From positions 128,001 through 192,000 of IMG/VR virus record IMGVR_UViG_3300033273_000374: 64,000 nucleotides of DNA. The stretch is one strand, 5' to 3'. A program made the position numbers and the translations under genes. Numbering within the stretch: the first letter of the stretch is position 1; each line of letters opens with the position of its first letter. Below the pieces are notes generated by a model, which ran no database searches, had not been told where the DNA came from, and was given only the letters and a program-made list of their open reading frames with translations. Positions 1-64,000 of this stretch are shown here, piece after piece. This stretch comes from a virus. Its lineage: Duplodnaviria; Heunggongvirae; Uroviricota; Caudoviricetes.

Positions 1-129
1 TAACACTTTTGCGTAGTATGTGTTGCCACTCCATTTGCCACCCACAGTAGCGCCGTAGTTGGCCAAGCCTGTTCCATTCATAATGGCAGCGGTAGCGTTA
101 ATTCCTGTAAAACTTGGTGTCCGTATCAT
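1..129 (-). CDS. N-terminal part of hypothetical (probably virion) protein running off the window edge
   Basis: ATG at 129 overlaps PAAR stop (ATGA); open frame MIRTPSFTGINATAAIMNG... to position 1. Confidence 0.6.
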   Translation of the reverse strand, partial: MIRTPSFTGINATAAIMNGTGLANYGATVGGKWSGNTYYAKVL

Positions 130-407
130 ATCACTATTGTGTTGTTACTACCAGTGGCTCTTGCATGGCCACAGGTGTCTACATCTCCTGTTTTCAATGT
201 TGGTATTCCATTCATAAGCACGTTGGTTTTTCCTGGAAAAGCTGCTGTTGCAGCACAGTGTATTGGAGGCTTTGGACAAGGAGGATGTGGTGTTACCTTA
301 GTGCCTTGGCGTGCCGCTGGCCTGTTGTTGACCAATATGTTACTGTGGCCAGAAATTGCTGCGCCGCCTGCGCTGTTTACGTCTCCAATTCTAACTACTT
401 TTGCCAT
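126..407 (-). CDS. PAAR-repeat tail spike tip protein (gp5.4-like)
   Basis: RIGD, PAARQG, PHPPCP..H, TGDVDTCGH..TGS motifs; TAAATA 4 nt upstream of ATG. Confidence 0.9.
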   Translation of the reverse strand: MAKVVRIGDVNSAGGAAISGHSNILVNNRPAARQGTKVTPHPPCPKPPIHCAATAAFPGKTNVLMNGIPTLKTGDVDTCGHARATGSNNTIVI

Positions 408-436
408 ACTGTATTTATTGCTACCATTATATACTA

Positions 437-712
437 TTATAACTTCATGTTTGTGTCAAAGCCAAATTCACCAATGCGTGTACGAATATCGTCTTGTGTA
501 AGTTGTGCAAGTCCACTTGCGCCACCTTCTACTAACAGTTTACCATTGTGATAAATCTGTGGCATGGTACGATGTCCTTGTTCAATTAACCAGGCCCGTG
601 ATTCTGCATCTGTTTCAATGTTGATCTCTTCATATTCAAAACCCATTGTGTCAAGTTGCTTTTTTGCTTGCACACAATATGGGCAAAAGTCTTTTGTGTA
701 TACTGTTATCAA
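437..712 (-). CDS. Glutaredoxin (NrdC/GrxC-like)
   Basis: CPYC active site, TMPQI cis-Pro loop, GG; near RNR genes. Confidence 0.92.
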   Translation of the reverse strand: MITVYTKDFCPYCVQAKKQLDTMGFEYEEINIETDAESRAWLIEQGHRTMPQIYHNGKLLVEGGASGLAQLTQDDIRTRIGEFGFDTNMKL

Positions 713-1845
713 TTGAAATAATCCTTTTGTGTACCTTCTCTATATAGGTCAAGTGTAATACAATGCAGTCCGCCGTCCCAGAAATATCTGTGCCTCCAGG
801 GTACGTAAACAGGTTCTACTTTGTGCTTCTTTAAAAATGCGTTAACTTTTTCGTTGTTAGGATTGGCAACACAGCAATGATGTTCATCTAGCATTAAAAC
901 ATTAACGTCAAATACTGTTTCTTCTACATATCCAACCCAATCAGATAGCCATGTTTCAACAAAGTGTGTAAACTCATCATTATCCTCTTCGCCGGCAAGC
1001 CACCATTTTCCTTTATTTTTATACTTTAATTTTGAAAATTTGTCAATCTTATGCCAACTTTGGTCTGGAAGATAACAAACATCCCAACCTGGAAATGTTT
1101 CTTTGTAATTTTGCACATCAAATAAACTTAGTATTGCACCAGGCTTTATAGGATGGAAATTGCCATCAACATGCCCCTCAAAATCATGCCAGTAAATATT
1201 AAAATTACGAAAGTATGTAGATTGCTCTATTAAATCCATTTCAATTTGGTTAACGTTTTCTGTACTTTGAACTAGTCTATTACCTACCATAAACGAACAA
1301 GAACTACTGCAAAGTCGAAAAAGTTTATAGTCCAATGCCTGTATTTCGTCCCATACATGAGGTAAAAAATAATCTTCATTATAAAAGTTTTCAACAAAAT
1401 TTTTGTAAGACGGCCAATCACCAGATCTAAAGTCAGCTATTTCATTGTACTTAAATTCAGGCCATGGCAGATTTGTCAAATCTACTGTATCTTCTTGTGC
1501 ATAATCCAACAGTGATTTGGCAATAGCAGGATGGTCGTTGTCTGTAATTAAACATTTATCGTCTAGCACAAGTTGATAATCTCTAGGCTGAAGTGGTCCT
1601 CTTGGATACCGGTGAGGATTATCAATAAATCGTTCATGAGGATCCATTTCTGGTTGTATCACTTCTACTCCAAAGTCTTGTAGTATTTTTTTATATCCTG
1701 CAAGATCTTCAAGTGTTTCTTCACAAATACGCTTTAATGGATCGCCTGCTTTATCTGGAATGCCGTTGAAAAATTCTGGAGCATAGTTGTTGCCAAGCAT
1801 GCATACCTTAAGAGGATCCCATTTGTTCCATATGTTATACTTCAT
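709..1845 (-). CDS. Amidinotransferase (glycine/inosamine-phosphate amidinotransferase family)
   Basis: WDPLK, PRD, GHVDG, VFDVN, FWDGGLHCITLD catalytic motifs. Confidence 0.8.
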   Translation of the reverse strand: MKYNIWNKWDPLKVCMLGNNYAPEFFNGIPDKAGDPLKRICEETLEDLAGYKKILQDFGVEVIQPEMDPHERFIDNPHRYPRGPLQPRDYQLVLDDKCLITDNDHPAIAKSLLDYAQEDTVDLTNLPWPEFKYNEIADFRSGDWPSYKNFVENFYNEDYFLPHVWDEIQALDYKLFRLCSSSCSFMVGNRLVQSTENVNQIEMDLIEQSTYFRNFNIYWHDFEGHVDGNFHPIKPGAILSLFDVQNYKETFPGWDVCYLPDQSWHKIDKFSKLKYKNKGKWWLAGEEDNDEFTHFVETWLSDWVGYVEETVFDVNVLMLDEHHCCVANPNNEKVNAFLKKHKVEPVYVPWRHRYFWDGGLHCITLDLYREGTQKDYFN

Positions 1846-2155
1846 CTGGGAAGTCCCTGTACAAAAAATGATCTAGACTGTCGGCATCAATATACTGTGT
1901 AAAGTGTATATGACTGTCAACTGTGTTCTTATTGTGTAACACTCGTTCCATAGCATCATCTAGGTCTTGCATGGTACGAAATTCCATGTCTATACGCCAT
2001 TCACCAATGTCTTTGCTGCGAAAGCCCAGTTTCATTCGTGTAATACGATATGCAACAAGTGTGTCCAGTGTACCAAAGAACTCTTTGATGCTAGTCAAAA
2101 AGTCATCTACATTTGCACCTTCTGCAAGGTCTGCGTATATTGTGTAGACATTCAT
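1835..2155 (-). CDS. Small dimeric alpha/beta-barrel-like protein
   Basis: RITRMKLGF, MEF..MQDLDDA, LYRDFPD; coupled to both neighbours. Confidence 0.55.
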   Translation of the reverse strand: MNVYTIYADLAEGANVDDFLTSIKEFFGTLDTLVAYRITRMKLGFRSKDIGEWRIDMEFRTMQDLDDAMERVLHNKNTVDSHIHFTQYIDADSLDHFLYRDFPDEV

Positions 2156-2583
2156 TTCATAGGACCTATAATTTCATATCCATCTATTTCGTGTTTGTAT
2201 TTGTGATCTTGTCCAAGTAGATACCATTTGTAACCACGTGCTTTGTATATAGCACATTCTGTTTGTAGGCTGCGAATTCCTAGTCGTGCTCTAGGGCGTT
2301 TGTAGTTCCAAGCAAACTGACATGCCTCTATGACACTGTTGTTGATGATGTAAATCATACTCCATGCAGCAAGTTGTCCTTTGTCCCAATATCCAATTAT
2401 TTCGTTACTGGGATCTTTTTCAAACTGCTCTCTATAAAATGGCCAAGCACTTTCAAACTTATGGTGCAAACAGTACTGTCTATAAATTTCCAACAACTCA
2501 TCTGCAGGCGGGTTATCAAATATCACATGTTCAGTGTCTGGTGTATAATTTGTTTTATGAAGATCTACTCTGCCATACTTCAT
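2152..2583 (-). CDS. Arginyl/aminoacyl-tRNA-protein transferase C-terminal (ATE_C/Bpt)-like GNAT protein
   Basis: Y..YC.H, RLGIRSLQTE...GYKWYLLG...YK resemble the ATE_C signature; start moved to MKYGRVD (2583). Confidence 0.6.
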   Translation of the reverse strand: MKYGRVDLHKTNYTPDTEHVIFDNPPADELLEIYRQYCLHHKFESAWPFYREQFEKDPSNEIIGYWDKGQLAAWSMIYIINNSVIEACQFAWNYKRPRARLGIRSLQTECAIYKARGYKWYLLGQDHKYKHEIDGYEIIGPMK

Positions 2584-3046
2584 CTTTGTATTCTTGTGTA
2601 AAATTTTTGTAGTAATCTGTACCAGCAAGTTCCTCTCGTGCTCGTTCCAGTTCACTTCTACGCTGTACAAACAGTATAGCATATGTTCCTTGATTTAGCA
2701 AGACTCCGCCTACTTCTTCAGGTTCATCCGGATGGTCATCTAGTATGATATAATGTTCTGTGCTGACTGCTAGTTTACTCAAATAATCAGCACTTATAAG
2801 TTTTGGATCCATACAGAAGAGAACCACATCTTTGTCTGGAGGAAAATAACTCAGAGTCCAACGTAGTGCATCTTCTATATTCCATGGAAGTATCTTATGT
2901 ACTATAACCTTATTGTCCAACCACGCTCGTTTTGCAAATGGACATGGAGGAAACTTTGCAAATACATCGTTGGGTTTACTTAGAAATTTTAGTATCCAAT
3001 CCTCTATACTAGAGTGAAAATCCTTTGAAACTGTCTTCTGAGACAT
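2555..3046 (-). CDS. DUF1415-like protein
   Basis: CPFAK and DHP motifs; start probably MSQKT, overlapping the nrdB end. Confidence 0.5.
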   Translation of the reverse strand: MSQKTVSKDFHSSIEDWILKFLSKPNDVFAKFPPCPFAKRAWLDNKVIVHKILPWNIEDALRWTLSYFPPDKDVVLFCMDPKLISADYLSKLAVSTEHYIILDDHPDEPEEVGGVLLNQGTYAILFVQRRSELERAREELAGTDYYKNFTQEYKDEVWQSRSS

Positions 3047-4181
3047 CTTGTTTTGTACCACCTATGATATAACTTGAAATTTCTGTTTCTTGAGGAGCAA
3101 CTTGTACATCACCACCTGATATCCATTTTTGTGTCCACGGTAATGGATTTGCTTGTGGCACTTTGTATGCACTAGGAACACCAGCAGCAATCATGCGCTT
3201 GTTTGCAATCCATTCAATATAGTCATGCAACAGTTGTGCATTGAGTCCAATCATGCTGCCACTTGCAAACAAATAGTCTGCCCATGCCTTTTCTTGATTG
3301 ACTGCATCCACAAACATTTGAACACACTCTTCTTCTGTTTCTTCTTTGATTTGTAAAAAGTCTGGATCATCTTGTGGCAGTATTTTCAGCAATTGTTGTG
3401 TGCTGGCCAAATGCACATTTTCATCACGTGCAATAAATTTGATGATCTTGGCATTGCCTTCCATTCTTTTTAGTTCTGCAAATGCCCAACTGCATGCAAA
3501 GCTCACATAAAAACGCACACCTTCAAGGATGTTCACACTTACCAGTGTCTTCCACAACAGTTTCTTTAGTTCGTATTTGTCAACTTTGATGGTGCGAGCA
3601 ACACTGCTGAAGTTGCCATTTACTTTTTTAGTGTCATGTTCTGCACCGCTTACAACCATGTGCTCACCTTCGCCCATGAGTTCATACCAACGGCTTAGTT
3701 CTATCAGCTGGTCGTAGCAGTCTGTGATGCTGTTGGCACAATCAATGATTTCTTTTATTTCTAACATCTCATCAAAGATTTTGCTAGGGTCGCTGTAGAT
3801 GTTGCGTATGATGTGTGTATACGAACGTGAATGAATTGTTTCACTGAATGTCCAAGTGATGATCCAGTTTTCAAGTTCTGGCAAACTCACAATAGGACCA
3901 AATGCTTCTACAGGTGCACGACCTTGCACACTGTCTAATAGTATCTGTCGTTTTAGGTTACTGGTAAAGATATGCTTTTCGTGATCGGTTAATGCTTTGA
4001 AGTCAGCAGCATCACGTAGGACATCTACTTCTTCTGCACGCCAAAAGAAACCCAATTGCTTGTCAGTAAGTTTGTCAAATTGACGATACTTTAGTGTGTC
4101 ATATCTTTGGATAGCAATCTCGCCATCCAAGAATGCACGTTTGTTCAAATGGTCTTTTGCGTCAACATTAAAAACTGACAT
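3009..4181 (-). CDS. nrdB: Ribonucleotide reductase class Ia beta subunit
   Basis: FFW.AEE, LDSVQ, ETIHSRSY, EGVRFYVSF, DENVH, C-terminal VAPQETEISSY. Confidence 0.97.
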   Translation of the reverse strand: MSVFNVDAKDHLNKRAFLDGEIAIQRYDTLKYRQFDKLTDKQLGFFWRAEEVDVLRDAADFKALTDHEKHIFTSNLKRQILLDSVQGRAPVEAFGPIVSLPELENWIITWTFSETIHSRSYTHIIRNIYSDPSKIFDEMLEIKEIIDCANSITDCYDQLIELSRWYELMGEGEHMVVSGAEHDTKKVNGNFSSVARTIKVDKYELKKLLWKTLVSVNILEGVRFYVSFACSWAFAELKRMEGNAKIIKFIARDENVHLASTQQLLKILPQDDPDFLQIKEETEEECVQMFVDAVNQEKAWADYLFASGSMIGLNAQLLHDYIEWIANKRMIAAGVPSAYKVPQANPLPWTQKWISGGDVQVAPQETEISSYIIGGTKQDVSEDSFKGFSL

Positions 4182-4193
4182 CTAATTCTCCTA

Positions 4194-6494
4194 CTATATT
4201 GTACAACTGTCACAGTCTTCTTCAAACTGCTCTTCGCTTGGTGCCAATAGTACAATCTGTTCACGCTCGTTGATGTCATCACCAGATCCATCATGCGTGT
4301 TAAAATAATACAACTGCTTGTGACCATATTTATAAGCAAGCAATAGGTGTTGTAACATAGCACTCATTGGGATCTTTTCATCTTCATAATGCACAGGATT
4401 GTAACTGGTGTTTACACTAATACCTTGGTCAATGTACTTTTGTAACACAGCCATGATCTTTAGATATCCTTCGGGTGATTTTTGATCCCATAACAAATCA
4501 TATTTGTTTTTTAGTCTTGGAAACCCTGGTACAACCTGCTTTAGTACACCATCTTTTGATTGCTTTACACTTACAAAACTGCGAGGTGGTTCAATGCCAT
4601 TGGTGCTGTTTGAGATCTGCGCACTTGTTTCTGCAGGCATCAGTGCCATCAGTGTGCTGTTACGAATGCCGTTTGTCTTGAGTTGTTCACGCAACCCTGC
4701 CCAATCCATGCGTTCAACATGCGGCACTAGTTCATCCACATCACGTTTGTAAGTTTGGTTAGGTGTAATACCTGCACCATACTTTGTTTCATGCACCAAT
4801 GGAATAGCACCTTGTTCTTGTGCTAGATCTGCACTGGCTTTTATCAAATAGTAACTCCATGCTTCTGCATATTTGTCAATGAGTTCCAAATTTGGATCGC
4901 CGTATGTGGTGTCATTCTTTGCTAAAAAGTATGCAAAATTTACAATACCAATGCCCAAAGGACGACGATTCATTGTGCTACGTTGTGCTGCTTTTACAGG
5001 ATAGTCCTGATATGTGAGCAATGCATCCAATCCACGCACTGCAAGTTCACAGGGCTTGGCAAAATCTTGTGGGTCTTTTATAAGTCCCCAATTGATTGCG
5101 CTGAGTGTACACAGTGCAATTTCGCCTTCTTCGTCGTTGAAGTCGTTGAGTGGCTTTGTGGGCAAGTTAATCTCGCAACACAAATTGCTTTGACGCACAG
5201 GTGCAAGTTCAGGTAAAAACGCACCATGATCATTTGCATGATCCACATTCATTAGATAGATGCGACCTGTGTTTTTGCGTTCTTCCATGAATGCACTGAA
5301 CAGCACTGCAGCCTTTACGGTCTTTTTACGGATGCTGGTTTTGCGTTCTGCTGCTTCATATAGTTCTTTGAACCGTTTTTGATCTGCAAAGAAAGCATCA
5401 TACAATCCAGGCACATCACTTGGTGAAAACAGTGTGATATCTCCGCCAGCAATTAGTCTTTCATAGAACAATTTTGAGAACTGAACTCCGTAATCCATGT
5501 GGCGTACTCTGTTGTCTTCCGTTCCTTTATTGTTTTTAAGCACAAGCAGATCTTCAACTTCGTAGTGCCAAATTGGATAGTACAGTGTGGCTGCGCCGTT
5601 TCGCACACCGCCTTGACTACATGATCTTGTAGCGGATTGAAACATCTTATAGAAGGGGATAACGCCTGTATGGTATGCATCTCCTGCTCGTATTGGCGAG
5701 CCCAACGCTCGTATTCTGCCTGCTCCGATGCCAATGCCGGCTTTTTGACTAACATATTTAACGATACTACTAGTAGTAGCATTAATACTATCCAAACTAT
5801 CATCTGTCTCAATAAGGACACACGAGGAGAACTGCTTTTGTGGAGTTCGTACACCAGCCATAACAGGAGTAGGAAGGCTGATATAGAATGTAGATATTGC
5901 GTCATAATAATCCTTCACCCAACGAAGTCGTGTTTCTTTTGGGTACTGCATAAACAGTGTTGCCGCAATGCACATGTATGCCATTTGCGGTGTTTCAAAG
6001 ATCTCACCCGTTACACGGTTCTTTACTAGATACTTTCCACGCCACTGTTCCATACCTGCATAGGTAAGGTCTTCGTCTCTATCATGCTTGATGTAACTGT
6101 TGAGCGTATTCCATTCTTCTTCGGTATACTCAGTTACTAACTCTTTTGTATAAAATCCTCTTTTGACATTTTTCTGCACTAGTGCATAAATGTGCCATGG
6201 TTCAAATTGACCATACACCATTTTGCGCAAATGGTAATTGATTAGTCTTCCAGCTACCCACTGATATCCTGGTGTTTCTTCACTGATTAGATCGGCTGCA
6301 CTTTTTATAAGTGTTTCTTGAATGTCTACTGTTGAGATACCATTGTAAAATTGCAATGAACTGCGAATCTCAACTTCACTAGCACTTACACCTGTAATCC
6401 CTTCGCAGGCGTAAAAAACTACTTTGTGTAATTTTTCTAGATCAATTGATTCTTTGTTGCCATTGCGTTTTGTAACTGTTAGTGCTTGGTTCAT
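4194..6494 (-). CDS. nrdA: Ribonucleotide reductase class Ia alpha subunit
   Basis: ATP cone (VTKRNG), FSSCVL, SNLCCEI, C-terminal CDSC; no intein. Confidence 0.98.
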   Translation of the reverse strand: MNQALTVTKRNGNKESIDLEKLHKVVFYACEGITGVSASEVEIRSSLQFYNGISTVDIQETLIKSAADLISEETPGYQWVAGRLINYHLRKMVYGQFEPWHIYALVQKNVKRGFYTKELVTEYTEEEWNTLNSYIKHDRDEDLTYAGMEQWRGKYLVKNRVTGEIFETPQMAYMCIAATLFMQYPKETRLRWVKDYYDAISTFYISLPTPVMAGVRTPQKQFSSCVLIETDDSLDSINATTSSIVKYVSQKAGIGIGAGRIRALGSPIRAGDAYHTGVIPFYKMFQSATRSCSQGGVRNGAATLYYPIWHYEVEDLLVLKNNKGTEDNRVRHMDYGVQFSKLFYERLIAGGDITLFSPSDVPGLYDAFFADQKRFKELYEAAERKTSIRKKTVKAAVLFSAFMEERKNTGRIYLMNVDHANDHGAFLPELAPVRQSNLCCEINLPTKPLNDFNDEEGEIALCTLSAINWGLIKDPQDFAKPCELAVRGLDALLTYQDYPVKAAQRSTMNRRPLGIGIVNFAYFLAKNDTTYGDPNLELIDKYAEAWSYYLIKASADLAQEQGAIPLVHETKYGAGITPNQTYKRDVDELVPHVERMDWAGLREQLKTNGIRNSTLMALMPAETSAQISNSTNGIEPPRSFVSVKQSKDGVLKQVVPGFPRLKNKYDLLWDQKSPEGYLKIMAVLQKYIDQGISVNTSYNPVHYEDEKIPMSAMLQHLLLAYKYGHKQLYYFNTHDGSGDDINEREQIVLLAPSEEQFEEDCDSCTI

Positions 6495-6921
6495 TGTTAT
6501 TCCTCTTGATTAATTCTTGTGCTGCAAAACGTCTGGTCGCTTTTGTTTGTGTAAGAGTATTTACATGAACCTCTAAATCCCAATTAAGTGTATATTTTCC
6601 ATCATTGACTAGGACTAAATTGTAATCGTTACTCTTGTGTGTTCCACACACAAACTCTAATTCGCAACTGTGGTTTGTGTAGTATATAGTATACAACATT
6701 CCCAAGCCTCTGCCAATATCATCATACACATTGTCAATGATAAGTTGCCATGGGCCTGGCCATTGCTCCGATAGGGTTTGGCAATAGTATTGATTGCTTA
6801 TTGGAGCAGTATTCCAAAGTTTATTTGTTTCATAGACACATTCTTCTAGTGATAGTGTGTCTAAATGTTTGCGAAACTTTTGCCATGCAAGCAAACGTTC
6901 CTGCGTTGGTAGATTAAACAT
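6442..6921 (-). CDS. Hypothetical phage protein
   Basis: 159-aa ORF, in operon. Confidence 0.7.
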   Translation of the reverse strand: MFNLPTQERLLAWQKFRKHLDTLSLEECVYETNKLWNTAPISNQYYCQTLSEQWPGPWQLIIDNVYDDIGRGLGMLYTIYYTNHSCELEFVCGTHKSNDYNLVLVNDGKYTLNWDLEVHVNTLTQTKATRRFAAQELIKRNNNEPSTNSYKTQWQQRIN

Positions 6922-6924
6922 GTA

Positions 6925-8514
6925 TTAACGTAGTGTTCTTATTGAATAGTAAAGTGTACCACTGGTTTGATTATCAGTTGTGTAGTTAAGTGTAGTGATA
7001 TTTGATGTATTTGTCAATGAAAAAGTAACACCTACACTGCCATTGTTTTCATTAAATTCATCGTCAACAATCTGTGCAGTGCCATTGTGTGTGATACGCA
7101 ATTTGCCCTGACGTAGTTTGCTGTTGCGATCAATATAATATTCTATTTCAATGGCTGCTTCTTGTGCATTATCCGGAAAACTAATTCCAGTTGATCCTGT
7201 TGTGTTGTTATCAAGTGTTACACTCTGTCCATATCCTCTGATGTAGCCGCCAAATTTAACACCTTGTGAGTTGTCAAATGCCATACCTGCCAGGTGATTG
7301 CCGTCAACGTTAACTCTGCGTGTGGTGTTTGAATCATCTGCATCTGGCCTATCAAAATGATCGCCAATGCTGTGACTGTTGTCTACTGTGTAGTTGATAA
7401 CATGCGCTGTGGCACTGCCACTACCACTACCATTGTTTCCGCAGTCTTTGAAGTAGTTAAATGCACTGGTAAATCCAAGTCCATCATAGATGTGTATGGC
7501 ATTGTTATAGATAGCATCAAACAAACTGTTTACAACTTTCATGCCACGTGGACCATCAACACTAGGTGCACTGCCTGTTACAAACTCGCCAACTTTAAAG
7601 CCTTTAAACATGGTTTTGAAATGACATGCATTGAATACAATGTTGTCCATATCATTGTCTGCAATCACACCCACATAACTATTTTCCATGTTACAATTAA
7701 AGAATGTTACATGGTTTGTGGTATAGGTTGCACTGCTTGTAATTTTTACACTATAGTTAACATCACCTATTGAACTTGGTGTTACTGTCAATGGACCAAT
7801 AAAGTTTGTGTTACTTAACAGCACATTATCTGCTTGATCTACTATAAACACAGGAGTTGATGTTGTTGCCTTAAATGTCATGCTTTCTATAACAATGTCG
7901 CTAGGGCGTGTTGCACCACCTGTGCCTACACTGGCACCTGTTTGTTGCAAACTGTCTGCAGTTTGTGCTACCGGTGTTGAAGTACTAGCAGCTAATGCAC
8001 CTTCAATTGTGCTGCTGTCTGGACCTTCGCCTACTATTTTTGCGTATGTTGGAATGTTTATTGTGCTGAGCACTTTGTATGTGCCGGCTGGAAAATACAA
8101 TGCTCTACGCACTCTGGTTATCTGTTCGCGAGCAAACAGTTCATACAGTGCTCTGTTGATAGCGGCTGTGTCGTCTGTTGCACCATCACCTACTGCACCA
8201 AAATCACGCACGTTAGCAAAATCATCTAGTTTGTTTTGTAATGTTCTCGTTACAGGACTGTTAGCACTGGCGCCTGTTTGCGCACTAAAACCAATTTGTG
8301 AATCACTGTAGGTATAAGTGTCACTGGTTTCAATAACGCTGCTTAAACTGGTAAGGATTTCAATATTTTCTGTGGTAGGCGCATCAGTGCCGCCATTGCC
8401 AATGTATAGTTTTCTTGTGTCTACTGCTAGACCAAGTTCACCTCTTGCAAGTTGAGGTAAGTTATCACTTACACCGCTGCGATGTTGAATTCTCGAGATT
8501 TGTACTACAGCCAC
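6925..8514 (-). CDS. Tail fibre/spike-like protein with pectate-lyase-3 beta-helix
   Basis: N-terminal L..GELG...D...LYIG adaptor; NVRDFGAVGDG.TDDT.AI..A, LYFPAGTY; TATAAATA and GGAG upstream. Confidence 0.75.
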   Translation of the reverse strand: MAVVQISRIQHRSGVSDNLPQLARGELGLAVDTRKLYIGNGGTDAPTTENIEILTSLSSVIETSDTYTYSDSQIGFSAQTGASANSPVTRTLQNKLDDFANVRDFGAVGDGATDDTAAINRALYELFAREQITRVRRALYFPAGTYKVLSTINIPTYAKIVGEGPDSSTIEGALAASTSTPVAQTADSLQQTGASVGTGGATRPSDIVIESMTFKATTSTPVFIVDQADNVLLSNTNFIGPLTVTPSSIGDVNYSVKITSSATYTTNHVTFFNCNMENSYVGVIADNDMDNIVFNACHFKTMFKGFKVGEFVTGSAPSVDGPRGMKVVNSLFDAIYNNAIHIYDGLGFTSAFNYFKDCGNNGSGSGSATAHVINYTVDNSHSIGDHFDRPDADDSNTTRRVNVDGNHLAGMAFDNSQGVKFGGYIRGYGQSVTLDNNTTGSTGISFPDNAQEAAIEIEYYIDRNSKLRQGKLRITHNGTAQIVDDEFNENNGSVGVTFSLTNTSNITTLNYTTDNQTSGTLYYSIRTLR

Positions 8515-8545
8515 GACTAAACTCCTATAATATACTATTTATACG

Positions 8546-10030
8546 TTAGTTCACACTCATCACTGGAAGTTTTATAGGAGTTCCGTTTTTATACAGAGAT
8601 ACATGTTCATATAAACTTTTCAATCGCTCAGGGCCTCGCCAAATTGGCCATTTGTATTTTATTGCATGTTCATGGACTTCCAGTCGTCGGCGTATTCTTT
8701 CTTCAAAAGTAAGATCAGGATTAAGTGCGCTAGTCCAAATCATTGGATTAGGTCTTTTATTTCCTATAGGATCAAACTCTAAAACAGGAAAAGTTACTTG
8801 ATGACTATCAATCATTCTTTCCAAAGGAGTATCTGATAAAAACATCAAACTTGTACTAAGATCAATTCCGTTTATGGTACCGCTTGCAACATATTTTTGC
8901 CAGCGTGAATACATTTTTAAATTATCATGATGATCATCTAGTGTTTCTGTTAGATACCCTATGATCATTAAAAAGAAACATTTTAGACCAGTTCTTTGAA
9001 AATGTTCTAGATGATAATCTATGTCTTCGTTTGTAAACTTCTTGTCCATTTCCCAACGAATTTTGTCACTGCCTGTTTCTACACCTACATAAAACTGTTG
9101 TCCGCCAGCCTCTGCAATCATATCAAAGTAATCATCTGTGAGTTGTCTTTTGGGTTTGAAAATAAACTGTCCGCCCCATTTAAATCCTGCTTTATGATCA
9201 CTATTATATTTTGATAGTTTATCACACATGTCTCTAAAAGCCTTGAGACTCCCATTGATCAAACTATCAGTAAAATAAAACTGGTTGACTCCATAATTTT
9301 CATAATGGTGTATCATTTCGTCTGCTAGATTTTGTCCACTTCTGTATCTAAACTTGGGCCAGTATGCTGCAACATTGCAATAGGTACATTTTCTAACACA
9401 ACCTCTACTGCCAACAATATTAACTTCACGTTTAGCCTCAAAAAGATAATCGTATAGTTCAAAATTGTATTGACTGTAATCTGGAAATGCTAGACTGTTT
9501 AAATCGTTTACTTGAACTAAATTTTCTGAATTGTTAATACCTGGATGATTTACATTACCTTTAAGCAATTCAATTACAGCTTCTTCGCCCTCGCCATATA
9601 TTACATAACTACACAATTTAGACTGTAACATACTCTGACCAAAGCTGTTAACTCCCATGCCGCCTAGTACAATTTCACATTGCGGATATAGTGCTAATAC
9701 TGTTTCGCATGCCATTTTAGCAAACATATGACTGTTACCAGTGAAAACACTAATTAGAAGTCTTGTATCATTATCAACATAAGGCACTAGTTCTTTTTGT
9801 ATAAAGTCTAGTAACATTGCTGTTTCTTCATCAGTTGGTTTTCGTGTTTTTTCCCACACACCAACTAAATCATAGTATGCTTGCTTTCCTAACTGTTGAA
9901 AAAGTGTAATGTTTAAATCTAAGCACTTGACGCTATAGCCGTGACTTTGCATAACACCAGCTATAATAGCAGTGCTTATTGGTGGCCTATGCACTTCTAG
10001 TTGAGGTATTGCAATTAGAACGTTTTTCAT
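8546..10030 (-). CDS. B12-binding-domain radical SAM protein
   Basis: GG..GEGE, SRGCVRKCTYC (CxxxCxxC), GVETGS. Confidence 0.88.
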   Translation of the reverse strand: MKNVLIAIPQLEVHRPPISTAIIAGVMQSHGYSVKCLDLNITLFQQLGKQAYYDLVGVWEKTRKPTDEETAMLLDFIQKELVPYVDNDTRLLISVFTGNSHMFAKMACETVLALYPQCEIVLGGMGVNSFGQSMLQSKLCSYVIYGEGEEAVIELLKGNVNHPGINNSENLVQVNDLNSLAFPDYSQYNFELYDYLFEAKREVNIVGSRGCVRKCTYCNVAAYWPKFRYRSGQNLADEMIHHYENYGVNQFYFTDSLINGSLKAFRDMCDKLSKYNSDHKAGFKWGGQFIFKPKRQLTDDYFDMIAEAGGQQFYVGVETGSDKIRWEMDKKFTNEDIDYHLEHFQRTGLKCFFLMIIGYLTETLDDHHDNLKMYSRWQKYVASGTINGIDLSTSLMFLSDTPLERMIDSHQVTFPVLEFDPIGNKRPNPMIWTSALNPDLTFEERIRRRLEVHEHAIKYKWPIWRGPERLKSLYEHVSLYKNGTPIKLPVMSVN

Positions 10031-10548
10031 ATGTTAAGAAGTTTCCTAATTTTATTCATATGATGATAATGCTCTGAATAGTTACCTACAATTGTGTAAT
10101 CTGAAAAATAACTTGTATCTCGATATTCGTTTGTTTTTTGATTATTCATATCAATTATCCAATCATATGGGTTATCTTTGATTGGAAAAATCCAATGCCC
10201 ATTAAAACGTATACATGCATCGTGTATAGTCATTGACCCATGTTCAATACTTTCATATGTTAACTTGGGCAAAAGATGAACAATATCTACATCATCTATT
10301 TCAAAACGGTCAATGTGTATAACCTTATCAGCAATAATATTATTTTCTCTGTCTATAATAGTATCCCAGATTTGATTTTTACCAAATAATTTATTGTACA
10401 TACCTAAAGTAAAATTAGCATTGTCTAAATCTAAATCTATTTCTTTGTTTTCAATTATTTCAAACTCTAATTTTTTTTTATTTTGCTTGAACGTTAGTTT
10501 TGGATAAGAATAACCTTGTTCCCCGCGAGCTTCAAGATATAGTCTCAC
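10027..10548 (-). CDS. Hypothetical protein
   Basis: 173-aa AT-rich ORF coupled to the radical SAM gene. Confidence 0.65.
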   Translation of the reverse strand: MRLYLEARGEQGYSYPKLTFKQNKKKLEFEIIENKEIDLDLDNANFTLGMYNKLFGKNQIWDTIIDRENNIIADKVIHIDRFEIDDVDIVHLLPKLTYESIEHGSMTIHDACIRFNGHWIFPIKDNPYDWIIDMNNQKTNEYRDTSYFSDYTIVGNYSEHYHHMNKIRKLLNI

Positions 10549-10549
10549 A

Positions 10550-11227
10550 TCATGCTCCGTAGTACTCGCCTACTCTAGCCCACCATTTACGTTTGTATTT
10601 AGTGAACTCCTCACCCTCAATGGTCCAAGTTTGATACTGATAATCTTTGCTACACATCAACACCACACCCTGTTGGATGTTGGTATTGTACACTTCGTTG
10701 TGTGCATCTGCGTAAGCACACAACTGTAAGAAATAATCTTCAATCCATTCTGTTTTTTTAGGCTTGTTGGTTTGTTTGAAGTCTATGATAGCAGGCTTTC
10801 CGTTGTACACACCAACACAATCTGTTGTGCCTGCATACACTTGCGGAAAGTAAAGTGGTACTTCTGTGCCCCAGTATTCACTTGCATTGCACAGTCCTTG
10901 CTCCACAATAATTGTGGCCATTTTGTGTGATTGTTGTGAGTATGGGTTGCTACCTGGTTGTCCAATCTCGCCTGTTGTGACGTAGTCTTCTAACCACTTG
11001 TGCATGCGAGTGCCGCGTCCGGCTGCTTCTGTTACAATCTCTTGTGCTTTCTTTTCGCCAACACGACGTTTCCAGTTTAGTAGTGCTTGCTTCTTTTCTT
11101 CACTTTTGGTTCTATCTAGTATTGTGGTTACACTAGGTACTGCAGCACCATCTGGCGTACTGTACAATCTTTTACCGTCAACACTCTTGCGTTTGAGTTT
11201 GTGGTAATCATATGGGGAATTGATCAT
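10550..11227 (-). CDS. PD-(D/E)xK exonuclease (Cas4/MGME1-like)
   Basis: PSVTTIL, RGT.MH, E, YAGTTD, IIDFK, QL.AY. Confidence 0.88.
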   Translation of the reverse strand: MINSPYDYHKLKRKSVDGKRLYSTPDGAAVPSVTTILDRTKSEEKKQALLNWKRRVGEKKAQEIVTEAAGRGTRMHKWLEDYVTTGEIGQPGSNPYSQQSHKMATIIVEQGLCNASEYWGTEVPLYFPQVYAGTTDCVGVYNGKPAIIDFKQTNKPKKTEWIEDYFLQLCAYADAHNEVYNTNIQQGVVLMCSKDYQYQTWTIEGEEFTKYKRKWWARVGEYYGA

Positions 11228-11233
11228 GTGTTA

Positions 11234-11262
11234 AGTATAGCACATGTACTACATGTGGTCAA
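11234..11262 (-). promoter_or_regulatory. Sigma70-type promoter with perfect 17-bp palindrome in spacer; leaderless
   Basis: TTGACC-N17-TATACT-N6-ATG; CACATGTA-N-TACATGTG at 11241-11257. Confidence 0.75.
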
Positions 11263-12337
11263 GTCTAATGTCTTCTAAAAAGTCTCTAGCACGTTGTGTT
11301 AGTGCTTCCTTGCTTTGCATCATCTGTTGATTGTGTTCTAGTGCACCACCTAATTTTTGATAAACATCTATAGGATTTAATTTGGCAAGTTTTTTAAAAC
11401 TGTGAAAAGCAGCAATAACACGTTCTTCTTTATCATCAATCTCATCATAACTTTCGTCAATTACCCCGTCAAACGTTTTGAAGCCTATACTGCGTAAGTG
11501 TTGCAGTGTGTGTTTTCCACTTAGTACAATAAATGGTCGACCTGCCATCATGGGCTTTGCTGTTTTTTCTGTTACAAAAAAGCAATTATTATCTGCAATA
11601 GTTTCTCCTACCACACTGTACCAACTTGCATTCATGATTGGCATGCTAATGAATTGACTTACAAAACCCTCATCCAATTGATTTGTTGTGTTTACATAGC
11701 CACCATCTACTGTTGTAGAGTTAATAATTATTTGAGCTTCTTCATTTATGTTGTCTAAAAATTTGCTTTTGTATATACCAAAAAGGTTTACAATACAATC
11801 ATCTAATAGATTATTTGCTCGTAACATTTTAAAAAAAGTATTTCTATGGGGTTTTGGATTTCCAAGCAACACATCAGCAAGGTGCGATCTTTTGTTTGGG
11901 CCTAAGTGTGGCTGCGGCAGTATTTGTTTTTTGTTTACTTCGTGTGTTTTTACTAAATGGTAGTTGTTGTACACATATGGAACAGGCCACAAATGATCGT
12001 TTGGAGTAATACAAGCAGTAATCATGTAATCACGTTCAGTTAATGGACAATCTTTGACGTCATATGTGAGTTTGTGATCTAAATCCCCAACCCCTGGTAT
12101 GTACATTTCAAAATCTTCAAACACTATAGCTTTGTCAGGCAATGAGCTGCGATCAGCATACTGTTGATGATTGTAGTTTCTATATCTATAAAAACCTATT
12201 TTATCTGGATCAAAATATGGATGTGGATATTCGTCATCGTAGATGCTACTAAGTACACCATACTGGTTATCATTAAGGTGCGCCAAGCGCATTGCTTCAT
12301 GAAATTCAGCTGGAGTTGAAAAATTAGTAATTTGCAT
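11249..12337 (-). CDS. GT-B-like (TEK-motif) putative glycosyltransferase, paralog 1
   Basis: R...F, VVGET, FVTEKTAK...PF, GFKTF..IDESYD. Confidence 0.55.
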   Translation of the reverse strand: MQITNFSTPAEFHEAMRLAHLNDNQYGVLSSIYDDEYPHPYFDPDKIGFYRYRNYNHQQYADRSSLPDKAIVFEDFEMYIPGVGDLDHKLTYDVKDCPLTERDYMITACITPNDHLWPVPYVYNNYHLVKTHEVNKKQILPQPHLGPNKRSHLADVLLGNPKPHRNTFFKMLRANNLLDDCIVNLFGIYKSKFLDNINEEAQIIINSTTVDGGYVNTTNQLDEGFVSQFISMPIMNASWYSVVGETIADNNCFFVTEKTAKPMMAGRPFIVLSGKHTLQHLRSIGFKTFDGVIDESYDEIDDKEERVIAAFHSFKKLAKLNPIDVYQKLGGALEHNQQMMQSKEALTQRARDFLEDIRLDHM

Positions 12338-12349
12338 TGATAACGTTTG

Positions 12350-12709
12350 TTACCAATCAATCTTCCAGTAAAAGTATGTGCCACTAGAACTTTTTCTAGC
12401 AATGGTGTAACCTAAACCTTCAAAGTGATTGATGACTTCTTTCATTTGTTCTGTCTTGACTGCGTCTGTGATTGTGCCTTGCCAGGCTTTGTAATAGTTT
12501 AGACCATCTGTGTCATTGTCAGTCATTGGACTGCCAGTGATTGTTGTACCTTGTATTGTAACTGTGCTTGTATTGGTTATGTTAACTGTAAACACACCAC
12601 TTGCTACTGCATCTGCTACTGCAACTTCCATAATAGCAATCTGTTGTACCACAGTGTTTGTACCTTGTGCTTGTTCACGTGCGTTTGCTGCTGTTGGAAA
12701 TCTAGCCAT
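12350..12709 (-). CDS. Putative virion structural protein
   Basis: Thr/Ala-rich 119 aa at end of late operon. Confidence 0.5.
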   Translation of the reverse strand: MARFPTAANAREQAQGTNTVVQQIAIMEVAVADAVASGVFTVNITNTSTVTIQGTTITGSPMTDNDTDGLNYYKAWQGTITDAVKTEQMKEVINHFEGLGYTIARKSSSGTYFYWKIDW

Positions 12710-13461
12710 TATGCGTTCTTCTTTGCCATCTTAGTTGCAGTTGCATACTTTACTTCTTTCCAGCGAGAACCATATCGCTCTTTAAAGTCTGCATCTGGTA
12801 ATTTCTTTTCATAGTGTTTCAATTTAGCTTTTTCAGGTTTAGTAAGTTTACGTTCGCCTGTGAGCTTGCGTGAGATGCCTTGTTGTGTTTCAAGTTCACG
12901 CTGTAGAACTTTATAGTATTTGCTTGTGATTTGATCACGTATTTTTTGATCTTCGTGTTTGATAGAACCACGTGCATCATGCACATCATTGATTGCTTTG
13001 ATCAATTTTTGTTCTAGTTCATTTCCAAAAGTCTGCACTAGTAATTGTGCTGCTTGTCCATGCTCATTTGCGTCTTCAAGTTCATCAAATTGTTTGGCAA
13101 CGTCTGCGAGGTGCTGTGAACTATATGCTTCTCCTATGCTTTCATCACGTTTGTTCATTGCACGTTTAGCCATTTGTCCTACTTTTTCTTCTGGTGGAAC
13201 ATCACCTACAGGTGCATCTGCCTCAGGTTTACCTCCTACAAATGTTACAGTTTCTGCATCAAATTGTTGTATTACATTTGCAAGTTCTGGTTCACTGTCA
13301 TACATGTCTTTGAATTTGTCATAGGTAACGTTTATGCCAGCATTTCGTAATGCATATAAAAAATCTGCCATGCTGGCAGTGCCATCCTTGCTGTTGTTTG
13401 CAACAACATCTGCTACTGCTATGATGCTTTGTACGCTGTCAACAAATTCTGTAAATTGCAT
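12709..13461 (-). CDS. Putative internal head protein
   Basis: MQFTEF N-terminus; C-terminal F..RYG....V.YATATKMAK. Confidence 0.5.
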   Translation of the reverse strand: MQFTEFVDSVQSIIAVADVVANNSKDGTASMADFLYALRNAGINVTYDKFKDMYDSEPELANVIQQFDAETVTFVGGKPEADAPVGDVPPEEKVGQMAKRAMNKRDESIGEAYSSQHLADVAKQFDELEDANEHGQAAQLLVQTFGNELEQKLIKAINDVHDARGSIKHEDQKIRDQITSKYYKVLQRELETQQGISRKLTGERKLTKPEKAKLKHYEKKLPDADFKERYGSRWKEVKYATATKMAKKNA

Positions 13462-14237
13462 TACTCAGCCTTTTCGCGTCCCATTGGCTCTTCACCGCCT
13501 ACTGCAGCATCACTAGCAGCAAAGTCATCTTCTGGCTCTGCGTCTAATGTTGGGTCTGTGCCCATTTCTGCATCTGGTGCTGTAATTTCACCTGGCTCAT
13601 CACCCATTGGTTCTGCAGGTGTTTCGCCTACCAGTATACGACTTGCTTCGTCTACACTTGTTCTTGCTGTGCCTAAATTGTCAAGCAAACCTTGTAGTGC
13701 AGTGCTCATGCTACTGTTGAAACTGTCTGCAACGCTACTGTCCATTTCGTCACGGATAGCATCTGTAAGTGGTGGAAGATCTTCGTTGATCATTTTACCA
13801 ACATCTTCTAGCATGCCCTGAATTCTATCTACCATGTCTTTGGCTGCTAGTACAAGTTCAGCACTCTCAACTTCGCCTTCTGTGATCACGCTTTCGTCAA
13901 CTTTCTTTTTCTTAGCATCTTTGGCAGCCTTCTTCATAGGCTCCTTCTTATCACCGTCTTTGTCTAAGTCTAGGAAGTCTGGCTTGGCTTTTGCTTCTGC
14001 TAAGTGTGCTTCTAGTGCTTGTTTAGCAATGCGCAGTTCTTGAAACTGTTTGTTGTTAAATGCACGAGCGCCTTCGCGACTTTCCATTACAGCAAGGGTA
14101 TCACTTAGGTTTTTGTGTAATTTTTCTGCTTTTGATTCTGAGAGCCTGTCTACATCAATAGTATAGCCGAAGATTTTATTAGCAACTTGCATAATCTTCT
14201 TACTACTCGGTGCAGGCACCAATTCGTTAAGATCCAT
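13461..14237 (-). CDS. Acidic prohead core/scaffold-like protein
   Basis: KPDFLDLDKDGDKKEPMKKA motif, L/I-x-E sites, acidic tail; TAAATA upstream. Confidence 0.55.
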   Translation of the reverse strand: MDLNELVPAPSSKKIMQVANKIFGYTIDVDRLSESKAEKLHKNLSDTLAVMESREGARAFNNKQFQELRIAKQALEAHLAEAKAKPDFLDLDKDGDKKEPMKKAAKDAKKKKVDESVITEGEVESAELVLAAKDMVDRIQGMLEDVGKMINEDLPPLTDAIRDEMDSSVADSFNSSMSTALQGLLDNLGTARTSVDEASRILVGETPAEPMGDEPGEITAPDAEMGTDPTLDAEPEDDFAASDAAVGGEEPMGREKAE

Positions 14238-14267
14238 GGTAGATTCCTTTAATGTCTATTGTTGTAT

Positions 14268-14702
14268 TTATGTTAAATTAATTGAAAGTAGATTTGTCTG
14301 AAGTTCTGTTTTTGCATATTCTAACCGGGCAATGTCTTCACTGAGTCTGCAGTTTAGAATACTTTTACGCACTTTACTGGCTTTGCGCATACTGTGTTTA
14401 TAGAATAGGCAGTCTTCATTCAATTTACTGATGCGGAAATCTAAATCTTCTATGAGCCTTGCTGTACCATGCTGATTATTAATGCAACTGATTGCATATC
14501 CAACAGCACTTTTTTTGTAAGCAAAACTTTTGTCTTTGTACCGCCATACACCTTCACACTGTTCTATAACAATGCCATTAACTGTTATGCTCGTAGGTGT
14601 ATTGTTGTACAGTTTTACTTTTACGTTTGTGCTGTCAACTGTACGATTAAACTGTTTACTGAGACTTTTTACTAGATCTAATTTTGTAGAATAAGTCGCC
14701 AT
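14268..14702 (-). CDS. Hypothetical protein
   Basis: ORF in operon. Confidence 0.6.
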   Translation of the reverse strand: MATYSTKLDLVKSLSKQFNRTVDSTNVKVKLYNNTPTSITVNGIVIEQCEGVWRYKDKSFAYKKSAVGYAISCINNQHGTARLIEDLDFRISKLNEDCLFYKHSMRKASKVRKSILNCRLSEDIARLEYAKTELQTNLLSINLT

Positions 14703-14877
14703 CAATTTTTTTCCTTGTTATAATTGATTTGTTCACTAAACTATTTGCTAGATTTTGTTCATATTCTGTGAGATCTCGTTTGCGCACATTAACTTCTGCT
14801 TCTATGCGCTGAAACATGTTGTGTTCATCATTGTTCACATAAACTGGAATACCAGGAAATGCTTCGTGTGCTCTCAT
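14656..14877 (-). CDS. Small hypothetical protein (winged-helix-like)
   Basis: LTEYEQNLANSLVNKSII.R. Confidence 0.55.
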   Translation of the reverse strand: MRAHEAFPGIPVYVNNDEHNMFQRIEAEVNVRKRDLTEYEQNLANSLVNKSIITRKKIDGDLFYKIRSSKKSQ

Positions 14878-15338
14878 TAACTTAGTTCTACTGTTTGCCC
14901 GGGCTTGAGTGCATCTTTAGGATCTTTGGCTCCTGGTACACTACCTTTGGGCTTGATTTTTGATTTTTTAGTGGCTGGGTCAACTTCTACATCTACTTTG
15001 TCTAGATCAATTTCTACACCATCACCTGCTTCAATCTTGTTGCCCATACGTTTTGTAATTTTAATTTCTTGCTCGCTAACACCTCTTTCTAGTGCTCTTT
15101 TTAGCATTTCAATGTTTCGTCTTGCACTGACTTTGATGTCTGGATTTGCATCCCATGCTGCTTGTTCTTTATCAATTAAACTTTTGAGTACATCTGCATC
15201 GCCTTTGCCCATTTGAGCAGCACGCACTGCGTCTAGTACTTCACGCTCTGCTGCTTTGCGTTCTGGACTGTACACTGCGTTTATTTGTCTAATAGCATCA
15301 TCTATGGCTGTGTTTTCTACAAATTCATTTAGTCTCAT
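14877..15338 (-). CDS. Putative internal head protein
   Basis: MRLNEFVE N-terminus. Confidence 0.5.
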   Translation of the reverse strand: MRLNEFVENTAIDDAIRQINAVYSPERKAAEREVLDAVRAAQMGKGDADVLKSLIDKEQAAWDANPDIKVSARRNIEMLKRALERGVSEQEIKITKRMGNKIEAGDGVEIDLDKVDVEVDPATKKSKIKPKGSVPGAKDPKDALKPGQTVELS

Positions 15339-15616
15339 CGGTTCAATGCCTTTACTCTACGACTTGCAGGGTTTACTCTTTTGGTTCTTTTTGCTTTACG
15401 AGCCATTCTAGCACCCATTCTTGCTTTTGTCAATTTAAGTTTGATACGTTTTTTGATGTCAGGTGCAGCAAAGCACTGTGCTGGTGTAGCAACAATGCGT
15501 CCTTTGCGTCTGCCGCTGGTGCAACGATACTTGCGCACGACTTTGTTGCCACGCTTGGCCCAAGCCATGCCCTCATTGAGGCCCAACACTTCTGGTATAA
15601 TATCACCTATTAACAT
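15335..15616 (-). CDS. Highly basic late protein
   Basis: K/R-rich after LNE site; RC.SG.RKGR.V....C; TAAATA 5 nt before ATG. Confidence 0.65.
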   Translation of the reverse strand: MLIGDIIPEVLGLNEGMAWAKRGNKVVRKYRCTSGRRKGRIVATPAQCFAAPDIKKRIKLKLTKARMGARMARKAKRTKRVNPASRRVKALNR

Positions 15617-15635
15617 GTAGTTATTTATGGAAAAA

Positions 15636-15893
15636 CTATTTTAGTAAAACAAACACTGTGCTGCTGAGTGCTACAGCAAGTGCACCTATGATGGCTGTGG
15701 CCCAGCCTAGCAGTTGACGATTACGGAACTGGTCATTCTTTACAACCGCAGTTCTAATTTCTGCAATATCGTTGTCCTGCTTGGCCATATGTTCAATGAT
15801 ACGATCAAGTTTGTTATGCAATTGGTTGTACCTTTCTCCACACAATTCAACGTGTGCTTCAAGGCTCTCTTTTTCAATATCGGTTGTTGACAT
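15636..15893 (-). CDS. Coiled-coil + C-terminal TM protein (holin/XhlA-like)
   Basis: LEAHVELC.ERY coiled coil then ~22-aa hydrophobic C-terminus. Confidence 0.55.
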   Translation of the reverse strand: MSTTDIEKESLEAHVELCGERYNQLHNKLDRIIEHMAKQDNDIAEIRTAVVKNDQFRNRQLLGWATAIIGALAVALSSTVFVLLK

Positions 15894-15930
15894 AAGTCCA
15901 CCCTACTGGTTCGTATAATTGACGCTTGAG

Positions 15931-15988
15931 TGTTTTATATGTGCCTGTGTATTGCCTAGTGTGTGCCTTGTAGCATCACTATTATTTA
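15931..15988 (-). promoter_or_regulatory. TAAATA late promoter followed by three AGGCA repeats at 11-bp period
   Basis: TGCCT on + strand at 15942, 15953, 15964; CAGGCACATATAAAACA on - strand. Confidence 0.6.
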
Positions 15989-16429
15989 TTAGGAAGTGAC
16001 CCGCATTATAAATGTGTTTTTATTTTCGCCATGTGTGGCAAACACACTGGGTTCCATGATACAGTTCTCATCTAGACCGCTGATTGCAGGTGTGTTGTGT
16101 AGTGCATCTGCCAAGAACCGTGCATTTTCTCCTAGCACACCATCTTGTTCTACACCAAATTGCCATAGCCATATGTTGTGATCAACGTTGAAAAGTTCTC
16201 TAATTACCCTGTGCTTTTCGCCAAATTTATCACTATACCTTTTGTGTATTTTGTCAATTGACCCTGTGATAGGATCTTGAATACTGTGTGGTTGTGTGTA
16301 CAAACCTACAGTCTGTACCAGTGTGTCGTAGTTTCGCTGTTGATTGCGACTTTTGCCTGCTGCACGATATTCGTTGGTGCGTGTAATATCTACCAATGTC
16401 AACAGAGCGTAAAACTCTTTAAATTCCAT
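15989..16429 (-). CDS. Hypothetical protein
   Basis: TLVDIT.T, RNQQRN.DTL.Q. Confidence 0.65.
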   Translation of the reverse strand: MEFKEFYALLTLVDITRTNEYRAAGKSRNQQRNYDTLVQTVGLYTQPHSIQDPITGSIDKIHKRYSDKFGEKHRVIRELFNVDHNIWLWQFGVEQDGVLGENARFLADALHNTPAISGLDENCIMEPSVFATHGENKNTFIMRVTS

Positions 16430-16830
16430 GCAACGGATCCTCGTCTCTCAAATACAAGCCCAATTCAATCAATGCACTTTGATTCTTGCATTCTATACAA
16501 TCAACACTATTATACGACATAAACCGCAAACACTGCAACCTATTTGTGCCCATGTACACACCCCAAATCATACCATCCTCGTTCACCACAGGAGGATTGA
16601 TGTGTGGCCACATTTCGTGTGCGCCTTTGCGTTTGTAGAAACTTGTATTCCACCAGTCCGGTGTACATTTATAATATAGTAGTGGATACCATAATCCATC
16701 ATCCATTATACGTGGTAAGTCACGCCAATACCAACGGTTGTCATTGTGCCAACTCATTGGCGATAGTTGTGATAGTTCTACACTGTGTATTCCAGGATGA
16801 TCTTGCCATAGGCTTTTACAATGTGTCATT
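16419..16830 (-). CDS. Hypothetical protein (possible ParB/Srx-like fold)
   Basis: GLWYPL...GTNRL; start likely MTHCK after TAAATA. Confidence 0.5.
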
Positions 16831-16848
16831 ATGTGTGTATTTAATTCA

Positions 16849-16882
16849 TAAAAAAAAGCGGTGCTAAAAAACACCGCTTTTT
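16849..16882 (-). terminator. Rho-independent terminator (bidirectional-type)
   Basis: AAAAAGCGGTG-loop-CACCGCTTTTT. Confidence 0.85.
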
Positions 16883-16903
16883 GTTTAGTAATAGTAAAGT
16901 GTA

Positions 16904-17293
16904 TTAGACGATTGCGTCTGCCAATGCACTTGTTGGACCACCTTGCTCAACTGTTGCTGAACTAAGGTCGATGCTGTCAACTGTGCCTAGTGCTCGTACT
17001 GCTGCTTGAATAACAGTTGAAGCTGCAAAGTTGCCTACTGCTGTGTCTGTTGTAAGACGCTCAATGCCTACGATTTGACGTGTGTCTGAATCGTATAGTG
17101 GGCCTAGGTATACGATTGTACCAAATGTACCTAGTAATGAGTAAACCTGTGCAAGTGTGCTTGCTGGGCCTGTCTTTCCACTTACGTCTGCTAGATAATC
17201 AATTTCGAGGTATGTAATGTCTTCTGCACCTGCTCCCATTGAAACTGGGAAAGTAGGTGTTGATGTTGGGTGTACTCTTGTTAAGTCAGCCAT
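16904..17293 (-). CDS. Putative virion structural protein (paralog of 17315-17734)
   Basis: MADLTRVH..., Q.A.R.LG. Confidence 0.6.
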   Translation of the reverse strand: MADLTRVHPTSTPTFPVSMGAGAEDITYLEIDYLADVSGKTGPASTLAQVYSLLGTFGTIVYLGPLYDSDTRQIVGIERLTTDTAVGNFAASTVIQAAVRALGTVDSIDLSSATVEQGGPTSALADAIV

Positions 17294-17314
17294 TTTTCTA
17301 TTCCTTCTCTATTA

Positions 17315-17734
17315 TTATACTAGCTCGAAGCCAGGATCTGTTACATCGCTGCCACTGCAGTCGAGGTTGTTACCGCCAGCTGCTGTTAGTGTGCGAATTG
17401 CTGTTTGTAGTGAACTTGCTGTGTAAGCACCAGCTGGGTATAGAGCAACACTGATTTGACCACTTGTGTCACCTTCAACTTGGTACATTTCAATGTTTGC
17501 ACCACCGTTTGTGATTTTGTCAAAAATTGCTACTACACCTTCTGCTGCGTCTAGCTCGTTGCGTAGATCTTCTACGTTACCTGACACGTCTTTGATTATG
17601 ATCTTAAAGAAGTCAAGTTGTGGTCCGTTTAGGATCACTGTTTCGTCTGCTGCGATAGCGCCGCTGCCTGATGCGCCACGGTCTTGGTTAACAACACCAA
17701 ATGCTGAACCATGTGTACGGGTAATTTCCGCCAT
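17315..17734 (-). CDS. Putative virion structural protein
   Basis: MAEITRTH..., LQTAIRTL; TAAATA, leader hairpin and GGAG upstream. Confidence 0.6.
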   Translation of the reverse strand: MAEITRTHGSAFGVVNQDRGASGSGAIAADETVILNGPQLDFFKIIIKDVSGNVEDLRNELDAAEGVVAIFDKITNGGANIEMYQVEGDTSGQISVALYPAGAYTASSLQTAIRTLTAAGGNNLDCSGSDVTDPGFELV

Positions 17735-17792
17735 TTTCTTTCTCCAAATGTGTGCAAATGCTTTGCATCTGCTTACATTTATTTATGACAGT

Positions 17793-18479
17793 TTATAGGA
17801 ATTTTCGTCCAAATGCGTAACCAGCACCAAATGCTGCTGCTGCTTTTGCCACAGTTTTTACTGCACTTTTTGCAATACTGTCGCCTTTTGGACCACCACT
17901 AACTAGTCCTTGTGACACTGTTGCTGCAGCATATGGACGGAACATGTCGCTGCGGAATTTTTGGTCATGACGATTTGCATTTATCATGCGTTGAGCAACT
18001 GCTTTGCGTTCGTTGTCAGAAGCACTACCATAGTCCTGTGCAATGCGACGTGCATTTTTTAGCAGACCATTGCGAATTTGTAAATTGCGTTGCATGCTCA
18101 ACAACATCTCTCTGTCTTGTGCCTTGTTTATTTTACCGCTGGCTACCTGACGCAAATAACGTTTGAACTTGAGTTCATCCAAATACACATTGCCTGAACT
18201 TGTAAGTTTATCACCAAATTTGCTTTGATTTGTGAGTATTGCTGCAAGATTGTGCAAGTCTGTTGCACCTGTGCGCACATTTGAGAAGGTTTGATACTGC
18301 AGTGTTTTTTTTGCATAGGCTGCTGCAGCCTCGGGGTTTTCATAACGCATCTGTTGCAACATCAGCATGTGCTCAAAGAATGTGTTGGCAATGTCATACT
18401 CACTGTAACCAGTGGCATCTTTTGGATTTCGCAAGTATCTTGCTTCAGTGAGCTCTTCTCTTATAAACTCAAATGCCAT
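17793..18479 (-). CDS. Putative internal head protein
   Basis: MAFEFIREELTEAR; amphipathic Gly/Ala C-terminus. Confidence 0.5.
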   Translation of the reverse strand: MAFEFIREELTEARYLRNPKDATGYSEYDIANTFFEHMLMLQQMRYENPEAAAAYAKKTLQYQTFSNVRTGATDLHNLAAILTNQSKFGDKLTSSGNVYLDELKFKRYLRQVASGKINKAQDREMLLSMQRNLQIRNGLLKNARRIAQDYGSASDNERKAVAQRMINANRHDQKFRSDMFRPYAAATVSQGLVSGGPKGDSIAKSAVKTVAKAAAAFGAGYAFGRKFL

Positions 18480-19726
18480 TACCATTCCTTCTTTATGACA
18501 AAGTTATTGCGGTTGAATTCAAGTCTATCATTAAACTTTACTGCACCGCCTGCTTTGCCAACTGCTACATAACCTTCAGGATTTGTAACTTCATATCCTT
18601 GGTCAGTCTTTACAAATGTTCCCATTCCTTCAACTGTATTTAACTTCTTGATCAGCATCAATTTCAAATTGTTTATTTGTTTATACACAGTGAGTATGCT
18701 GAACAGTGTGTCTTTGTTTTCTGCAAACGAATCTTGCATGTCTTGTATTCTTTGCAATCTTGCTTGTGCTGCAGGTGACTCTTCTCCACCTTTTAACTTT
18801 GAAATTTCGCCTCGCATTTTGTTTGCAAAAAAGTCTTGTAGTCCACGCAAAAATGTGTTACTGTCTCCAACACTTTGATTTTTTCTAACAAGATTGTTTA
18901 TGTAAGGCTGGACAAACTTTTTAAAGTCTGCTTGTTGTGTAACTTTATCAAACTCAGCTTTATTTGTATTAGCCAGTGTGCTGGTAATTTGTTTTATACC
19001 ACGCTGTATGATGCTGTTTTGTTTGTCACTGAGTGTGGCACTGCCTGTTACATCTTTGTAAAATGCATCATCTACCCAAACACTTGGTGTTTTCTTAAAG
19101 CCTTTTACAGCAACACCAAAACTGCTCTTCATGTCTGCAATAGTTTCACCTTCGTATGCAGTGTGGAATATAATGCCGAGGTTGGCAGCACTCATGCGTT
19201 TTGCAACATCGCTGTCTGCAGGCACTGCATATGTAATGGTGTTTGGACGGAATGTCAAGTATTCTACACCATCAATGGTTTCGTTTTTCAAACTGTCTTT
19301 GGTGAACATCATGTCGCCCTGCACAACACCCTCAATGCCCAGTTTGCTTAATTCGTCTAAACACAAGTGCAGTTTGTCCTTGACTGGGCTCTCGCCATAT
19401 ACATCATCAATCTCTTCGTGTGTGCGTCCTAGTTTGGGTGTTGCACCAAACACACTTTTTGTGCCTACAAAAAACTTACCGCTTTCTGGATCTGTGCCAC
19501 ACACAATAGCAGGTGCACCATCCCATTTAACAGTGACTTGCTGGCTACGGTCCCCACCTTGAGCCAGCATGCCACGCACACCTTCTAGGTATGCCAGTGC
19601 TTCACGAGCACCTGTGTAACCATCATCCAACACTAAATCTTCAAGATGTGTCATATGCACATTCTTGCCTGCTTTGCTTTCTATCAGCATCCAATCTCTT
19701 AGTGTGGTAATTTCTTGTAATAACAT
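18479..19726 (-). CDS. DUF6267-like protein with ligase-type nucleotidyltransferase motifs
   Basis: H.EDL, TVKWDG (motif I), QGD, PEGYV (IV), AVK (V). Confidence 0.6.
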   Translation of the reverse strand: MLLQEITTLRDWMLIESKAGKNVHMTHLEDLVLDDGYTGAREALAYLEGVRGMLAQGGDRSQQVTVKWDGAPAIVCGTDPESGKFFVGTKSVFGATPKLGRTHEEIDDVYGESPVKDKLHLCLDELSKLGIEGVVQGDMMFTKDSLKNETIDGVEYLTFRPNTITYAVPADSDVAKRMSAANLGIIFHTAYEGETIADMKSSFGVAVKGFKKTPSVWVDDAFYKDVTGSATLSDKQNSIIQRGIKQITSTLANTNKAEFDKVTQQADFKKFVQPYINNLVRKNQSVGDSNTFLRGLQDFFANKMRGEISKLKGGEESPAAQARLQRIQDMQDSFAENKDTLFSILTVYKQINNLKLMLIKKLNTVEGMGTFVKTDQGYEVTNPEGYVAVGKAGGAVKFNDRLEFNRNNFVIKKEW

Positions 19727-20502
19727 TATGCAGTCTTTTCTAGTTGTGCTACAACCGCTGCTTTTAATTTAGCATCTGCATTGATAGTTTTAAGAAGTTT
19801 TGCAACTTTAGGGCTTGCTTGTGCAGGTGCTTGTGCTTGTGCTGCTGGTTGCGCACCGGCTGCTGCAGGCTTGTCTATGCTTTGTATTGCTTTCTTGTCA
19901 ACTGCAAATATAGCACTACCAATTTTTAATTGTATTTGCTCATCGCCTTGTGCATCTTTTGTGTTGAGTGTAGCAGCATCTTTGTTTACCACTGCTTGTT
20001 TCTTTTCGCCTTTGGCATTTATGTATGTAACAGTGTCACCCACTTTAGGATCAATTGCAGGACCACTAGTGGCTACACCTGCTGCTGTTGGTTCATTGGG
20101 TTTGGGTTGTGCGCCTGCGGCAGCCGCTGCGGCTGTTCCAGCGCCTTTGTCTCCTCTGTTTACAGTTTTATAAATTGTTTCTTGGTATTTGGCTTTGATT
20201 GCACCTGTGATATAAGCATCCAGTGCTTTAGAATCATCTGGATTGCCTGTGAATGGTGGTTCATTATTTTTTGGATCAGCAAAATCTACCACTTTGTTTG
20301 TTACGTCTGTGATCAGTGCTGGTGCTTCTTTAGCATACACATCTGCGCCACGAGCCTTTAGTTGTGCCATTGCTTTTGTAACATCAGCTTTGACACCTTT
20401 GAGCACTGCAGGAACCTGCTTTAATTTTTGGTTATACTCACGGTCAAGTTTCCGAGTCGCTACATCCACATCTGCTTCTAAAATTATTTGTGAAATTTTC
20501 AT
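19726..20502 (-). CDS. Ala/Lys-rich putative internal head protein
   Basis: MKISQIILEA; low-complexity linkers. Confidence 0.55.
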   Translation of the reverse strand: MKISQIILEADVDVATRKLDREYNQKLKQVPAVLKGVKADVTKAMAQLKARGADVYAKEAPALITDVTNKVVDFADPKNNEPPFTGNPDDSKALDAYITGAIKAKYQETIYKTVNRGDKGAGTAAAAAAGAQPKPNEPTAAGVATSGPAIDPKVGDTVTYINAKGEKKQAVVNKDAATLNTKDAQGDEQIQLKIGSAIFAVDKKAIQSIDKPAAAGAQPAAQAQAPAQASPKVAKLLKTINADAKLKAAVVAQLEKTA

Positions 20503-20747
20503 TTTGACTCACCTAATTTTTGTGCGCCACGCTTAAACTTTTTGGTATCACGTCCTCTGATGCTGTTGATAAGTCTGCGTTCTAAGTCGCCAGCAACTGC
20601 TTCGTCGTAGTGTTCATAAAACTCGTCAATTAAATTAATAGCACTTTCAATGATTTGACTACCACGTGATTCAAATACATGCTGTCTATCACGCTCGTGT
20701 ATCATGTTATTAAGTTCATTTAAAATACTGCGAGTTTGTTTTTTCAT
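20499..20747 (-). CDS. Hypothetical phage protein
   Basis: TRSIL.EL...ESR...I.SAINL...LERRL.NSI; TAAATA upstream. Confidence 0.65.
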   Translation of the reverse strand: MKKQTRSILNELNNMIHERDRQHVFESRGSQIIESAINLIDEFYEHYDEAVAGDLERRLINSIRGRDTKKFKRGAQKLGESK

Positions 20748-20807
20748 TACCTAGCACCCGATTTAATTTATTTATCGTTAAATACAGTATACTTGGAGGA
20801 GTAGGAG

Positions 20808-21539
20808 ATGTCAATACAAGATAACCCTGGCGGCCATTTCGCTGAATTGGCCCGTATAGCATACATGACAGAAAAAGAAAGTAGACCTATTGCTAAAAAG
20901 ATGGGATATAAGAAAACAAAACTCATCGATCAAAACGGTGCAGAGTGTCTTTTTTTAGAAAATGACGACACACTGGTGTTAGCATTCCGTGGAACAGAGC
21001 CCAAAGAGTTCTCAGATATTAAAGCAGATCTCAAAGCATGGAAGCGTAAAAGTAAAACCTGGGGCATGGTCCACGCAGGTTTTTATGAATATCTCAATAA
21101 AATTTGGGAAAGTGTGTTAAGACACATCAACTACGGCGACAGAGAAACAAAAAAATTGTATATTTGTGGACACAGTCTTGGTGGTGCAATGGCCACACTT
21201 GCTGCAAGTCGTTTGCAAGATCGTGTGATAGGATGTTACACCTATGGATCGCCACGTGTGGGTGGTCGTGTTTGGCGTAGCAAATGCACATTTGAACATC
21301 ACAGATACGTCAACAACAATGACATTGTGCCACGTGTTCCATTTTGGATTATGGGTTTTAGACACTATGGCGAATTACACTATATCAATCATTATGGTAA
21401 TATTCGTAAACTCACAGCCTGGCAGAAGTGTAAAGATCAATGGCGTGGACGATTGAGAGCATGGCAAAAGCGTGAGTTCTTTGATGGTGCTCGAGATCAC
21501 AGCATGGTTCAATACAGTAAAAAAATTAACAAGAGTTGA
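20808..21539 (+). CDS. Lipase class 3 (alpha/beta hydrolase)
   Basis: AFRGT, VHAGF, GHSLGGAMA, TYGSPRVG, DIVP, DHS; strong GGAGGAG SD. Confidence 0.92.
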   Translation: MSIQDNPGGHFAELARIAYMTEKESRPIAKKMGYKKTKLIDQNGAECLFLENDDTLVLAFRGTEPKEFSDIKADLKAWKRKSKTWGMVHAGFYEYLNKIWESVLRHINYGDRETKKLYICGHSLGGAMATLAASRLQDRVIGCYTYGSPRVGGRVWRSKCTFEHHRYVNNNDIVPRVPFWIMGFRHYGELHYINHYGNIRKLTAWQKCKDQWRGRLRAWQKREFFDGARDHSMVQYSKKINKS

Positions 21540-21546
21540 CCAAAAA

Positions 21547-21646
21547 TCTTGTTTGCCTAGTTTTGCTGTACTAAATACACTGTCATTTCAATGACACCAG
21601 GCACAAATAAAACATACTATAGGCATTTAGGCAAACAAGAGGCAGC
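21547..21646 (+). promoter_or_regulatory. RBS-sequestering 13-bp inverted repeat enclosing a TAAATA late promoter, with AGGCA repeats
   Basis: TCTTGTTTGCCTA (21547-59) / TAGGCAAACAAGA (21628-40); TAAATA 21572-77; inner TGTCAT-ATGACA hairpin. Confidence 0.7.
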
Positions 21647-23347
21647 ATGAAGTTACCAAACGATGCAGAGGCACAACTAAATCGATTACTAGGCGCATTC
21701 ATAAGGCAAATACCAGAGGCACCCGAATATCGAGAGAGACTGGTCGAAGAACTTGAGATCATACTCAAATTACGCTTCACCGATTACTTCCTAACAATTT
21801 GCGATGTACTGACGCTAACCGCGGACATTCCCCACATGACCAGAGGTTCAGCAGGGTCAAGTCTTGTGTGTTACCTATTAGGTATCACTGATGTGGATCC
21901 CATAAGATGGCAAATACCGGTTGCACGTTTCCTAAATCCTTTGAGGGATGACTTGCCAGATGTGGACATAGACTTTCCGCATTGGCAACAGGATACTGTG
22001 ATGCAAAGAGTATTTGCGAAATGGCCTGGTCGCAGTGCAAGAATCAGTAACTATGTGCTATACAAGGAGCGCAGTGCCCGTAGAGAAGCGGCACGCCGTC
22101 TTGGCGCATCTGGCAAACTCCCTCGCAATTTTAAGTATGAAGATTATGACATCGATAAGGAAGAGGCAATGAGGCTCGAAAAGAAACTACTAGGCAAAAA
22201 AAGATCAATATCAAAACACTGTGGTGGCATTGTGATACTAAAACACAAGGTGCCAAAAAGTCTAATCAACCAAGACAATCAGTTGATGCTGGACAAAAGA
22301 GAAGTAGAAGATTTAGAACATCTAAAAATAGACATACTGGCCAACAGAGGGTTGAGCCAACTGTTAGAAATAGACAGTGACACACCACTGGAAGCATATC
22401 CAGAACAAGATTTTGAAACATCACAACTGTTGTGTAGAGGTGATGTGCTAGGCGTAACGCAGGCTGAGTCCCCGGCCATGCGACGCCTGTTCCAAGCAAT
22501 ACAACCACAATCAAAAGCAGATTGTGTGTTTGCCACAGCACTGATTCGTCCTGTGGCCACAACAGGAAGACAAAAGGCAGCATTTTTTCAAGACTGGACA
22601 GAAAGCGCACTAGAAGATACCATAGTGTATGAAGATGATGCCATACACAAAATAGCAAACCTAATTGGTTGCGACATGTATGAAGCAGACATGTATCGTC
22701 GTGCATTTGCAAAACGTGACGAAGAACGTGTGATGGAATTTATGGGCAAGATGGGAGAATGTGAAGACAAAGAACAGATTATCCAAGAACTGTATGGCTT
22801 GGGTAACTTTGGGTTGTGTAGAGCACATGCTGTGAATCTTGGAAGGCTGATTTGGGCATTAGCATATCAAAAAGCACACAACCCAAAGGATTTTTGGCGT
22901 GCTGCACTCAAACACTGTGTGGGATCATACAGACGTTGGGTACACAAAACGGAAGCAAAGAATGCGGGGTGGGATCTACGTGAACTGGGTTATGAGAATG
23001 GCATCACCAGCACACCACAAGCACAGTATCGCAAACATGGTTATTGGACACAACCTGACTTTATGCCTGGTATGTTTATACAAGAAACTTGGGGCGATAG
23101 AGTAAACTTTGCAGGACTCATAGCCAATGGCAGAACATTCCGTGGTGAAAGTGGACGCTATGTTACATTTGTTACTGCAGGCATTGCCAATGGCGAGTAT
23201 GTGGACATCACAGTCAAACGTCCGTTCTCACACAAGGATCATGATGTTATTGTGGGTTCAGGTAAGATACGCATAAGCAACGGTGCACGTTACATTGAGT
23301 GTTATGATGCACAAGGTCATAGATTAGAAAAATATTTGTCAAATTGA
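21647..23347 (+). CDS. dnaE: DNA polymerase III alpha-like (family C), PHP-less compact form
   Basis: RGSAGSS, GITDVDP, RFLN, PDVDIDF, KIDIL, ESPAMR, ALIRP, AHA; C-terminal OB-like region. Confidence 0.88.
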   Translation: MKLPNDAEAQLNRLLGAFIRQIPEAPEYRERLVEELEIILKLRFTDYFLTICDVLTLTADIPHMTRGSAGSSLVCYLLGITDVDPIRWQIPVARFLNPLRDDLPDVDIDFPHWQQDTVMQRVFAKWPGRSARISNYVLYKERSARREAARRLGASGKLPRNFKYEDYDIDKEEAMRLEKKLLGKKRSISKHCGGIVILKHKVPKSLINQDNQLMLDKREVEDLEHLKIDILANRGLSQLLEIDSDTPLEAYPEQDFETSQLLCRGDVLGVTQAESPAMRRLFQAIQPQSKADCVFATALIRPVATTGRQKAAFFQDWTESALEDTIVYEDDAIHKIANLIGCDMYEADMYRRAFAKRDEERVMEFMGKMGECEDKEQIIQELYGLGNFGLCRAHAVNLGRLIWALAYQKAHNPKDFWRAALKHCVGSYRRWVHKTEAKNAGWDLRELGYENGITSTPQAQYRKHGYWTQPDFMPGMFIQETWGDRVNFAGLIANGRTFRGESGRYVTFVTAGIANGEYVDITVKRPFSHKDHDVIVGSGKIRISNGARYIECYDAQGHRLEKYLSN

Positions 23348-24303
23348 TCAAGTCCAAATCTAAACTGATCCATAAAACTGTCTAAATTTTCTCTAACCAG
23401 TGATAAATTTTTTTGGTGTCTATCCATATAATCCAGTTTCTTCACATTGTGATTTTCTAACAATTTACGATTAAGTTCTAGTGCATTTAAAATTCTTAGA
23501 CCCGGATGTGCTTCATATTGATAGCTGTGATCAATTACATCATCAAATACATCAAAACCTATACGTGTAAGCTGTTCTGGCATAGCATATCCACCGCAAA
23601 ATATAGGAAAACAACAACCGTGCAATGTCATTAAATATTTTTCTGTAATTATGCAACCTTTTTCCCAAAAGACAGGTTCAGTAATAATACTAAAAGTACT
23701 GGAACAAAACTTTTCACTAAAAATAGCATTCCACAATTGGGAATGAGGCTTTCCGTTGTCATACTCTGGTGGATTGGTAATTCCTTCAAAAGGTATAAAT
23801 TTTTTCTCTAAAAAACTATCAAATTTATATGGTGTTAAACGAGTGAATTCATCAATCATTATAAAGTGTTCGTTTTCTATTTCCCAACTTTGAGTATACT
23901 CAAAATCTATATGTCTATTTTGACTGAACCATGCGCTAACAAGAAGTCTATTTTCTCTACGCTTATTCATCATAACGAAACAATTTTTTTCGTCTGAATA
24001 TTCTGCTGCAGAGACATTTTTTAAGAAATCTTTACAGTTTTTTAATAAAATATACGGAATATATGTGTAAGGATATGGGAAATCTTTCCAATACAGGTAT
24101 TCCCACCACACATGCTCTACATTTACATTTTGTTTTTTGATAATTGACTCTATGCTATTGTAAGACTTGTCTATGTAAATACCTTCGTCGTTGTATTCAA
24201 TTTTAGCATCCTCCCACGACACCGGTGGTTGATGATCTATAACAAATACCCAGCCATCATTGCCTGGCTTGATTATACCATCTGCTGTATCAATTAAAAG
24301 CAT
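23317..24303 (-). CDS. GT-B-like (TEK-motif) putative glycosyltransferase, paralog 2
   Basis: NKRRENR, IITE, ITEK, GFDVFDDVIDHSY. Confidence 0.55.
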   Translation of the reverse strand: MLLIDTADGIIKPGNDGWVFVIDHQPPVSWEDAKIEYNDEGIYIDKSYNSIESIIKKQNVNVEHVWWEYLYWKDFPYPYTYIPYILLKNCKDFLKNVSAAEYSDEKNCFVMMNKRRENRLLVSAWFSQNRHIDFEYTQSWEIENEHFIMIDEFTRLTPYKFDSFLEKKFIPFEGITNPPEYDNGKPHSQLWNAIFSEKFCSSTFSIITEPVFWEKGCIITEKYLMTLHGCCFPIFCGGYAMPEQLTRIGFDVFDDVIDHSYQYEAHPGLRILNALELNRKLLENHNVKKLDYMDRHQKNLSLVRENLDSFMDQFRFGLDQFDKYFSNL

Positions 24304-24308
24304 CTAAA

Positions 24309-25715
24309 CTAGCCACTTTGCTTCAATCCAGCCAACATATCTTTTAGTTTACTGCTCTGTACACTGGCTGTAATCTTGCCTACATCCTCATCACCTGCTT
24401 CAGCAACACCAGCATTGTCTTTTGACTTGATTTGTTCATAGATACTGCTTGATTGTTTCTTGAACTGTTGATATTCTTCATCCTCGCCCAAGTCTCTGAT
24501 GCGCAAACTTTCAACATCAAACTCTAAATCAATCTTTTGTCCAACACCACTTGAACTACGTGTTTTCATAAGTTGCAATTGATAGCGTCCACGTTCACGC
24601 ATTGCTCTACTTGTAAAGATACCAAACACATTGTCTGCAGTGTTGATCTTACTCAAGCCACCTGCAATCATGCTGTGATCAAATTCAATTTCTTCAACTG
24701 CACTACGATTCAACTGACTTGCTGTAACAAACACACAGTTTAATTCTTTGGCTAAGTTGCGCAGTTCTTCACTCACATACTTGTCTTTAACAAACAGGTC
24801 ATTGGGCGATACCTTGGCACTCACTGGCATGATCAAATCCAAATAGTCAATCAACAAAAAATCAATCTTCCAACCTAGTTTGATCTGCAGTTCTTTAAGG
24901 TATGCCCGTATGTCATTTACATTGCTCTGTGCTGGCATGTATTTGATCTGTAAACGGCCTGCTTTTTTGCCTACCATACGAACTTTCATTTCAACAGTGT
25001 CAAGATCTTTAAACACCTCCTTGGTTGACACATTGGTCATCATGCTGTCAATGCGCATTGCACTCAAGCCTTCTGAAAGTTCCAGTGTGAGATACACACC
25101 ATTTAACCCGCTAGTAGTCCAATTGACTGCTAGATTCTGCATGAACAAACTTTTGCCTGACCCTGATCCACCTGCAAATATATTGAGTTCACCCTTGTTC
25201 ATGCCGCCAAACAGTTTCCTATCCACTGCTGGCCACCCTGTTGAAATCTGTCCATTGTTGTCTTTGAGTGCCATAAGTCTGGCTCTTGGATCAGCAAAGT
25301 AGTCTGTGCCCATGTCTTTTGTGAGACTGATTTGTACAGCATCTTTGATGATCTTTTCAACAGGGTCGTATTCGCCTTTCTCAAGCAAGTCTGCACTTTT
25401 GAGAATGGCACGTTCTAGTTCTTGCCGCTTGGTGAATCCTTCAAACTCTGCAAGAAACCAGTCGTTGTGACTTTCAGTTACGTCTGGCACTGGCTTTAGT
25501 TCTACACCTGTCACAGCCTGCACCTGCTCTCTTGTGGGCAGTGTGCCATGATCCTTGCTGTGTGTGTCTATGAACTGTGCAGTGTCTCGCAAACTACGAT
25601 CAAAGTTGTCTACATTGAAAATGTTTTGCACCCGCACAAAGTTTTGTGCATCGTTAAGCATCATTTCTAAAAATAATTTTTGTAAGTCTGGTGTATATTC
25701 TTTTGTCATTTCCAA
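24309..25715 (-). CDS. Replicative DnaB-like helicase (gp41)
   Basis: Walker A GGSGSGKS, TLELSE, IDYLD, TASQLNR, KTR. Confidence 0.93.
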   Translation of the reverse strand: MEMTKEYTPDLQKLFLEMMLNDAQNFVRVQNIFNVDNFDRSLRDTAQFIDTHSKDHGTLPTREQVQAVTGVELKPVPDVTESHNDWFLAEFEGFTKRQELERAILKSADLLEKGEYDPVEKIIKDAVQISLTKDMGTDYFADPRARLMALKDNNGQISTGWPAVDRKLFGGMNKGELNIFAGGSGSGKSLFMQNLAVNWTTSGLNGVYLTLELSEGLSAMRIDSMMTNVSTKEVFKDLDTVEMKVRMVGKKAGRLQIKYMPAQSNVNDIRAYLKELQIKLGWKIDFLLIDYLDLIMPVSAKVSPNDLFVKDKYVSEELRNLAKELNCVFVTASQLNRSAVEEIEFDHSMIAGGLSKINTADNVFGIFTSRAMRERGRYQLQLMKTRSSSGVGQKIDLEFDVESLRIRDLGEDEEYQQFKKQSSSIYEQIKSKDNAGVAEAGDEDVGKITASVQSSKLKDMLAGLKQSG

Positions 25716-26686
25716 CCTAATTTATCAATACGATCTAAAATTTTTTCACTGTACATTTGATGTGTGAGTGGGCCCGGGTGCATATTGTCTGTGCCATAGT
25801 CTAAAAAGTAACTATCGTGCTCAATTCCACATTGTTCATCTATCAATAGAAAATTTGATTGTGTACATAGCACTGAACTAATTTCTACGTCTACATGTAT
25901 GCCTACTAGCAATAGTTCAACACCTAGTTTTTTGCAAAAGTTTTCAACTTGTCGTATAGCCCTCATTCCAACATGATGCCAATGACGATCTGATATCATT
26001 TTTTGTGTGATTATTCCTTTGAAATTTTTTGCTTCTGGTCGATCAAAAAAATGTATTCCTATGTGTTGTACACTATTACCTGTTATGTACCACGGAAGTC
26101 TATTGGTGTATGTTAATCCCCAAATAACTTTATCACCTTTTTGTAGATCTGCTCTCAGCAATTGATCACTTTGCCATTGTAAACTAGTTCTAGACTGTGC
26201 TAGATTTACAGTAGGAATATTTAGTTTGTTGCTAATAGATTTCCAATAAACTTCATCAAAATCTATAGCCTCTCCTGCTGTTGTGCTGCATCCTATAATC
26301 CATAGATTACTATCTTGTGACAATCTTGGTTTTATGGTGGGTGCATCTAGTGCTGGAGTTTTATCTATCTCAAATATGGTTTGCTGCAATGTTGATATTA
26401 TTTTACAGTAAACATAAGAAGTTTGTGCCATGCTGAATCTATCATCAACAGTTGCACCATCAGACCATACATCATCATTGGGAGAACAATAAATGATTTG
26501 AGTTGCTTTAAACAATAGATCAATTAATCCTTTAACACCAACATCAGCAATGCTGGTATATATAACTCCAATGTGATTGCGATCTATATTACTATATTCC
26601 ACTAGGTAAGCATTAGGGTCAATCTCGTGCGCACGGTCTGACAGATAATTTGTACTATCGCCAACTATCACTGTTAAATTATTCAT
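25706..26686 (-). CDS. Protein with C-terminal SGNH-like domain
   Basis: GCSTTAG, WGLT...R, D..HPG...H. Confidence 0.55.
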   Translation of the reverse strand: MNNLTVIVGDSTNYLSDRAHEIDPNAYLVEYSNIDRNHIGVIYTSIADVGVKGLIDLLFKATQIIYCSPNDDVWSDGATVDDRFSMAQTSYVYCKIISTLQQTIFEIDKTPALDAPTIKPRLSQDSNLWIIGCSTTAGEAIDFDEVYWKSISNKLNIPTVNLAQSRTSLQWQSDQLLRADLQKGDKVIWGLTYTNRLPWYITGNSVQHIGIHFFDRPEAKNFKGIITQKMISDRHWHHVGMRAIRQVENFCKKLGVELLLVGIHVDVEISSVLCTQSNFLLIDEQCGIEHDSYFLDYGTDNMHPGPLTHQMYSEKILDRIDKLGWK

Positions 26687-27570
26687 TAACATTTTCCACA
26701 GTTAAAAACGCAATAGTCATAACGTTCAGTTTGTATTGTACTATAGAATTCGTCAAAATACCTAATTTGTTCACTGAGTTTGGTTGTTGTTATGTTGTGT
26801 TTGCTACGATCATGCCACCATTTGCTTTTATAATAAAATTCATAATGAGTCATCATACAACAAGGACTATAAATTCCTCTTGAACTTATGTAGTGTTCAA
26901 CTCCAGTTTTGCATATTGGATCTATCTCAAAATCTTTTTGATTTTGTTTTTTATAAAGTTGTTGAACTGTGTCACGTGGACCTATGTATTTTGTAGGTCT
27001 TAATGGATCATCGTTCAACCAACGATCGCTTGGCTCTACTCTAAATTCGTCAATACCAAAACTGTTGGCAATCTTTCTGGTATGTTCTATATCATGTTCA
27101 TTGAAACTAAAAGGTATATACCTCCACATTGTTCTAGCTGGACCTGCAACACATTCTTCTATGCCAATTTTTATAGTGTTCCAGTCTGCATTTACTCGGT
27201 ACTGAGTAAAGTTTTCGGGTGTGCCATCAATACTAAATTTTACACTATCAATTGGGCGTAGCACTTGATTAAACTTTTGCCACCAATTGCGAGTCTTGTA
27301 ACTTCCGTTAGTAGTGATATGCATGCGATTGCATTTTTTTGTTAGCACATCAACTAGTTCTATAAACTTGCGATGATATATTGGATCACCTGTATTACCG
27401 CATAAATTAATATCGTCTACTGGTGTATCTATAAATGATTCTAATGCATCTATATCAATGTCGTTTATAGCAAAGTTTTTCTTTCCAAACCTGTCCATAA
27501 AAGTTGTGCGCTCGCATCTAGGACATGCAAGTGTACATCTGCTAGTGGGTTCAATGTGCAAACTAACCAA
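26686..27570 (-). CDS. Radical SAM protein with C-terminal Cys cluster
   Basis: CTLACPRC, GDP, TNG, SIDG, PCC, C...C. Confidence 0.88.
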   Translation of the reverse strand: MVSLHIEPTSRCTLACPRCERTTFMDRFGKKNFAINDIDIDALESFIDTPVDDINLCGNTGDPIYHRKFIELVDVLTKKCNRMHITTNGSYKTRNWWQKFNQVLRPIDSVKFSIDGTPENFTQYRVNADWNTIKIGIEECVAGPARTMWRYIPFSFNEHDIEHTRKIANSFGIDEFRVEPSDRWLNDDPLRPTKYIGPRDTVQQLYKKQNQKDFEIDPICKTGVEHYISSRGIYSPCCMMTHYEFYYKSKWWHDRSKHNITTTKLSEQIRYFDEFYSTIQTERYDYCVFNCGKC

Positions 27571-28528
27571 GGCGTTTTCTCAACAGATTAATTTTTAAAC
27601 TGTTTGATTGTTTTGCATCAAGTATGCTTTTGAGTGTAAACAGTTTACCATAACGCACAACAGCATCATTTACATCTTTAACATCGTTGTGCCATTCAGG
27701 AAAACTCACACTCCATCCATATTCTAATGCATCATCTATCAAACGTTGTCCTGCTCTATCTCTGTCCGGCACCAATATAACTTCTCTAGCCAATGTGTCA
27801 ATGATTTGTGCTTGTTGTTCACTGCACTGATTGCTCATTATGCCCACACCACCTATGCACATTGCATCCAACAGTCCTTCAGTGACCACACAAAACCTAG
27901 CATTAGACAACTGATTATCAATACCATACACATAGCCACTGTCATGGTTAGTAAAGTATTTGGGTCTACCTGTATCGTCTGTGGTCCTTGCACTGAATCC
28001 TATAACTTCGTTGTTCCAAGTGAAAGGCACAATGATGCGTTTCCACATGCCTGCAGGTTTGCTGTTGCTCCATAATAATTTATGCACAGGCAAACATCTG
28101 TCAACAGCATACTGTTGTATGTGTTTGGGCGCACGATCTAATGCTACCACTCCTTCTGGCAATGGTCGAGGTTTAAACTCTACAACAATAGCATCTTCGT
28201 CTGGTTCCAACAGTTCAACTGTGTCTTTGATACGCAGTGCTTCAATGTTTAGCATCTGTCGTGTGTTTTCGTCAATGCCCAACCATGTAAGCAGTTTGCG
28301 CAGTTTAAAACTGATGTGCCGGCCGGGCTGCCAGCCTGTTTTAAATCCACAGTTGAAACAGTGATAACTCACAGCATCACCATTCATTATCACACCGCCT
28401 CTGCCTCTACGATCTGTGCTTTCGCCATTGTGATGACAGCATACAGCATTAAACGAAATCCAACCACCACTGCTGGTTTTACGCTTGCCAGGCAACGCAT
28501 CAAATACACTTTGTTGTATACTATTCAT
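27563..28528 (-). CDS. DNA primase (gp61-like)
   Basis: Zn ribbon CC...HCFNCG, PKY, TEG.LDA, PDRD.AG, KDVND (TOPRIM). Confidence 0.9.
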   Translation of the reverse strand: MNSIQQSVFDALPGKRKTSSGGWISFNAVCCHHNGESTDRRGRGGVIMNGDAVSYHCFNCGFKTGWQPGRHISFKLRKLLTWLGIDENTRQMLNIEALRIKDTVELLEPDEDAIVVEFKPRPLPEGVVALDRAPKHIQQYAVDRCLPVHKLLWSNSKPAGMWKRIIVPFTWNNEVIGFSARTTDDTGRPKYFTNHDSGYVYGIDNQLSNARFCVVTEGLLDAMCIGGVGIMSNQCSEQQAQIIDTLAREVILVPDRDRAGQRLIDDALEYGWSVSFPEWHNDVKDVNDAVVRYGKLFTLKSILDAKQSNSLKINLLRKRLG

Positions 28529-29085
28529 GTGTTTATTATAGCATCTAACTCGTTTTTGATCAATTGAAAAATACGTTTGTGTCCTCGCCCATTTGGATGC
28601 AAGTGATCAGCAATGTACTGTTTTCTGTCCTGCATCAACACATCTACCATGTGTGGCACACAGTTGATATGCATGTGTTTGATACCTCGTAGTTCACAAG
28701 CATTAGAGACTATTTGTTTTGGGTACCAGTCATGCACATCTTCAATATAGTTGCTTAATTGGTTGTTTACATAATCTACTACACTTGCTGTTAGCAGACT
28801 GCCACGTTTCTTTTGTTGTATGTAGTTGAGATGCTCCCAACAACCTGTGTGGTTATTGTACCAACTGTTGCGATTGGGATGTGACCACCCAAACAGCACC
28901 ACATCATCTGATTGTATCTGGTGTTGCGTTTCGCAAAAATGTAGTGCTATCCATGGATTACTGGCACTGCTCTGACTGTGCTGTACAAAATCATAACCAT
29001 AATGGTCAGCGGCTATAAGCCCATAACAGGTAGTGGCTTCTTCTCCTAGGCTTACACTGCAACCATATTGATGTATAGTAGGCAT
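28525..29085 (-). CDS. SGNH-like hydrolase/acyltransferase
   Basis: GCS, SN, WS...R, HPN..GH. Confidence 0.55.
   Translation of the reverse strand: MPTIHQYGCSVSLGEEATTCYGLIAADHYGYDFVQHSQSSASNPWIALHFCETQHQIQSDDVVLFGWSHPNRNSWYNNHTGCWEHLNYIQQKKRGSLLTASVVDYVNNQLSNYIEDVHDWYPKQIVSNACELRGIKHMHINCVPHMVDVLMQDRKQYIADHLHPNGRGHKRIFQLIKNELDAIINT
28535..28563 (-). promoter_or_regulatory. Sigma70-type promoter, leaderless primase mRNA
   Basis: TTGATC-N17-TATAAT-N6-ATG. Confidence 0.65.
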
Positions 29086-29768
29086 CAGTATCTATCCACA
29101 CAGTAACCATCATACCAGTGTTGATCCTGAATCCAGGTGTGGTTGCGTACTTTTTCCTCTGCAGCAGCAAACTCTAATCTTGTCTTATCATCAACTTCTA
29201 GTTCAGGTAAAACATAATCCAAATAGTTTATGTGCTGTTGTGGTGTTGGATGGTAGTCATCATCAAATGCTGCATTGTGCCAATCACCTTTATAGATGAT
29301 GTTGTGTACACTGGGTCTAATTGTTTGTAGTGTCTTTGCATATGTTTGTGTTGGATCATGAAACAACTGTATCTCTTGATCACTGTCAAAGATATTTAAA
29401 TCAATCATGCTTAAAAAATAATATTCACACCCAATACCTTCTAGTATAAGTTTTGCTGCGTGTATGTTAGCACAATCTCTAATAAAACTGCCATAGGTAT
29501 CTACGATTGTAGCACCAGGTGTTTGCCACGATCCATCACTATAACTGTCTTCTCTATCACGTGATGTCCACATAACAATCACAGTGTCGTCAGCTGAAAT
29601 AGTGTGCCTTGCATCACATTCTGCAATGCTCCACAGTATAAAACTATTGCCACCACCACCTTTTCCAAAGTTGTAGTATTGATCAAACTGAGGTGCTAGA
29701 GCATCTGCCCATGTGGGCCACTTGTAGCGTGTAAAACTACAACCAAATGTAAACAATCTGCCATGCAT
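29085..29768 (-). CDS. SGNH-like hydrolase/acyltransferase
   Basis: FGCSFT, G.GN, WT...RED, DYHPTP..H. Confidence 0.6.
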   Translation of the reverse strand: MHGRLFTFGCSFTRYKWPTWADALAPQFDQYYNFGKGGGGNSFILWSIAECDARHTISADDTVIVMWTSRDREDSYSDGSWQTPGATIVDTYGSFIRDCANIHAAKLILEGIGCEYYFLSMIDLNIFDSDQEIQLFHDPTQTYAKTLQTIRPSVHNIIYKGDWHNAAFDDDYHPTPQQHINYLDYVLPELEVDDKTRLEFAAAEEKVRNHTWIQDQHWYDGYCVDRY

Positions 29769-29784
29769 ACATTTAATTATACCT

Positions 29785-29814
29785 AAAAAAAAGCAGGCAA
29801 ATAAAATGCCTGCT
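29785..29814 (-). terminator. Rho-independent terminator closing micro-ORF operon
   Basis: AGCAGGCA-loop-TGCCTGCT followed by T-run. Confidence 0.85.
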
Positions 29815-29828
29815 CATCTTTACCGACT

Positions 29829-29885
29829 TTACTTTTTTGTTTTACGAGTAAAAAACTCTACTTCTTCGTCTGTGTAAGGATACAT
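29829..29885 (-). CDS. 18-aa micro-ORF MYPYTDEEVEFFTRKTKK
   Basis: TGATG coupling to upstream micro-ORF; ends before terminator. Confidence 0.45.
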   Translation of the reverse strand: MYPYTDEEVEFFTRKTKK

Positions 29886-29983
29886 CACACTGTGCCTGCT
29901 ATTAACACCGGTAGCAATAGATATCCTGCTTGAATTCCAAACAGTATACTACAACCTAATGCTGCTTTAAGTACATTCATCAT
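29885..29983 (-). CDS. 32-aa hydrophobic micro-protein
   Basis: MMNVLKAALGCSILFGIQAGYLLLPVLIAGTV; GGAG SD, ATGA coupling. Confidence 0.55.
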   Translation of the reverse strand: MMNVLKAALGCSILFGIQAGYLLLPVLIAGTV

Positions 29984-30108
29984 AGTGTCTCCAACCTTTT
30001 TGCTTCTGCATGGTAACCAAGACGAATAAGTTCCGCTGCTGCCTTAGCACGGCCTGCTCGTCCTAGCATTTCCCAAAATTTATTTGCACATTTTGTTACT
30101 GTTTGCAT
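29980..30108 (-). CDS. 42-aa small protein
   Basis: MQTVTKCANKFWEMLGRAGRAKAAAELIRLGYHAEAKRLETL; AGGTGG SD. Confidence 0.65.
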   Translation of the reverse strand: MQTVTKCANKFWEMLGRAGRAKAAAELIRLGYHAEAKRLETL

Positions 30109-30109
30109 T

Positions 30110-30244
30110 TTATATCCACCTTTTTGTATCATATGAATAACGCTTCATAATTTCTTCTACGTCATATGTGTTTTTTGCATATTGTAGTTCTTTTTCCATT
30201 GGAGTCATTGTTATTTTTTTCCAAAGTTTTTTAATGTTACACAT
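30110..30244 (-). CDS. 44-aa small protein
   Basis: MCNIKKLWKK...LQYAKNTYDVEEIMKRY; AGGAG SD. Confidence 0.6.
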   Translation of the reverse strand: MCNIKKLWKKITMTPMEKELQYAKNTYDVEEIMKRYSYDTKRWI

Positions 30245-30407
30245 TATAATCAACTCCTGCAACCAGTGGGTGTTTGTCCAAGATTTCACTGTATGCTTGT
30301 TGCCATTGATCGCCATATTCTATGCGATACCAGTCTTCAACATGTTTGCTACGGTCTGGTTGTGATCCAAAAACCGTCTGTAGATCATCAAACAACTTTG
30401 CAGTCAT
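30237..30407 (-). CDS. 56-aa small protein
   Basis: MTAKLFDD...WYRIEY; AGGAG SD. The longer 125-aa call runs through the RNA leader. Confidence 0.65.
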   Translation of the reverse strand: MTAKLFDDLQTVFGSQPDRSKHVEDWYRIEYGDQWQQAYSEILDKHPLVAGVDYNV

Positions 30408-30430
30408 TTTTGTTCTCCTATTAGTTTTTA

Positions 30431-30578
30431 GATGCTTGAGGAAAGCAATACCGCGGTCTCTTCCGCCGTCTCCACGATGCCTGTTTGCAGCACCACTTGT
30501 AAGGCATGGGATATGCCCTGGTCTTTCCCAGTGCCACTCATTTTTTCTGAGCTGAGGTCGCTCTGTGCAATGCACAAT
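30431..30578 (-). ncRNA. Candidate structured ncRNA / 5' leader with ~8 short hairpins
   Basis: GC-rich island directly after TATAAATA (30581-88); hairpins TGTGC, GAGC, CTGG, GGCAT, CTG, CGT, GCGG, TGCTT. Confidence 0.65.
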
Positions 30579-30580
30579 GT

Positions 30581-30588
30581 TATTTATA
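30581..30588 (-). promoter_or_regulatory. T4-type late promoter TATAAATA
   Basis: Exact T4 gp55 consensus in intergenic DNA. Confidence 0.75.
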
Positions 30589-30644
30589 ATACAATAAGTA
30601 GAAATTGTTGTCAATGATTAGATGTGCGTTAAAATAACGCAATG

Positions 30645-31349
30645 CTAAGCCAGTATCTTAGCGTCAATGTAAGGTATCATCTGTTCAACAAACAATTCAT
30701 GTCCACGTTCATTTGGGTGTTCGCCTCCGGCAAACACACTATCTCCATGTTGTGATCTTAACCAGTCGTGCATGTTGTTGTTACCCATAAATGTGTTATC
30801 AAATTTTGGATATACAACAGGGCTTAGGTCACCTTCATAACCTTTTGTTGGAGGAAGTGCATTGAATTGTACATAACGTGCACCATACTGTTTTAACAAT
30901 GCATTGGTGCTCATGCGAAGTGTAACGTCCCATTGCCTCTGATGTCCCAAACTGTGTTTGATCCATTCAACCACACTGTTTCTAAAACAAGCATCACCAG
31001 GATGTGGATTGTCATTGAATCTTACAAAGCCTGAATGAACCCAACGGTCTTCGTCATCATGATACCAACTCATTCTATCTATGCTGGTCCATGCAACTGC
31101 TATAAACAAATCTTCTCGTGGTGTAGGATTTTGTTGTATGTATTCGCATACAGTTTGCCATATGTATGTGTTACTACCACTGGGCTGGCCTCTGTTGTCA
31201 TAGGTTGCACCATAGTGCTGCGCCAGACGTCCAAGCCACACATGCTGTTCTCTGTAACTAATATTTTCGTGATGTTGATCCCAAGTTGCGTTGGGTGCAA
31301 CAAGTTCGCTGCCGTAGGTAAAACTGCAGCCTATACCTATTATGTGCAT
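30645..31349 (-). CDS. SGNH-like hydrolase/acyltransferase
   Basis: GCSFTYG, GSN, WTS.DR, HPNERGH. Confidence 0.6.
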   Translation of the reverse strand: MHIIGIGCSFTYGSELVAPNATWDQHHENISYREQHVWLGRLAQHYGATYDNRGQPSGSNTYIWQTVCEYIQQNPTPREDLFIAVAWTSIDRMSWYHDDEDRWVHSGFVRFNDNPHPGDACFRNSVVEWIKHSLGHQRQWDVTLRMSTNALLKQYGARYVQFNALPPTKGYEGDLSPVVYPKFDNTFMGNNNMHDWLRSQHGDSVFAGGEHPNERGHELFVEQMIPYIDAKILA

Positions 31350-32107
31350 TATGACCTGTAAAGTATTTTGCTTAGTGTTCCTGTGGTAGTAGATCTAACA
31401 AAACGCACTGCGCTGTATACACCATTGAATACTTGTATATCACTGTCTTCTTGTGCAGTGTATGTAACAGTTCTCAACACTGTCCAGTCATCGTTGTTAA
31501 GTCCTTGTGTTTGTGGACTTAGACTGACCTGTATCTGTAGTGTGCCTGTGAACGCACTTGAAAAATAAATCTGTGCTGTGTGAGTGGCATCATTGCGATT
31601 GATATATGGATCCAAGTAGATAGCATCGCCAGTATCGCCGCCATCAAATTCTTCTGTGGTGCTTGCACTAAACAATGGATAAACACCTTCGTTTAATTCC
31701 AGTGTTCCGTTTGCACCATAGTTGTCATCTGCATAAGCAGGATTTGTTATGCCTTCGCCGTCTGTGATTTTGATTCCATATGTGTAATACTTGGCATCCA
31801 AGTTTAATAGATCACTCTCGAGAAACCTTACTCTGCCCACACCTTTTGCTGCATCAACACTTTCAATGGTTTTGCTGAGTAATGTTGTGCCTTGATCTTT
31901 ATCCGTAAGTGTCAACACTGCGGTTTTGCCTAATATGCTGGTTGCTTTGTTGTTTCTGTTTTTGAACTGTATTCTCACAGTTTGATCTACGCCTCTGTAG
32001 ATTTTTACGTTGGGAGTAAAGTACATGGTCAAGGTATTACCCACCCTTTCATCAGTTGTTACAGCCACAAGATTTTGTGTGTATAAGTAAGTATTAATAA
32101 CGTTCAT
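31349..32107 (-). CDS. Putative virion/baseplate-type beta-sandwich protein
   Basis: IYRGVDQ..QFKN; TATAAATA 4 nt before MNVINTY start (32107). Confidence 0.55.
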   Translation of the reverse strand: MNVINTYLYTQNLVAVTTDERVGNTLTMYFTPNVKIYRGVDQTVRIQFKNRNNKATSILGKTAVLTLTDKDQGTTLLSKTIESVDAAKGVGRVRFLESDLLNLDAKYYTYGIKITDGEGITNPAYADDNYGANGTLELNEGVYPLFSASTTEEFDGGDTGDAIYLDPYINRNDATHTAQIYFSSAFTGTLQIQVSLSPQTQGLNNDDWTVLRTVTYTAQEDSDIQVFNGVYSAVRFVRSTTTGTLSKILYRS

Positions 32108-32128
32108 AACGTATTTATAAGAAGACTG

Positions 32129-32503
32129 ATGAGCCAATACGCAGAAGAAACATTTGAAAAATATCCCTTTTTAAGTTTAGTCACATACGGCGGTAATGAA
32201 TACATAGGCATAATACAAAACCAAGACGATACTGTACTCAGCATTTATGATTACAGTCGCATTAAAAGTGATGAAGCAAAAAATCTTTTTTTAGAATTAG
32301 GTGAACAATGGTGGTGGGAAAGCAATAGAATGATCCCCATTAATCTTTTTCTCAAAAGAGAATGGGATGTTTTTACCACGGTGTTGTTAACACTTAATGT
32401 AAAAGATTGCAACGTTGTATATGGCGGCACTGTAAGCATCAGCGATCTGGCAAAAAAAAGAAGCAAAAGACGCAACATACAATTGGTAAGGAAACCTAAA
32501 TGA
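32129..32503 (+). CDS. Conserved hypothetical phage protein
   Basis: YPFLS, EY.GIIQN, WWWESNR.IPI. Confidence 0.7.
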   Translation: MSQYAEETFEKYPFLSLVTYGGNEYIGIIQNQDDTVLSIYDYSRIKSDEAKNLFLELGEQWWWESNRMIPINLFLKREWDVFTTVLLTLNVKDCNVVYGGTVSISDLAKKRSKRRNIQLVRKPK

Positions 32504-32850
32504 TAGATTTTTTTCTAGCACTTGTTATAAAGCACTTCATTGTGGACCTTGGTATGCAACCATATCTAGGCAAACGTCAGAAACAGAACTATATCAGTGA
32601 TGCACATCAACACTATATGGAACATTTCTTAGGCACACTGATAGTGTGTATTTTCTTTATCAATCCTGTATTTGCCTTTGCGGCTGCCACATTAGACTAT
32701 CTAGCACACTGGCACGTAGATTTTGCTAAACATCGTATTAACAATTGGTTAGAATTAAGACCTAGGTCATACACATGGTGGTGGACAAATGTTGGTGATC
32801 AAATAGCACACATAGTCACATACTACGCACTTGTTAGAATATTCATGTGA
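32500..32850 (+). CDS. DUF3307-like membrane protein
   Basis: KH..D...Q, H...H, H.H.D..K, DQ..H. Confidence 0.7.
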   Translation: MIDFFLALVIKHFIVDLGMQPYLGKRQKQNYISDAHQHYMEHFLGTLIVCIFFINPVFAFAAATLDYLAHWHVDFAKHRINNWLELRPRSYTWWWTNVGDQIAHIVTYYALVRIFM

Positions 32851-32884
32851 GTGTATGGATTTTATTAAAAAAATCACGCTATTG

Positions 32885-33457
32885 TTATTTTTTTTCTATT
32901 TCTTCAATAAGGTTCATGTGAACAACTACTAATTGCGAATAGGCTATGGAATGCGACTTCTTAAAAAAGTATGTGTCATCTGTGGGACGTTGCCAAACAC
33001 TTGCTCCAACAGTGGCCCAATCTTTTCCACGTAGGTGTGCTTTGCCTGGGCGTATCACTGCAAGCAACATGGCCATTCTTGCCACACTGTCAGGACGCAT
33101 GTTTGCCACAAGATCATAATGATTGCCTATGTGTATGATTTGCTCGCAGTATTCTCTGTCAGTCCACAGTCTACTCCAATTGGGTTCTGTGTGCATTAGA
33201 TCAATCAAATGCAATTCATCACGCACATGCTCATACATACTAACGTTTAGCAAGTCTAGTTTAAAATAGCCTAATTCTTCTGCATGTTCGTGTTCAAGTG
33301 TGGCAATGCCATCCATTGCTGCAGGAATATCTGTAAAGTACACGCCGGTGTTGTGTTGACGACCAGTGTTTAGTCTTGCAGGTGTACCATGTATGTGTTT
33401 TAGCACACTGGTGCGATCTGCAAAATCTATATCAATATCAGGATTTGTCTTTACCAT
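32885..33457 (-). CDS. Short DnaE-like fragment (one half of a split family-C polymerase)
   Basis: Starts MVKTNPDIDIDF; HNTGVY, YFKLDLLN, AVIRPG, FKKSHSIAYS; no RGS/PHP region. Confidence 0.8.
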   Translation of the reverse strand: MVKTNPDIDIDFADRTSVLKHIHGTPARLNTGRQHNTGVYFTDIPAAMDGIATLEHEHAEELGYFKLDLLNVSMYEHVRDELHLIDLMHTEPNWSRLWTDREYCEQIIHIGNHYDLVANMRPDSVARMAMLLAVIRPGKAHLRGKDWATVGASVWQRPTDDTYFFKKSHSIAYSQLVVVHMNLIEEIEKK

Positions 33458-33660
33458 AGTTGCAAAGTCTTTCCATTTCCTGCTATAATCATAACACACG
33501 TTACAATGTGTAACACTATCCAAAATGTCCTAGCCCATAAAGCACGTTTTACATCTCGTTGAGTGATAGGCAAAAACTCAGGTTTGTCATCGTCAGTGAG
33601 TCCAATTGGCATGCCAACAGTTCTTGCCCACCATTTTAGCCAACGGCGTTGGCCACTCAT
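33451..33660 (-). CDS. Small membrane protein
   Basis: WAR..G...D; C-terminal TM ending in GN. Confidence 0.6.
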   Translation of the reverse strand: MSGQRRWLKWWARTVGMPIGLTDDDKPEFLPITQRDVKRALWARTFWIVLHIVTCVMIIAGNGKTLQLW

Positions 33661-34001
33661 TTACTGATATACCCTCGTCTAATCAGCCTGTCTCTTTTGT
33701 ATTCTGCTAATCTGTTTGGTTCCTGTTCGTCTAAGAAGTCTTCTGCAATGAGAATATCCATCAAACATTTTACGTCTGCTGCTTCTTCGTGGATGTCCTG
33801 CATCTGCTTGTTACCAGCACCGTGCCTTAGAACTTTACTGCAACGCTGAACTAGTTCGCCACATTCTTCCATCAGTATAACAAGTAGCTTTTCCAAATCA
33901 ATGCCTTCATAGGGAACATTGTAGTTGTCCTTGTATACTTTGTGTCCCAGTCCATCATATTGCCACAGTCTACGATCAGGGTCAATTTGATTTCGTCTCA
34001 T
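33657..34001 (-). CDS. MazG-like NTP pyrophosphohydrolase
   Basis: EECGEL...K..R.G...EE.AD. Confidence 0.7.
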   Translation of the reverse strand: MRRNQIDPDRRLWQYDGLGHKVYKDNYNVPYEGIDLEKLLVILMEECGELVQRCSKVLRHGAGNKQMQDIHEEAADVKCLMDILIAEDFLDEQEPNRLAEYKRDRLIRRGYISK

Positions 34002-34411
34002 TTCAATTTGCCTTTTTCACGCATTTCTGCACGTATCTTAGTTGCACTTATATCATGTATTATAGCACCTAAATCGTGTTCTGTAAAGGTATATCCTACC
34101 CCTCTGCCATAACTGATATCCACAATGTTAGGCACCTGCTTTATGATATATTCTTCGTTATAGGTATAACCTGCTTTTTCAAGTCCATCTCTGATGCCAT
34201 GATATACATCATCAAAGTGAAATGGATTGTCATCTTGTGCGGCTGTACGACCACCGCTGGCATCCTCGCCAACAATGCCGCCCACGTCTCTGACCATGAT
34301 GCAAACTTGACCAGTTTCTGCAAGTGCTCTTTTGAATAATTCTGTGTGTCCATCATGCCATGGCTGCCAACGGCCTAGCATTTGTGTGGTAGGTTTTTTC
34401 CAATCAAACAT
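33998..34411 (-). CDS. HxGH nucleotidyltransferase (cytidylyltransferase-like)
   Basis: GRWQPWHDGH, NPF, ISATKIR. Confidence 0.82.
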   Translation of the reverse strand: MFDWKKPTTQMLGRWQPWHDGHTELFKRALAETGQVCIMVRDVGGIVGEDASGGRTAAQDDNPFHFDDVYHGIRDGLEKAGYTYNEEYIIKQVPNIVDISYGRGVGYTFTEHDLGAIIHDISATKIRAEMREKGKLK

Positions 34412-34456
34412 TTTATTTCCTTTGTTAACTTGACATTTTTACCCTACAAATACGCA

Positions 34457-34603
34457 CTAGTCTTCCTTTTGTGATGCTAGTTCAGCAAACCTTTTTGCAA
34501 TGGTTCTCAATACTTCAGCATCAATATTAGCAGCACCCCAATGTTCAACGCTATGTGCGATGCTATTTAATTTTTTTAACATTTCGTTGTCTGTCATTTC
34601 CAT
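34457..34603 (-). CDS. 48-aa hypothetical protein (not in ORF track)
   Basis: MEMTDNEMLKKLNSIA...LRTIAKRFAEL; TGATG coupling to gcvH. Confidence 0.55.
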   Translation of the reverse strand: MEMTDNEMLKKLNSIAHSVEHWGAANIDAEVLRTIAKRFAELASQKED

Positions 34604-34968
34604 CATGCAATGAACTCTCGATACTGTTCTTCGGTCATTAGTGCGTCCATATCATCCCAATTGTCTGGAACCATTTTAAAGAACCAGCCATTATCAAGTG
34701 GTTCACGGTTGACTAGTTCTGGATCATCTATCAACAATGGATTTACTTCTACAATTGTTCCAGCAATAGGACAGTAAACATCACTTGCTGCCTTGACACT
34801 TTCAACAACTGCACAGTCAGCATTTGCACCAAAGCTACTGTCAACTGGAGGTAGGTCAACAAAAACAATATCTCCCAACTGATTGACAGCATACTCCGAT
34901 ATTCCAACTATGAGAACATCATCTTCTCTTCGTAACCATTCATGTTCGTCTGTGTATCTTATTGTCAT
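34603..34968 (-). CDS. gcvH: Glycine cleavage system H protein (lipoyl carrier)
   Basis: YT.EHEW, GI..YA...LGDIVFV.LP, ESVKAASD (lipoyl-Lys), N..P...GW. Confidence 0.93.
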   Translation of the reverse strand: MTIRYTDEHEWLRREDDVLIVGISEYAVNQLGDIVFVDLPPVDSSFGANADCAVVESVKAASDVYCPIAGTIVEVNPLLIDDPELVNREPLDNGWFFKMVPDNWDDMDALMTEEQYREFIA

Positions 34969-35267
34969 TAATAAACACCTTGCTTTTTTAGTCTATTGTA
35001 TAAACTTTTAAGTTTGTCCAGTTCTGGATGTTTTTGCACCCACATGCCAGTGTCAGGAATAAAAATTTCTTTAAAGAATTTATCCATTACCTCATGCCCA
35101 GTGGCAATACTGGGTATCACTTGGTCTGCTAGTGCATCAAACTCTGCATCAGTAATGATGCTGTCATTGTCAAATTCATATGCATATGCAGCAAGAGCAA
35201 GACGTATTCTAATACGTCGTTGCTTGTCAACTGCGGCTTGTAGTTCACTTGGTATAGGAGGGCCCAT
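34968..35267 (-). CDS. Stand-alone NAD-ligase domain Ia-like protein
   Basis: AYAYE..NDSIITDAEFD.L resembles Y.YY..D.P..SD.EYD.L. Confidence 0.55.
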   Translation of the reverse strand: MGPPIPSELQAAVDKQRRIRIRLALAAYAYEFDNDSIITDAEFDALADQVIPSIATGHEVMDKFFKEIFIPDTGMWVQKHPELDKLKSLYNRLKKQGVY

Positions 35268-35689
35268 TATTGATTACGCTCCATCCAGGTTTGGACAACA
35301 GGCATCAATTGTTCGTGTGTGTCATTAAACCATGCACTAACATGATAATCACAGTGCGGAGGTTGTTCAAACATTTTGTTAGTATCTTCAAAGCGGCCTT
35401 CTCTAATTGTGTCCATCCACACAGTAAAGTCTGGTGCAAATTCTGTTCTTGCTGCTTCTGTAGGACACACAAAGTCTGCTATAGCAATTTTACCTGCCAT
35501 CACCACACCATCTGACAGATAACGCATACGCAATGCTTGGCGCATACGTCCTTCAGTTGAGAAATCCCAATCGTCGTAACGTTCTCTCACCTGATCAGCG
35601 TTGATCCATACACCACCAATTAATTTGGCAAATGGTTCTGCAAGTGTGCTTTTGCCGCTGCCGGGCAATCCAAAAATTAATATTTTCAT
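35267..35689 (-). CDS. cysC: Adenylylsulfate (APS) kinase-like
   Basis: GLPGSGKST, NAD.VR, DFS.EGR, F.CP, FE.P. Confidence 0.75.
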   Translation of the reverse strand: MKILIFGLPGSGKSTLAEPFAKLIGGVWINADQVRERYDDWDFSTEGRMRQALRMRYLSDGVVMAGKIAIADFVCPTEAARTEFAPDFTVWMDTIREGRFEDTNKMFEQPPHCDYHVSAWFNDTHEQLMPVVQTWMERNQ

Positions 35690-35691
35690 TA

Positions 35692-36549
35692 CTATTCCTC
35701 GTCTCTAGTTGCTCGAACTGGTTTATAATTTAACATGTTGTGTGGATATTCGTTTTCCCATATCTCTATTTCATAACCAAGGTACTGCTCAACTAAATTA
35801 TCTAGATATCCTTGTTGATATAAACAGAAATTACTAATGTCCATGTCTGAATTGGAAATAAAACATTTCATTGCACGTTCAACTTCAATCTTGGACTGTA
35901 TTACCTGTTGCTTTCGATTTATAAAATCTTGCCAACGATGTTCAATGTCATAAGAATATTCTTTACCTAAATCTGCCAATAATCGTATTAGATTGTGCTT
36001 GAAATTTTCGTAGTTGTAGAACCATTCAAAATTAAATTTGTGATCAATTGTAAATTGTTTATAGTGTACTTCTTGGCTTTGTAAATTTCCATTCAATGGA
36101 CGGAAACCTAATTTAAACATTTCTCTAAATCCTGGAACACCATTATCTTTAAAGATGTTTACTTGAGATTCTAATCCTGATGTAACTAAATCATGCCATG
36201 ATTTATTCTTAATTATTGGCAATATATCATCAAAGTCTTTAACATCTAATAGATTTAAGCCAAATTCACCTGCAGCGTGATGTACGTGCCAATTCAAAAA
36301 ATAAAGATCCGTTGGTTTAAGATGTATATAACACCAAACGTGTGTGATATTAGATTCTAAAGTTGGGTTTGGGTGTGCATGTCTAACAAGTTTTTCAAAA
36401 TTTCTGTTTGCATGTGCTCCTATAGTCTCACCTTTATCATTGTCATGATAAAAATCAAAATCAGGTGATGTTCCGCTGCTGACACTTAAACATCTAGCTA
36501 AAAAATGACCATGTGTTCCGCCTCTAAAAAGTAAAATAGGTAACGTCAT
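35692..36549 (-). CDS. Hypothetical, possible P-loop/sulfotransferase-like
   Basis: LFRGGTHGHFL N-terminal loop; AT-rich. Confidence 0.45.
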   Translation of the reverse strand: MTLPILLFRGGTHGHFLARCLSVSSGTSPDFDFYHDNDKGETIGAHANRNFEKLVRHAHPNPTLESNITHVWCYIHLKPTDLYFLNWHVHHAAGEFGLNLLDVKDFDDILPIIKNKSWHDLVTSGLESQVNIFKDNGVPGFREMFKLGFRPLNGNLQSQEVHYKQFTIDHKFNFEWFYNYENFKHNLIRLLADLGKEYSYDIEHRWQDFINRKQQVIQSKIEVERAMKCFISNSDMDISNFCLYQQGYLDNLVEQYLGYEIEIWENEYPHNMLNYKPVRATRDEE

Positions 36550-37229
36550 AATCCTGCTTCCTTGAGTATGTGCTTGACCCATTCTGTGTCAGCATAGTAA
36601 TCTACAAACCTACGCTTCCAGTAATCTGGATCTATGTATGGAAATACCAGTTCAATTTGTTCGGTACTGAGTTTATCTAATACACCAATACCTGTATCGC
36701 AATTGTAAACGACCCAACTACTTATGCGTCCTGTGGTTATGTCATGCACAATACGATTGGGGCTAGCATATAAAAAGTAATGATTAAACACACTTTCTTT
36801 TTGTTCTGCCCAAGCAGTCATTGTTTTCAGACTGCGTTCTAGTGCATCTTGTGTTGCTTCTTTGCGCAAGTGTTCAAACAAGTATTCTTGATATAGTGCA
36901 TCCTTGCACCAATGGTCTAATTTTTTGTTTTGCTTTATAACCCAGTCAATGAACTTGGCGGTGTTTATAGCACGTATGTTGACCATGTGCCTACCAAACT
37001 TTACAAACGCATTGTAGTATGGACTTTCGCAAAAGTCTTTGTAGTTTTTTAGTTTGGCGCTGCCTTGTGTTAGTTCATAGAAACGCAAATAAGCAGTCAT
37101 GCCCAATTTGACACCTGCTTCATTTTCCTGTTGCGCACGTCGCTTGGGCTCGCACAGGTGTGCTGCAAGAGTACTTTCCTTGCGATATCCTTTTCCGCAA
37201 TATTGGCATGTGTAGTCTAGATTTTGCAT
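36546..37229 (-). CDS. Zinc-finger phage protein
   Basis: CQYCGK...L..H.CE; promoter TTTACA-N17-TATAAT places start at MQNLDY. Confidence 0.7.
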   Translation of the reverse strand: MQNLDYTCQYCGKGYRKESTLAAHLCEPKRRAQQENEAGVKLGMTAYLRFYELTQGSAKLKNYKDFCESPYYNAFVKFGRHMVNIRAINTAKFIDWVIKQNKKLDHWCKDALYQEYLFEHLRKEATQDALERSLKTMTAWAEQKESVFNHYFLYASPNRIVHDITTGRISSWVVYNCDTGIGVLDKLSTEQIELVFPYIDPDYWKRRFVDYYADTEWVKHILKEAGL

Positions 37230-37273
37230 TTTATGATTTATTATAGCATGTTTGATGATGCTTGTAAAGTCAT

Positions 37274-37753
37274 TCATAATTTGCCATCATTGCCATGCAA
37301 TTGGTCTAGTGCTTTTATATCTTTTTCTGTGTATTGTGTACACAACCAGTCCAACTCATCACTTTTGGCTGTAGGGTGCATCTTTTTTATGTACTTGCGT
37401 ACCTTGTTGGTATTGCTTTTGTCTTTCTTTTTGTGTGCCACCCATTGATGAAACTGCTTGCCCATGCCTGGACTCACAGTGCATAACAATTGCCATACTA
37501 GTTTAGGATGTTTTGCCAGTTCAAAGTACTGTGTGTTCACACGTTGATTTGTAGCCATCAAGTAGTATGCAGCAAGATCGTTGCTGCCTTTTACAATGCT
37601 CATGTATCTGTTGAGCAAGAATGGAGACACAGTCTTTTGCTGTTCGGGTGTGAGTCTGTCATAGAAACCATAGTCTTTTGCATCCAGTGCATTCAGTATG
37701 GCATTGAGTGGAACTTTGTCAGTCAAAATGCACACCTCCGGTTGTGATGTCAT
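37274..37753 (-). CDS. Clamp-loader small subunit (gp62-like)
   Basis: PF..NR.MS, N, HP.L, F..W. Confidence 0.55.
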   Translation of the reverse strand: MTSQPEVCILTDKVPLNAILNALDAKDYGFYDRLTPEQQKTVSPFLLNRYMSIVKGSNDLAAYYLMATNQRVNTQYFELAKHPKLVWQLLCTVSPGMGKQFHQWVAHKKKDKSNTNKVRKYIKKMHPTAKSDELDWLCTQYTEKDIKALDQLHGNDGKL

Positions 37754-38036
37754 TTACAAAGTATAACTTGAACATGTTGGCATCGTCAATATTTTCAAAC
37801 TCTAACAATAGCCAATGTTTGAGTGGACCTTTTCTTGTGGCACTATACAACTCCATTTTCCTTGCAACACGCTCTGCTAGTTGAGGTCTTGCACGAAAGT
37901 ATGCTTCTACACGTGATGCTAGTGCGTTTATGGCATCATAATCAGGATCACTGTTGGGTGTGATCCTGAACATAAATGTGCGATGTTCTTTTTGAACTAT
38001 TGCTTTACCATGCTTTGGTGATGTCCACAATTTCAT
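37719..38036 (-). CDS. Hypothetical protein
   Basis: C-terminal F....DA..FKL. Confidence 0.6.
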   Translation of the reverse strand: MKLWTSPKHGKAIVQKEHRTFMFRITPNSDPDYDAINALASRVEAYFRARPQLAERVARKMELYSATRKGPLKHWLLLEFENIDDANMFKLYFVNDITTGGVHFD

Positions 38037-38505
38037 TCTGCCTGTTTATTTCTTTGGCTGCAAACACTACTCTAGGTTTGTCACAAGTTTCAATGGGTAT
38101 AGCAAGTATCTGTCCTTGCTTGAGTTTAGGAAAATACCATTTCACATCACTGTATAAGTCTACAATGCGTATGGGCAAGTAGTCATGCATCTTACTACTC
38201 AATGGATTAAAACTGAATGCTTTGAATCCTCTGTCGTTGAGACTGCTGAGATTGAGCATTTCTAAATCGCCAACTTCACGCTCGCCAATGAGAATCTTCC
38301 AATCTATGGGCAAACGTATGAGATGTCCTGCAACATCAATAACAGCAGCAGGACTGTTAAAACTTTCTAAAAAGATCAGTGGAATAAAAAAGTAATCTGG
38401 ATTGTTGCTGTCGCTGTTGTCTAACACTGCAAAACGCAAGTCATCAACTTCGTCTGGCAGTTCGTTCATTTCAAACGCTGTATCATCTAGTGTAAGTATT
38501 CTCAT
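38005..38505 (-). CDS. Conserved hypothetical phage protein
   Basis: MRILTL, PLIFLESF, VKW.FPK. Confidence 0.7.
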   Translation of the reverse strand: MRILTLDDTAFEMNELPDEVDDLRFAVLDNSDSNNPDYFFIPLIFLESFNSPAAVIDVAGHLIRLPIDWKILIGEREVGDLEMLNLSSLNDRGFKAFSFNPLSSKMHDYLPIRIVDLYSDVKWYFPKLKQGQILAIPIETCDKPRVVFAAKEINRQNEIVDITKAW

Positions 38506-38807
38506 TCATGTTCTCCGCCAGGACCACGTCCGTTATATCCTTTAAGAAAATTAAAACTTTCAGGTGCACGTTGAGCAGTAGCAAAGGTGCCTACTGTAAC
38601 CACTATGCCTGCAATTAGAAGTATGTGAGTTACCACACTTATGCCCCACAGTGTCCAACTGCCTACACTGAATGCAAACACTAGACACCACATCCATGCA
38701 AGCACTTGTAATACAAGATGTCTTACTTGTAAATCGTTGATATTCTTCAGTGGATTGTGTTGATAATTCATTACACCATTCCACGAATCATTGATAAATT
38801 GTCTCAT
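38502..38807 (-). CDS. Membrane protein
   Basis: NPL.NI, QVLAWMW, two TM segments. Confidence 0.7.
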   Translation of the reverse strand: MRQFINDSWNGVMNYQHNPLKNINDLQVRHLVLQVLAWMWCLVFAFSVGSWTLWGISVVTHILLIAGIVVTVGTFATAQRAPESFNFLKGYNGRGPGGEHE

Positions 38808-38808
38808 G

Positions 38809-40266
38809 TTAACTCCAGTCTATTTTTTCAACCTTGAACGGGTAGTTTGCTTCTTTGTAGAAAGCCTTACGTTTGGTAAGGTGCCTTTTGGCAAATCTGC
38901 AGGTGCTTGTGATGTCCCAGATTTGGACGAAATCTTTGTCATGTGCCTTGCGAATTCCACGCCCGATACTTTGGATGACCCTAACAAAGCTCTTGCCAGG
39001 CTCAAGTAGTACAAGATTGAATATCCTAGGGATGTTAATACCAACAGCGGCAACACCATAAGTAGCAATAATAACTTTATCGCTAGATTCAGCAACTTCA
39101 TCATACTGTTCTTTCCTGTCTGCAGCCTTGGTACTGCCACTCACAAACACACTGTTTGCTATGCGCCTTTGCAGTTCTTTGCCTGCATTCACTCTATCAA
39201 CCAGTATCAGTGTATTGCCACTTTGCACAATTTGATTGACCATGCTGGCAATGTAGTCCAGTCGTTTCTCATCATCTAACAAATACTTCAATTCGCTTTG
39301 ATAGTTCTGATGCTCTTTTAAGTCTATTAATTGTAGCACATTCACTTCGCAATTTGCAAGAACTCCTTTGTCCTGCAGTTCTTTTGCACTGATTTGATTG
39401 ACAACAGGACCAATGCTGCACGTGAGTGCTACACTTTCAAACTTCTCTTTGGGTATGGTTCCTGTAAGTCCCCAACGTATGGGTATATGACTCATCACAC
39501 CTGTGAGCAGTGTCTTTAGTGCATCTGCTTTGGCTTGGTGCACCTCATCAATCATTATGCACACCACATCTTCCAAAAACTCTTGTATGGTTATTTCAGC
39601 AACTTGGTTCTTGGTGTTCTTCAGCAGCACATTCAAACTCTGCCAAGTGCATATGGTGTGAGTACGTCCAAATTCTTTTCTGTCACCAAAGAACACACCC
39701 ACATCCAGTCCCATATTGATATAGTCTGCTTCTGTTTGTGTTACAAGGCTTTTGTTGGGTACTACAATTATGGTGCGTCCATGTACTTCACAACGTTCGC
39801 TGAGTGCGGCAGTCATCAGTGTCTTGCCTGCACCTGTGGCTACTTCTTGTATGCACTGTGGATTTTCCACAAACTTGTTTATGGTTTCAATTTGATAATC
39901 ACGTAGCACAATTGGTTCGCCTGCAACAGGATGCCCTTTGGGCCATGTGCGATCTGCATATGTGTTTGCATCCACAGGCTGTAATGGATAGTCAATGGTG
40001 TATTCACGTGTGTCATTGAGGCTGGGCTCATAGCCTGCACTCACTAGTATGGGCAGTATTTCAGGCAACAGGTTGATATAGGTGCTGCCGCCCATTTGAA
40101 AGTATGCTTGTTTGCCATCCCAACGTCCAAGACGCACTGCTGGCATGTAACGTGCACCAGGAATCTCATACTTGAACTGGTTGCTTAACTTGCGACGTGT
40201 GTCCAAGTCTAAACCTTCAATCTTTACGTTTACTTCGTCCTTAACGTGTAGTATGCAAGGTTTCAT
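38809..40266 (-). CDS. uvsW: UvsW-like SF2 DNA helicase
   Basis: LRDYQ, ATGAGKT, DEVH, GLTGT, GINIP, QSIGRG.R. Confidence 0.88.
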   Translation of the reverse strand: MKPCILHVKDEVNVKIEGLDLDTRRKLSNQFKYEIPGARYMPAVRLGRWDGKQAYFQMGGSTYINLLPEILPILVSAGYEPSLNDTREYTIDYPLQPVDANTYADRTWPKGHPVAGEPIVLRDYQIETINKFVENPQCIQEVATGAGKTLMTAALSERCEVHGRTIIVVPNKSLVTQTEADYINMGLDVGVFFGDRKEFGRTHTICTWQSLNVLLKNTKNQVAEITIQEFLEDVVCIMIDEVHQAKADALKTLLTGVMSHIPIRWGLTGTIPKEKFESVALTCSIGPVVNQISAKELQDKGVLANCEVNVLQLIDLKEHQNYQSELKYLLDDEKRLDYIASMVNQIVQSGNTLILVDRVNAGKELQRRIANSVFVSGSTKAADRKEQYDEVAESSDKVIIATYGVAAVGINIPRIFNLVLLEPGKSFVRVIQSIGRGIRKAHDKDFVQIWDITSTCRFAKRHLTKRKAFYKEANYPFKVEKIDWS

Positions 40267-40879
40267 ACCAATCCTTCATTTCTTTTCCATATGCTAAGTT
40301 AGCATTATCCAGTGGATGTCCGTCTTTACCAAATGCAAAGTTATTGTTTTGTGCGTATTGCGTTAATCCAATAAGTTCGTTGTTGGGCATAAACCAATGA
40401 TTCCAATCTATAGGATATAGTATATTGTCTTTGCTATAAGTTTGGTTTGGATTCCGGCCGGTATGTTTATCTCTAAAAATTTCGTAATCTGAACAACAAA
40501 ATATATAATCTACACCATTATCTTTACACAAACTTTGCATTAAATAGATGTTTCTCCAAGTTTGATCTTTGATATAGGTTTCGTTGCCACCTATACCAGC
40601 ATACCATTCTTTTCGAAAATTAGAAATTTCTGGGTCATTGTCAGTGTACACATCTAGTTTAAAGTGCGGACTGAAATCAGCTCTGTTAGGAAAAGTCCAC
40701 ATAACAATAACTCTTTCAAAATTTTGGTTGCACAGATATTTGTAAAGCATGGTCCCATTAGCATCACCAACTTGAGCCAAACATACAGCATCTCTATCTA
40801 TCTGCTTCCACCATGTATTGCCTTCCGAATCAAGTTCGGTTCCGTTACTAAAACTATCTCCCAGTATTAATGTGTGCAT
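40241..40879 (-). CDS. SGNH-like protein
   Basis: GDSFSNG, WT...R, GHP. Confidence 0.55.
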   Translation of the reverse strand: MHTLILGDSFSNGTELDSEGNTWWKQIDRDAVCLAQVGDANGTMLYKYLCNQNFERVIVMWTFPNRADFSPHFKLDVYTDNDPEISNFRKEWYAGIGGNETYIKDQTWRNIYLMQSLCKDNGVDYIFCCSDYEIFRDKHTGRNPNQTYSKDNILYPIDWNHWFMPNNELIGLTQYAQNNNFAFGKDGHPLDNANLAYGKEMKDWYETLHTTR

Positions 40880-41513
40880 GAATTGCCTCTGCTATCCGTT
40901 GATGTCCTAGTTCTAACGGATGACCGCCTGGTCCTTTGGGTGCATCTCCCATTATTTCTACCATTGAAGTATCGGGCCATCCTACAAACGCTGCGATATC
41001 TATCATAGAAATAAGGTCATCTGCTTTGTGATCCAATGTATGTATTAGATTCAAATTGTCAAATGTATTTACAAATCTATACTCAACATTGTTTTGTTTT
41101 AAAAAACTTTGCAACAATACAACCTGTCTCACCCAGTTGCGAAATTCATACACAACTTCACTGTGCAAGGTTAGCCAACGTGCTATGCCTGGCCTATCAA
41201 CATCTTTTGCTTGATCCGGGTGCAACCAATAAGCAAGTTCTGAACATCCAGGCCATATGGTAAATGCACCATGCATGTCATTGAACTCTTGTCTGCCGCA
41301 ACTGGTCCAACCTACCACAACTAGATCTGGATCATGTTCAATAACAGCATTAATTGTGCGCTTTACAAAAAAATGATTGCTAGTGCCTCTGCGGCCTTCA
41401 TTGATGACTTTGTAGCCCAATTGCTTGCCTAGCACATGCGGCCATGCATTATTACGATCTTCTAGTTCTTCACCATACGTGAAACTATCGCCTACTGTGT
41501 ATAACTTTTTCAT
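40854..41513 (-). CDS. SGNH-like protein
   Basis: GDSFTYG, G.SN, WT...R, GHP...GH; likely start MKKLY. Confidence 0.6.
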   Translation of the reverse strand: MKKLYTVGDSFTYGEELEDRNNAWPHVLGKQLGYKVINEGRRGTSNHFFVKRTINAVIEHDPDLVVVGWTSCGRQEFNDMHGAFTIWPGCSELAYWLHPDQAKDVDRPGIARWLTLHSEVVYEFRNWVRQVVLLQSFLKQNNVEYRFVNTFDNLNLIHTLDHKADDLISMIDIAAFVGWPDTSMVEIMGDAPKGPGGHPLELGHQRIAEAIHAHINTGR

Positions 41514-41530
41514 AATATCCATTGTAGCAT

Positions 41531-41567
41531 AAAATGAGTGGCTAGTCTATTTCTAAACTAGCCACTC
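41531..41567 (-). terminator. Terminator hairpin of sRNA unit 2
   Basis: GAGTGGCTAGT-loop-ACTAGCCACTC then ATTTT. Confidence 0.7.
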
Positions 41568-41572
41568 TGTGT

Positions 41573-41616
41573 ACAGTCGTGATTGGAGGAGAGAGGAGAG
41601 AGGAGCTCACGACTGC
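41573..41616 (-). ncRNA. Candidate sRNA hairpin with anti-SD loop (unit 2)
   Basis: Stem CAGUCGUGA/UCACGACUG; loop GCUCCUCUCUCCUCUCUCCUCCAA. Confidence 0.6.
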
Positions 41617-41656
41617 AAACCGTTAAATTTTTGTGTTAGCCATAAGTAGCTTGGGT

Positions 41657-41728
41657 GAGTAGGGGGAAATTAATCCCCCTACCCGTTTCATCACAGTCCT
41701 CGTGGAAGAAGAGAGAGGGGAGGACTGT
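41657..41728 (-). ncRNA. Candidate sRNA: anti-SD-loop hairpin plus GC-rich second hairpin (unit 1)
   Basis: ACAGUCCUC/GAGGACUGU stem with loop CCCUCUCUCUUCUUCCAC; then GGGUAGGGGGA/UCCCCCUACUC hairpin. Confidence 0.6.
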
Positions 41729-41741
41729 AAATGAACTCTTG

Positions 41742-42668
41742 TTATGTCATCTTCATACAGGTTGTTTCTGCAAGTTTTTTCCAGTTGCTAGATATCCTCT
41801 TAAGGTCTGCAAGTTTGAGTGCCATACGCAAACTCATCTCACGAAACCTCTCAGGCTGGTCTTGCATAAAATTAATTATCTCTTGTTCTTCTTCCTTGCT
41901 AAAATTATATCCTTCAAACAAGTCTCCTTTGCGAGCAATTTGCTTGATGCGTAACAGTTTATCACGCATCGTGTCCAATGTAAGGTCTACATAGTGCGCA
42001 CGACTCATTAGTGCTTCTAAGTGATCCTGTAACCTTTTGCTTTTTACATTCTCAAACTTGATGTTGGTGACAAAGCAAGCACTGCCCTTGAATACAAATG
42101 AATCAGGGATTCCTTCATTGCGTAATTTTACACTGTCCGCATTCCAGAAGATCTTACGCTTCTTTCCGCTGTCCAGTGCTGCTTTAAGTATGTTCAATGA
42201 CAAGTCGTCCATTAGGACACTATCACAGTCATCAAACACCACCACGTTACCTTTACCACTGTATTCGTAAAGTTTGGCATACAATCCAAGTGCAGTCATT
42301 GCACCTTTGACAACTTCAAACGGACGCTTTTGATTTGCTATATCACCAAAAATGTTTTGCCGTTCTAACGTGGTCATTACACCATAACTTTTACCAACGC
42401 CCGGTGGCCCGGTAACAATCATTGCACGGATGTCACCTGCCTGCAAACTAGCAGTCATGGTATTCAAGATCTCGAAACGCTCTTCAATTTCTTGCATCCG
42501 TGTTTCTTCATCTACTAAATCATTTGCATTGGCATTTGGTAAGCCAATAATTTTACACTCAATACCTTTTTTATACAAACGTGTCTGAGCAGCCTTTACA
42601 GCGGCTTGTGTTTTGTAGCTCTTCTCAACACCTTTGTTATCTACCAGTTTAAACATCTCTCGCTCCAA
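41742..42668 (-). CDS. AAA+/P-loop ATPase
   Basis: GPPGVGKS, VFDDCD, LKAALD, TN, SR. Confidence 0.85.
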   Translation of the reverse strand: MEREMFKLVDNKGVEKSYKTQAAVKAAQTRLYKKGIECKIIGLPNANANDLVDEETRMQEIEERFEILNTMTASLQAGDIRAMIVTGPPGVGKSYGVMTTLERQNIFGDIANQKRPFEVVKGAMTALGLYAKLYEYSGKGNVVVFDDCDSVLMDDLSLNILKAALDSGKKRKIFWNADSVKLRNEGIPDSFVFKGSACFVTNIKFENVKSKRLQDHLEALMSRAHYVDLTLDTMRDKLLRIKQIARKGDLFEGYNFSKEEEQEIINFMQDQPERFREMSLRMALKLADLKRISSNWKKLAETTCMKMT

Positions 42669-42686
42669 CTGTTTAAATTTTAATTT

Positions 42687-42717
42687 ATAATAGCATCTTT
42701 TACAGATGTGTCAACCT
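42687..42717 (-). promoter_or_regulatory. Early sigma70-type promoter
   Basis: AGGTTGACA-N13-TGCTATTAT. Confidence 0.75.
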
Positions 42718-42720
42718 AAT

Positions 42721-43077
42721 TTATGCACGACCTGTAAGATAACGTGGTCCTGTCCATGCAACAGTGTAACCACCGTCTAAGATATTACCACGTGGAGCGT
42801 TTCTTGCTGGCGCATTAAAACCAGCTGGTTTAAGGATATCACCTTTATTAAACTTTTTGTCATTGTCTGTGGCAACAACAAAACCCCAAACACTACCACC
42901 ATTGCGGTTGGTAATTTTAATGTATTTGGAACCTTTGGTGTATCCAAGCTCTGAATCAAAATCTGCAACTCTTTGAACATCACGATCGCTAAGTTTGTTT
43001 GTTTTGGAACACTTTTTGATCCAGTTAATGTAATCAGCTACGATATCGTTTAACAGTTGATCAATTTGCTGTTGCAT
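42721..43077 (-). CDS. Early hypothetical protein
   Basis: G.KYIKI, SVWGFV, GDILKPA...PA; GGAGAGAGG SD before MQQQ. Confidence 0.75.
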   Translation of the reverse strand: MQQQIDQLLNDIVADYINWIKKCSKTNKLSDRDVQRVADFDSELGYTKGSKYIKITNRNGGSVWGFVVATDNDKKFNKGDILKPAGFNAPARNAPRGNILDGGYTVAWTGPRYLTGRA

Positions 43078-43109
43078 TTCCTCTCTCCATGCATTTATCT
43101 TATACATAC

Positions 43110-43140
43110 ATAATAGCAAATTGTGCCAATTAGTCAACCT
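43110..43140 (-). promoter_or_regulatory. Early sigma70-type promoter
   Basis: AGGTTGACT-N13-TGCTATTAT. Confidence 0.7.
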
Positions 43141-43288
43141 CTTTTTTTGGTTTTTTCTTATTTTTTCCCCAGGCACTGGTATAAACTTCTTCGCTACGTG
43201 CACCTGGTTCGCACACAGTGATTTTACCACCTTTGGCAAGATACTCTTTAACAGCAGCTTCGTAATCTTCGCGTTCATTTTTATCCAT
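43130..43288 (-). CDS. Small early protein
   Basis: EYLAKGGKITVC; AGGAG SD before MDKN. Confidence 0.65.
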   Translation of the reverse strand: MDKNEREDYEAAVKEYLAKGGKITVCEPGARSEEVYTSAWGKNKKKPKKEVD

Positions 43289-43299
43289 TGGTTTTTCTC

Positions 43300-43431
43300 C
43301 TAGTGTTTTCCGGTACGAACAGGCAATCCCTGATTCATATAGTCGTTGCGCACCGACAAAATCTGTGCTGGTGTCATGTATTCCCACACCAGCAGTTTGC
43401 CGTCTGGCATTGCTATTTCTAACCAATACAT
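43300..43431 (-). CDS. 43-aa early protein (not in ORF track)
   Basis: MYWLEIAMPDGKLLVWEYM...; AAGGAG SD after promoter. Confidence 0.65.
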   Translation of the reverse strand: MYWLEIAMPDGKLLVWEYMTPAQILSVRNDYMNQGLPVRTGKH

Positions 43432-43461
43432 TACACACTCCTTGTTTGTTTAACTATACAT

Positions 43462-43489
43462 ACAATAGCATAAATTGCTAGACTGTCAA
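43462..43489 (-). promoter_or_regulatory. Early sigma70-type promoter
   Basis: TTGACA-N13-TGCTATTGT. Confidence 0.72.
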
Positions 43490-43492
43490 TCT

Positions 43493-43834
43493 TTATGAAC
43501 CAGCAATCATTCTAAAACTGCCATCTTCTTGTAAACGGAAACCTTCAACAAACACATGCCAGTCACCGCAATGACGTTTGGCTGATTGGAAAACTGATTC
43601 TGCTGCTCTCCAAAAACCTTCTACAGTGTTTTCATGAGTGAAGTGGCTGAACTCACATTCTTGCATGTTCTCGTCAAATGCACGATATGTAATGCGATAA
43701 CATTCACGCTCTTCGTCAACAACCTTATCGCTGAGGTTAACAATCTCTTCGTCAAACATGCTCCAGCGAGTCTCAAATCCTAACTCGTTGCGCTTGTTGT
43801 CTAAGTCTTCGATAACTGCGTATAAGTTGTTCAT
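43493..43834 (-). CDS. Early hypothetical protein
   Basis: GDWH.FVE.F; GGAGAG SD. Confidence 0.72.
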   Translation of the reverse strand: MNNLYAVIEDLDNKRNELGFETRWSMFDEEIVNLSDKVVDEERECYRITYRAFDENMQECEFSHFTHENTVEGFWRAAESVFQSAKRHCGDWHVFVEGFRLQEDGSFRMIAGS

Positions 43835-43861
43835 TTCTCTCTCCGTTTTTTAACTATACAC

Positions 43862-43892
43862 ATATTAGCATGTATGTGTATACTGTCAACCT
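43862..43892 (-). promoter_or_regulatory. Early sigma70-type promoter
   Basis: AGGTTGACA-N13-TGCTAATAT. Confidence 0.72.
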
Positions 43893-44023
43893 AATAAATG
43901 CATTTTTTTGAAACTTTTTTTTCTGCTACTATATCATGTATCAAAAACATTGTTTAGATTGAGAAAACCTACAATATTGTGTAGATAACTTTTTTTTATT
44001 TTTTTTTGCCTTTTTGTAGGATA

Positions 44024-44221
44024 TTATACCAGTAAAAATGCTAGAATACCCGCAACAACCACATATGGCATCAACTTCCAGCCCAATCTAAAACCAGCTA
44101 TTATTACTGCAACAACAACACCAATGGTAAAGCCCATTGCTAATAGGTGCAGTATCAAATCCATTTTGTCATACACTAGCTCAAATGTGCCTTGATCACT
44201 TACTTGGAATTCCATCTTCAA
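44024..44221 (-). CDS. Small membrane protein
   Basis: Two hydrophobic segments; start uncertain. Confidence 0.55.
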   Translation of the reverse strand: MKMEFQVSDQGTFELVYDKMDLILHLLAMGFTIGVVVAVIIAGFRLGWKLMPYVVVAGILAFLLV

Positions 44222-44396
44222 ACCTTCCTTCTACACTCTTGATGTGTTTGCATTTGCGACGTGCAACACAGTTACAATCAAACCCGCTATCTAGCATGGT
44301 AACAGTGTACACATCGCCCTTGCTGCCTGTTACAGGCCATTGCACACCCACAAATGGGTGTCCTTTTGTATTTACTATCTCACTAGGGTGAGCCAT
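44196..44396 (-). CDS. SWIM zinc-finger protein
   Basis: GS.G..Y.V...C.C....CKH. Confidence 0.75.
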   Translation of the reverse strand: MAHPSEIVNTKGHPFVGVQWPVTGSKGDVYTVTMLDSGFDCNCVARRKCKHIKSVEGRFEDGIPSK

Positions 44397-44554
44397 TAAG
44401 CAGTAACCTTGCCAACAACAACACCAGCACCGTTAATTTTACCGAGAAAGTTAATGTGTGAATTGAACTGCTGAGCCAACACATTCATGTCTGCAGTTTT
44501 TCTAATTTTGCGCATTGCATCTAATGCGTTTTGCAATTCTACTGAATAAGTCAT
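44396..44554 (-). CDS. Small early protein
   Basis: MTYSVELQ...; follows promoter. Confidence 0.55.
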   Translation of the reverse strand: MTYSVELQNALDAMRKIRKTADMNVLAQQFNSHINFLGKINGAGVVVGKVTA

Positions 44555-44591
44555 TGCTTTATTCTCTCTACTGTTTTTTTCCAACATATAT

Positions 44592-44622
44592 ACAATAGCA
44601 CAACAACACATGTTGTCAACCT
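44592..44622 (-). promoter_or_regulatory. Early sigma70-type promoter
   Basis: AGGTTGACA-N13-TGCTATTGT. Confidence 0.72.
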
Positions 44623-44653
44623 AATTTTATAAATATTTTTACAGGAGCCTTCA

Positions 44654-45163
44654 ATGACCGATGTGCTTGTACTCAACGCAGACGCACAACCATTAAACTA
44701 TCTCCCCCTCAGCGCCGTGTCTTGGCGCGATGCCATACAGCAGATATGGCTAGATAAATGTACAGTATTGGAATATTATGATGATTGGGTTGTGAGTTCA
44801 CCAAGCACAGATTTTCAAGTGCCTGCAATAATAATGATGAAAGAATTCTTTCGACGGCATAGTCATCCAAGATTCAGCAAACTTAACTGCCATATCCGAG
44901 ACTTATATTCCTGCCAATACTGTAACACACAACAATCACACCGAGAACTAACACTAGACCATGTACTGCCACGTTCACATGGAGGTCGCACATCATGGAC
45001 AAACATAGTCACAGCCTGTAAGCCTTGCAACCTAGCAAAAGGTAACAAACTAACTCCTTTGCCCAACATCAAGCCATATAGACCAAGTTATTATGAATTA
45101 GTTGAAAAGCGCAAACAGTTTGACTTTAGTATACGTCACGACAGTTGGCGTCAGTTTATTTAG
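44654..45163 (+). CDS. HNH endonuclease (McrA-like)
   Basis: VLVLNAD..PL, RD..CQYC, LTLDHV.PRS.GG, W.N..ACKPCN..K; TATAAATA and AGGAG upstream. Confidence 0.9.
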   Translation: MTDVLVLNADAQPLNYLPLSAVSWRDAIQQIWLDKCTVLEYYDDWVVSSPSTDFQVPAIIMMKEFFRRHSHPRFSKLNCHIRDLYSCQYCNTQQSHRELTLDHVLPRSHGGRTSWTNIVTACKPCNLAKGNKLTPLPNIKPYRPSYYELVEKRKQFDFSIRHDSWRQFI

Positions 45164-45359
45164 AAAAATACTTTTCTAACATTTCTAACACATCATCATA
45201 ATGTGCAATTTCCATGATTTCTTTTTCCATAGCGTCAATAATGTCTGGATGCTCGCCAATACCAGTGCTACTGTTTAGATATACTTCAACGTTGGCTTTG
45301 TGTTTGTCAACATGCCCCTGTGCATGTGAACGCAGTGCTTCTAATAATATTTCACGCAT
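45156..45359 (-). CDS. Small conserved phage protein
   Basis: H..N.EVYL....GIGEH.DI. Confidence 0.7.
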   Translation of the reverse strand: MREILLEALRSHAQGHVDKHKANVEVYLNSSTGIGEHPDIIDAMEKEIMEIAHYDDVLEMLEKYFSK

Positions 45360-45388
45360 GGTTTACTCCTGACTAAGTATGTTTACTT

Positions 45389-46384
45389 ATGTTTAACCTC
45401 GAAGTTAAAAAGTTTTTTCCTAACAGTTATGTAGACAGCAATGCACTGGACTACCCATGGACACCAGCTGGCTGGCCAGTAAAACTGCCTAGCAAAAATG
45501 AATGTCGTTTTGAGCAACCTGACTTTTATGTGGTGCTAAACTTGCAAGACATGCTCACACAGGACACAGACGGTATTGTTGAATTGCGTACAATACACAA
45601 TCATTTTGCAGGTTGGGCAGACCTAAGCAGAGTTATAGTGTGTGTCTGGCCGCAGCGGATCAAATACATCTGGCCAGAAGACAGTGTACAGATTGTTGAA
45701 TTCAGCACACATCAATATGCTACTTGGCAACAGTACAAAGACAACGAAGATCTGCTGCGTGAAACATTTGACTTGAGTCAAAAAGATTGGCACTATAATT
45801 TTGTGTGCATGAACAGACACGACAAACCTCATCGCCGCATAGCGTATAGCAAGTTGCGAGCATATGGCATGGCTGGTAACTGTAGTCTGCAAAGTAAAGG
45901 ATTTCAATTGGCATACCCTAACAAACCATTTAAAGATTATGAAGCAGAATATGATAACTTGGCTAACCTGTTGAGTTTGGATACTAACCTAAACAGCGCA
46001 TTGTTCAACATCATAACAGAATCACAATATGCTGAACAGTATGGAATTGTCAGCGAAAAAACTTTCAATGCAATAGTTGCTGGACAACCTTTTGCTGTAA
46101 TAGGACATCAGTTAGCACTTGAAGACATCAAGTGCTTGGGTTTTGTAACCTATGACAATGTGTTTGATGAGGAGTATGATCATGCTGACAATACAAGCAG
46201 GATTGATTATTTAATAAACAGACATCCTAAACTGATACAGTCTCGTATGCACATAGATGATATGTGGAAGGTATACGACTACTGTGAAGAAAGAATACGT
46301 TTCAATAGAGATTATTTTTTCAATGAGTTTGGACCCAACATGTTAGACAGCTTTCAAAAACAACTGTTAGAGATTTGGCACTAG
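45389..46384 (+). CDS. GT-B-like (TEK-motif) putative glycosyltransferase, paralog 3
   Basis: MNR..KPHR, NIITES, VSEKTF, PF, GF.T....DE.YD. Confidence 0.55.
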   Translation: MFNLEVKKFFPNSYVDSNALDYPWTPAGWPVKLPSKNECRFEQPDFYVVLNLQDMLTQDTDGIVELRTIHNHFAGWADLSRVIVCVWPQRIKYIWPEDSVQIVEFSTHQYATWQQYKDNEDLLRETFDLSQKDWHYNFVCMNRHDKPHRRIAYSKLRAYGMAGNCSLQSKGFQLAYPNKPFKDYEAEYDNLANLLSLDTNLNSALFNIITESQYAEQYGIVSEKTFNAIVAGQPFAVIGHQLALEDIKCLGFVTYDNVFDEEYDHADNTSRIDYLINRHPKLIQSRMHIDDMWKVYDYCEERIRFNRDYFFNEFGPNMLDSFQKQLLEIWH

Positions 46385-47128
46385 ACTGTGCTGTTTCCAA
46401 AAGTCTGTATTTGTAGGGGTTGGACGTCCATGAAACACAACTATACTGGTGTTAGGCGTTAGTATCCATGGTTGTGTTGGTTCATGATACATGTTGTCTT
46501 CAGCAGGCCACGAGCCATCATTTGCTAGTCCTGTTCCGCTTTTAATTAGCCCGCCTCTGAACACTTCCCATTTGAAACTCATTGCCCACTCGTTAGGCCA
46601 CCAAGTATATTCTTTGCCTTTAATGGCATGCGTAACAAAGTCTTGATCGCCTCTGAACTTGCGTATGTTCTCAACTCTGTTGCTTGTAAATTGTTCCCAA
46701 ATGTATCTGTGTTGTGCAGTGTTCCAGCGCATCACACTGCTATTGCACACAGTGTATTTTGGTATCCATTTGCGATTGAAGTCTTGACAAATGCAAAATT
46801 TGTTGGTGTATTCAAAAAACTTGTCCATGTTACCAACAATAACAGTATCCATGTCTAGGTACAGCACATCACCTTGTATAGGAAAGTCTGGACTGAATTG
46901 GTACATCTTATACCACCAGTATCTACTGGGTGTGTCTACTTCTGGCCAATTGGGCAATGCCACAGTTTGTATTGGCCTGTCTACAAAATAAGGATTGTGT
47001 ACATCATCTGTGAGTATGGTCAAACGAAATGGCTTGGACAAATGTTTATTCAATCCAAGCCATAGGTTTTCTACATAAATTTCAGGTGGGTATTTTGGAC
47101 CTACTGCAACGCCTACAACGTTGATCAT
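46367..47128 (-). CDS. GT-A glycosyltransferase (GT8-like)
   Basis: KY...YV, WW.K..F, YLDMD, NSSVM, GDQ, VFHG.P.P. Confidence 0.8.
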   Translation of the reverse strand: MINVVGVAVGPKYPPEIYVENLWLGLNKHLSKPFRLTILTDDVHNPYFVDRPIQTVALPNWPEVDTPSRYWWYKMYQFSPDFPIQGDVLYLDMDTVIVGNMDKFFEYTNKFCICQDFNRKWIPKYTVCNSSVMRWNTAQHRYIWEQFTSNRVENIRKFRGDQDFVTHAIKGKEYTWWPNEWAMSFKWEVFRGGLIKSGTGLANDGSWPAEDNMYHEPTQPWILTPNTSIVVFHGRPTPTNTDFWKQHSLVPNL

Positions 47129-47505
47129 CCTCTTAGAACTTGTTTTTTACCTACACCACTGCCCACTGTGCGACGTTCAATGTCGTTGTGACTAAACTCT
47201 GCCCAGTACAGTTCAAATGCTACACCATCTTCTACACCTTCAAATTGATGCACAAGGCCAGGTTTGACTTGTGTGAAGTCTCCAGCTTCTAGAATGGTTT
47301 CGTCAACAAGTCCTTCTTGATCTGCTGTTTGCCACACTCGCACAATCATCTTTCCTGACTCTACAAAAAAACCATTCCATTTGTGTTTGTGATAGTGTTC
47401 GCTACACTTGTAGCCGGCTAGATACTCAATGCGATGAAACTCTAGCACACCGTTTGCGTGGATCAATTCTGTTTGTCCCCATATCTTGCCAGCACGAATG
47501 CCCAT
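47125..47505 (-). CDS. Cupin (sugar isomerase-like)
   Basis: GK.WG, CS.H.H, H.F, ELY, DI.R. Confidence 0.75.
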   Translation of the reverse strand: MGIRAGKIWGQTELIHANGVLEFHRIEYLAGYKCSEHYHKHKWNGFFVESGKMIVRVWQTADQEGLVDETILEAGDFTQVKPGLVHQFEGVEDGVAFELYWAEFSHNDIERRTVGSGVGKKQVLRG

Positions 47506-47570
47506 TAGTTTTTCTCCTTACAATTATCAAAATGCCATCTCTTCATCTGTGGCAATCCTCCTGCCTTCAT
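47505..47570 (-). pseudogene. 21-codon remnant of a homing-endonuclease C-terminal motif
   Basis: MKAGGLPQMKRWHFDNCKEKN; TAATG-coupled at both ends. Confidence 0.55.
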
Positions 47571-47746
47571 TACATGCTGTTCTTTTTTTCTTGAATTTCT
47601 GCACGACGTGTTTTGGCAAGTTTGCCCATTTCGCCTAGTGCTTTTCTAGCACGAGCAGCCGCAGCTTTTACACCTTTGGTTTCAAATGCTTCTGATTCTT
47701 TGATGTATGCTTCATACTGTTCTACAATACTGTCATGTGTTGACAT
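47570..47746 (-). CDS. Histone H1-like (Hc1-type) nucleoid protein (not in ORF track)
   Basis: KGVKAAAARARKAL.E..KL.K.RR.EIQ.KKN; AAGGAG SD and TTGACA-N17-TATAAT. Confidence 0.8.
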   Translation of the reverse strand: MSTHDSIVEQYEAYIKESEAFETKGVKAAAARARKALGEMGKLAKTRRAEIQEKKNSM

Positions 47747-47786
47747 TTTAATTCTCCTTAATGTCTTTATTATACAGATTTATATA

Positions 47787-48572
47787 TTATCTGTCAAATC
47801 TTTCAATATCCAATTCTGATAATTGTTCGCTTGGCCCTTTCCAAATCTCAATTATGTGCGCAGGTTCATCTGTGTCGTTGCATCCTTGATGCCATGTGCC
47901 TGCTGGAATGTCCACAGGATTCTCAATACTTAGTGTTTGGTGTTGCGCACCATTATAAGGATCACTAGTGGTGTTGGTTAAAATATATGCATTGCCACTC
48001 ACAAGATTCCAAGTTTCGCTTCTGTGCTTGTGTCTTTGCATGCTGAGTTTGCTATGTGGTGCAATTACAAGTTCTTTAACTTTAAATCCTTCGCCTTTGT
48101 ATAGATCGCGATAGTGTCCCCAACTGCGTTGTGTAGTTGGTGCACGCCATTCTTTTAATATCCAACTGCTTGAATTCTTTTTGTCTTTGCCGCCTACACC
48201 AAAAACAAATTCAACTCTGCTGTCATTTTGATATGCACTTTGTTCAGGTGTGTTATCACTACCTCTGTCACCACCATTTGCAAATATGATGTGTTTTGCA
48301 CCTAAAGTTTGTGCTTTGAATATTGCACCTGATGCACTTCCGTCACTGTCATCAAAGTCTGCAACCACACGATTGACCATACGCAAATTTTTTACAATAC
48401 TTGCTCTTTCATGGATGGGCATAAAACTGCGTCCTTTTTTACGAGCAAGCCATGCATCGCTATTGAGTGCTACCCAAAGTTCATCTCCCAATTGTGCGGC
48501 TGCTTCAAAGTAGGCAATATGGCCACTGTGCAATGGATCAAAGCCACCACTGACCAAAACTATTTTTTTCAT
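47787..48572 (-). CDS. Cytidylyltransferase + cupin (PMI type II-like) fusion
   Basis: SGGFDPLHSGH, NSD.WL..KKG, FANGGDR, NSSS; R.WG.Y, LS.Q.H..RSE.W. Confidence 0.85.
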   Translation of the reverse strand: MKKIVLVSGGFDPLHSGHIAYFEAAAQLGDELWVALNSDAWLARKKGRSFMPIHERASIVKNLRMVNRVVADFDDSDGSASGAIFKAQTLGAKHIIFANGGDRGSDNTPEQSAYQNDSRVEFVFGVGGKDKKNSSSWILKEWRAPTTQRSWGHYRDLYKGEGFKVKELVIAPHSKLSMQRHKHRSETWNLVSGNAYILTNTTSDPYNGAQHQTLSIENPVDIPAGTWHQGCNDTDEPAHIIEIWKGPSEQLSELDIERFDR

Positions 48573-48624
48573 GAATTACCTCAGATAAATATATGCGCAC
48601 ATTATTTATACCAAGGATTTATCA

Positions 48625-49314
48625 ATGAACAATATTTACGTTGGCTGGGACAGCCGAGAAGATATTGCCTATCAAGTATGTGAACATTCAATTTACAGAC
48701 GCACATACAAAGAGTTTTTAAATGTTATTCCTCTCAAACAAAGTGAACTACGTGAACAAAAACTCTACTGGCGTGAAATAGACAAACTTGCATCAACAGA
48801 ATTTACATTCACACGCTTTCTTGTTCCATATCTAAACAACTACAAAGGACTAGCAGTTTTTTGTGACAGTGACATGGTGTTCCTAACAGATGCCTATCAC
48901 TTGTTTGAAAATGGATTCAAAGATAGTAGCAAAGCAGTTTGGGTAGTGAAACACGACTACAATCCGCCCGAAGGACTCAAAATGGATGGACAGATGCAAT
49001 TGCAATATCCACGCAAAAACTGGAGCAGTTTTATGATTTTCAATTGCGAACATCCTAGTTGTAAAAACTTGGATTTAGAAACTGTTAATACAGAGACTGG
49101 TGCATACTTGCACAGATTTGAATGGTGTGCAGACGAAGAAATTGGTGAACTAGGTTGCGAATGGAATTGGCTAGTAGGACACTATAAAGAACCCAAAGAC
49201 GGTATTCCTAAGGTGCTGCATTACACAGAAGGCGGGCCATGGTTTGAAAACATGCGTGATTGTGAATACGATCATGTGTGGAAAAAAGAAGTCATTAACC
49301 TGTACAGCTCATGA
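48625..49314 (+). CDS. GT-A glycosyltransferase (GT8/CDI-like)
   Basis: G.D.RE, STEFT.TRF, DSD, YPRKNWSS, WN.L, HYT.GGPW. Confidence 0.82.
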   Translation: MNNIYVGWDSREDIAYQVCEHSIYRRTYKEFLNVIPLKQSELREQKLYWREIDKLASTEFTFTRFLVPYLNNYKGLAVFCDSDMVFLTDAYHLFENGFKDSSKAVWVVKHDYNPPEGLKMDGQMQLQYPRKNWSSFMIFNCEHPSCKNLDLETVNTETGAYLHRFEWCADEEIGELGCEWNWLVGHYKEPKDGIPKVLHYTEGGPWFENMRDCEYDHVWKKEVINLYSS

Positions 49315-50048
49315 GTAATTATTACTTTCATCACAAATACAATCTTGGGTACATCATTATAGCAAAAAATTCTAGCACCAGTATAACTCCGTATCTAGAA
49401 CAGGCTGGATTTGAAATTATACTGCCTGAAGATATTCCTACTAATATAGAAGACTTACCATTTTTTTATATCTTACGCAATCCAATTGACCGGTTTTGTA
49501 GTGGCATAGTTGAAACATATTGCAACAGTGCTGATGCATATGGTACAAGCATGACTGAACAAGCACTGTTTGCGATGAGTAATAGTAGTCAACAAGAGTT
49601 TTGTTTTAATTTATTGATGAGATTGGTTCCATACAATAGCCAAAATCGACTGGCTGAGAATAACAAACCTGTAAATGAAGGACTAGGGTATGAGTACGAT
49701 GTCCACACTGAGTTGCAAACTAAAAGTTTAAGACATACACAAAATGATAAAATAGCAAGAGTAGTTCCTATTAGTATAAAGTTGACCAGTGAAATCCCGC
49801 AAATATTTTTTGAACAAACAAAACATACCTCAAAGCAAAGTTTATTAACTACGCCTGTAAAACATTCTAATCAAAGTCTAGATGGCAAGAAACGTATGAA
49901 CGATAATATGAAAGCAATACTAGTTGCCAACAGAGAAAACGAATGTATGAAAAACATATGGCATTATTTAAAACCAGATATTGATCATTGGAATGAATGT
50001 ATTAAATTGCGGTATATGCAGCAGCACCATATGAGTGAGGCAATATGA
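49311..50048 (+). CDS. Sulfotransferase-family-like protein
   Basis: IAKNSSTS (5'-PSB-like), RNP.DRF.S (3'-PB-like), H...Q. Confidence 0.6.
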   Translation: MSNYYFHHKYNLGYIIIAKNSSTSITPYLEQAGFEIILPEDIPTNIEDLPFFYILRNPIDRFCSGIVETYCNSADAYGTSMTEQALFAMSNSSQQEFCFNLLMRLVPYNSQNRLAENNKPVNEGLGYEYDVHTELQTKSLRHTQNDKIARVVPISIKLTSEIPQIFFEQTKHTSKQSLLTTPVKHSNQSLDGKKRMNDNMKAILVANRENECMKNIWHYLKPDIDHWNECIKLRYMQQHHMSEAI

Positions 50049-51082
50049 TACGCGAGTATATGAAAAATAGCATAGTTCGTATGCAAAATTGTCAGATACT
50101 TGATCTTGGCCGTGTGGGTCAAGAAGTTTTTGTCATAGGTGGCGAAAAGATTATACCAGGTAGTTTGAGCAAAAATGCAAAATCAATTATTGACAGTCTG
50201 CCTGCAGCAGACAAATTATTATGCGATTGCAAAGGCATACGACTGGGTCCTGTGTATTACTGGTACACTGTGCCATTGTTCAATTACTATCATCTAATAT
50301 TAGACGGGCTAGGACAACTAAGCCATTACTTTGACCTTAAAAGAGAAATACCTGATTTAAAGTTAGTGCTTAATCAAAGCCCTAAAAAACTTGCTACTCA
50401 TCCTCCATTTGTCACAGAGTTGCTGGACCTATTTGAAATAGACTACGAATTTACAGATGAAAAAATCATGTACGACACAGTGTTCTTCGGGGATACACTC
50501 AATCAGGATGATCGAGGCAAAAGAGTTACTCCAGCAGACAGACAATATGAACTACTACACGAATTAATTGATAGAGCAAAAAATACTGCAACTGCACCAC
50601 AACATGAACGTGTATATCTCAGCAGACGTGCCCACGCTAATCTCATGAACAATCGCAAAGACATAATAGGCGAGGACAATACAGTAAAACGTGGACTAGT
50701 AAATGAGGATGAAGTTGTAGAAATACTCACAGAGTTAGGCTATGCAGAGGTGTTTGGTGAAAACTATACACTTGCAGAAAAGATTGTGCTTTTCTCTGGA
50801 ATGAAAAAATACATCAGTGCAGCAGGTGCAGGTGTAACCAACATACTGTGGACCATGCCTAACAGTGTGAGTGTAGGAGGTATTCACACTCCGGGATTTC
50901 CTTTTCCTAGCAATGATCACAGTCGTCACATATGTTGTAATAAAAAATATGTAAATGCCAATATCAACTGTTACAAAGGTAAAGTTGAGTTTGTTGATCC
51001 TGCAGCAGGTGCAAAAAACTACAACAATCCGTGGTATATTAACAACCTTGTAGCCTTTAGAAAATGGGCAGAAACAATATAA
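50045..51082 (+). CDS. GT61 (DUF563)-like glycosyltransferase
   Basis: NYYH..D, VYLSR, R.L.NE.E, GAG.TN. Confidence 0.75.
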   Translation: MIREYMKNSIVRMQNCQILDLGRVGQEVFVIGGEKIIPGSLSKNAKSIIDSLPAADKLLCDCKGIRLGPVYYWYTVPLFNYYHLILDGLGQLSHYFDLKREIPDLKLVLNQSPKKLATHPPFVTELLDLFEIDYEFTDEKIMYDTVFFGDTLNQDDRGKRVTPADRQYELLHELIDRAKNTATAPQHERVYLSRRAHANLMNNRKDIIGEDNTVKRGLVNEDEVVEILTELGYAEVFGENYTLAEKIVLFSGMKKYISAAGAGVTNILWTMPNSVSVGGIHTPGFPFPSNDHSRHICCNKKYVNANINCYKGKVEFVDPAAGAKNYNNPWYINNLVAFRKWAETI

Positions 51083-51089
51083 ATACTAC

Positions 51090-51242
51090 ATGCGACTGAA
51101 AGAATTTGAACTAAAACACAGGTTCAGTAAAACCAAAAGCAGACGCGGCAAGAAGTTACGCATCAAAGATGATGTAACTAAGCACAACACAAATAGTAAG
51201 GCCGATGCTCAGTCTGGCCAGGCATCTTCTCAACCTTCCTGA
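51090..51242 (+). CDS. 50-aa basic late micro-protein (not in ORF track)
   Basis: TATAAATA 4 nt before ATG; MRLKEFE N-terminus like the head-protein cluster. Confidence 0.5.
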   Translation: MRLKEFELKHRFSKTKSRRGKKLRIKDDVTKHNTNSKADAQSGQASSQPS

Positions 51243-51855
51243 ACAACTCACATGCACTTTCGTAAAATAAGGCTTCAGTGTAGCCGGTATCCATGGTCCA
51301 TTTATGTCCTTTTTTGTCTCGTTCTGTGGGTACTTCAAACAATATGGTTTTGGCTTTGGATTGGAAATCTTTGAGTAATCGAGACATATTCATATACTTT
51401 TCTGTGCGATTGTACAAATGATGTATCACATTAAACACAGTCATAAAGTCATAGCGACTATCTTCTTTGACCCAATTTTCTAAATTTGTGTGTTTGAATG
51501 TTGCTAATTCAACACCGTGTCTTGCTTTGATACTTTCGCATACACCCAGGTATTCTTGGTTATAGTCAACACCTACAGCAGGTATGCCAAGTTCTTGTGC
51601 AACTTTAAAAACATAATAACCTAGATTGCTACCAAAGTCTGCATAACTTGCAGGCTCTACCTCATTGAACACACGTTCAAAATCAGCACTTTTTATTTTG
51701 GTGTCTACCCATGGACGCAACGGCCCTGGATTGTTTATAGGTGTAACAAGTTCGTCTGTGATGTCATAGTTTTGATAACCACGCACTTGTGTTACACCAC
51801 TGTCATGTCCGCCAAAGTTAATGCTTTCTATGTCTGCACGTTCTAACACTTTCAT
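51178..51855 (-). CDS. Class I SAM-dependent methyltransferase
   Basis: YQ, DFGSNLGY, GVD, V.HHL. Confidence 0.8.
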   Translation of the reverse strand: MKVLERADIESINFGGHDSGVTQVRGYQNYDITDELVTPINNPGPLRPWVDTKIKSADFERVFNEVEPASYADFGSNLGYYVFKVAQELGIPAVGVDYNQEYLGVCESIKARHGVELATFKHTNLENWVKEDSRYDFMTVFNVIHHLYNRTEKYMNMSRLLKDFQSKAKTILFEVPTERDKKGHKWTMDTGYTEALFYESACELFRKVEKMPGQTEHRPYYLCCA

Positions 51856-52928
51856 GCTATATAGTCCCTAAGTTTTTTCCATGTCATGTAATCTGTCCAG
51901 TCACTCTTGCCAAAATCTTCGTAAATCTTTTTTGTAAGATCCCATTGTAGTATATGTGGCAACATGTATTCTTTGATGTCATTGAGCACACTAGGTCCTA
52001 ATTGTATGTTACTGCTCCAAAGATCTGCATTTGTGTCATGTCGTTTGTTTGTTTTACAATACCAATATTCACAATGAAACAAAAACTGCAATTGCAAAAA
52101 GTCACTGTTGGCATGTATGAGATTCTTCTTTGCATTTATAAGCTCAGATGATACTTCAGGTACATCCCAATTCATTTCTGCTGGCCATCGATATTGCTCC
52201 ACATGCACTATTCCTGCACCACCGTAGTCTACCCATTTGAGTTGACCTCTTGTGTTTTGCATGTAGTTTTTACCATTGCTATACCCTAGATCCCAAAAAC
52301 AACATCCTAAGTTTTTCAATAGCCAATAATTTAAATCAGCAATCTCTCTTAAATTCCTACGCCAGATGCTTATGTCATTGCTGGCATCTGTGTATAGTTC
52401 GTTGTTGTCATTGAGCAATCTATAGTGCATGTCGCCTTTGACTATCATTTGATCCAACAAGCCATGCGGTTTTTGTTTGCGTTGTGTTATCTTTTGTAGA
52501 TTGTTAAAATACAAAACACTGTTAAAGTTATATACTTGTGCATACGGACTCAGAGCTTTTACAATATAATGATATGGAACTCCTTTGCGTCTTTCATTTT
52601 CAAGGTATTTGGTGCACACATAGGTGTTCCCATCTTTTCCTGCTCCAATACGTTGTTCTACTCGGTAGCCGTGCAGTGCAACAATTTGATCTCCATTTTC
52701 GCCTCTTTCTCGAGCAACTTTGTAAGGTTGCATGGTATCAATCATTTGTGCCACTAGTCTTGGTTTGTCAAGGTTGGCTTGAATCTGATTTATTAAAAGT
52801 TCGTTAGCATGTGCATTTTTTAAAACTTTGTTTATGCCCGGTACATTTTCTATACGGTCATAAGGTTTCACATCGTTGTCGTAGGCACTGTCACCAACTA
52901 TCAATTTTTTTGTTTTAAATGCCACCAA
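51852..52928 (-). CDS. Protein-kinase-fold (sugar/small-molecule) kinase-like
   Basis: IGAGKDG Gly loop, VK, WDLG...N, VDYG. Confidence 0.55.
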   Translation of the reverse strand: MVAFKTKKLIVGDSAYDNDVKPYDRIENVPGINKVLKNAHANELLINQIQANLDKPRLVAQMIDTMQPYKVARERGENGDQIVALHGYRVEQRIGAGKDGNTYVCTKYLENERRKGVPYHYIVKALSPYAQVYNFNSVLYFNNLQKITQRKQKPHGLLDQMIVKGDMHYRLLNDNNELYTDASNDISIWRRNLREIADLNYWLLKNLGCCFWDLGYSNGKNYMQNTRGQLKWVDYGGAGIVHVEQYRWPAEMNWDVPEVSSELINAKKNLIHANSDFLQLQFLFHCEYWYCKTNKRHDTNADLWSSNIQLGPSVLNDIKEYMLPHILQWDLTKKIYEDFGKSDWTDYMTWKKLRDYIA

Positions 52929-53814
52929 GTTGTCTCCTTAGTATTGTGTTCCATGCTACGCCATTATGCCTCTCTTTTTCATTGAATTGACAATAACTCA
53001 ACCAAAAGAATAAATTTTTCCTGTTGGGTTCCACATCCAATATGTGTGATTTTTGTATTTGTTTAAAGTTGAATGATATAGGAGCACATGGATTGTGATT
53101 TGTAGTGACCACTGGTATGCCTTGTCGTGTGGCTTCTATGGTAACCATGCTGTTGTATGCAACAACAGCACATGCAGCATCTAGGTCTTCTTGCAGTGGG
53201 CAATCTTCTGGATGCATGTCTCTGCCTATTAGATTACCCAATTTGTCTACAATTGGATCCAATGGCTTTTGTCGCACTTTGATAAGATGATGTTTGTCTT
53301 CAGGAAGCACACTGTGCAATGCTGACAGTGTTTTTTGTAACCAATCCTGTGCACCAAAATACCAACTGATTGCATTTGTTGGAGGCAGTACCAAGATACG
53401 ATCTCCACGCTGTGCTGCAGTCTTCCATTCAAGCACAGGGTTGTTGCCTTTGAAATGACTTTTCCAACGCAGATTGTCAGCAGGCATAATTTTATTCATG
53501 GTATGACCATTAACAGTCATACGCAACCAGCCTTTGCCATTGTAGCCACTGTTAAAATATGAATGGTCCATGTATAGTCGTTGTATACCTTGACTTGCAG
53601 CACTTTTCATTATCAATCCTGTGCCACGTAGTATACCCAAACTACACACCATGTCTATTCCACTAGGTATTCCGTTCTGCCTAAAATCTCGCAGATTCCT
53701 ACATTCTGCACTGTAACCTGTACCTGATTCGTTTATACTTTGGGCAAAGCGTCTTACTATGTCAGTGGTTAATTTTCTGTCTGTGTCGTAACATATAACA
53801 CGTTTAACTGCCAT
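52915..53814 (-). CDS. KpsS/KpsC-like GT-B glycosyltransferase, paralog 1
   Basis: GILRG, D.SYF, R.K, NS...EA..G.PV, L.Y.QF..E. Confidence 0.6.
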   Translation of the reverse strand: MAVKRVICYDTDRKLTTDIVRRFAQSINESGTGYSAECRNLRDFRQNGIPSGIDMVCSLGILRGTGLIMKSAASQGIQRLYMDHSYFNSGYNGKGWLRMTVNGHTMNKIMPADNLRWKSHFKGNNPVLEWKTAAQRGDRILVLPPTNAISWYFGAQDWLQKTLSALHSVLPEDKHHLIKVRQKPLDPIVDKLGNLIGRDMHPEDCPLQEDLDAACAVVAYNSMVTIEATRQGIPVVTTNHNPCAPISFNFKQIQKSHILDVEPNRKNLFFWLSYCQFNEKERHNGVAWNTILRRQLGGI

Positions 53815-54565
53815 TGCGTTGCACCATTGCCTCTATTGTGTCATTGCCGCCTAGCACAGGTTCAAGTTCTGCACTGCTTTTTGTAGCAAACCAGTTGAGT
53901 ACACCATGCTGTGGTCCAAATACGTCTACAGTGTTGTGTTTGTGATTTCTTGGATTGTATGTTGCAACTGGAAACCAATAAACATTATACTGGTGTTTTG
54001 TCAAAAAGTCAAACACTGTTTGATAGTTTTTTTCGTCTTGCATTTCTATCAACATACTAGGTTGATAATAGGTGATAGTTCCGCTGGCTCCTTGTAAAAC
54101 TTCTGGTTCCATGCCTTCAACATCTATTTTTAAAAAGTCTACGCTAGGAAAACCTTTGATATAGTCTAGTGGAACTACAACCACATCGTTGCCAGATGAC
54201 ATTCTAGTTTTACCATAGTCAAACTGTGTACCTCCATGATAAGTATCACTGCCCAGTGCCATGCGATTAAGTGATACATTTTTACAACCAGTTTCTGCAC
54301 AGTTTTTGACAAGCAAATCAAAATTGTGTTCATCAGGTTCAAATGCTATTACACTTTGTACATGTTTGCTGACAGGTATAGCATGTGTGCCTATGTTCGC
54401 ACCAATATCAATCACAAAACTGTTCTTGTCTGTGTATTCTATTATAAGATCAATTTCTGATTGGCAATATTCACCATAGTGTTTTAAACTGCGTCCTATT
54501 GTAGGATCGTCACTGTGTATGTACATGTTGCCATTAATTGTGTTTACACGTTCTACTGCAAGCAT
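53804..54565 (-). CDS. FkbM-family methyltransferase
   Basis: DIGANIG.H, AFEP, KIDVEG.E..VL.G. Confidence 0.9.
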   Translation of the reverse strand: MLAVERVNTINGNMYIHSDDPTIGRSLKHYGEYCQSEIDLIIEYTDKNSFVIDIGANIGTHAIPVSKHVQSVIAFEPDEHNFDLLVKNCAETGCKNVSLNRMALGSDTYHGGTQFDYGKTRMSSGNDVVVVPLDYIKGFPSVDFLKIDVEGMEPEVLQGASGTITYYQPSMLIEMQDEKNYQTVFDFLTKHQYNVYWFPVATYNPRNHKHNTVDVFGPQHGVLNWFATKSSAELEPVLGGNDTIEAMVQRNGS

Positions 54566-55347
54566 TCTCGAGCCAATCCTGATTCTATTTCTTCATGTGT
54601 AAATTGACTATAAGCCAAATTAGACAACCATTGATGTGTGTGGCCACGTACCAAGTTTTCAATATCTGCACATTGTGTAATACTTATGTCTGCTGCAAAA
54701 CTCTGTGGATGACACATGGTAGGTATGCCCAAAAGTTGTGCTTCAACAGCGACTAGACTACACAGTGTAACAACACAGTGTGTGTTTTGTGCTTGATGTG
54801 CAAATGGCACATCAGCAACTGTTGGTCCGCTCGTTCCTCTGGCTCTTGGTTTATAACGTACTTCAATTGGTCTGTCTGTGTGTTGCTGTAATTGTTTTAT
54901 AGTTTGTTTTACCCAAGTCTTGACATCCATATCTGTGTACCAGCGTGTCATTGTTTCACTGCTGGGGCAAACTAATATTTTATCACCTGTACCATATGGT
55001 TTGGGTGTTACCTTCCAACGTTCAAATCTATCACTGGGCCAGTCTTGTATACGTTTGTAATGCAAACTGTTACGACTAACACGCCACATAAAATCTTCAC
55101 AAAGTCCATATCTGTTGTGATATGGCATGTCCCAAAAATACCAATCAACATTATTTTTTGTTAGATAACGTATGGTCTGTTCGTTGTATAACATTCCCCA
55201 AAAATGACTAGGCTCTAATGCAGGATTGTTTCTATCTCCTGGTGTACAATTGGGCCAGCCGCGTTTGATGCTGTCCATTACCCAGTTACTCTTGCTGCCT
55301 TGTTTAGGACTGTAGTAAATATTAATAGCTGGCACTTGTATGATCAC
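54553..55347 (-). CDS. KpsS/KpsC-like GT-B glycosyltransferase, paralog 2
   Basis: TDRPI..R.KP, S..AVEA...GIP, LAYSQF...EI.SG. Confidence 0.6.
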   Translation of the reverse strand: MIIQVPAINIYYSPKQGSKSNWVMDSIKRGWPNCTPGDRNNPALEPSHFWGMLYNEQTIRYLTKNNVDWYFWDMPYHNRYGLCEDFMWRVSRNSLHYKRIQDWPSDRFERWKVTPKPYGTGDKILVCPSSETMTRWYTDMDVKTWVKQTIKQLQQHTDRPIEVRYKPRARGTSGPTVADVPFAHQAQNTHCVVTLCSLVAVEAQLLGIPTMCHPQSFAADISITQCADIENLVRGHTHQWLSNLAYSQFTHEEIESGLARECLQ

Positions 55348-56137
55348 GTTGTCGAGTGTCTACATTATCTGCACTGTATTCACTGCGTAAATCTTCTACT
55401 ACATCATTTACATAACGTCCTTGGAACGGAATCTGAAACGGTGCATCTTTGGTTTTGGTGTAGGCTGTTACAATACTAACATTGTGCGCTTTGCCATCTC
55501 TGTTGTGTAATTGATCATATGCACGTTCTAATTCACTGAGTGGTGCACGTGGTTTCTTCTGTTCGTAGTAAGCCCAACTGTCCAGTGTAACAGGACAATC
55601 AATGTACTTGCCTGTGTTTTGTGCAAGCCACATAAACTTCCATTGATATCCATTTGCTGCAACAATATCACGGAACAAGTCTGGATGAAAACTGTAAAAG
55701 CAATGATTAAACCACGGAGCAAACGGAAGCACATTAATCATTGTGCCGCCAACTTTGCAAAGGTTATGCATGTTTTCAAACACTGTGCGTTGATCAAAAA
55801 TGTGTTCGCCAGTGCCGTTGTTTGTAACGTAATCAAATTGTGTTGTGTAGTTATACTTGTCTTTTAGAATAAAGTTGAGATCCATAGCAACAGCACGAAG
55901 TTCTGTGTTGATGTCAATGGCTAGATAATCACCAAAGCCAAGATCCTCAAAGTATTCCCAAACGTATTGTGTAGGTTTGCGGTGTTGTTTACCACTGACA
56001 CTTGCACAGTGATCTAGCCAAACTTCGCTGTATCTAAAACGCTGATTACCCCATTCTACCACTGTTGCCCCAGGAGTAAAATTACCTTGTCTTGATAGTG
56101 TAGCAGTTGCTAACTGCATTATGTTATTGAAAGCCAT
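55322..56137 (-). CDS. Methyltransferase-like protein
   Basis: E.G.Q, ID, DLN, N.GT.EH.F.Q, GG, H.FY.F.P. Confidence 0.7.
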   Translation of the reverse strand: MAFNNIMQLATATLSRQGNFTPGATVVEWGNQRFRYSEVWLDHCASVSGKQHRKPTQYVWEYFEDLGFGDYLAIDINTELRAVAMDLNFILKDKYNYTTQFDYVTNNGTGEHIFDQRTVFENMHNLCKVGGTMINVLPFAPWFNHCFYSFHPDLFRDIVAANGYQWKFMWLAQNTGKYIDCPVTLDSWAYYEQKKPRAPLSELERAYDQLHNRDGKAHNVSIVTAYTKTKDAPFQIPFQGRYVNDVVEDLRSEYSADNVDTRQRDHTSASY

Positions 56138-57378
56138 TAGTCTACCTTTTTGAAATGATAATACTCACGTTTGCCACTTGGTCTTGCTTGACCATGATCA
56201 ATGATTTCAAACTTACCTGGTCTTGTAAATGCACGAACCATTGCCTCGGTGTGTTGTTGATTGTTAGGACGATTCTCAAGTTTCTGTGTTTCATGTACTA
56301 CCACTCCACCAGGCACAAGAAGTTCATGGTAAGCATCTACAATTTGTTCTTCGGTTAGCCCACCAAAGTCACGTAGTTGGATGCTTACTGCAAGACTCAG
56401 TACAATATCATAGTAGTCAGTTGCTTTAAACTTCATATAGTCATTGAATGTGCCTGCGTACCATTTTACATTGGCTGGCTTTTTATCATCACGTAATTTT
56501 ACAAAAGGTTCAACACCTGTTGCTTTTGCAACATGTGGTGCCATAAGTTTTGTGATGAAACCATCATTGCATCCAATATCAATCAGTTGTGCACCGCCAT
56601 CCCATTGTTGTGCTAGTTCAACAAGTTTCATACGTTGTACTCTATCTTCAGCATCTTCAATGCCATAACGCTTTTGATACTTGTTCCATTCTTTAACTAC
56701 TTTTTCTGGTGGTTGTGTAAACATTGTCATATTATCCCATATTTCTCGAGGGTTACCTTTGCGTAACTCTTTGAACTTAGACTTGTCAGTAAGTTTAGCC
56801 ATGAGCTCACTTTCCCAACTTTGTCTAGGATCATCTAGACAAATGTGTAGTGCTTGTCTAAAGTCATCCTTGTTATAAAAACTGTATAGGTATTCTAACC
56901 TATCACTTAATCTTTCGTGTGCTAAACTGTTTATTGGACACGACATCTCAAAGTCTATCAAACTTATTTCGCCATCCTGTATACAAAAGTTACTTAGCGG
57001 AAACTTTGCGAAGTCTTTTGATTTGCTGTTTGGATCCATACCCGGATAAAAATACATTATGTTAGCAAGTTCTAGTTCATCTGCTATTCTATCAATTTGA
57101 TCATGATACTTGGTTAATGTGTGTTCATGCCAGGTGTGGAATAGACTTTCACCAACCTCAGTCATTGCTAGACTAAGATCAGACTCATCTGCACCTATCA
57201 TGTTAGGAAAATGTAGTTTCCCTTGTAATCTTTGCAAACAAGTTGTTTCTCGTAACCAACAATCGTATATGCTACCACGAGCAGGTTTTACACTTTTTTT
57301 ATTTCTAGTGCTGTAACTTTTTACAACATGCTCGCCTGTCATAAAACACCAACTGGCTTTGCCCATAGTATACTGCAT
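56137..57378 (-). CDS. Kinase-like + class I methyltransferase fusion
   Basis: N: VVK..E..L..L...HFP, N...ISLIDFE; C: DIGCNDG, GVE, L.PGG. Confidence 0.65.
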   Translation of the reverse strand: MQYTMGKASWCFMTGEHVVKSYSTRNKKSVKPARGSIYDCWLRETTCLQRLQGKLHFPNMIGADESDLSLAMTEVGESLFHTWHEHTLTKYHDQIDRIADELELANIMYFYPGMDPNSKSKDFAKFPLSNFCIQDGEISLIDFEMSCPINSLAHERLSDRLEYLYSFYNKDDFRQALHICLDDPRQSWESELMAKLTDKSKFKELRKGNPREIWDNMTMFTQPPEKVVKEWNKYQKRYGIEDAEDRVQRMKLVELAQQWDGGAQLIDIGCNDGFITKLMAPHVAKATGVEPFVKLRDDKKPANVKWYAGTFNDYMKFKATDYYDIVLSLAVSIQLRDFGGLTEEQIVDAYHELLVPGGVVVHETQKLENRPNNQQHTEAMVRAFTRPGKFEIIDHGQARPSGKREYYHFKKVD

Positions 57379-57725
57379 TAGTTTTCACACTTTGTTATAT
57401 TCTTCTTAAATATTTTATCAAATAATATTGCAAGAACCATAGCACCTATGCCTGTCACCAAATGTTCTCCTATAAAATGTTCTGCATGTATTAGTGCGTC
57501 AGCGATTGCTGTAAATGCACCAGTTAGGAAGATGCCTAACCATTGGTTTTTCCATGGAAGAAAACTTGCAGCAAACATAGCAACACCAGTTAATATTCCT
57601 GTCTTGCTTGCTGTAAGGGCGTGACCCCAGTTGAGGACAGACAAGTCACCTTGAACCATACACACCATACACGCTGTCCATGCTTCTCCAAATTTTTCTA
57701 CTAATACTTTGAGTCTTTGTTTCAT
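57378..57725 (-). CDS. Membrane protein
   Basis: AW.AC...MVQG, hydrophobic helices. Confidence 0.7.
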   Translation of the reverse strand: MKQRLKVLVEKFGEAWTACMVCMVQGDLSVLNWGHALTASKTGILTGVAMFAASFLPWKNQWLGIFLTGAFTAIADALIHAEHFIGEHLVTGIGAMVLAILFDKIFKKNITKCEN

Positions 57726-57735
57726 TTGTTTTATA

Positions 57736-58506
57736 TTACTTTTTAATTTCTTTTACTTTCCACATGCGACCATTGCCGTTGAATTCACCAATGATGTTGA
57801 TGCTACGGCGGCGCATGGTTGGAGCAATTCGAGGTGTCACACCATGCACACTGTCTTTTACATTTAGGAACATGCAAAAGTTGTTTGCTTCGTAAGGCAC
57901 TTCAAAATGTGGCACATGCAAATGGTCATCCACTTGACGTCCTAGACTTTTGTTTACTTGTGTAATCTCACCTGTTGCACGATGCACTGTAAAGTTGCCT
58001 CCTGGTGCAGTATCTCCAGGTTGTCGCATGTATAGCAACCCTGCATATATTTCAACAGGATTATCCACATGTGGTGTGCGAGTGGTGCCTGTTTGATCCA
58101 CAGGCTCATGCACCACAAACTGACAGTCTGCTACATACTGTCCACTGTTGTCTACATCACGTGGCGTTACACTACCTTGTAACAGGTTGTGTAAGAACTC
58201 ATCGCCATAGGTGCTACTGATGTTGGGTGCAAACAATTCAACACAGGCTTTGAAATATGCTGCACTGGTGTGATAAGCAAAGAAGTCTTGCCAAATTGCA
58301 GGAGGTGCTTGTTGCACACACTCTTTCATTTTGTAACGATAGGTAATGCCTCCATCGTGCGGTGTTGTGCTGGTAACAAGTTCCATAGGAAATGTTTCAC
58401 ACAATTCACGGTAACGGTTTTCAGGTAGTGCACCTTCAACACACACATACGGATAAGGATCAGTGTGAACTTGTTTTACATTTTGTATGCAACTCAAGTC
58501 TTCCAT
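57736..58506 (-). CDS. 2OG-Fe(II) oxygenase-like protein
   Basis: PYPY, H.D (PHVD), LLY, GG, HGV, R. Confidence 0.78.
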   Translation of the reverse strand: MEDLSCIQNVKQVHTDPYPYVCVEGALPENRYRELCETFPMELVTSTTPHDGGITYRYKMKECVQQAPPAIWQDFFAYHTSAAYFKACVELFAPNISSTYGDEFLHNLLQGSVTPRDVDNSGQYVADCQFVVHEPVDQTGTTRTPHVDNPVEIYAGLLYMRQPGDTAPGGNFTVHRATGEITQVNKSLGRQVDDHLHVPHFEVPYEANNFCMFLNVKDSVHGVTPRIAPTMRRRSINIIGEFNGNGRMWKVKEIKK

Positions 58507-59399
58507 TTTTTTATTCCTTCTGATTTTTGCTGTTGTGCTGCATCATATTCGTGTGGGTTTTTCAACTTTTCAGCACGTATTTGTGCTTTGGTAACATCTC
58601 TTACATCTTGCCACCATGCATTGTTTTGAAAGTGAACATTGCCACCTTGTATGTCGCCTTTCAAACTTTTGCCTACTTCTTTGCGGAATCCTTTGAGATG
58701 GTCCATATACTGTCCTAGCACACTGTTGATAAAGATATGTCCACTAGCACTAGGACTACCTAGGTCATTGAACTGTACACCCATGCTTTTAAAATCTTCT
58801 ACCAGTTCACCAAATATGAAACTGTCATGTGATTCTGCATGTTCAAAAATGTCATCACTTTCGTATATCCAACGCCACTGTTCCATAAACTGCTCAAACT
58901 GTGGATGGTTGCGATTGAACATCATCCAACCACATTCTGGCCATGTCTTGCGACCCAAGTATGTGGCAAGTTGATTTTCACTTGGAGCAATCTCATGCAA
59001 AAATTCTATGGGCATAGGAGTGTGTGTTCTTACATCTCCATCACACCACATGAACACATCTGTGCCGCATGTTTTTGCAAAGTGCCACAGTGCAAATGTT
59101 TTGTTTGCAAATCTACTAGCATCCCACAAAAAACTTTTTTTACTTTTGTCTTTGTTATAACCATGTGCGTGTGGATTGTCTTTGTGTCTGTGCTGCCATG
59201 CTTTGAGATCTGGCAGTGTTGAGGCTTGATCTAACACAGTGATGGTGTCTGCATTTGCAGTGTCTGGTTCATGATCCTCTGCATATATTGTAAGAGGAAC
59301 ACTTTTTGGCCAATTGTTTAGATACCCATTGATAAACTGTTGACCGTATTTCTTGTATCCTGTTTGGTGCCAGGAGGTAAATACTGATAATGTGCGCAT
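58494..59399 (-). CDS. GT-A glycosyltransferase
   Basis: RF..K, W.DGD, ECG, HDS..F, DH.KG.RK; TAAATA 5 nt before MRTLS. Confidence 0.75.
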   Translation of the reverse strand: MRTLSVFTSWHQTGYKKYGQQFINGYLNNWPKSVPLTIYAEDHEPDTANADTITVLDQASTLPDLKAWQHRHKDNPHAHGYNKDKSKKSFLWDASRFANKTFALWHFAKTCGTDVFMWCDGDVRTHTPMPIEFLHEIAPSENQLATYLGRKTWPECGWMMFNRNHPQFEQFMEQWRWIYESDDIFEHAESHDSFIFGELVEDFKSMGVQFNDLGSPSASGHIFINSVLGQYMDHLKGFRKEVGKSLKGDIQGGNVHFQNNAWWQDVRDVTKAQIRAEKLKNPHEYDAAQQQKSEGIKKWKT

Positions 59400-59412
59400 A
59401 TAATTATTTAGC

Positions 59413-60267
59413 ATGAATATAAGTCACTTCCCAAATAATTTGCCAGGCAACGCAGACATGGTGTATCCACAGGTGTTGGATGCCATGCGCAGCACTGATA
59501 CAGTTGTAGAAAATGATATGGATGCAGATGCTGCACTCATATGGAGTGTGTTATGGTTTGGACGTATGAGTGCTAACAAAAGAGTTTGGGATCATTATAG
59601 AGCACAAAACAAACCAGTGTTTGTTATAGAGGTTGGCGGTCTGCGTCGCAACAAAACTTGGAAGTTAGGCATCAACGGCATCAACAGAGATGCAGACTTT
59701 GCACTAGAAGATGATATGCCCGATGATCGCACACAAAAATTAGGTATAGAATTACAACCATGGAAGCAAGATGGCGAGTATGTGCTTGTGTGTGGACAGC
59801 ACGGACACAGTCAACAATGGGTCAACATGCCCGACATGGACACCTACTATCGCAATACCATTATTGAAATACGCAAACACACTGAAAAACCTATTGTAGT
59901 TCGTAGTCATCCTCGTTACAGAGAAGGATTACATTGGGCCTGTGATATGAATTGGTACAAAGAGCAAGAAGTCACATGGAATATACCAAAGCACATTCAG
60001 CAAACCTATGATAGTTTTGATCTAGAACACATGCTCAAACACACATACTTTACAGTGAGTCACAGTAGCAATGCTGGCATAAACAGTATAATACAAGGTG
60101 TGCCAAGTGTGGTCAGTGAAAGCAGTCTAGCATACGAAGTGGGATCTAACAGTGGCAGTTCATTGAACAGACCCAATAGACAAGCATGGTTAAATCGTTT
60201 GTGCTACACTGAATGGTACGCAGACGAAATAGATACACAATGGCATAGAATTAGAAATTGTGTATAG
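59413..60267 (+). CDS. KpsS/KpsC-like GT-B glycosyltransferase, paralog 3
   Basis: IE.G, Q...S, R.HP, S......I.GVP, R..WL..L...W...E. Confidence 0.6.
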   Translation: MNISHFPNNLPGNADMVYPQVLDAMRSTDTVVENDMDADAALIWSVLWFGRMSANKRVWDHYRAQNKPVFVIEVGGLRRNKTWKLGINGINRDADFALEDDMPDDRTQKLGIELQPWKQDGEYVLVCGQHGHSQQWVNMPDMDTYYRNTIIEIRKHTEKPIVVRSHPRYREGLHWACDMNWYKEQEVTWNIPKHIQQTYDSFDLEHMLKHTYFTVSHSSNAGINSIIQGVPSVVSESSLAYEVGSNSGSSLNRPNRQAWLNRLCYTEWYADEIDTQWHRIRNCV

Positions 60268-60369
60268 ACGTTTTACCGTCATAAATACCATAGAGCAAAT
60301 GTGCTCTGATTGAAAGGATAGGTTAAAAGCCTACAACCAATTGGTTAAACCAAAGGAAGAAATTCAAAA

Positions 60370-61308
60370 ATGTTAAATAAATCACTTGCAACTGCGGTTG
60401 CACTAGTCTGCATTGCTGGCGCGGCACATGCAGAAACAGTAGCTCCTGTTGACAGCCTAGAGGTATCCCCTTTCGGTCGAGCTCGCACATATGTAGAAGT
60501 TGACTCTAGAGATGGAGTTGATCCAATTGTTGATTCAGGTAGTTCACGCATTGGTCTTAAAGCTAAAGGTCAAAGCGGTGCTATTGGCATCTTTGGTGAA
60601 GTAAGTGCAAACTTAAACCTAAACGGTGGCAACAATGTAACAACACGCATGGGTTATGCTGGTGTCTCATTAGAAAAGTTAGGTAGTCTAAGCATAGGTA
60701 GACAGCAAGGTGTACAAGATAGTTTCACCGATAATGCAGACATCTTCACAGGTGCAGGCAACAATGCTGCACAACAAATGGGCTTCTACGCAAATCAAAG
60801 CATCAAATACACTAACGAAATTGGTGGCATAAGTGTTGCTGCTCTTGCAGGAATGGACGATGACGATTCAGGTAACGAAACAGTTGATCGTTACGAAGTA
60901 GGCGTTGGTGCTTTTGGCTTTGCTGTTTCTATGGGCCAGGACGAAGGTGCTGATACTTCATACTACGGTATTGGTTATGGAAACAAGTTTGGCAAGGTCA
61001 GTGTAGCAGCAAGTTACACAATTGCTGACGCCAACGACGGTGGAAGTTTTGAAGATATCGTAATGTTCAACAGTGACGAGACAACCGCTGTAACACGCGG
61101 CATTGAAGTTGCTGCAGGTTTTGATCTATCGGATAAACTTACAGTGCTTGGTGGTTACAACCTAACAGATGCTGATGGCGATGAAGGTGTTGCTGTTGGT
61201 GAGTTAAAATATGGACTTGGCAAGAAAGCATTTGCATTTGCCAATGTTGAATACGATCTTGATGCAAGTGAGTATGTAACTAGAACAGGTCTACAAATTA
61301 ACTTTTAA
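60370..61308 (+). CDS. Gram-negative outer-membrane porin
   Basis: Signal peptide (AHA), SRIGLK, R.GY.G, G.LSIGR, alternating beta strands, terminal Phe; TAAATA upstream. Confidence 0.85.
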   Translation: MLNKSLATAVALVCIAGAAHAETVAPVDSLEVSPFGRARTYVEVDSRDGVDPIVDSGSSRIGLKAKGQSGAIGIFGEVSANLNLNGGNNVTTRMGYAGVSLEKLGSLSIGRQQGVQDSFTDNADIFTGAGNNAAQQMGFYANQSIKYTNEIGGISVAALAGMDDDDSGNETVDRYEVGVGAFGFAVSMGQDEGADTSYYGIGYGNKFGKVSVAASYTIADANDGGSFEDIVMFNSDETTAVTRGIEVAAGFDLSDKLTVLGGYNLTDADGDEGVAVGELKYGLGKKAFAFANVEYDLDASEYVTRTGLQINF

Positions 61309-61328
61309 TAGGCTCTTAACTATACAAT

Positions 61329-61359
61329 GAAAAAAGCAGCGGAAACGCTGCTTTTTTTA
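61329..61359. terminator. Bidirectional Rho-independent terminator
   Basis: AAAAAAGCAGCG-GAAA-CGCTGCTTTTTT between convergent genes. Confidence 0.9.
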
Positions 61360-62112
61360 TGAGTGGTGTCTGTAATCAAACACTTCGCCATCTAACCATT
61401 TTGTTATAAGTCCGTTGTCTGTGAGATAACCTATGCGTGTTACAATTTCACTCATATTCTCACTGAGCAATCCAAGTTCATCCAACTGATACCAAGTGCT
61501 GGCATAGTCTACAGGGTCTTGATTTTTGTAACAAATTACTTCTATATAATCTTCAAACGCAGGCTTTTTGAAATATGCATCTGCACAATCAAATCCGTTG
61601 AGTGCTAACAAATATATCAACTGCGAAAGTGTAAAAGTAGAATATTGGTTTGCAAATGTATAGTTCTTAAACTTGTGATGCATAACATTAACAGTGCTGG
61701 GCACACAAAGATATAACATGCTGTTTACAGCCATTTGCTTGCTTATAGCACCTAACAGTTTAAGTGGACTGTGTGCATACTGTAATGTATCATGACACCA
61801 TACAACATCAAATTTGCGTTCACTAAAAGGCAATCTGTCTGTGGTGTTGAAGTCATGCTTGACCAGCATTATGTTTTTGTTGTTAGCAGGTTGTTTAGGT
61901 TTTGTATCTAGTCCAACACATTTGATGTTGAGTGGTTGTGGATTTTCTAAATCACCATCTGTAGCATTAGCCCACCAATCTAGATCTAATCCTTCGCCAC
62001 TGCCTACGTCCAACAAGTGCTTGATGCTGAGTTTAAAATCAGTAAAGCCATCTAGATACTGTAGTGTTTGCATGCTGTGTGCATGACTTTGATGTGCATC
62101 CTCAAACATCAT
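61357..62112 (-). CDS. Class I methyltransferase (type 11-like)
   Basis: LDVGSGEG, FDVVW.HD..QY..SP. Confidence 0.78.
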   Translation of the reverse strand: MMFEDAHQSHAHSMQTLQYLDGFTDFKLSIKHLLDVGSGEGLDLDWWANATDGDLENPQPLNIKCVGLDTKPKQPANNKNIMLVKHDFNTTDRLPFSERKFDVVWCHDTLQYAHSPLKLLGAISKQMAVNSMLYLCVPSTVNVMHHKFKNYTFANQYSTFTLSQLIYLLALNGFDCADAYFKKPAFEDYIEVICYKNQDPVDYASTWYQLDELGLLSENMSEIVTRIGYLTDNGLITKWLDGEVFDYRHHS

Positions 62113-62420
62113 GATTTGAGTATACCTATCATGCTATAACCTTTGGCAATCTCCATTGCAGCATCGCCATCCTTAATCAATTTTGGCAATAATTTTTTAT
62201 CATCATACTTGGGATTATTTTGTACCACAAGCATTATATCTATTGCTTGTTTATAATTCTTTTTAGCGTTAGCAAAGAATTGTTGACAATCTCTGTATCT
62301 ACGCCAACCTTCAGCAGTAGCGGCACCATTGCGTATGCCTTTGAGCATGGCAGTTTCTAGTTTGTTGCATTCAATCCAACGATTGTACACACTCATATAG
62401 TCAATATCAGACTTGGACAT
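62109..62420 (-). CDS. Hypothetical protein
   Basis: ORF in operon. Confidence 0.6.
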   Translation of the reverse strand: MSKSDIDYMSVYNRWIECNKLETAMLKGIRNGAATAEGWRRYRDCQQFFANAKKNYKQAIDIMLVVQNNPKYDDKKLLPKLIKDGDAAMEIAKGYSMIGILKS

Positions 62421-62865
62421 CTTCCATACCCGCTGTTCTCAGTCGTACAATGTGACCCATTTGCCACTGCTTGGTATCAAGGCCTTTCATTATGCCCAGC
62501 CAACGGTTGCGTAGCAGTGCTACTTCATTAATGATTGTTTCAAAGTCTACTACTTCGTCTTCACCATCCACATATTTTTCAGCATCACGTGATGTAAGTG
62601 CTCTTGGATAGTTTTCCAAATACTTTACAAAATGCTTGCGGCGTATCTTACGCAACTGTATGTTAAGGTGATTGAGTACTGCTTCTACTTCTTGCAATTG
62701 GTTAAAACGTATTTCTGTTACTGCAGGCAAGTGTTTGATGTTCTTCTCAACAATACCATGTATGCCAACTTCTTTGCGAGCTTCTTCTAACTCTGCTTCA
62801 AAGTGTGCTATAAAGTCAGGAATAAATGACATATCCTGTACTACTTTGCTATACCAATTTGCCAT
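62407..62865 (-). CDS. uvsY: UvsY-like recombination mediator
   Basis: Helical, L..RD.EKY.DG, K.W......LR.AG; near uvsX. Confidence 0.75.
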   Translation of the reverse strand: MANWYSKVVQDMSFIPDFIAHFEAELEEARKEVGIHGIVEKNIKHLPAVTEIRFNQLQEVEAVLNHLNIQLRKIRRKHFVKYLENYPRALTSRDAEKYVDGEDEVVDFETIINEVALLRNRWLGIMKGLDTKQWQMGHIVRLRTAGMEDVQV

Positions 62866-62871
62866 GTTTAT

Positions 62872-62900
62872 ATACTACAACAAGAAAGTAGAACTGTCAA
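62872..62900 (-). promoter_or_regulatory. Sigma70-type promoter, leaderless uvsY mRNA
   Basis: TTGACA-N17-TAGTAT-N6-ATG. Confidence 0.7.
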
Positions 62901-62904
62901 CTGT

Positions 62905-63126
62905 TTAGTCGCTCCAGTCAAAATCTTCATCATAATCATCTTCTAGTAGACCGTGATCTTCTATGGACTGTCTGAGATATTTGTCTTCTACTAGTTCTAG
63001 TAAATCTTGCTCGTCTACACCCAAGTCAATAAGGCTGTTGATGTAATGATCAGCAGCATGTTGTTTGTCTTTGATGTATTGAGAAAGAATTTGCCAAGAC
63101 TCGAGTATCAAGTCTTTTTCTTCCAT
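62905..63126 (-). CDS. Small acidic hypothetical protein
   Basis: W.....YI..K..AA; acidic tail. Confidence 0.65.
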   Translation of the reverse strand: MEEKDLILESWQILSQYIKDKQHAADHYINSLIDLGVDEQDLLELVEDKYLRQSIEDHGLLEDDYDEDFDWSD

Positions 63127-63128
63127 TA

Positions 63129-64000
63129 TTAATCTTCCCCGTTGTCTATGTCAACTGCAACACTTTCTTCATCAAGCTCTGCTGTTGGCTCGGTATTTAC
63201 CTTTCCCTCGGAGATATCTTTCATAATGACTTCAAGTTTTTCACCTGTCCAACCTTTGCGAAACTCTAGCATTTCTTCGCCAGCGGCTGTAACATACTTG
63301 AGACGGTTACCTTGTTTAACAAGTAGTTCTTGTTTTTCAAACAAGTCAATGAGTCCACTGTATGGATCCATACCAGTTTCATATGGAATCTTAACTTGCA
63401 CACCTTCAAAAGGTTTTGCATAACGTGTTTTCATTACCTTACATGCTGCACGAATACCTCGTACATCACTTACCTTGTTGCCTGCTTCGTCTTCTTTGAG
63501 TTTGAGTTTACGCATAGCAACCACAATACTACTTGCATAGATAAAGCCTTGTCCACCTGAGATCTTATCATCTGGATCAAACATGTCTTGTGATGCATAT
63601 GTATGGTTAGTACACACCATGCCAACGTTATAACTACCAATCATATTTACTGTGTTACGCACAAGAGCAGTTAGTGCTTTGGGCTTACGACCCAAGTCAC
63701 CTTTCATGTCACCCTTGTCAAATTGATCAACGTCTGTTGGTGTTAGCAACATGCCTAAACTGTCAATTACAAACAACACCTTTGGACGTTCTTCCTCGGC
63801 CATTGCTTTGTAATCTTTCATGAATGTTGAGATTGTTTTAGCAACATCATCAATCATGCTCATGCTAAGTTTTAGCAGTTTGCTTTCATCAGTGTCTACA
63901 CCCAGTGCTTGTAGCCAAGCCTCGTCAAGTGCATTCTCTGAGTCAATAAGAACTACAAAAATACCTTGTGCTTGTGCGGCTTTAACAATGTTACCACTTG
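63129..64000 (-). CDS. uvsX: UvsX/RecA-like recombinase (5'-truncated by window)
   Basis: IDSENALD, VIDSLG, NHTY, SGG.G..YASS, KTR. Confidence 0.92.
   Translation of the reverse strand, partial: SGNIVKAAQAQGIFVVLIDSENALDEAWLQALGVDTDESKLLKLSMSMIDDVAKTISTFMKDYKAMAEEERPKVLFVIDSLGMLLTPTDVDQFDKGDMKGDLGRKPKALTALVRNTVNMIGSYNVGMVCTNHTYASQDMFDPDDKISGGQGFIYASSIVVAMRKLKLKEDEAGNKVSDVRGIRAACKVMKTRYAKPFEGVQVKIPYETGMDPYSGLIDLFEKQELLVKQGNRLKYVTAAGEEMLEFRKGWTGEKLEVIMKDISEGKVNTEPTAELDEESVAVDIDNGED

Follow-up and report, generated by a model that had tools for sequence, protein, structure and literature searches.

What is encoded in the short non-coding stretch that follows an early AAA ATPase gene in the genome of an uncultured jumbo phage, and what could its long pyrimidine loops be for? 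A sequence-only reading of this locus had described two tandem units on the minus (sense) strand, each consisting of a stem that presents an almost pure C/U loop, followed by a GC-rich hairpin, and had proposed that they are phage-made small RNAs that block translation. To our knowledge, hardly any work has addressed the regulatory RNAs that lytic and jumbo phages encode, and the known phage sRNAs come mostly from temperate coliphages. According to our analysis, the stretch probably holds the genes of two paralogous small RNAs, members of a phage family that had not been described before and which we named CU-loop RNAs.

The window, i.e. the whole stretch of 64,000 nt that was analysed, corresponds to bases 128001-192000 of a 202,913-b IMG/VR virus record (G000; G+C 39.7%, completeness estimate 57%). 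Searches of the window for nucleotide similarity to sequenced phages and for tRNAs found none of the former and 0 of the latter. The spacer with both units comprises 220 nt and is located 3' of the ATPase gene in the minus-strand gene order; downstream of it follow the genes of a GDSL/DUF6071 esterase, a 212-aa ORF and a UvsW-type helicase. The UvsW protein is closest to those of jumbo phages, namely Sinorhizobium phage Phosso (55%), Agrobacterium phage Atu_ph07 (52%) and Pseudomonas phage PA5oct (51%).

Structure and predicted transcription of the two units

The non-coding stretch of about 200 nt contains two minus-strand units at 41536-41728, with all the sequence details that had been reported for them (Table 1). 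As had been expected, RNAfold predicts four hairpins on the sense strand, and both C/U loops are open in the MFE as well as in the centroid folds. The folding energy of the spacer on the sense strand is -84.8 kcal/mol versus -46.9 +/- 4.6 for dinucleotide shuffles (z = -8.3, RNAfold), and the signal of the opposite strand is weaker (z = -4.6). The two loops are the two longest plus-strand purine runs in the whole 203-kb record, and units 1 and 2 provide its only non-coding hairpins whose stem has 7 bp or more and whose loop is 85% pyrimidine or more; a third CU-loop hairpin (G000, 1640-1673) is located inside a membrane-protein ORF and was dismissed as a coding coincidence. A small ORF in the spacer (MKRVGG...) was likewise rejected as a gene, as its reading frame is lost in a close relative (L004).

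Table 1. Positions of the features discussed in the text, in window coordinates
Feature	Position	Strand	Description
Unit 1, hairpin H1	41693-41728	-	9-bp stem ACAGUCCUC/GAGGACUGU; 18-nt C/U loop CCCUCUCUCUUCUUCCAC at 41702-41719
Unit 1, second hairpin	41657-41684	-	11 bp, GC-rich, loop UUAAUU; without U tail
A/U-rich motif AAAUUUAACGG	41619-41630	-	immediately 5' of unit 2
Unit 2, hairpin H1	41572-41617	-	11-bp stem (UG)CAGUCGUGA/UCACGACUG(UA); 24-nt C/U loop GCUCCUCUCUCCUCUCUCCUCCAA at 41583-41606
Unit 2, hairpin H2	41529-41567	-	14-bp stem (41536-41567), loop UUUAGAAAUAGA, then AUUUUAU; called by terminator scan
Esterase (GDSL/DUF6071) promoter	41513-41549	-	-35 TAGACT 41549-41544, 17-nt spacer, extended -10 TGcTACAAT 41529-41521, ATG 41513
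nrdC.10-like AAA ATPase gene (phrog_1250)	41742-42656	-	always 5' of the CU-loop RNA
ATPase promoter, early-type	42687-42714	-	TTGACA-16-TGcTATTAT; first hexamer 42714; predicted to drive the ATPase gene and both units
Four further early promoters with leaders	43077-44619	-	first hexamers 44619, 43889, 43489, 43137; leaders 27-33 nt
Lipase ribosome-binding region CUUGGAGGAGUAGGAGAUG, predicted loop-2 target	20788-20810	+	class-3 lipase gene 20808-21539, behind a TAAATA late-type box

The two units had been regarded as equal in architecture, each ending in a terminator-like hairpin. They do share the stem with its C/U loop and the presence of a second hairpin, but they are not equivalent: unit 2 is the ancestral form, while unit 1 is lineage-specific, has another seed and lacks a terminator tail. 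H2 of unit 2 is an intrinsic terminator, and its conserved loop and 3' arm (UAGACU) double as the -35 element of the next promoter. The second hairpin of unit 1 is GC-rich too, but it was not called by the terminator scan; as it has no U tract, read-through into unit 2 is expected.

The ATPase promoter is one of five near-identical early-type promoters (AGGTTGACA-16-TGcTATTAT) with short leaders. Three of the four leaders in the 43077-44619 cluster contain GA-repeat ribosome-binding sites (AGUAGAGAGAA, GGAGAGAGAA and GGAGAGAGGAA), and the GGAGAGAG-type Shine-Dalgarno sequences to which attention had been drawn, at 43088-43077 and 43845-43835, are real, each being located behind a strong sigma70-type promoter. 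No terminator was detected between the 42714 promoter and 41536, where the H2 terminator lies, which suggests early synthesis of both units at the 3' end of an ATPase transcript that would reach as far as the unit-2 terminator; cleavage may afterwards release them from it. Directly upstream of unit 1 or unit 2 no promoter is evident in the window phage. About eight relatives possess a sigma70-type promoter sequence, TTGCAT-17-TA(T/C)AAT, within the end of the ATPase gene, with a predicted transcription start at the foot of H1, and from this placement the RNA there has the appearance of a separate gene, about 95 nt in length. No TTGCAT promoter is present in the window phage or its nearest relatives, in which AAAAAUUUGAC(A/G)G occurs in one to three copies immediately 5' of H1. 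Elsewhere in three phage genomes the motif was not found again, and the A/U-rich sequence 5' of H1 may be a processing site. The word AAAAATTTGACGG was rejected as a general promoter, since it is non-recurrent across the three genomes.

The conservation of the H2 loop has a reason at the DNA level: UAGAC(A/U) corresponds to the -35 hexamer of the esterase promoter, with the extended -10 (TGnTAnAAT) located 16-18 nt further on. As the -10 ends 7 nt before the ATG, without a Shine-Dalgarno sequence, the esterase mRNA is probably leaderless; the same spacing is 5-7 nt in more than 20 distinct relatives, again with no Shine-Dalgarno sequence in between. Judging from these sequence patterns, the RNA gene is fused in every relative to the promoter of a message that itself is probably leaderless. 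The strong sigma70-type promoters of the record fall into two classes, one of the leaderless type and the other followed by a leader of 21-32 nt with a GGAG site. In the leaderless-type class the -10 ends exactly 6 nt before the ATG in eight cases and 7 nt before it in one, with none at 8-14 nt. TAAATA boxes end 4-8 nt before an ATG 15 times, including those of ORFs of 1142, 725, 670 and 630 aa. An unusual share of the transcription units of this phage looks leaderless. The candidates for leaderless transcription include genes of replication and recombination with sigma70-type promoters, along with several very large genes that are preceded by TAAATA boxes.

Conservation and covariation in related phages

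The ATPase protein retrieved 47 related IMG/VR loci, for which we compared the DNA 3' of each stop codon. A covariance model built from 15 sequences, combined with a pattern scan of IMG/VR, returned 28 matches with scores of 52-114 bits, 24 of them distinct; the window sequence scores 78.8 bits. These 24 distinct RNAs of the unit-2 type originate from 18 of the 47 ATPase loci and from further contigs found by the pattern search, and in the relatives the RNA is positioned directly after the ATPase stop codon. One family member is found on a contig of a "Legionellales" MAG, probably mis-binned phage DNA.

Analysis of the distribution of the units reveals a gradient from the nearest to the most remote relatives. 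The closest ones (L002-L004) possess both units, with different stems. A single unit, equivalent to unit 2, is present in L005-L015, L017, L024 and L047. Distant loci have shorter versions, with either a single-stranded UUGCUCCUUA before the terminator (L016, L018-L023 and L048) or a small hairpin with the loop (A)CCUCCCAC (L032-L045), so that in the more distant relatives GCUCCU or CCUCCCAC, single-stranded or looped, occurs directly 3' of the ATPase stop codon. In cultured relatives (PA5oct, Cronobacter phage S13, Vibrio phage VAP7, Acinetobacter phage Acj9, Sinorhizobium phage Phosso and Agrobacterium phage Atu_ph07) the element is absent beside the ATPase or uvsW genes.

Across the family, H1 has a stem of 11-16 bp and a loop of 17-24 nt, in which the 3' half CUCCUCCA(A/G) is almost invariant and the 5' half often reads (C)UUGCUCCU; the 3' core of the unit-2 loop in the window, CUCCUCCAA, is this conserved family seed. 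H2 has a stem of 13-14 bp, the conserved loop UUUAGAAAUAGA and then a U-rich stretch. Unit 1 was found only in the window, L002/L003, L004 and L086. Its loop core CUCUCUCUUCUUC is invariant across four copies (window, L004, L002 and L086), which have four different stems; a search for more copies with the exact word TCTCTCTCTTCTTC gave only unrelated low-complexity matches, none of them in a hairpin context. Unit 2 is the ancestral, widely conserved gene, and unit 1 is a lineage-specific extra copy with a different seed. Stems that are free to change around a fixed loop core are the signature of a base-pairing seed.

Conservation with covariation in relatives, on which the sRNA proposal had been made to depend, is evident. 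In the model-guided alignment of the 24 distinct sequences, standard pairs occupy 94.3% of 577 cells, versus 33-45% after the 3' partners have been shifted by 1-3 columns. Changes on both sides (compensatory) were found in 17 of 25 pairs (127 cells), and the covariation score was reached by none of 500 shuffles; the 15-sequence alignment gives the same picture. Helix 3 (H2) is 98% paired with 6-7 covarying pairs, helices 1 and 2 also covary, and in H1 compensatory changes affect 11 of 12 pairs. The alignment was fitted to the covariance model, which favours the structure, but the conclusion does not depend on the fitting, as the stems are visibly unrelated between sub-clades (CAGUCGUGA, GGGCCGCGA, CUGUAUC and UUUAGUGUC).

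The alignment also identifies the strand: G-U combinations occupy 65 cells and A-C combinations 12, which means that the folded strand is the gene-sense one. Together with the better fold of the sense strand, this agrees with the minus-strand RNA that had been postulated and rules out the alternative of a GGA-rich, CsrA-type sponge transcribed from the plus strand. The idea of an R-loop or replication origin was also discarded, as the RNA would be the pyrimidine strand and the G-U covariation argues for a folded RNA. The existence of a conserved, structured, sense-strand RNA with a seed-like loop is therefore firmly shown.

Predicted targets and competing explanations

We calculated RNAduplex energies of each loop against positions -30 to +6 of the starts (hereafter TIRs) of 289 crudely called ORFs. 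Energies of -14 kcal/mol or lower were obtained for 11% of TIRs, 3% of sense coding windows and 0.2% of antisense windows, an excess over the background that is expected for any anti-Shine-Dalgarno-like sequence. For loop 1, the start of a 674-aa ORF (G000, 110914) contains an exact complement of 14 nt (GGAAGAAGAGAGAG, -26.4 kcal/mol), and this best complement was equalled by 0 of 200 mononucleotide and 0 of 200 dinucleotide shuffles. Searches of Pfam, PHROG and PDB with the 674-aa ORF gave no match. Its neighbours in the ESM Atlas are viral clusters, about half of whose members have an autotransporter barrel, which we treat as a lead only. The TIRs of its orthologues differ, and their contigs are without the RNA.

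The best partners of loop 2 are the starts of a staphylococcal-nuclease-like gene (G000, 125206; -25.2 kcal/mol) and of the class-3 lipase gene (-24.5 kcal/mol), with energies that are within chance (reached by 23% of dinucleotide shuffles) and a 13-nt exact match that is marginal (3%). The word UUGGAGGAG, complementary to the conserved loop-2 seed including the non-Shine-Dalgarno AA, occurs three times in the 203 kb on both strands, and two of the three occurrences are the nuclease and lipase TIRs. Closer to the locus, the predicted complementarity of the loops to GA-rich ribosome-binding sites of the phage is borne out by calculation for four of the five neighbouring early leaders, at -14.5 to -21.0 kcal/mol versus a median of -7.3 over all TIRs. 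The leaders behind the promoters at 44619, 43889, 43489 and 43137 reach -14.5, -15.6, -8.7 and -21.0 kcal/mol, respectively, and for the ATPase leader, GGAGCGAGAG-AUG, the energy with loop 2 is -17.6 kcal/mol; the value for the leaderless esterase start is -4.5 kcal/mol.

Among the 289 TIRs of this phage, those of the lipase gene, a 50-aa ORF and the ATPase gene take places 3, 6 and 9; the orthologous TIRs of a relative (G002, the 117-kb contig of L024) take places 3, 2 and 8 of 140 when paired with the loop of G002, which differs from the one here. As Shine-Dalgarno strength is conserved between orthologues (Spearman 0.33-0.56 for anti-Shine-Dalgarno energy), these shared ranks may reflect only conserved strong ribosome-binding sites; the loops are extended anti-Shine-Dalgarno sequences, with which any strong Shine-Dalgarno site scores well. 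In another relative that possesses the RNA (G001), no TIR beats shuffled loops, and G002 is the only one that has predicted targets and the RNA on one contig for following co-variation of targets across phages. The broad-spectrum block of translation envisaged by the sequence-only reading is not supported. Many large, probably late genes of the phage, several of them probably structural, depend on GGAG-type sites, which makes a global Shine-Dalgarno block unlikely, since it would hurt the phage itself, and the statistics point to a few specific targets.

We favour the reading that the CU-loop RNAs are small RNAs which act by base pairing and thereby cover the GA-rich ribosome-binding sites of selected messages, and we judge its chances of being right to be evenly balanced, given the loop design, the target statistics of loop 1, the count of loop-2 seed complements and the analogy with cuckoo/CcsR, LhrC and RNAIII. 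According to this model, the RNA would derive from the ATPase transcript or, in several relatives, start at the base of the stem from the TTGCAT-17-TATAAT promoter as an independent molecule of about 95 nt. The open loop would pair with GA-rich Shine-Dalgarno regions, block binding of the 30S subunit and perhaps trigger decay, acting on a limited set of messages and not on all of them. The candidate targets are the 674-aa autotransporter-like ORF for loop 1, the staphylococcal-nuclease-like and class-3 lipase genes for loop 2, and the GA-repeat leaders of adjacent early genes, among them that of the ATPase mRNA; messages of the host are possible targets too.

The invariable position directly 3' of the ATPase stop codon, and the lack of a recognisable promoter before the element in the window phage and several relatives, would also suit an element that acts in cis, as a 3' UTR of the ATPase mRNA that is never released and that either stabilises it against 3' exonucleases or folds back onto its own GGAGCGAGAG site and limits translation; the ATPase leader indeed ranks 9 of 289 with loop 2 (-17.6 kcal/mol), and its orthologue 8 of 140 in G002. 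We consider this explanation unlikely. The TTGCAT-17-TA(T/C)AAT sequence in about eight relatives, with its predicted start at the H1 base, points to an independent RNA, the ATPase start in G001 is without a matching GA-rich leader, and a simple stabiliser needs no loop of 17-24 nt with a fixed sequence. Moreover, the seed of unit 1 is not the same, and it finds its best match in a distant gene.

Single-stranded RNA rich in pyrimidines is bound by ribosomal protein S1, which leaderless mRNAs do not need: ribosomes without S1 still translate them. The length of the loops (17-24 nt), their lack of structure and their almost pure pyrimidine content, as well as the many leaderless-type starts of the phage and the lack of good base-pairing partners in G001, would be consistent with decoys that sequester a host protein with a preference for single-stranded C/U-rich RNA, such as S1, a cold-shock protein, Hfq or Rho, which would shift translation or termination in favour of the phage. 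Such a role appears rather improbable, as the order of bases in the loop is conserved beyond composition, and the 14-nt exact TIR complement of loop 1 beats all shuffles.

Base pairing by the loops could also be envisaged as one half of a phage-run switch of translation initiation, in which an early anti-Shine-Dalgarno RNA masks the GA-rich leaders of the host and of the phage's own early genes, and leaderless phage genes escape; we mention this as a long shot. Least credible of all is the possibility that the region holds DNA-level signals only, i.e. the terminator that closes the early unit and, overlapping with it, the promoter of the leaderless esterase gene, with the C/U loops as a functionless by-product: the conserved H2 loop and 3' arm do coincide with the -35 hexamer (TAGACA/T), and every relative has an extended -10 at a distance of 16-18 nt, but this accounts for H2 only, leaving aside H1, with its 11 of 12 compensatory pairs, many G-U pairs and a fixed loop core outside any promoter, and unit 1, which repeats the H1 design without a promoter.

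Irrespective of the mechanism, the locus adds a structured RNA family with strong comparative support, absent from Rfam and conserved in a clade of aquatic jumbo phages that are themselves uncultured and have Atu_ph07, Phosso and PA5oct as relatives. Its seed is clear and can be tested, the predicted targets are few (a nuclease, a lipase, a protein of the outer-membrane type and early-gene leaders), and the occurrence of Shine-Dalgarno-led and probably leaderless messages in one virus makes it possible to ask whether a phage RNA favours one mode of initiation. An RNA-driven initiation switch, if true, would be a new way for a virus to take over its host and to control the timing of expression; should the RNA do no more than fine-tune a few genes, it still provides a useful new Rfam-type family for the annotation of marine viromes.

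Comparison with known RNA families

A cmscan of the whole window against Rfam at gathering scores gave 0 matches, and when 41300-41900 was scanned at E <= 10, the matches were all weak and unrelated, the best being SSRC10 with 23.5 bits versus a cut-off of 56. Thus, the suggested relationship to cuckoo/CcsR (ar14) or AbcR/ar15 does not extend to family membership. Neither the AbcR/alpha-r15 model, with its two anti-Shine-Dalgarno-type loops in a three-hairpin fold, nor the cuckoo model matches at E <= 10, and there is no match to the Rfam C4 model either; for cuckoo, in addition, the motif is absent and the layout of the module differs. Cuckoo RNAs are defined by 2-4 adjacent hairpins of 24-50 nt with compensatory stems, each with CCUCCUCCC in its loop (PMC4615179). 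The hairpins of the window have sizes of 36 and 46 nt and variable stems, but CCUCCUCCC is found in neither of their loops (CCCUCUCUCUUCUUCCAC and GCUCCUCUCUCCUCUCUCCUCCAA), and the relatives have CUCCUCCUCCA(G/A) at best. Besides, the ancestral unit has only one C/U-loop hairpin, its second loop being UUUAGAAAUAGA, and the two C/U hairpins of the window are separated by another hairpin. Of the features of the trans-acting anti-Shine-Dalgarno sRNAs, a functional class and not a homology family, the CU-loop RNAs show a conserved single-stranded C/U seed in the loop and covarying stems. In the literature searched for phage sRNAs with CU-rich or anti-Shine-Dalgarno loops, we found only bacterial examples and sRNAs of temperate phages.

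The closest resemblance is to the cuckoo/CcsR (RSs0680) and alpha-r14 (NfeR1) RNAs of Alphaproteobacteria, with which the CU-loop RNAs share modular hairpins, compensatory stems, a fixed C/U anti-Shine-Dalgarno-like loop, loop sizes within the 9-27 nt of cuckoo, and tandem copies. Cuckoo-type RNAs often derive from the 3' part of the transcript of an upstream gene, as proposed here (PMC4615179, PMC8034643). The CU-loop RNAs differ in having one C/U loop per unit, with a different, promoter-bearing loop in the second hairpin, and in their location in a lytic-type jumbo phage beside an AAA ATPase gene instead of a DUF1127 gene.

The C/U-rich loops of cuckoo/CcsR, RNAIII and LhrC act on ribosome-binding sites (PMC4615179, PMC4132741). 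In LhrC1-5 of Listeria and in RNAIII, RsaE and RoxS of Firmicutes, which are sRNAs with UCCC or C-rich loops, C/U loop motifs pair with AG-rich Shine-Dalgarno sequences, and there are multicopy or sibling genes and several seeds, as in the phage family (PMC4132741, PMC4615179). These RNAs show no homology of sequence or structure to the CU-loop RNAs, whose continuous pyrimidine tracts are much longer and encoded by a phage.

Among phage RNAs, the c4 antisense RNA of P1 and P7 is likewise a small RNA with a loop that pairs around a ribosome-binding site; c4 is processed from a larger precursor and blocks translation (PMC12197685), as is predicted for the CU-loop RNA. The differences are that c4 acts on one downstream message (icd-ant), in the immunity of a temperate phage, and that its loops are not pyrimidine tracts. 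In the icaR mRNA of Staphylococcus aureus, a UCCCC-type motif in the 3' UTR pairs with the Shine-Dalgarno sequence (5'-3' UTR pairing). An anti-Shine-Dalgarno-type motif in a 3' UTR, here that of the ATPase, is common to both and fits the explanation in cis, but the CU-loop element is a conserved module of two covarying hairpins, with a promoter of its own in several relatives and with a duplicate that carries a second seed. By analogy, the CU-loop RNAs would represent a new RNA family in a new setting, working like the bacterial anti-Shine-Dalgarno sRNAs with C/U loops and like c4 of phages.

CU-loop RNAs: candidate partners, relatives and a look-alike

Loop 1 of the CU-loop RNAs, the two minus-strand units that follow the nrdC.10-like AAA ATPase gene, has a 14-nt exact complement in the ribosome-binding region of a 674-aa ORF elsewhere in the record. 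This ORF has no Pfam, PHROG or PDB matches, and its ESM-Atlas neighbours are viral clusters annotated in part as autotransporter barrels. In a relative (L086), the 5' arm of the unit-1 second hairpin is a GA-repeat (GAGAAGAGAAGU) paired with a CU-repeat in the 3' arm; the GA-repeat is therefore a possible partner for the C/U loop within the same transcript.

A full-length member of the family lies on a 42-kb contig binned into the "Legionellales bacterium SP228" MAG. The contig is most likely mis-binned phage DNA, and its location offers at best a slight hint of the host. A further hairpin, near the start of the record, resembles the CU-loop RNAs but falls within a hydrophobic ORF of 97 aa; it was rejected as a coding coincidence and does not belong to the family.

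Coordinates of the features discussed (record, IMGVR_UViG_3300033273_000374)
Feature	Location	Strand	Details
674-aa ORF	record 108890-110914 (L055 191-2215)	minus	outside window
Unit-1 second hairpin in relative	L086 about 5990-6050 (IMGVR_UViG_3300020403_000087)
Full-length family member	L247 6779-6892 (PBLX01000009.1)		76.6 bits
Look-alike hairpin	record 1640-1673 (L057)	plus	9-bp stem, 16-nt pyrimidine loop
Five near-identical promoters	window 42687-44619	minus	AGGTTGACA-16-TGcTATTAT/TATTGT/TAATAT
Open frame (185 aa) containing a cluster promoter	window 42721-43278	minus
Cluster promoter inside this frame	window 43137-43110	minus	ribosome-binding site GGAGAGAGGAA
Leaderless-type starts (ATG), sigma70-type promoter	window 62865, 37753, 28528, 11227	minus
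Leaderless-type starts, sigma70-type promoter	record 121382, 105646, 99653, 61801
Class-3 lipase upstream region	window 20745-20810; L058 1420-1462 in relative G002

Early promoters and leaderless-type starts

The five clustered promoters are spaced 400-750 nt apart, each serving one small early gene via a leader of 27-33 nt. One of them is located inside the 185-aa open frame and serves an internal ATG at 43077, in frame with it, so that the locus may give a 118-aa product, the 185-aa product, or both.

At a second set of starts, the -10 hexamer of a strong sigma70-type promoter is separated from the ATG by exactly 6 nt (7 nt in one case), and SD sequences are absent. The SD-led genes of the same phage have leaders of 21-32 nt, and no promoter was found to end 8-14 nt before a start. 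The leaderless-type genes form a clear class alongside the SD-led ones.

Late-type boxes and lipolytic genes

Across the whole record, 15 TAAATA late-type boxes end 4-8 nt ahead of an ATG. The ORFs behind them include some of 1142, 725, 670 and 630 aa; with this spacing, several of the very large ORFs, which are probably structural genes, may be leaderless too. The lipolytic enzymes of the phage number at least two: a class-3 lipase and the GDSL esterase whose gene follows the RNA. The class-3 lipase gene is preceded by a GTTAAATA late-type box and has a GA-rich leader both in this phage and in its 117-kb relative G002.
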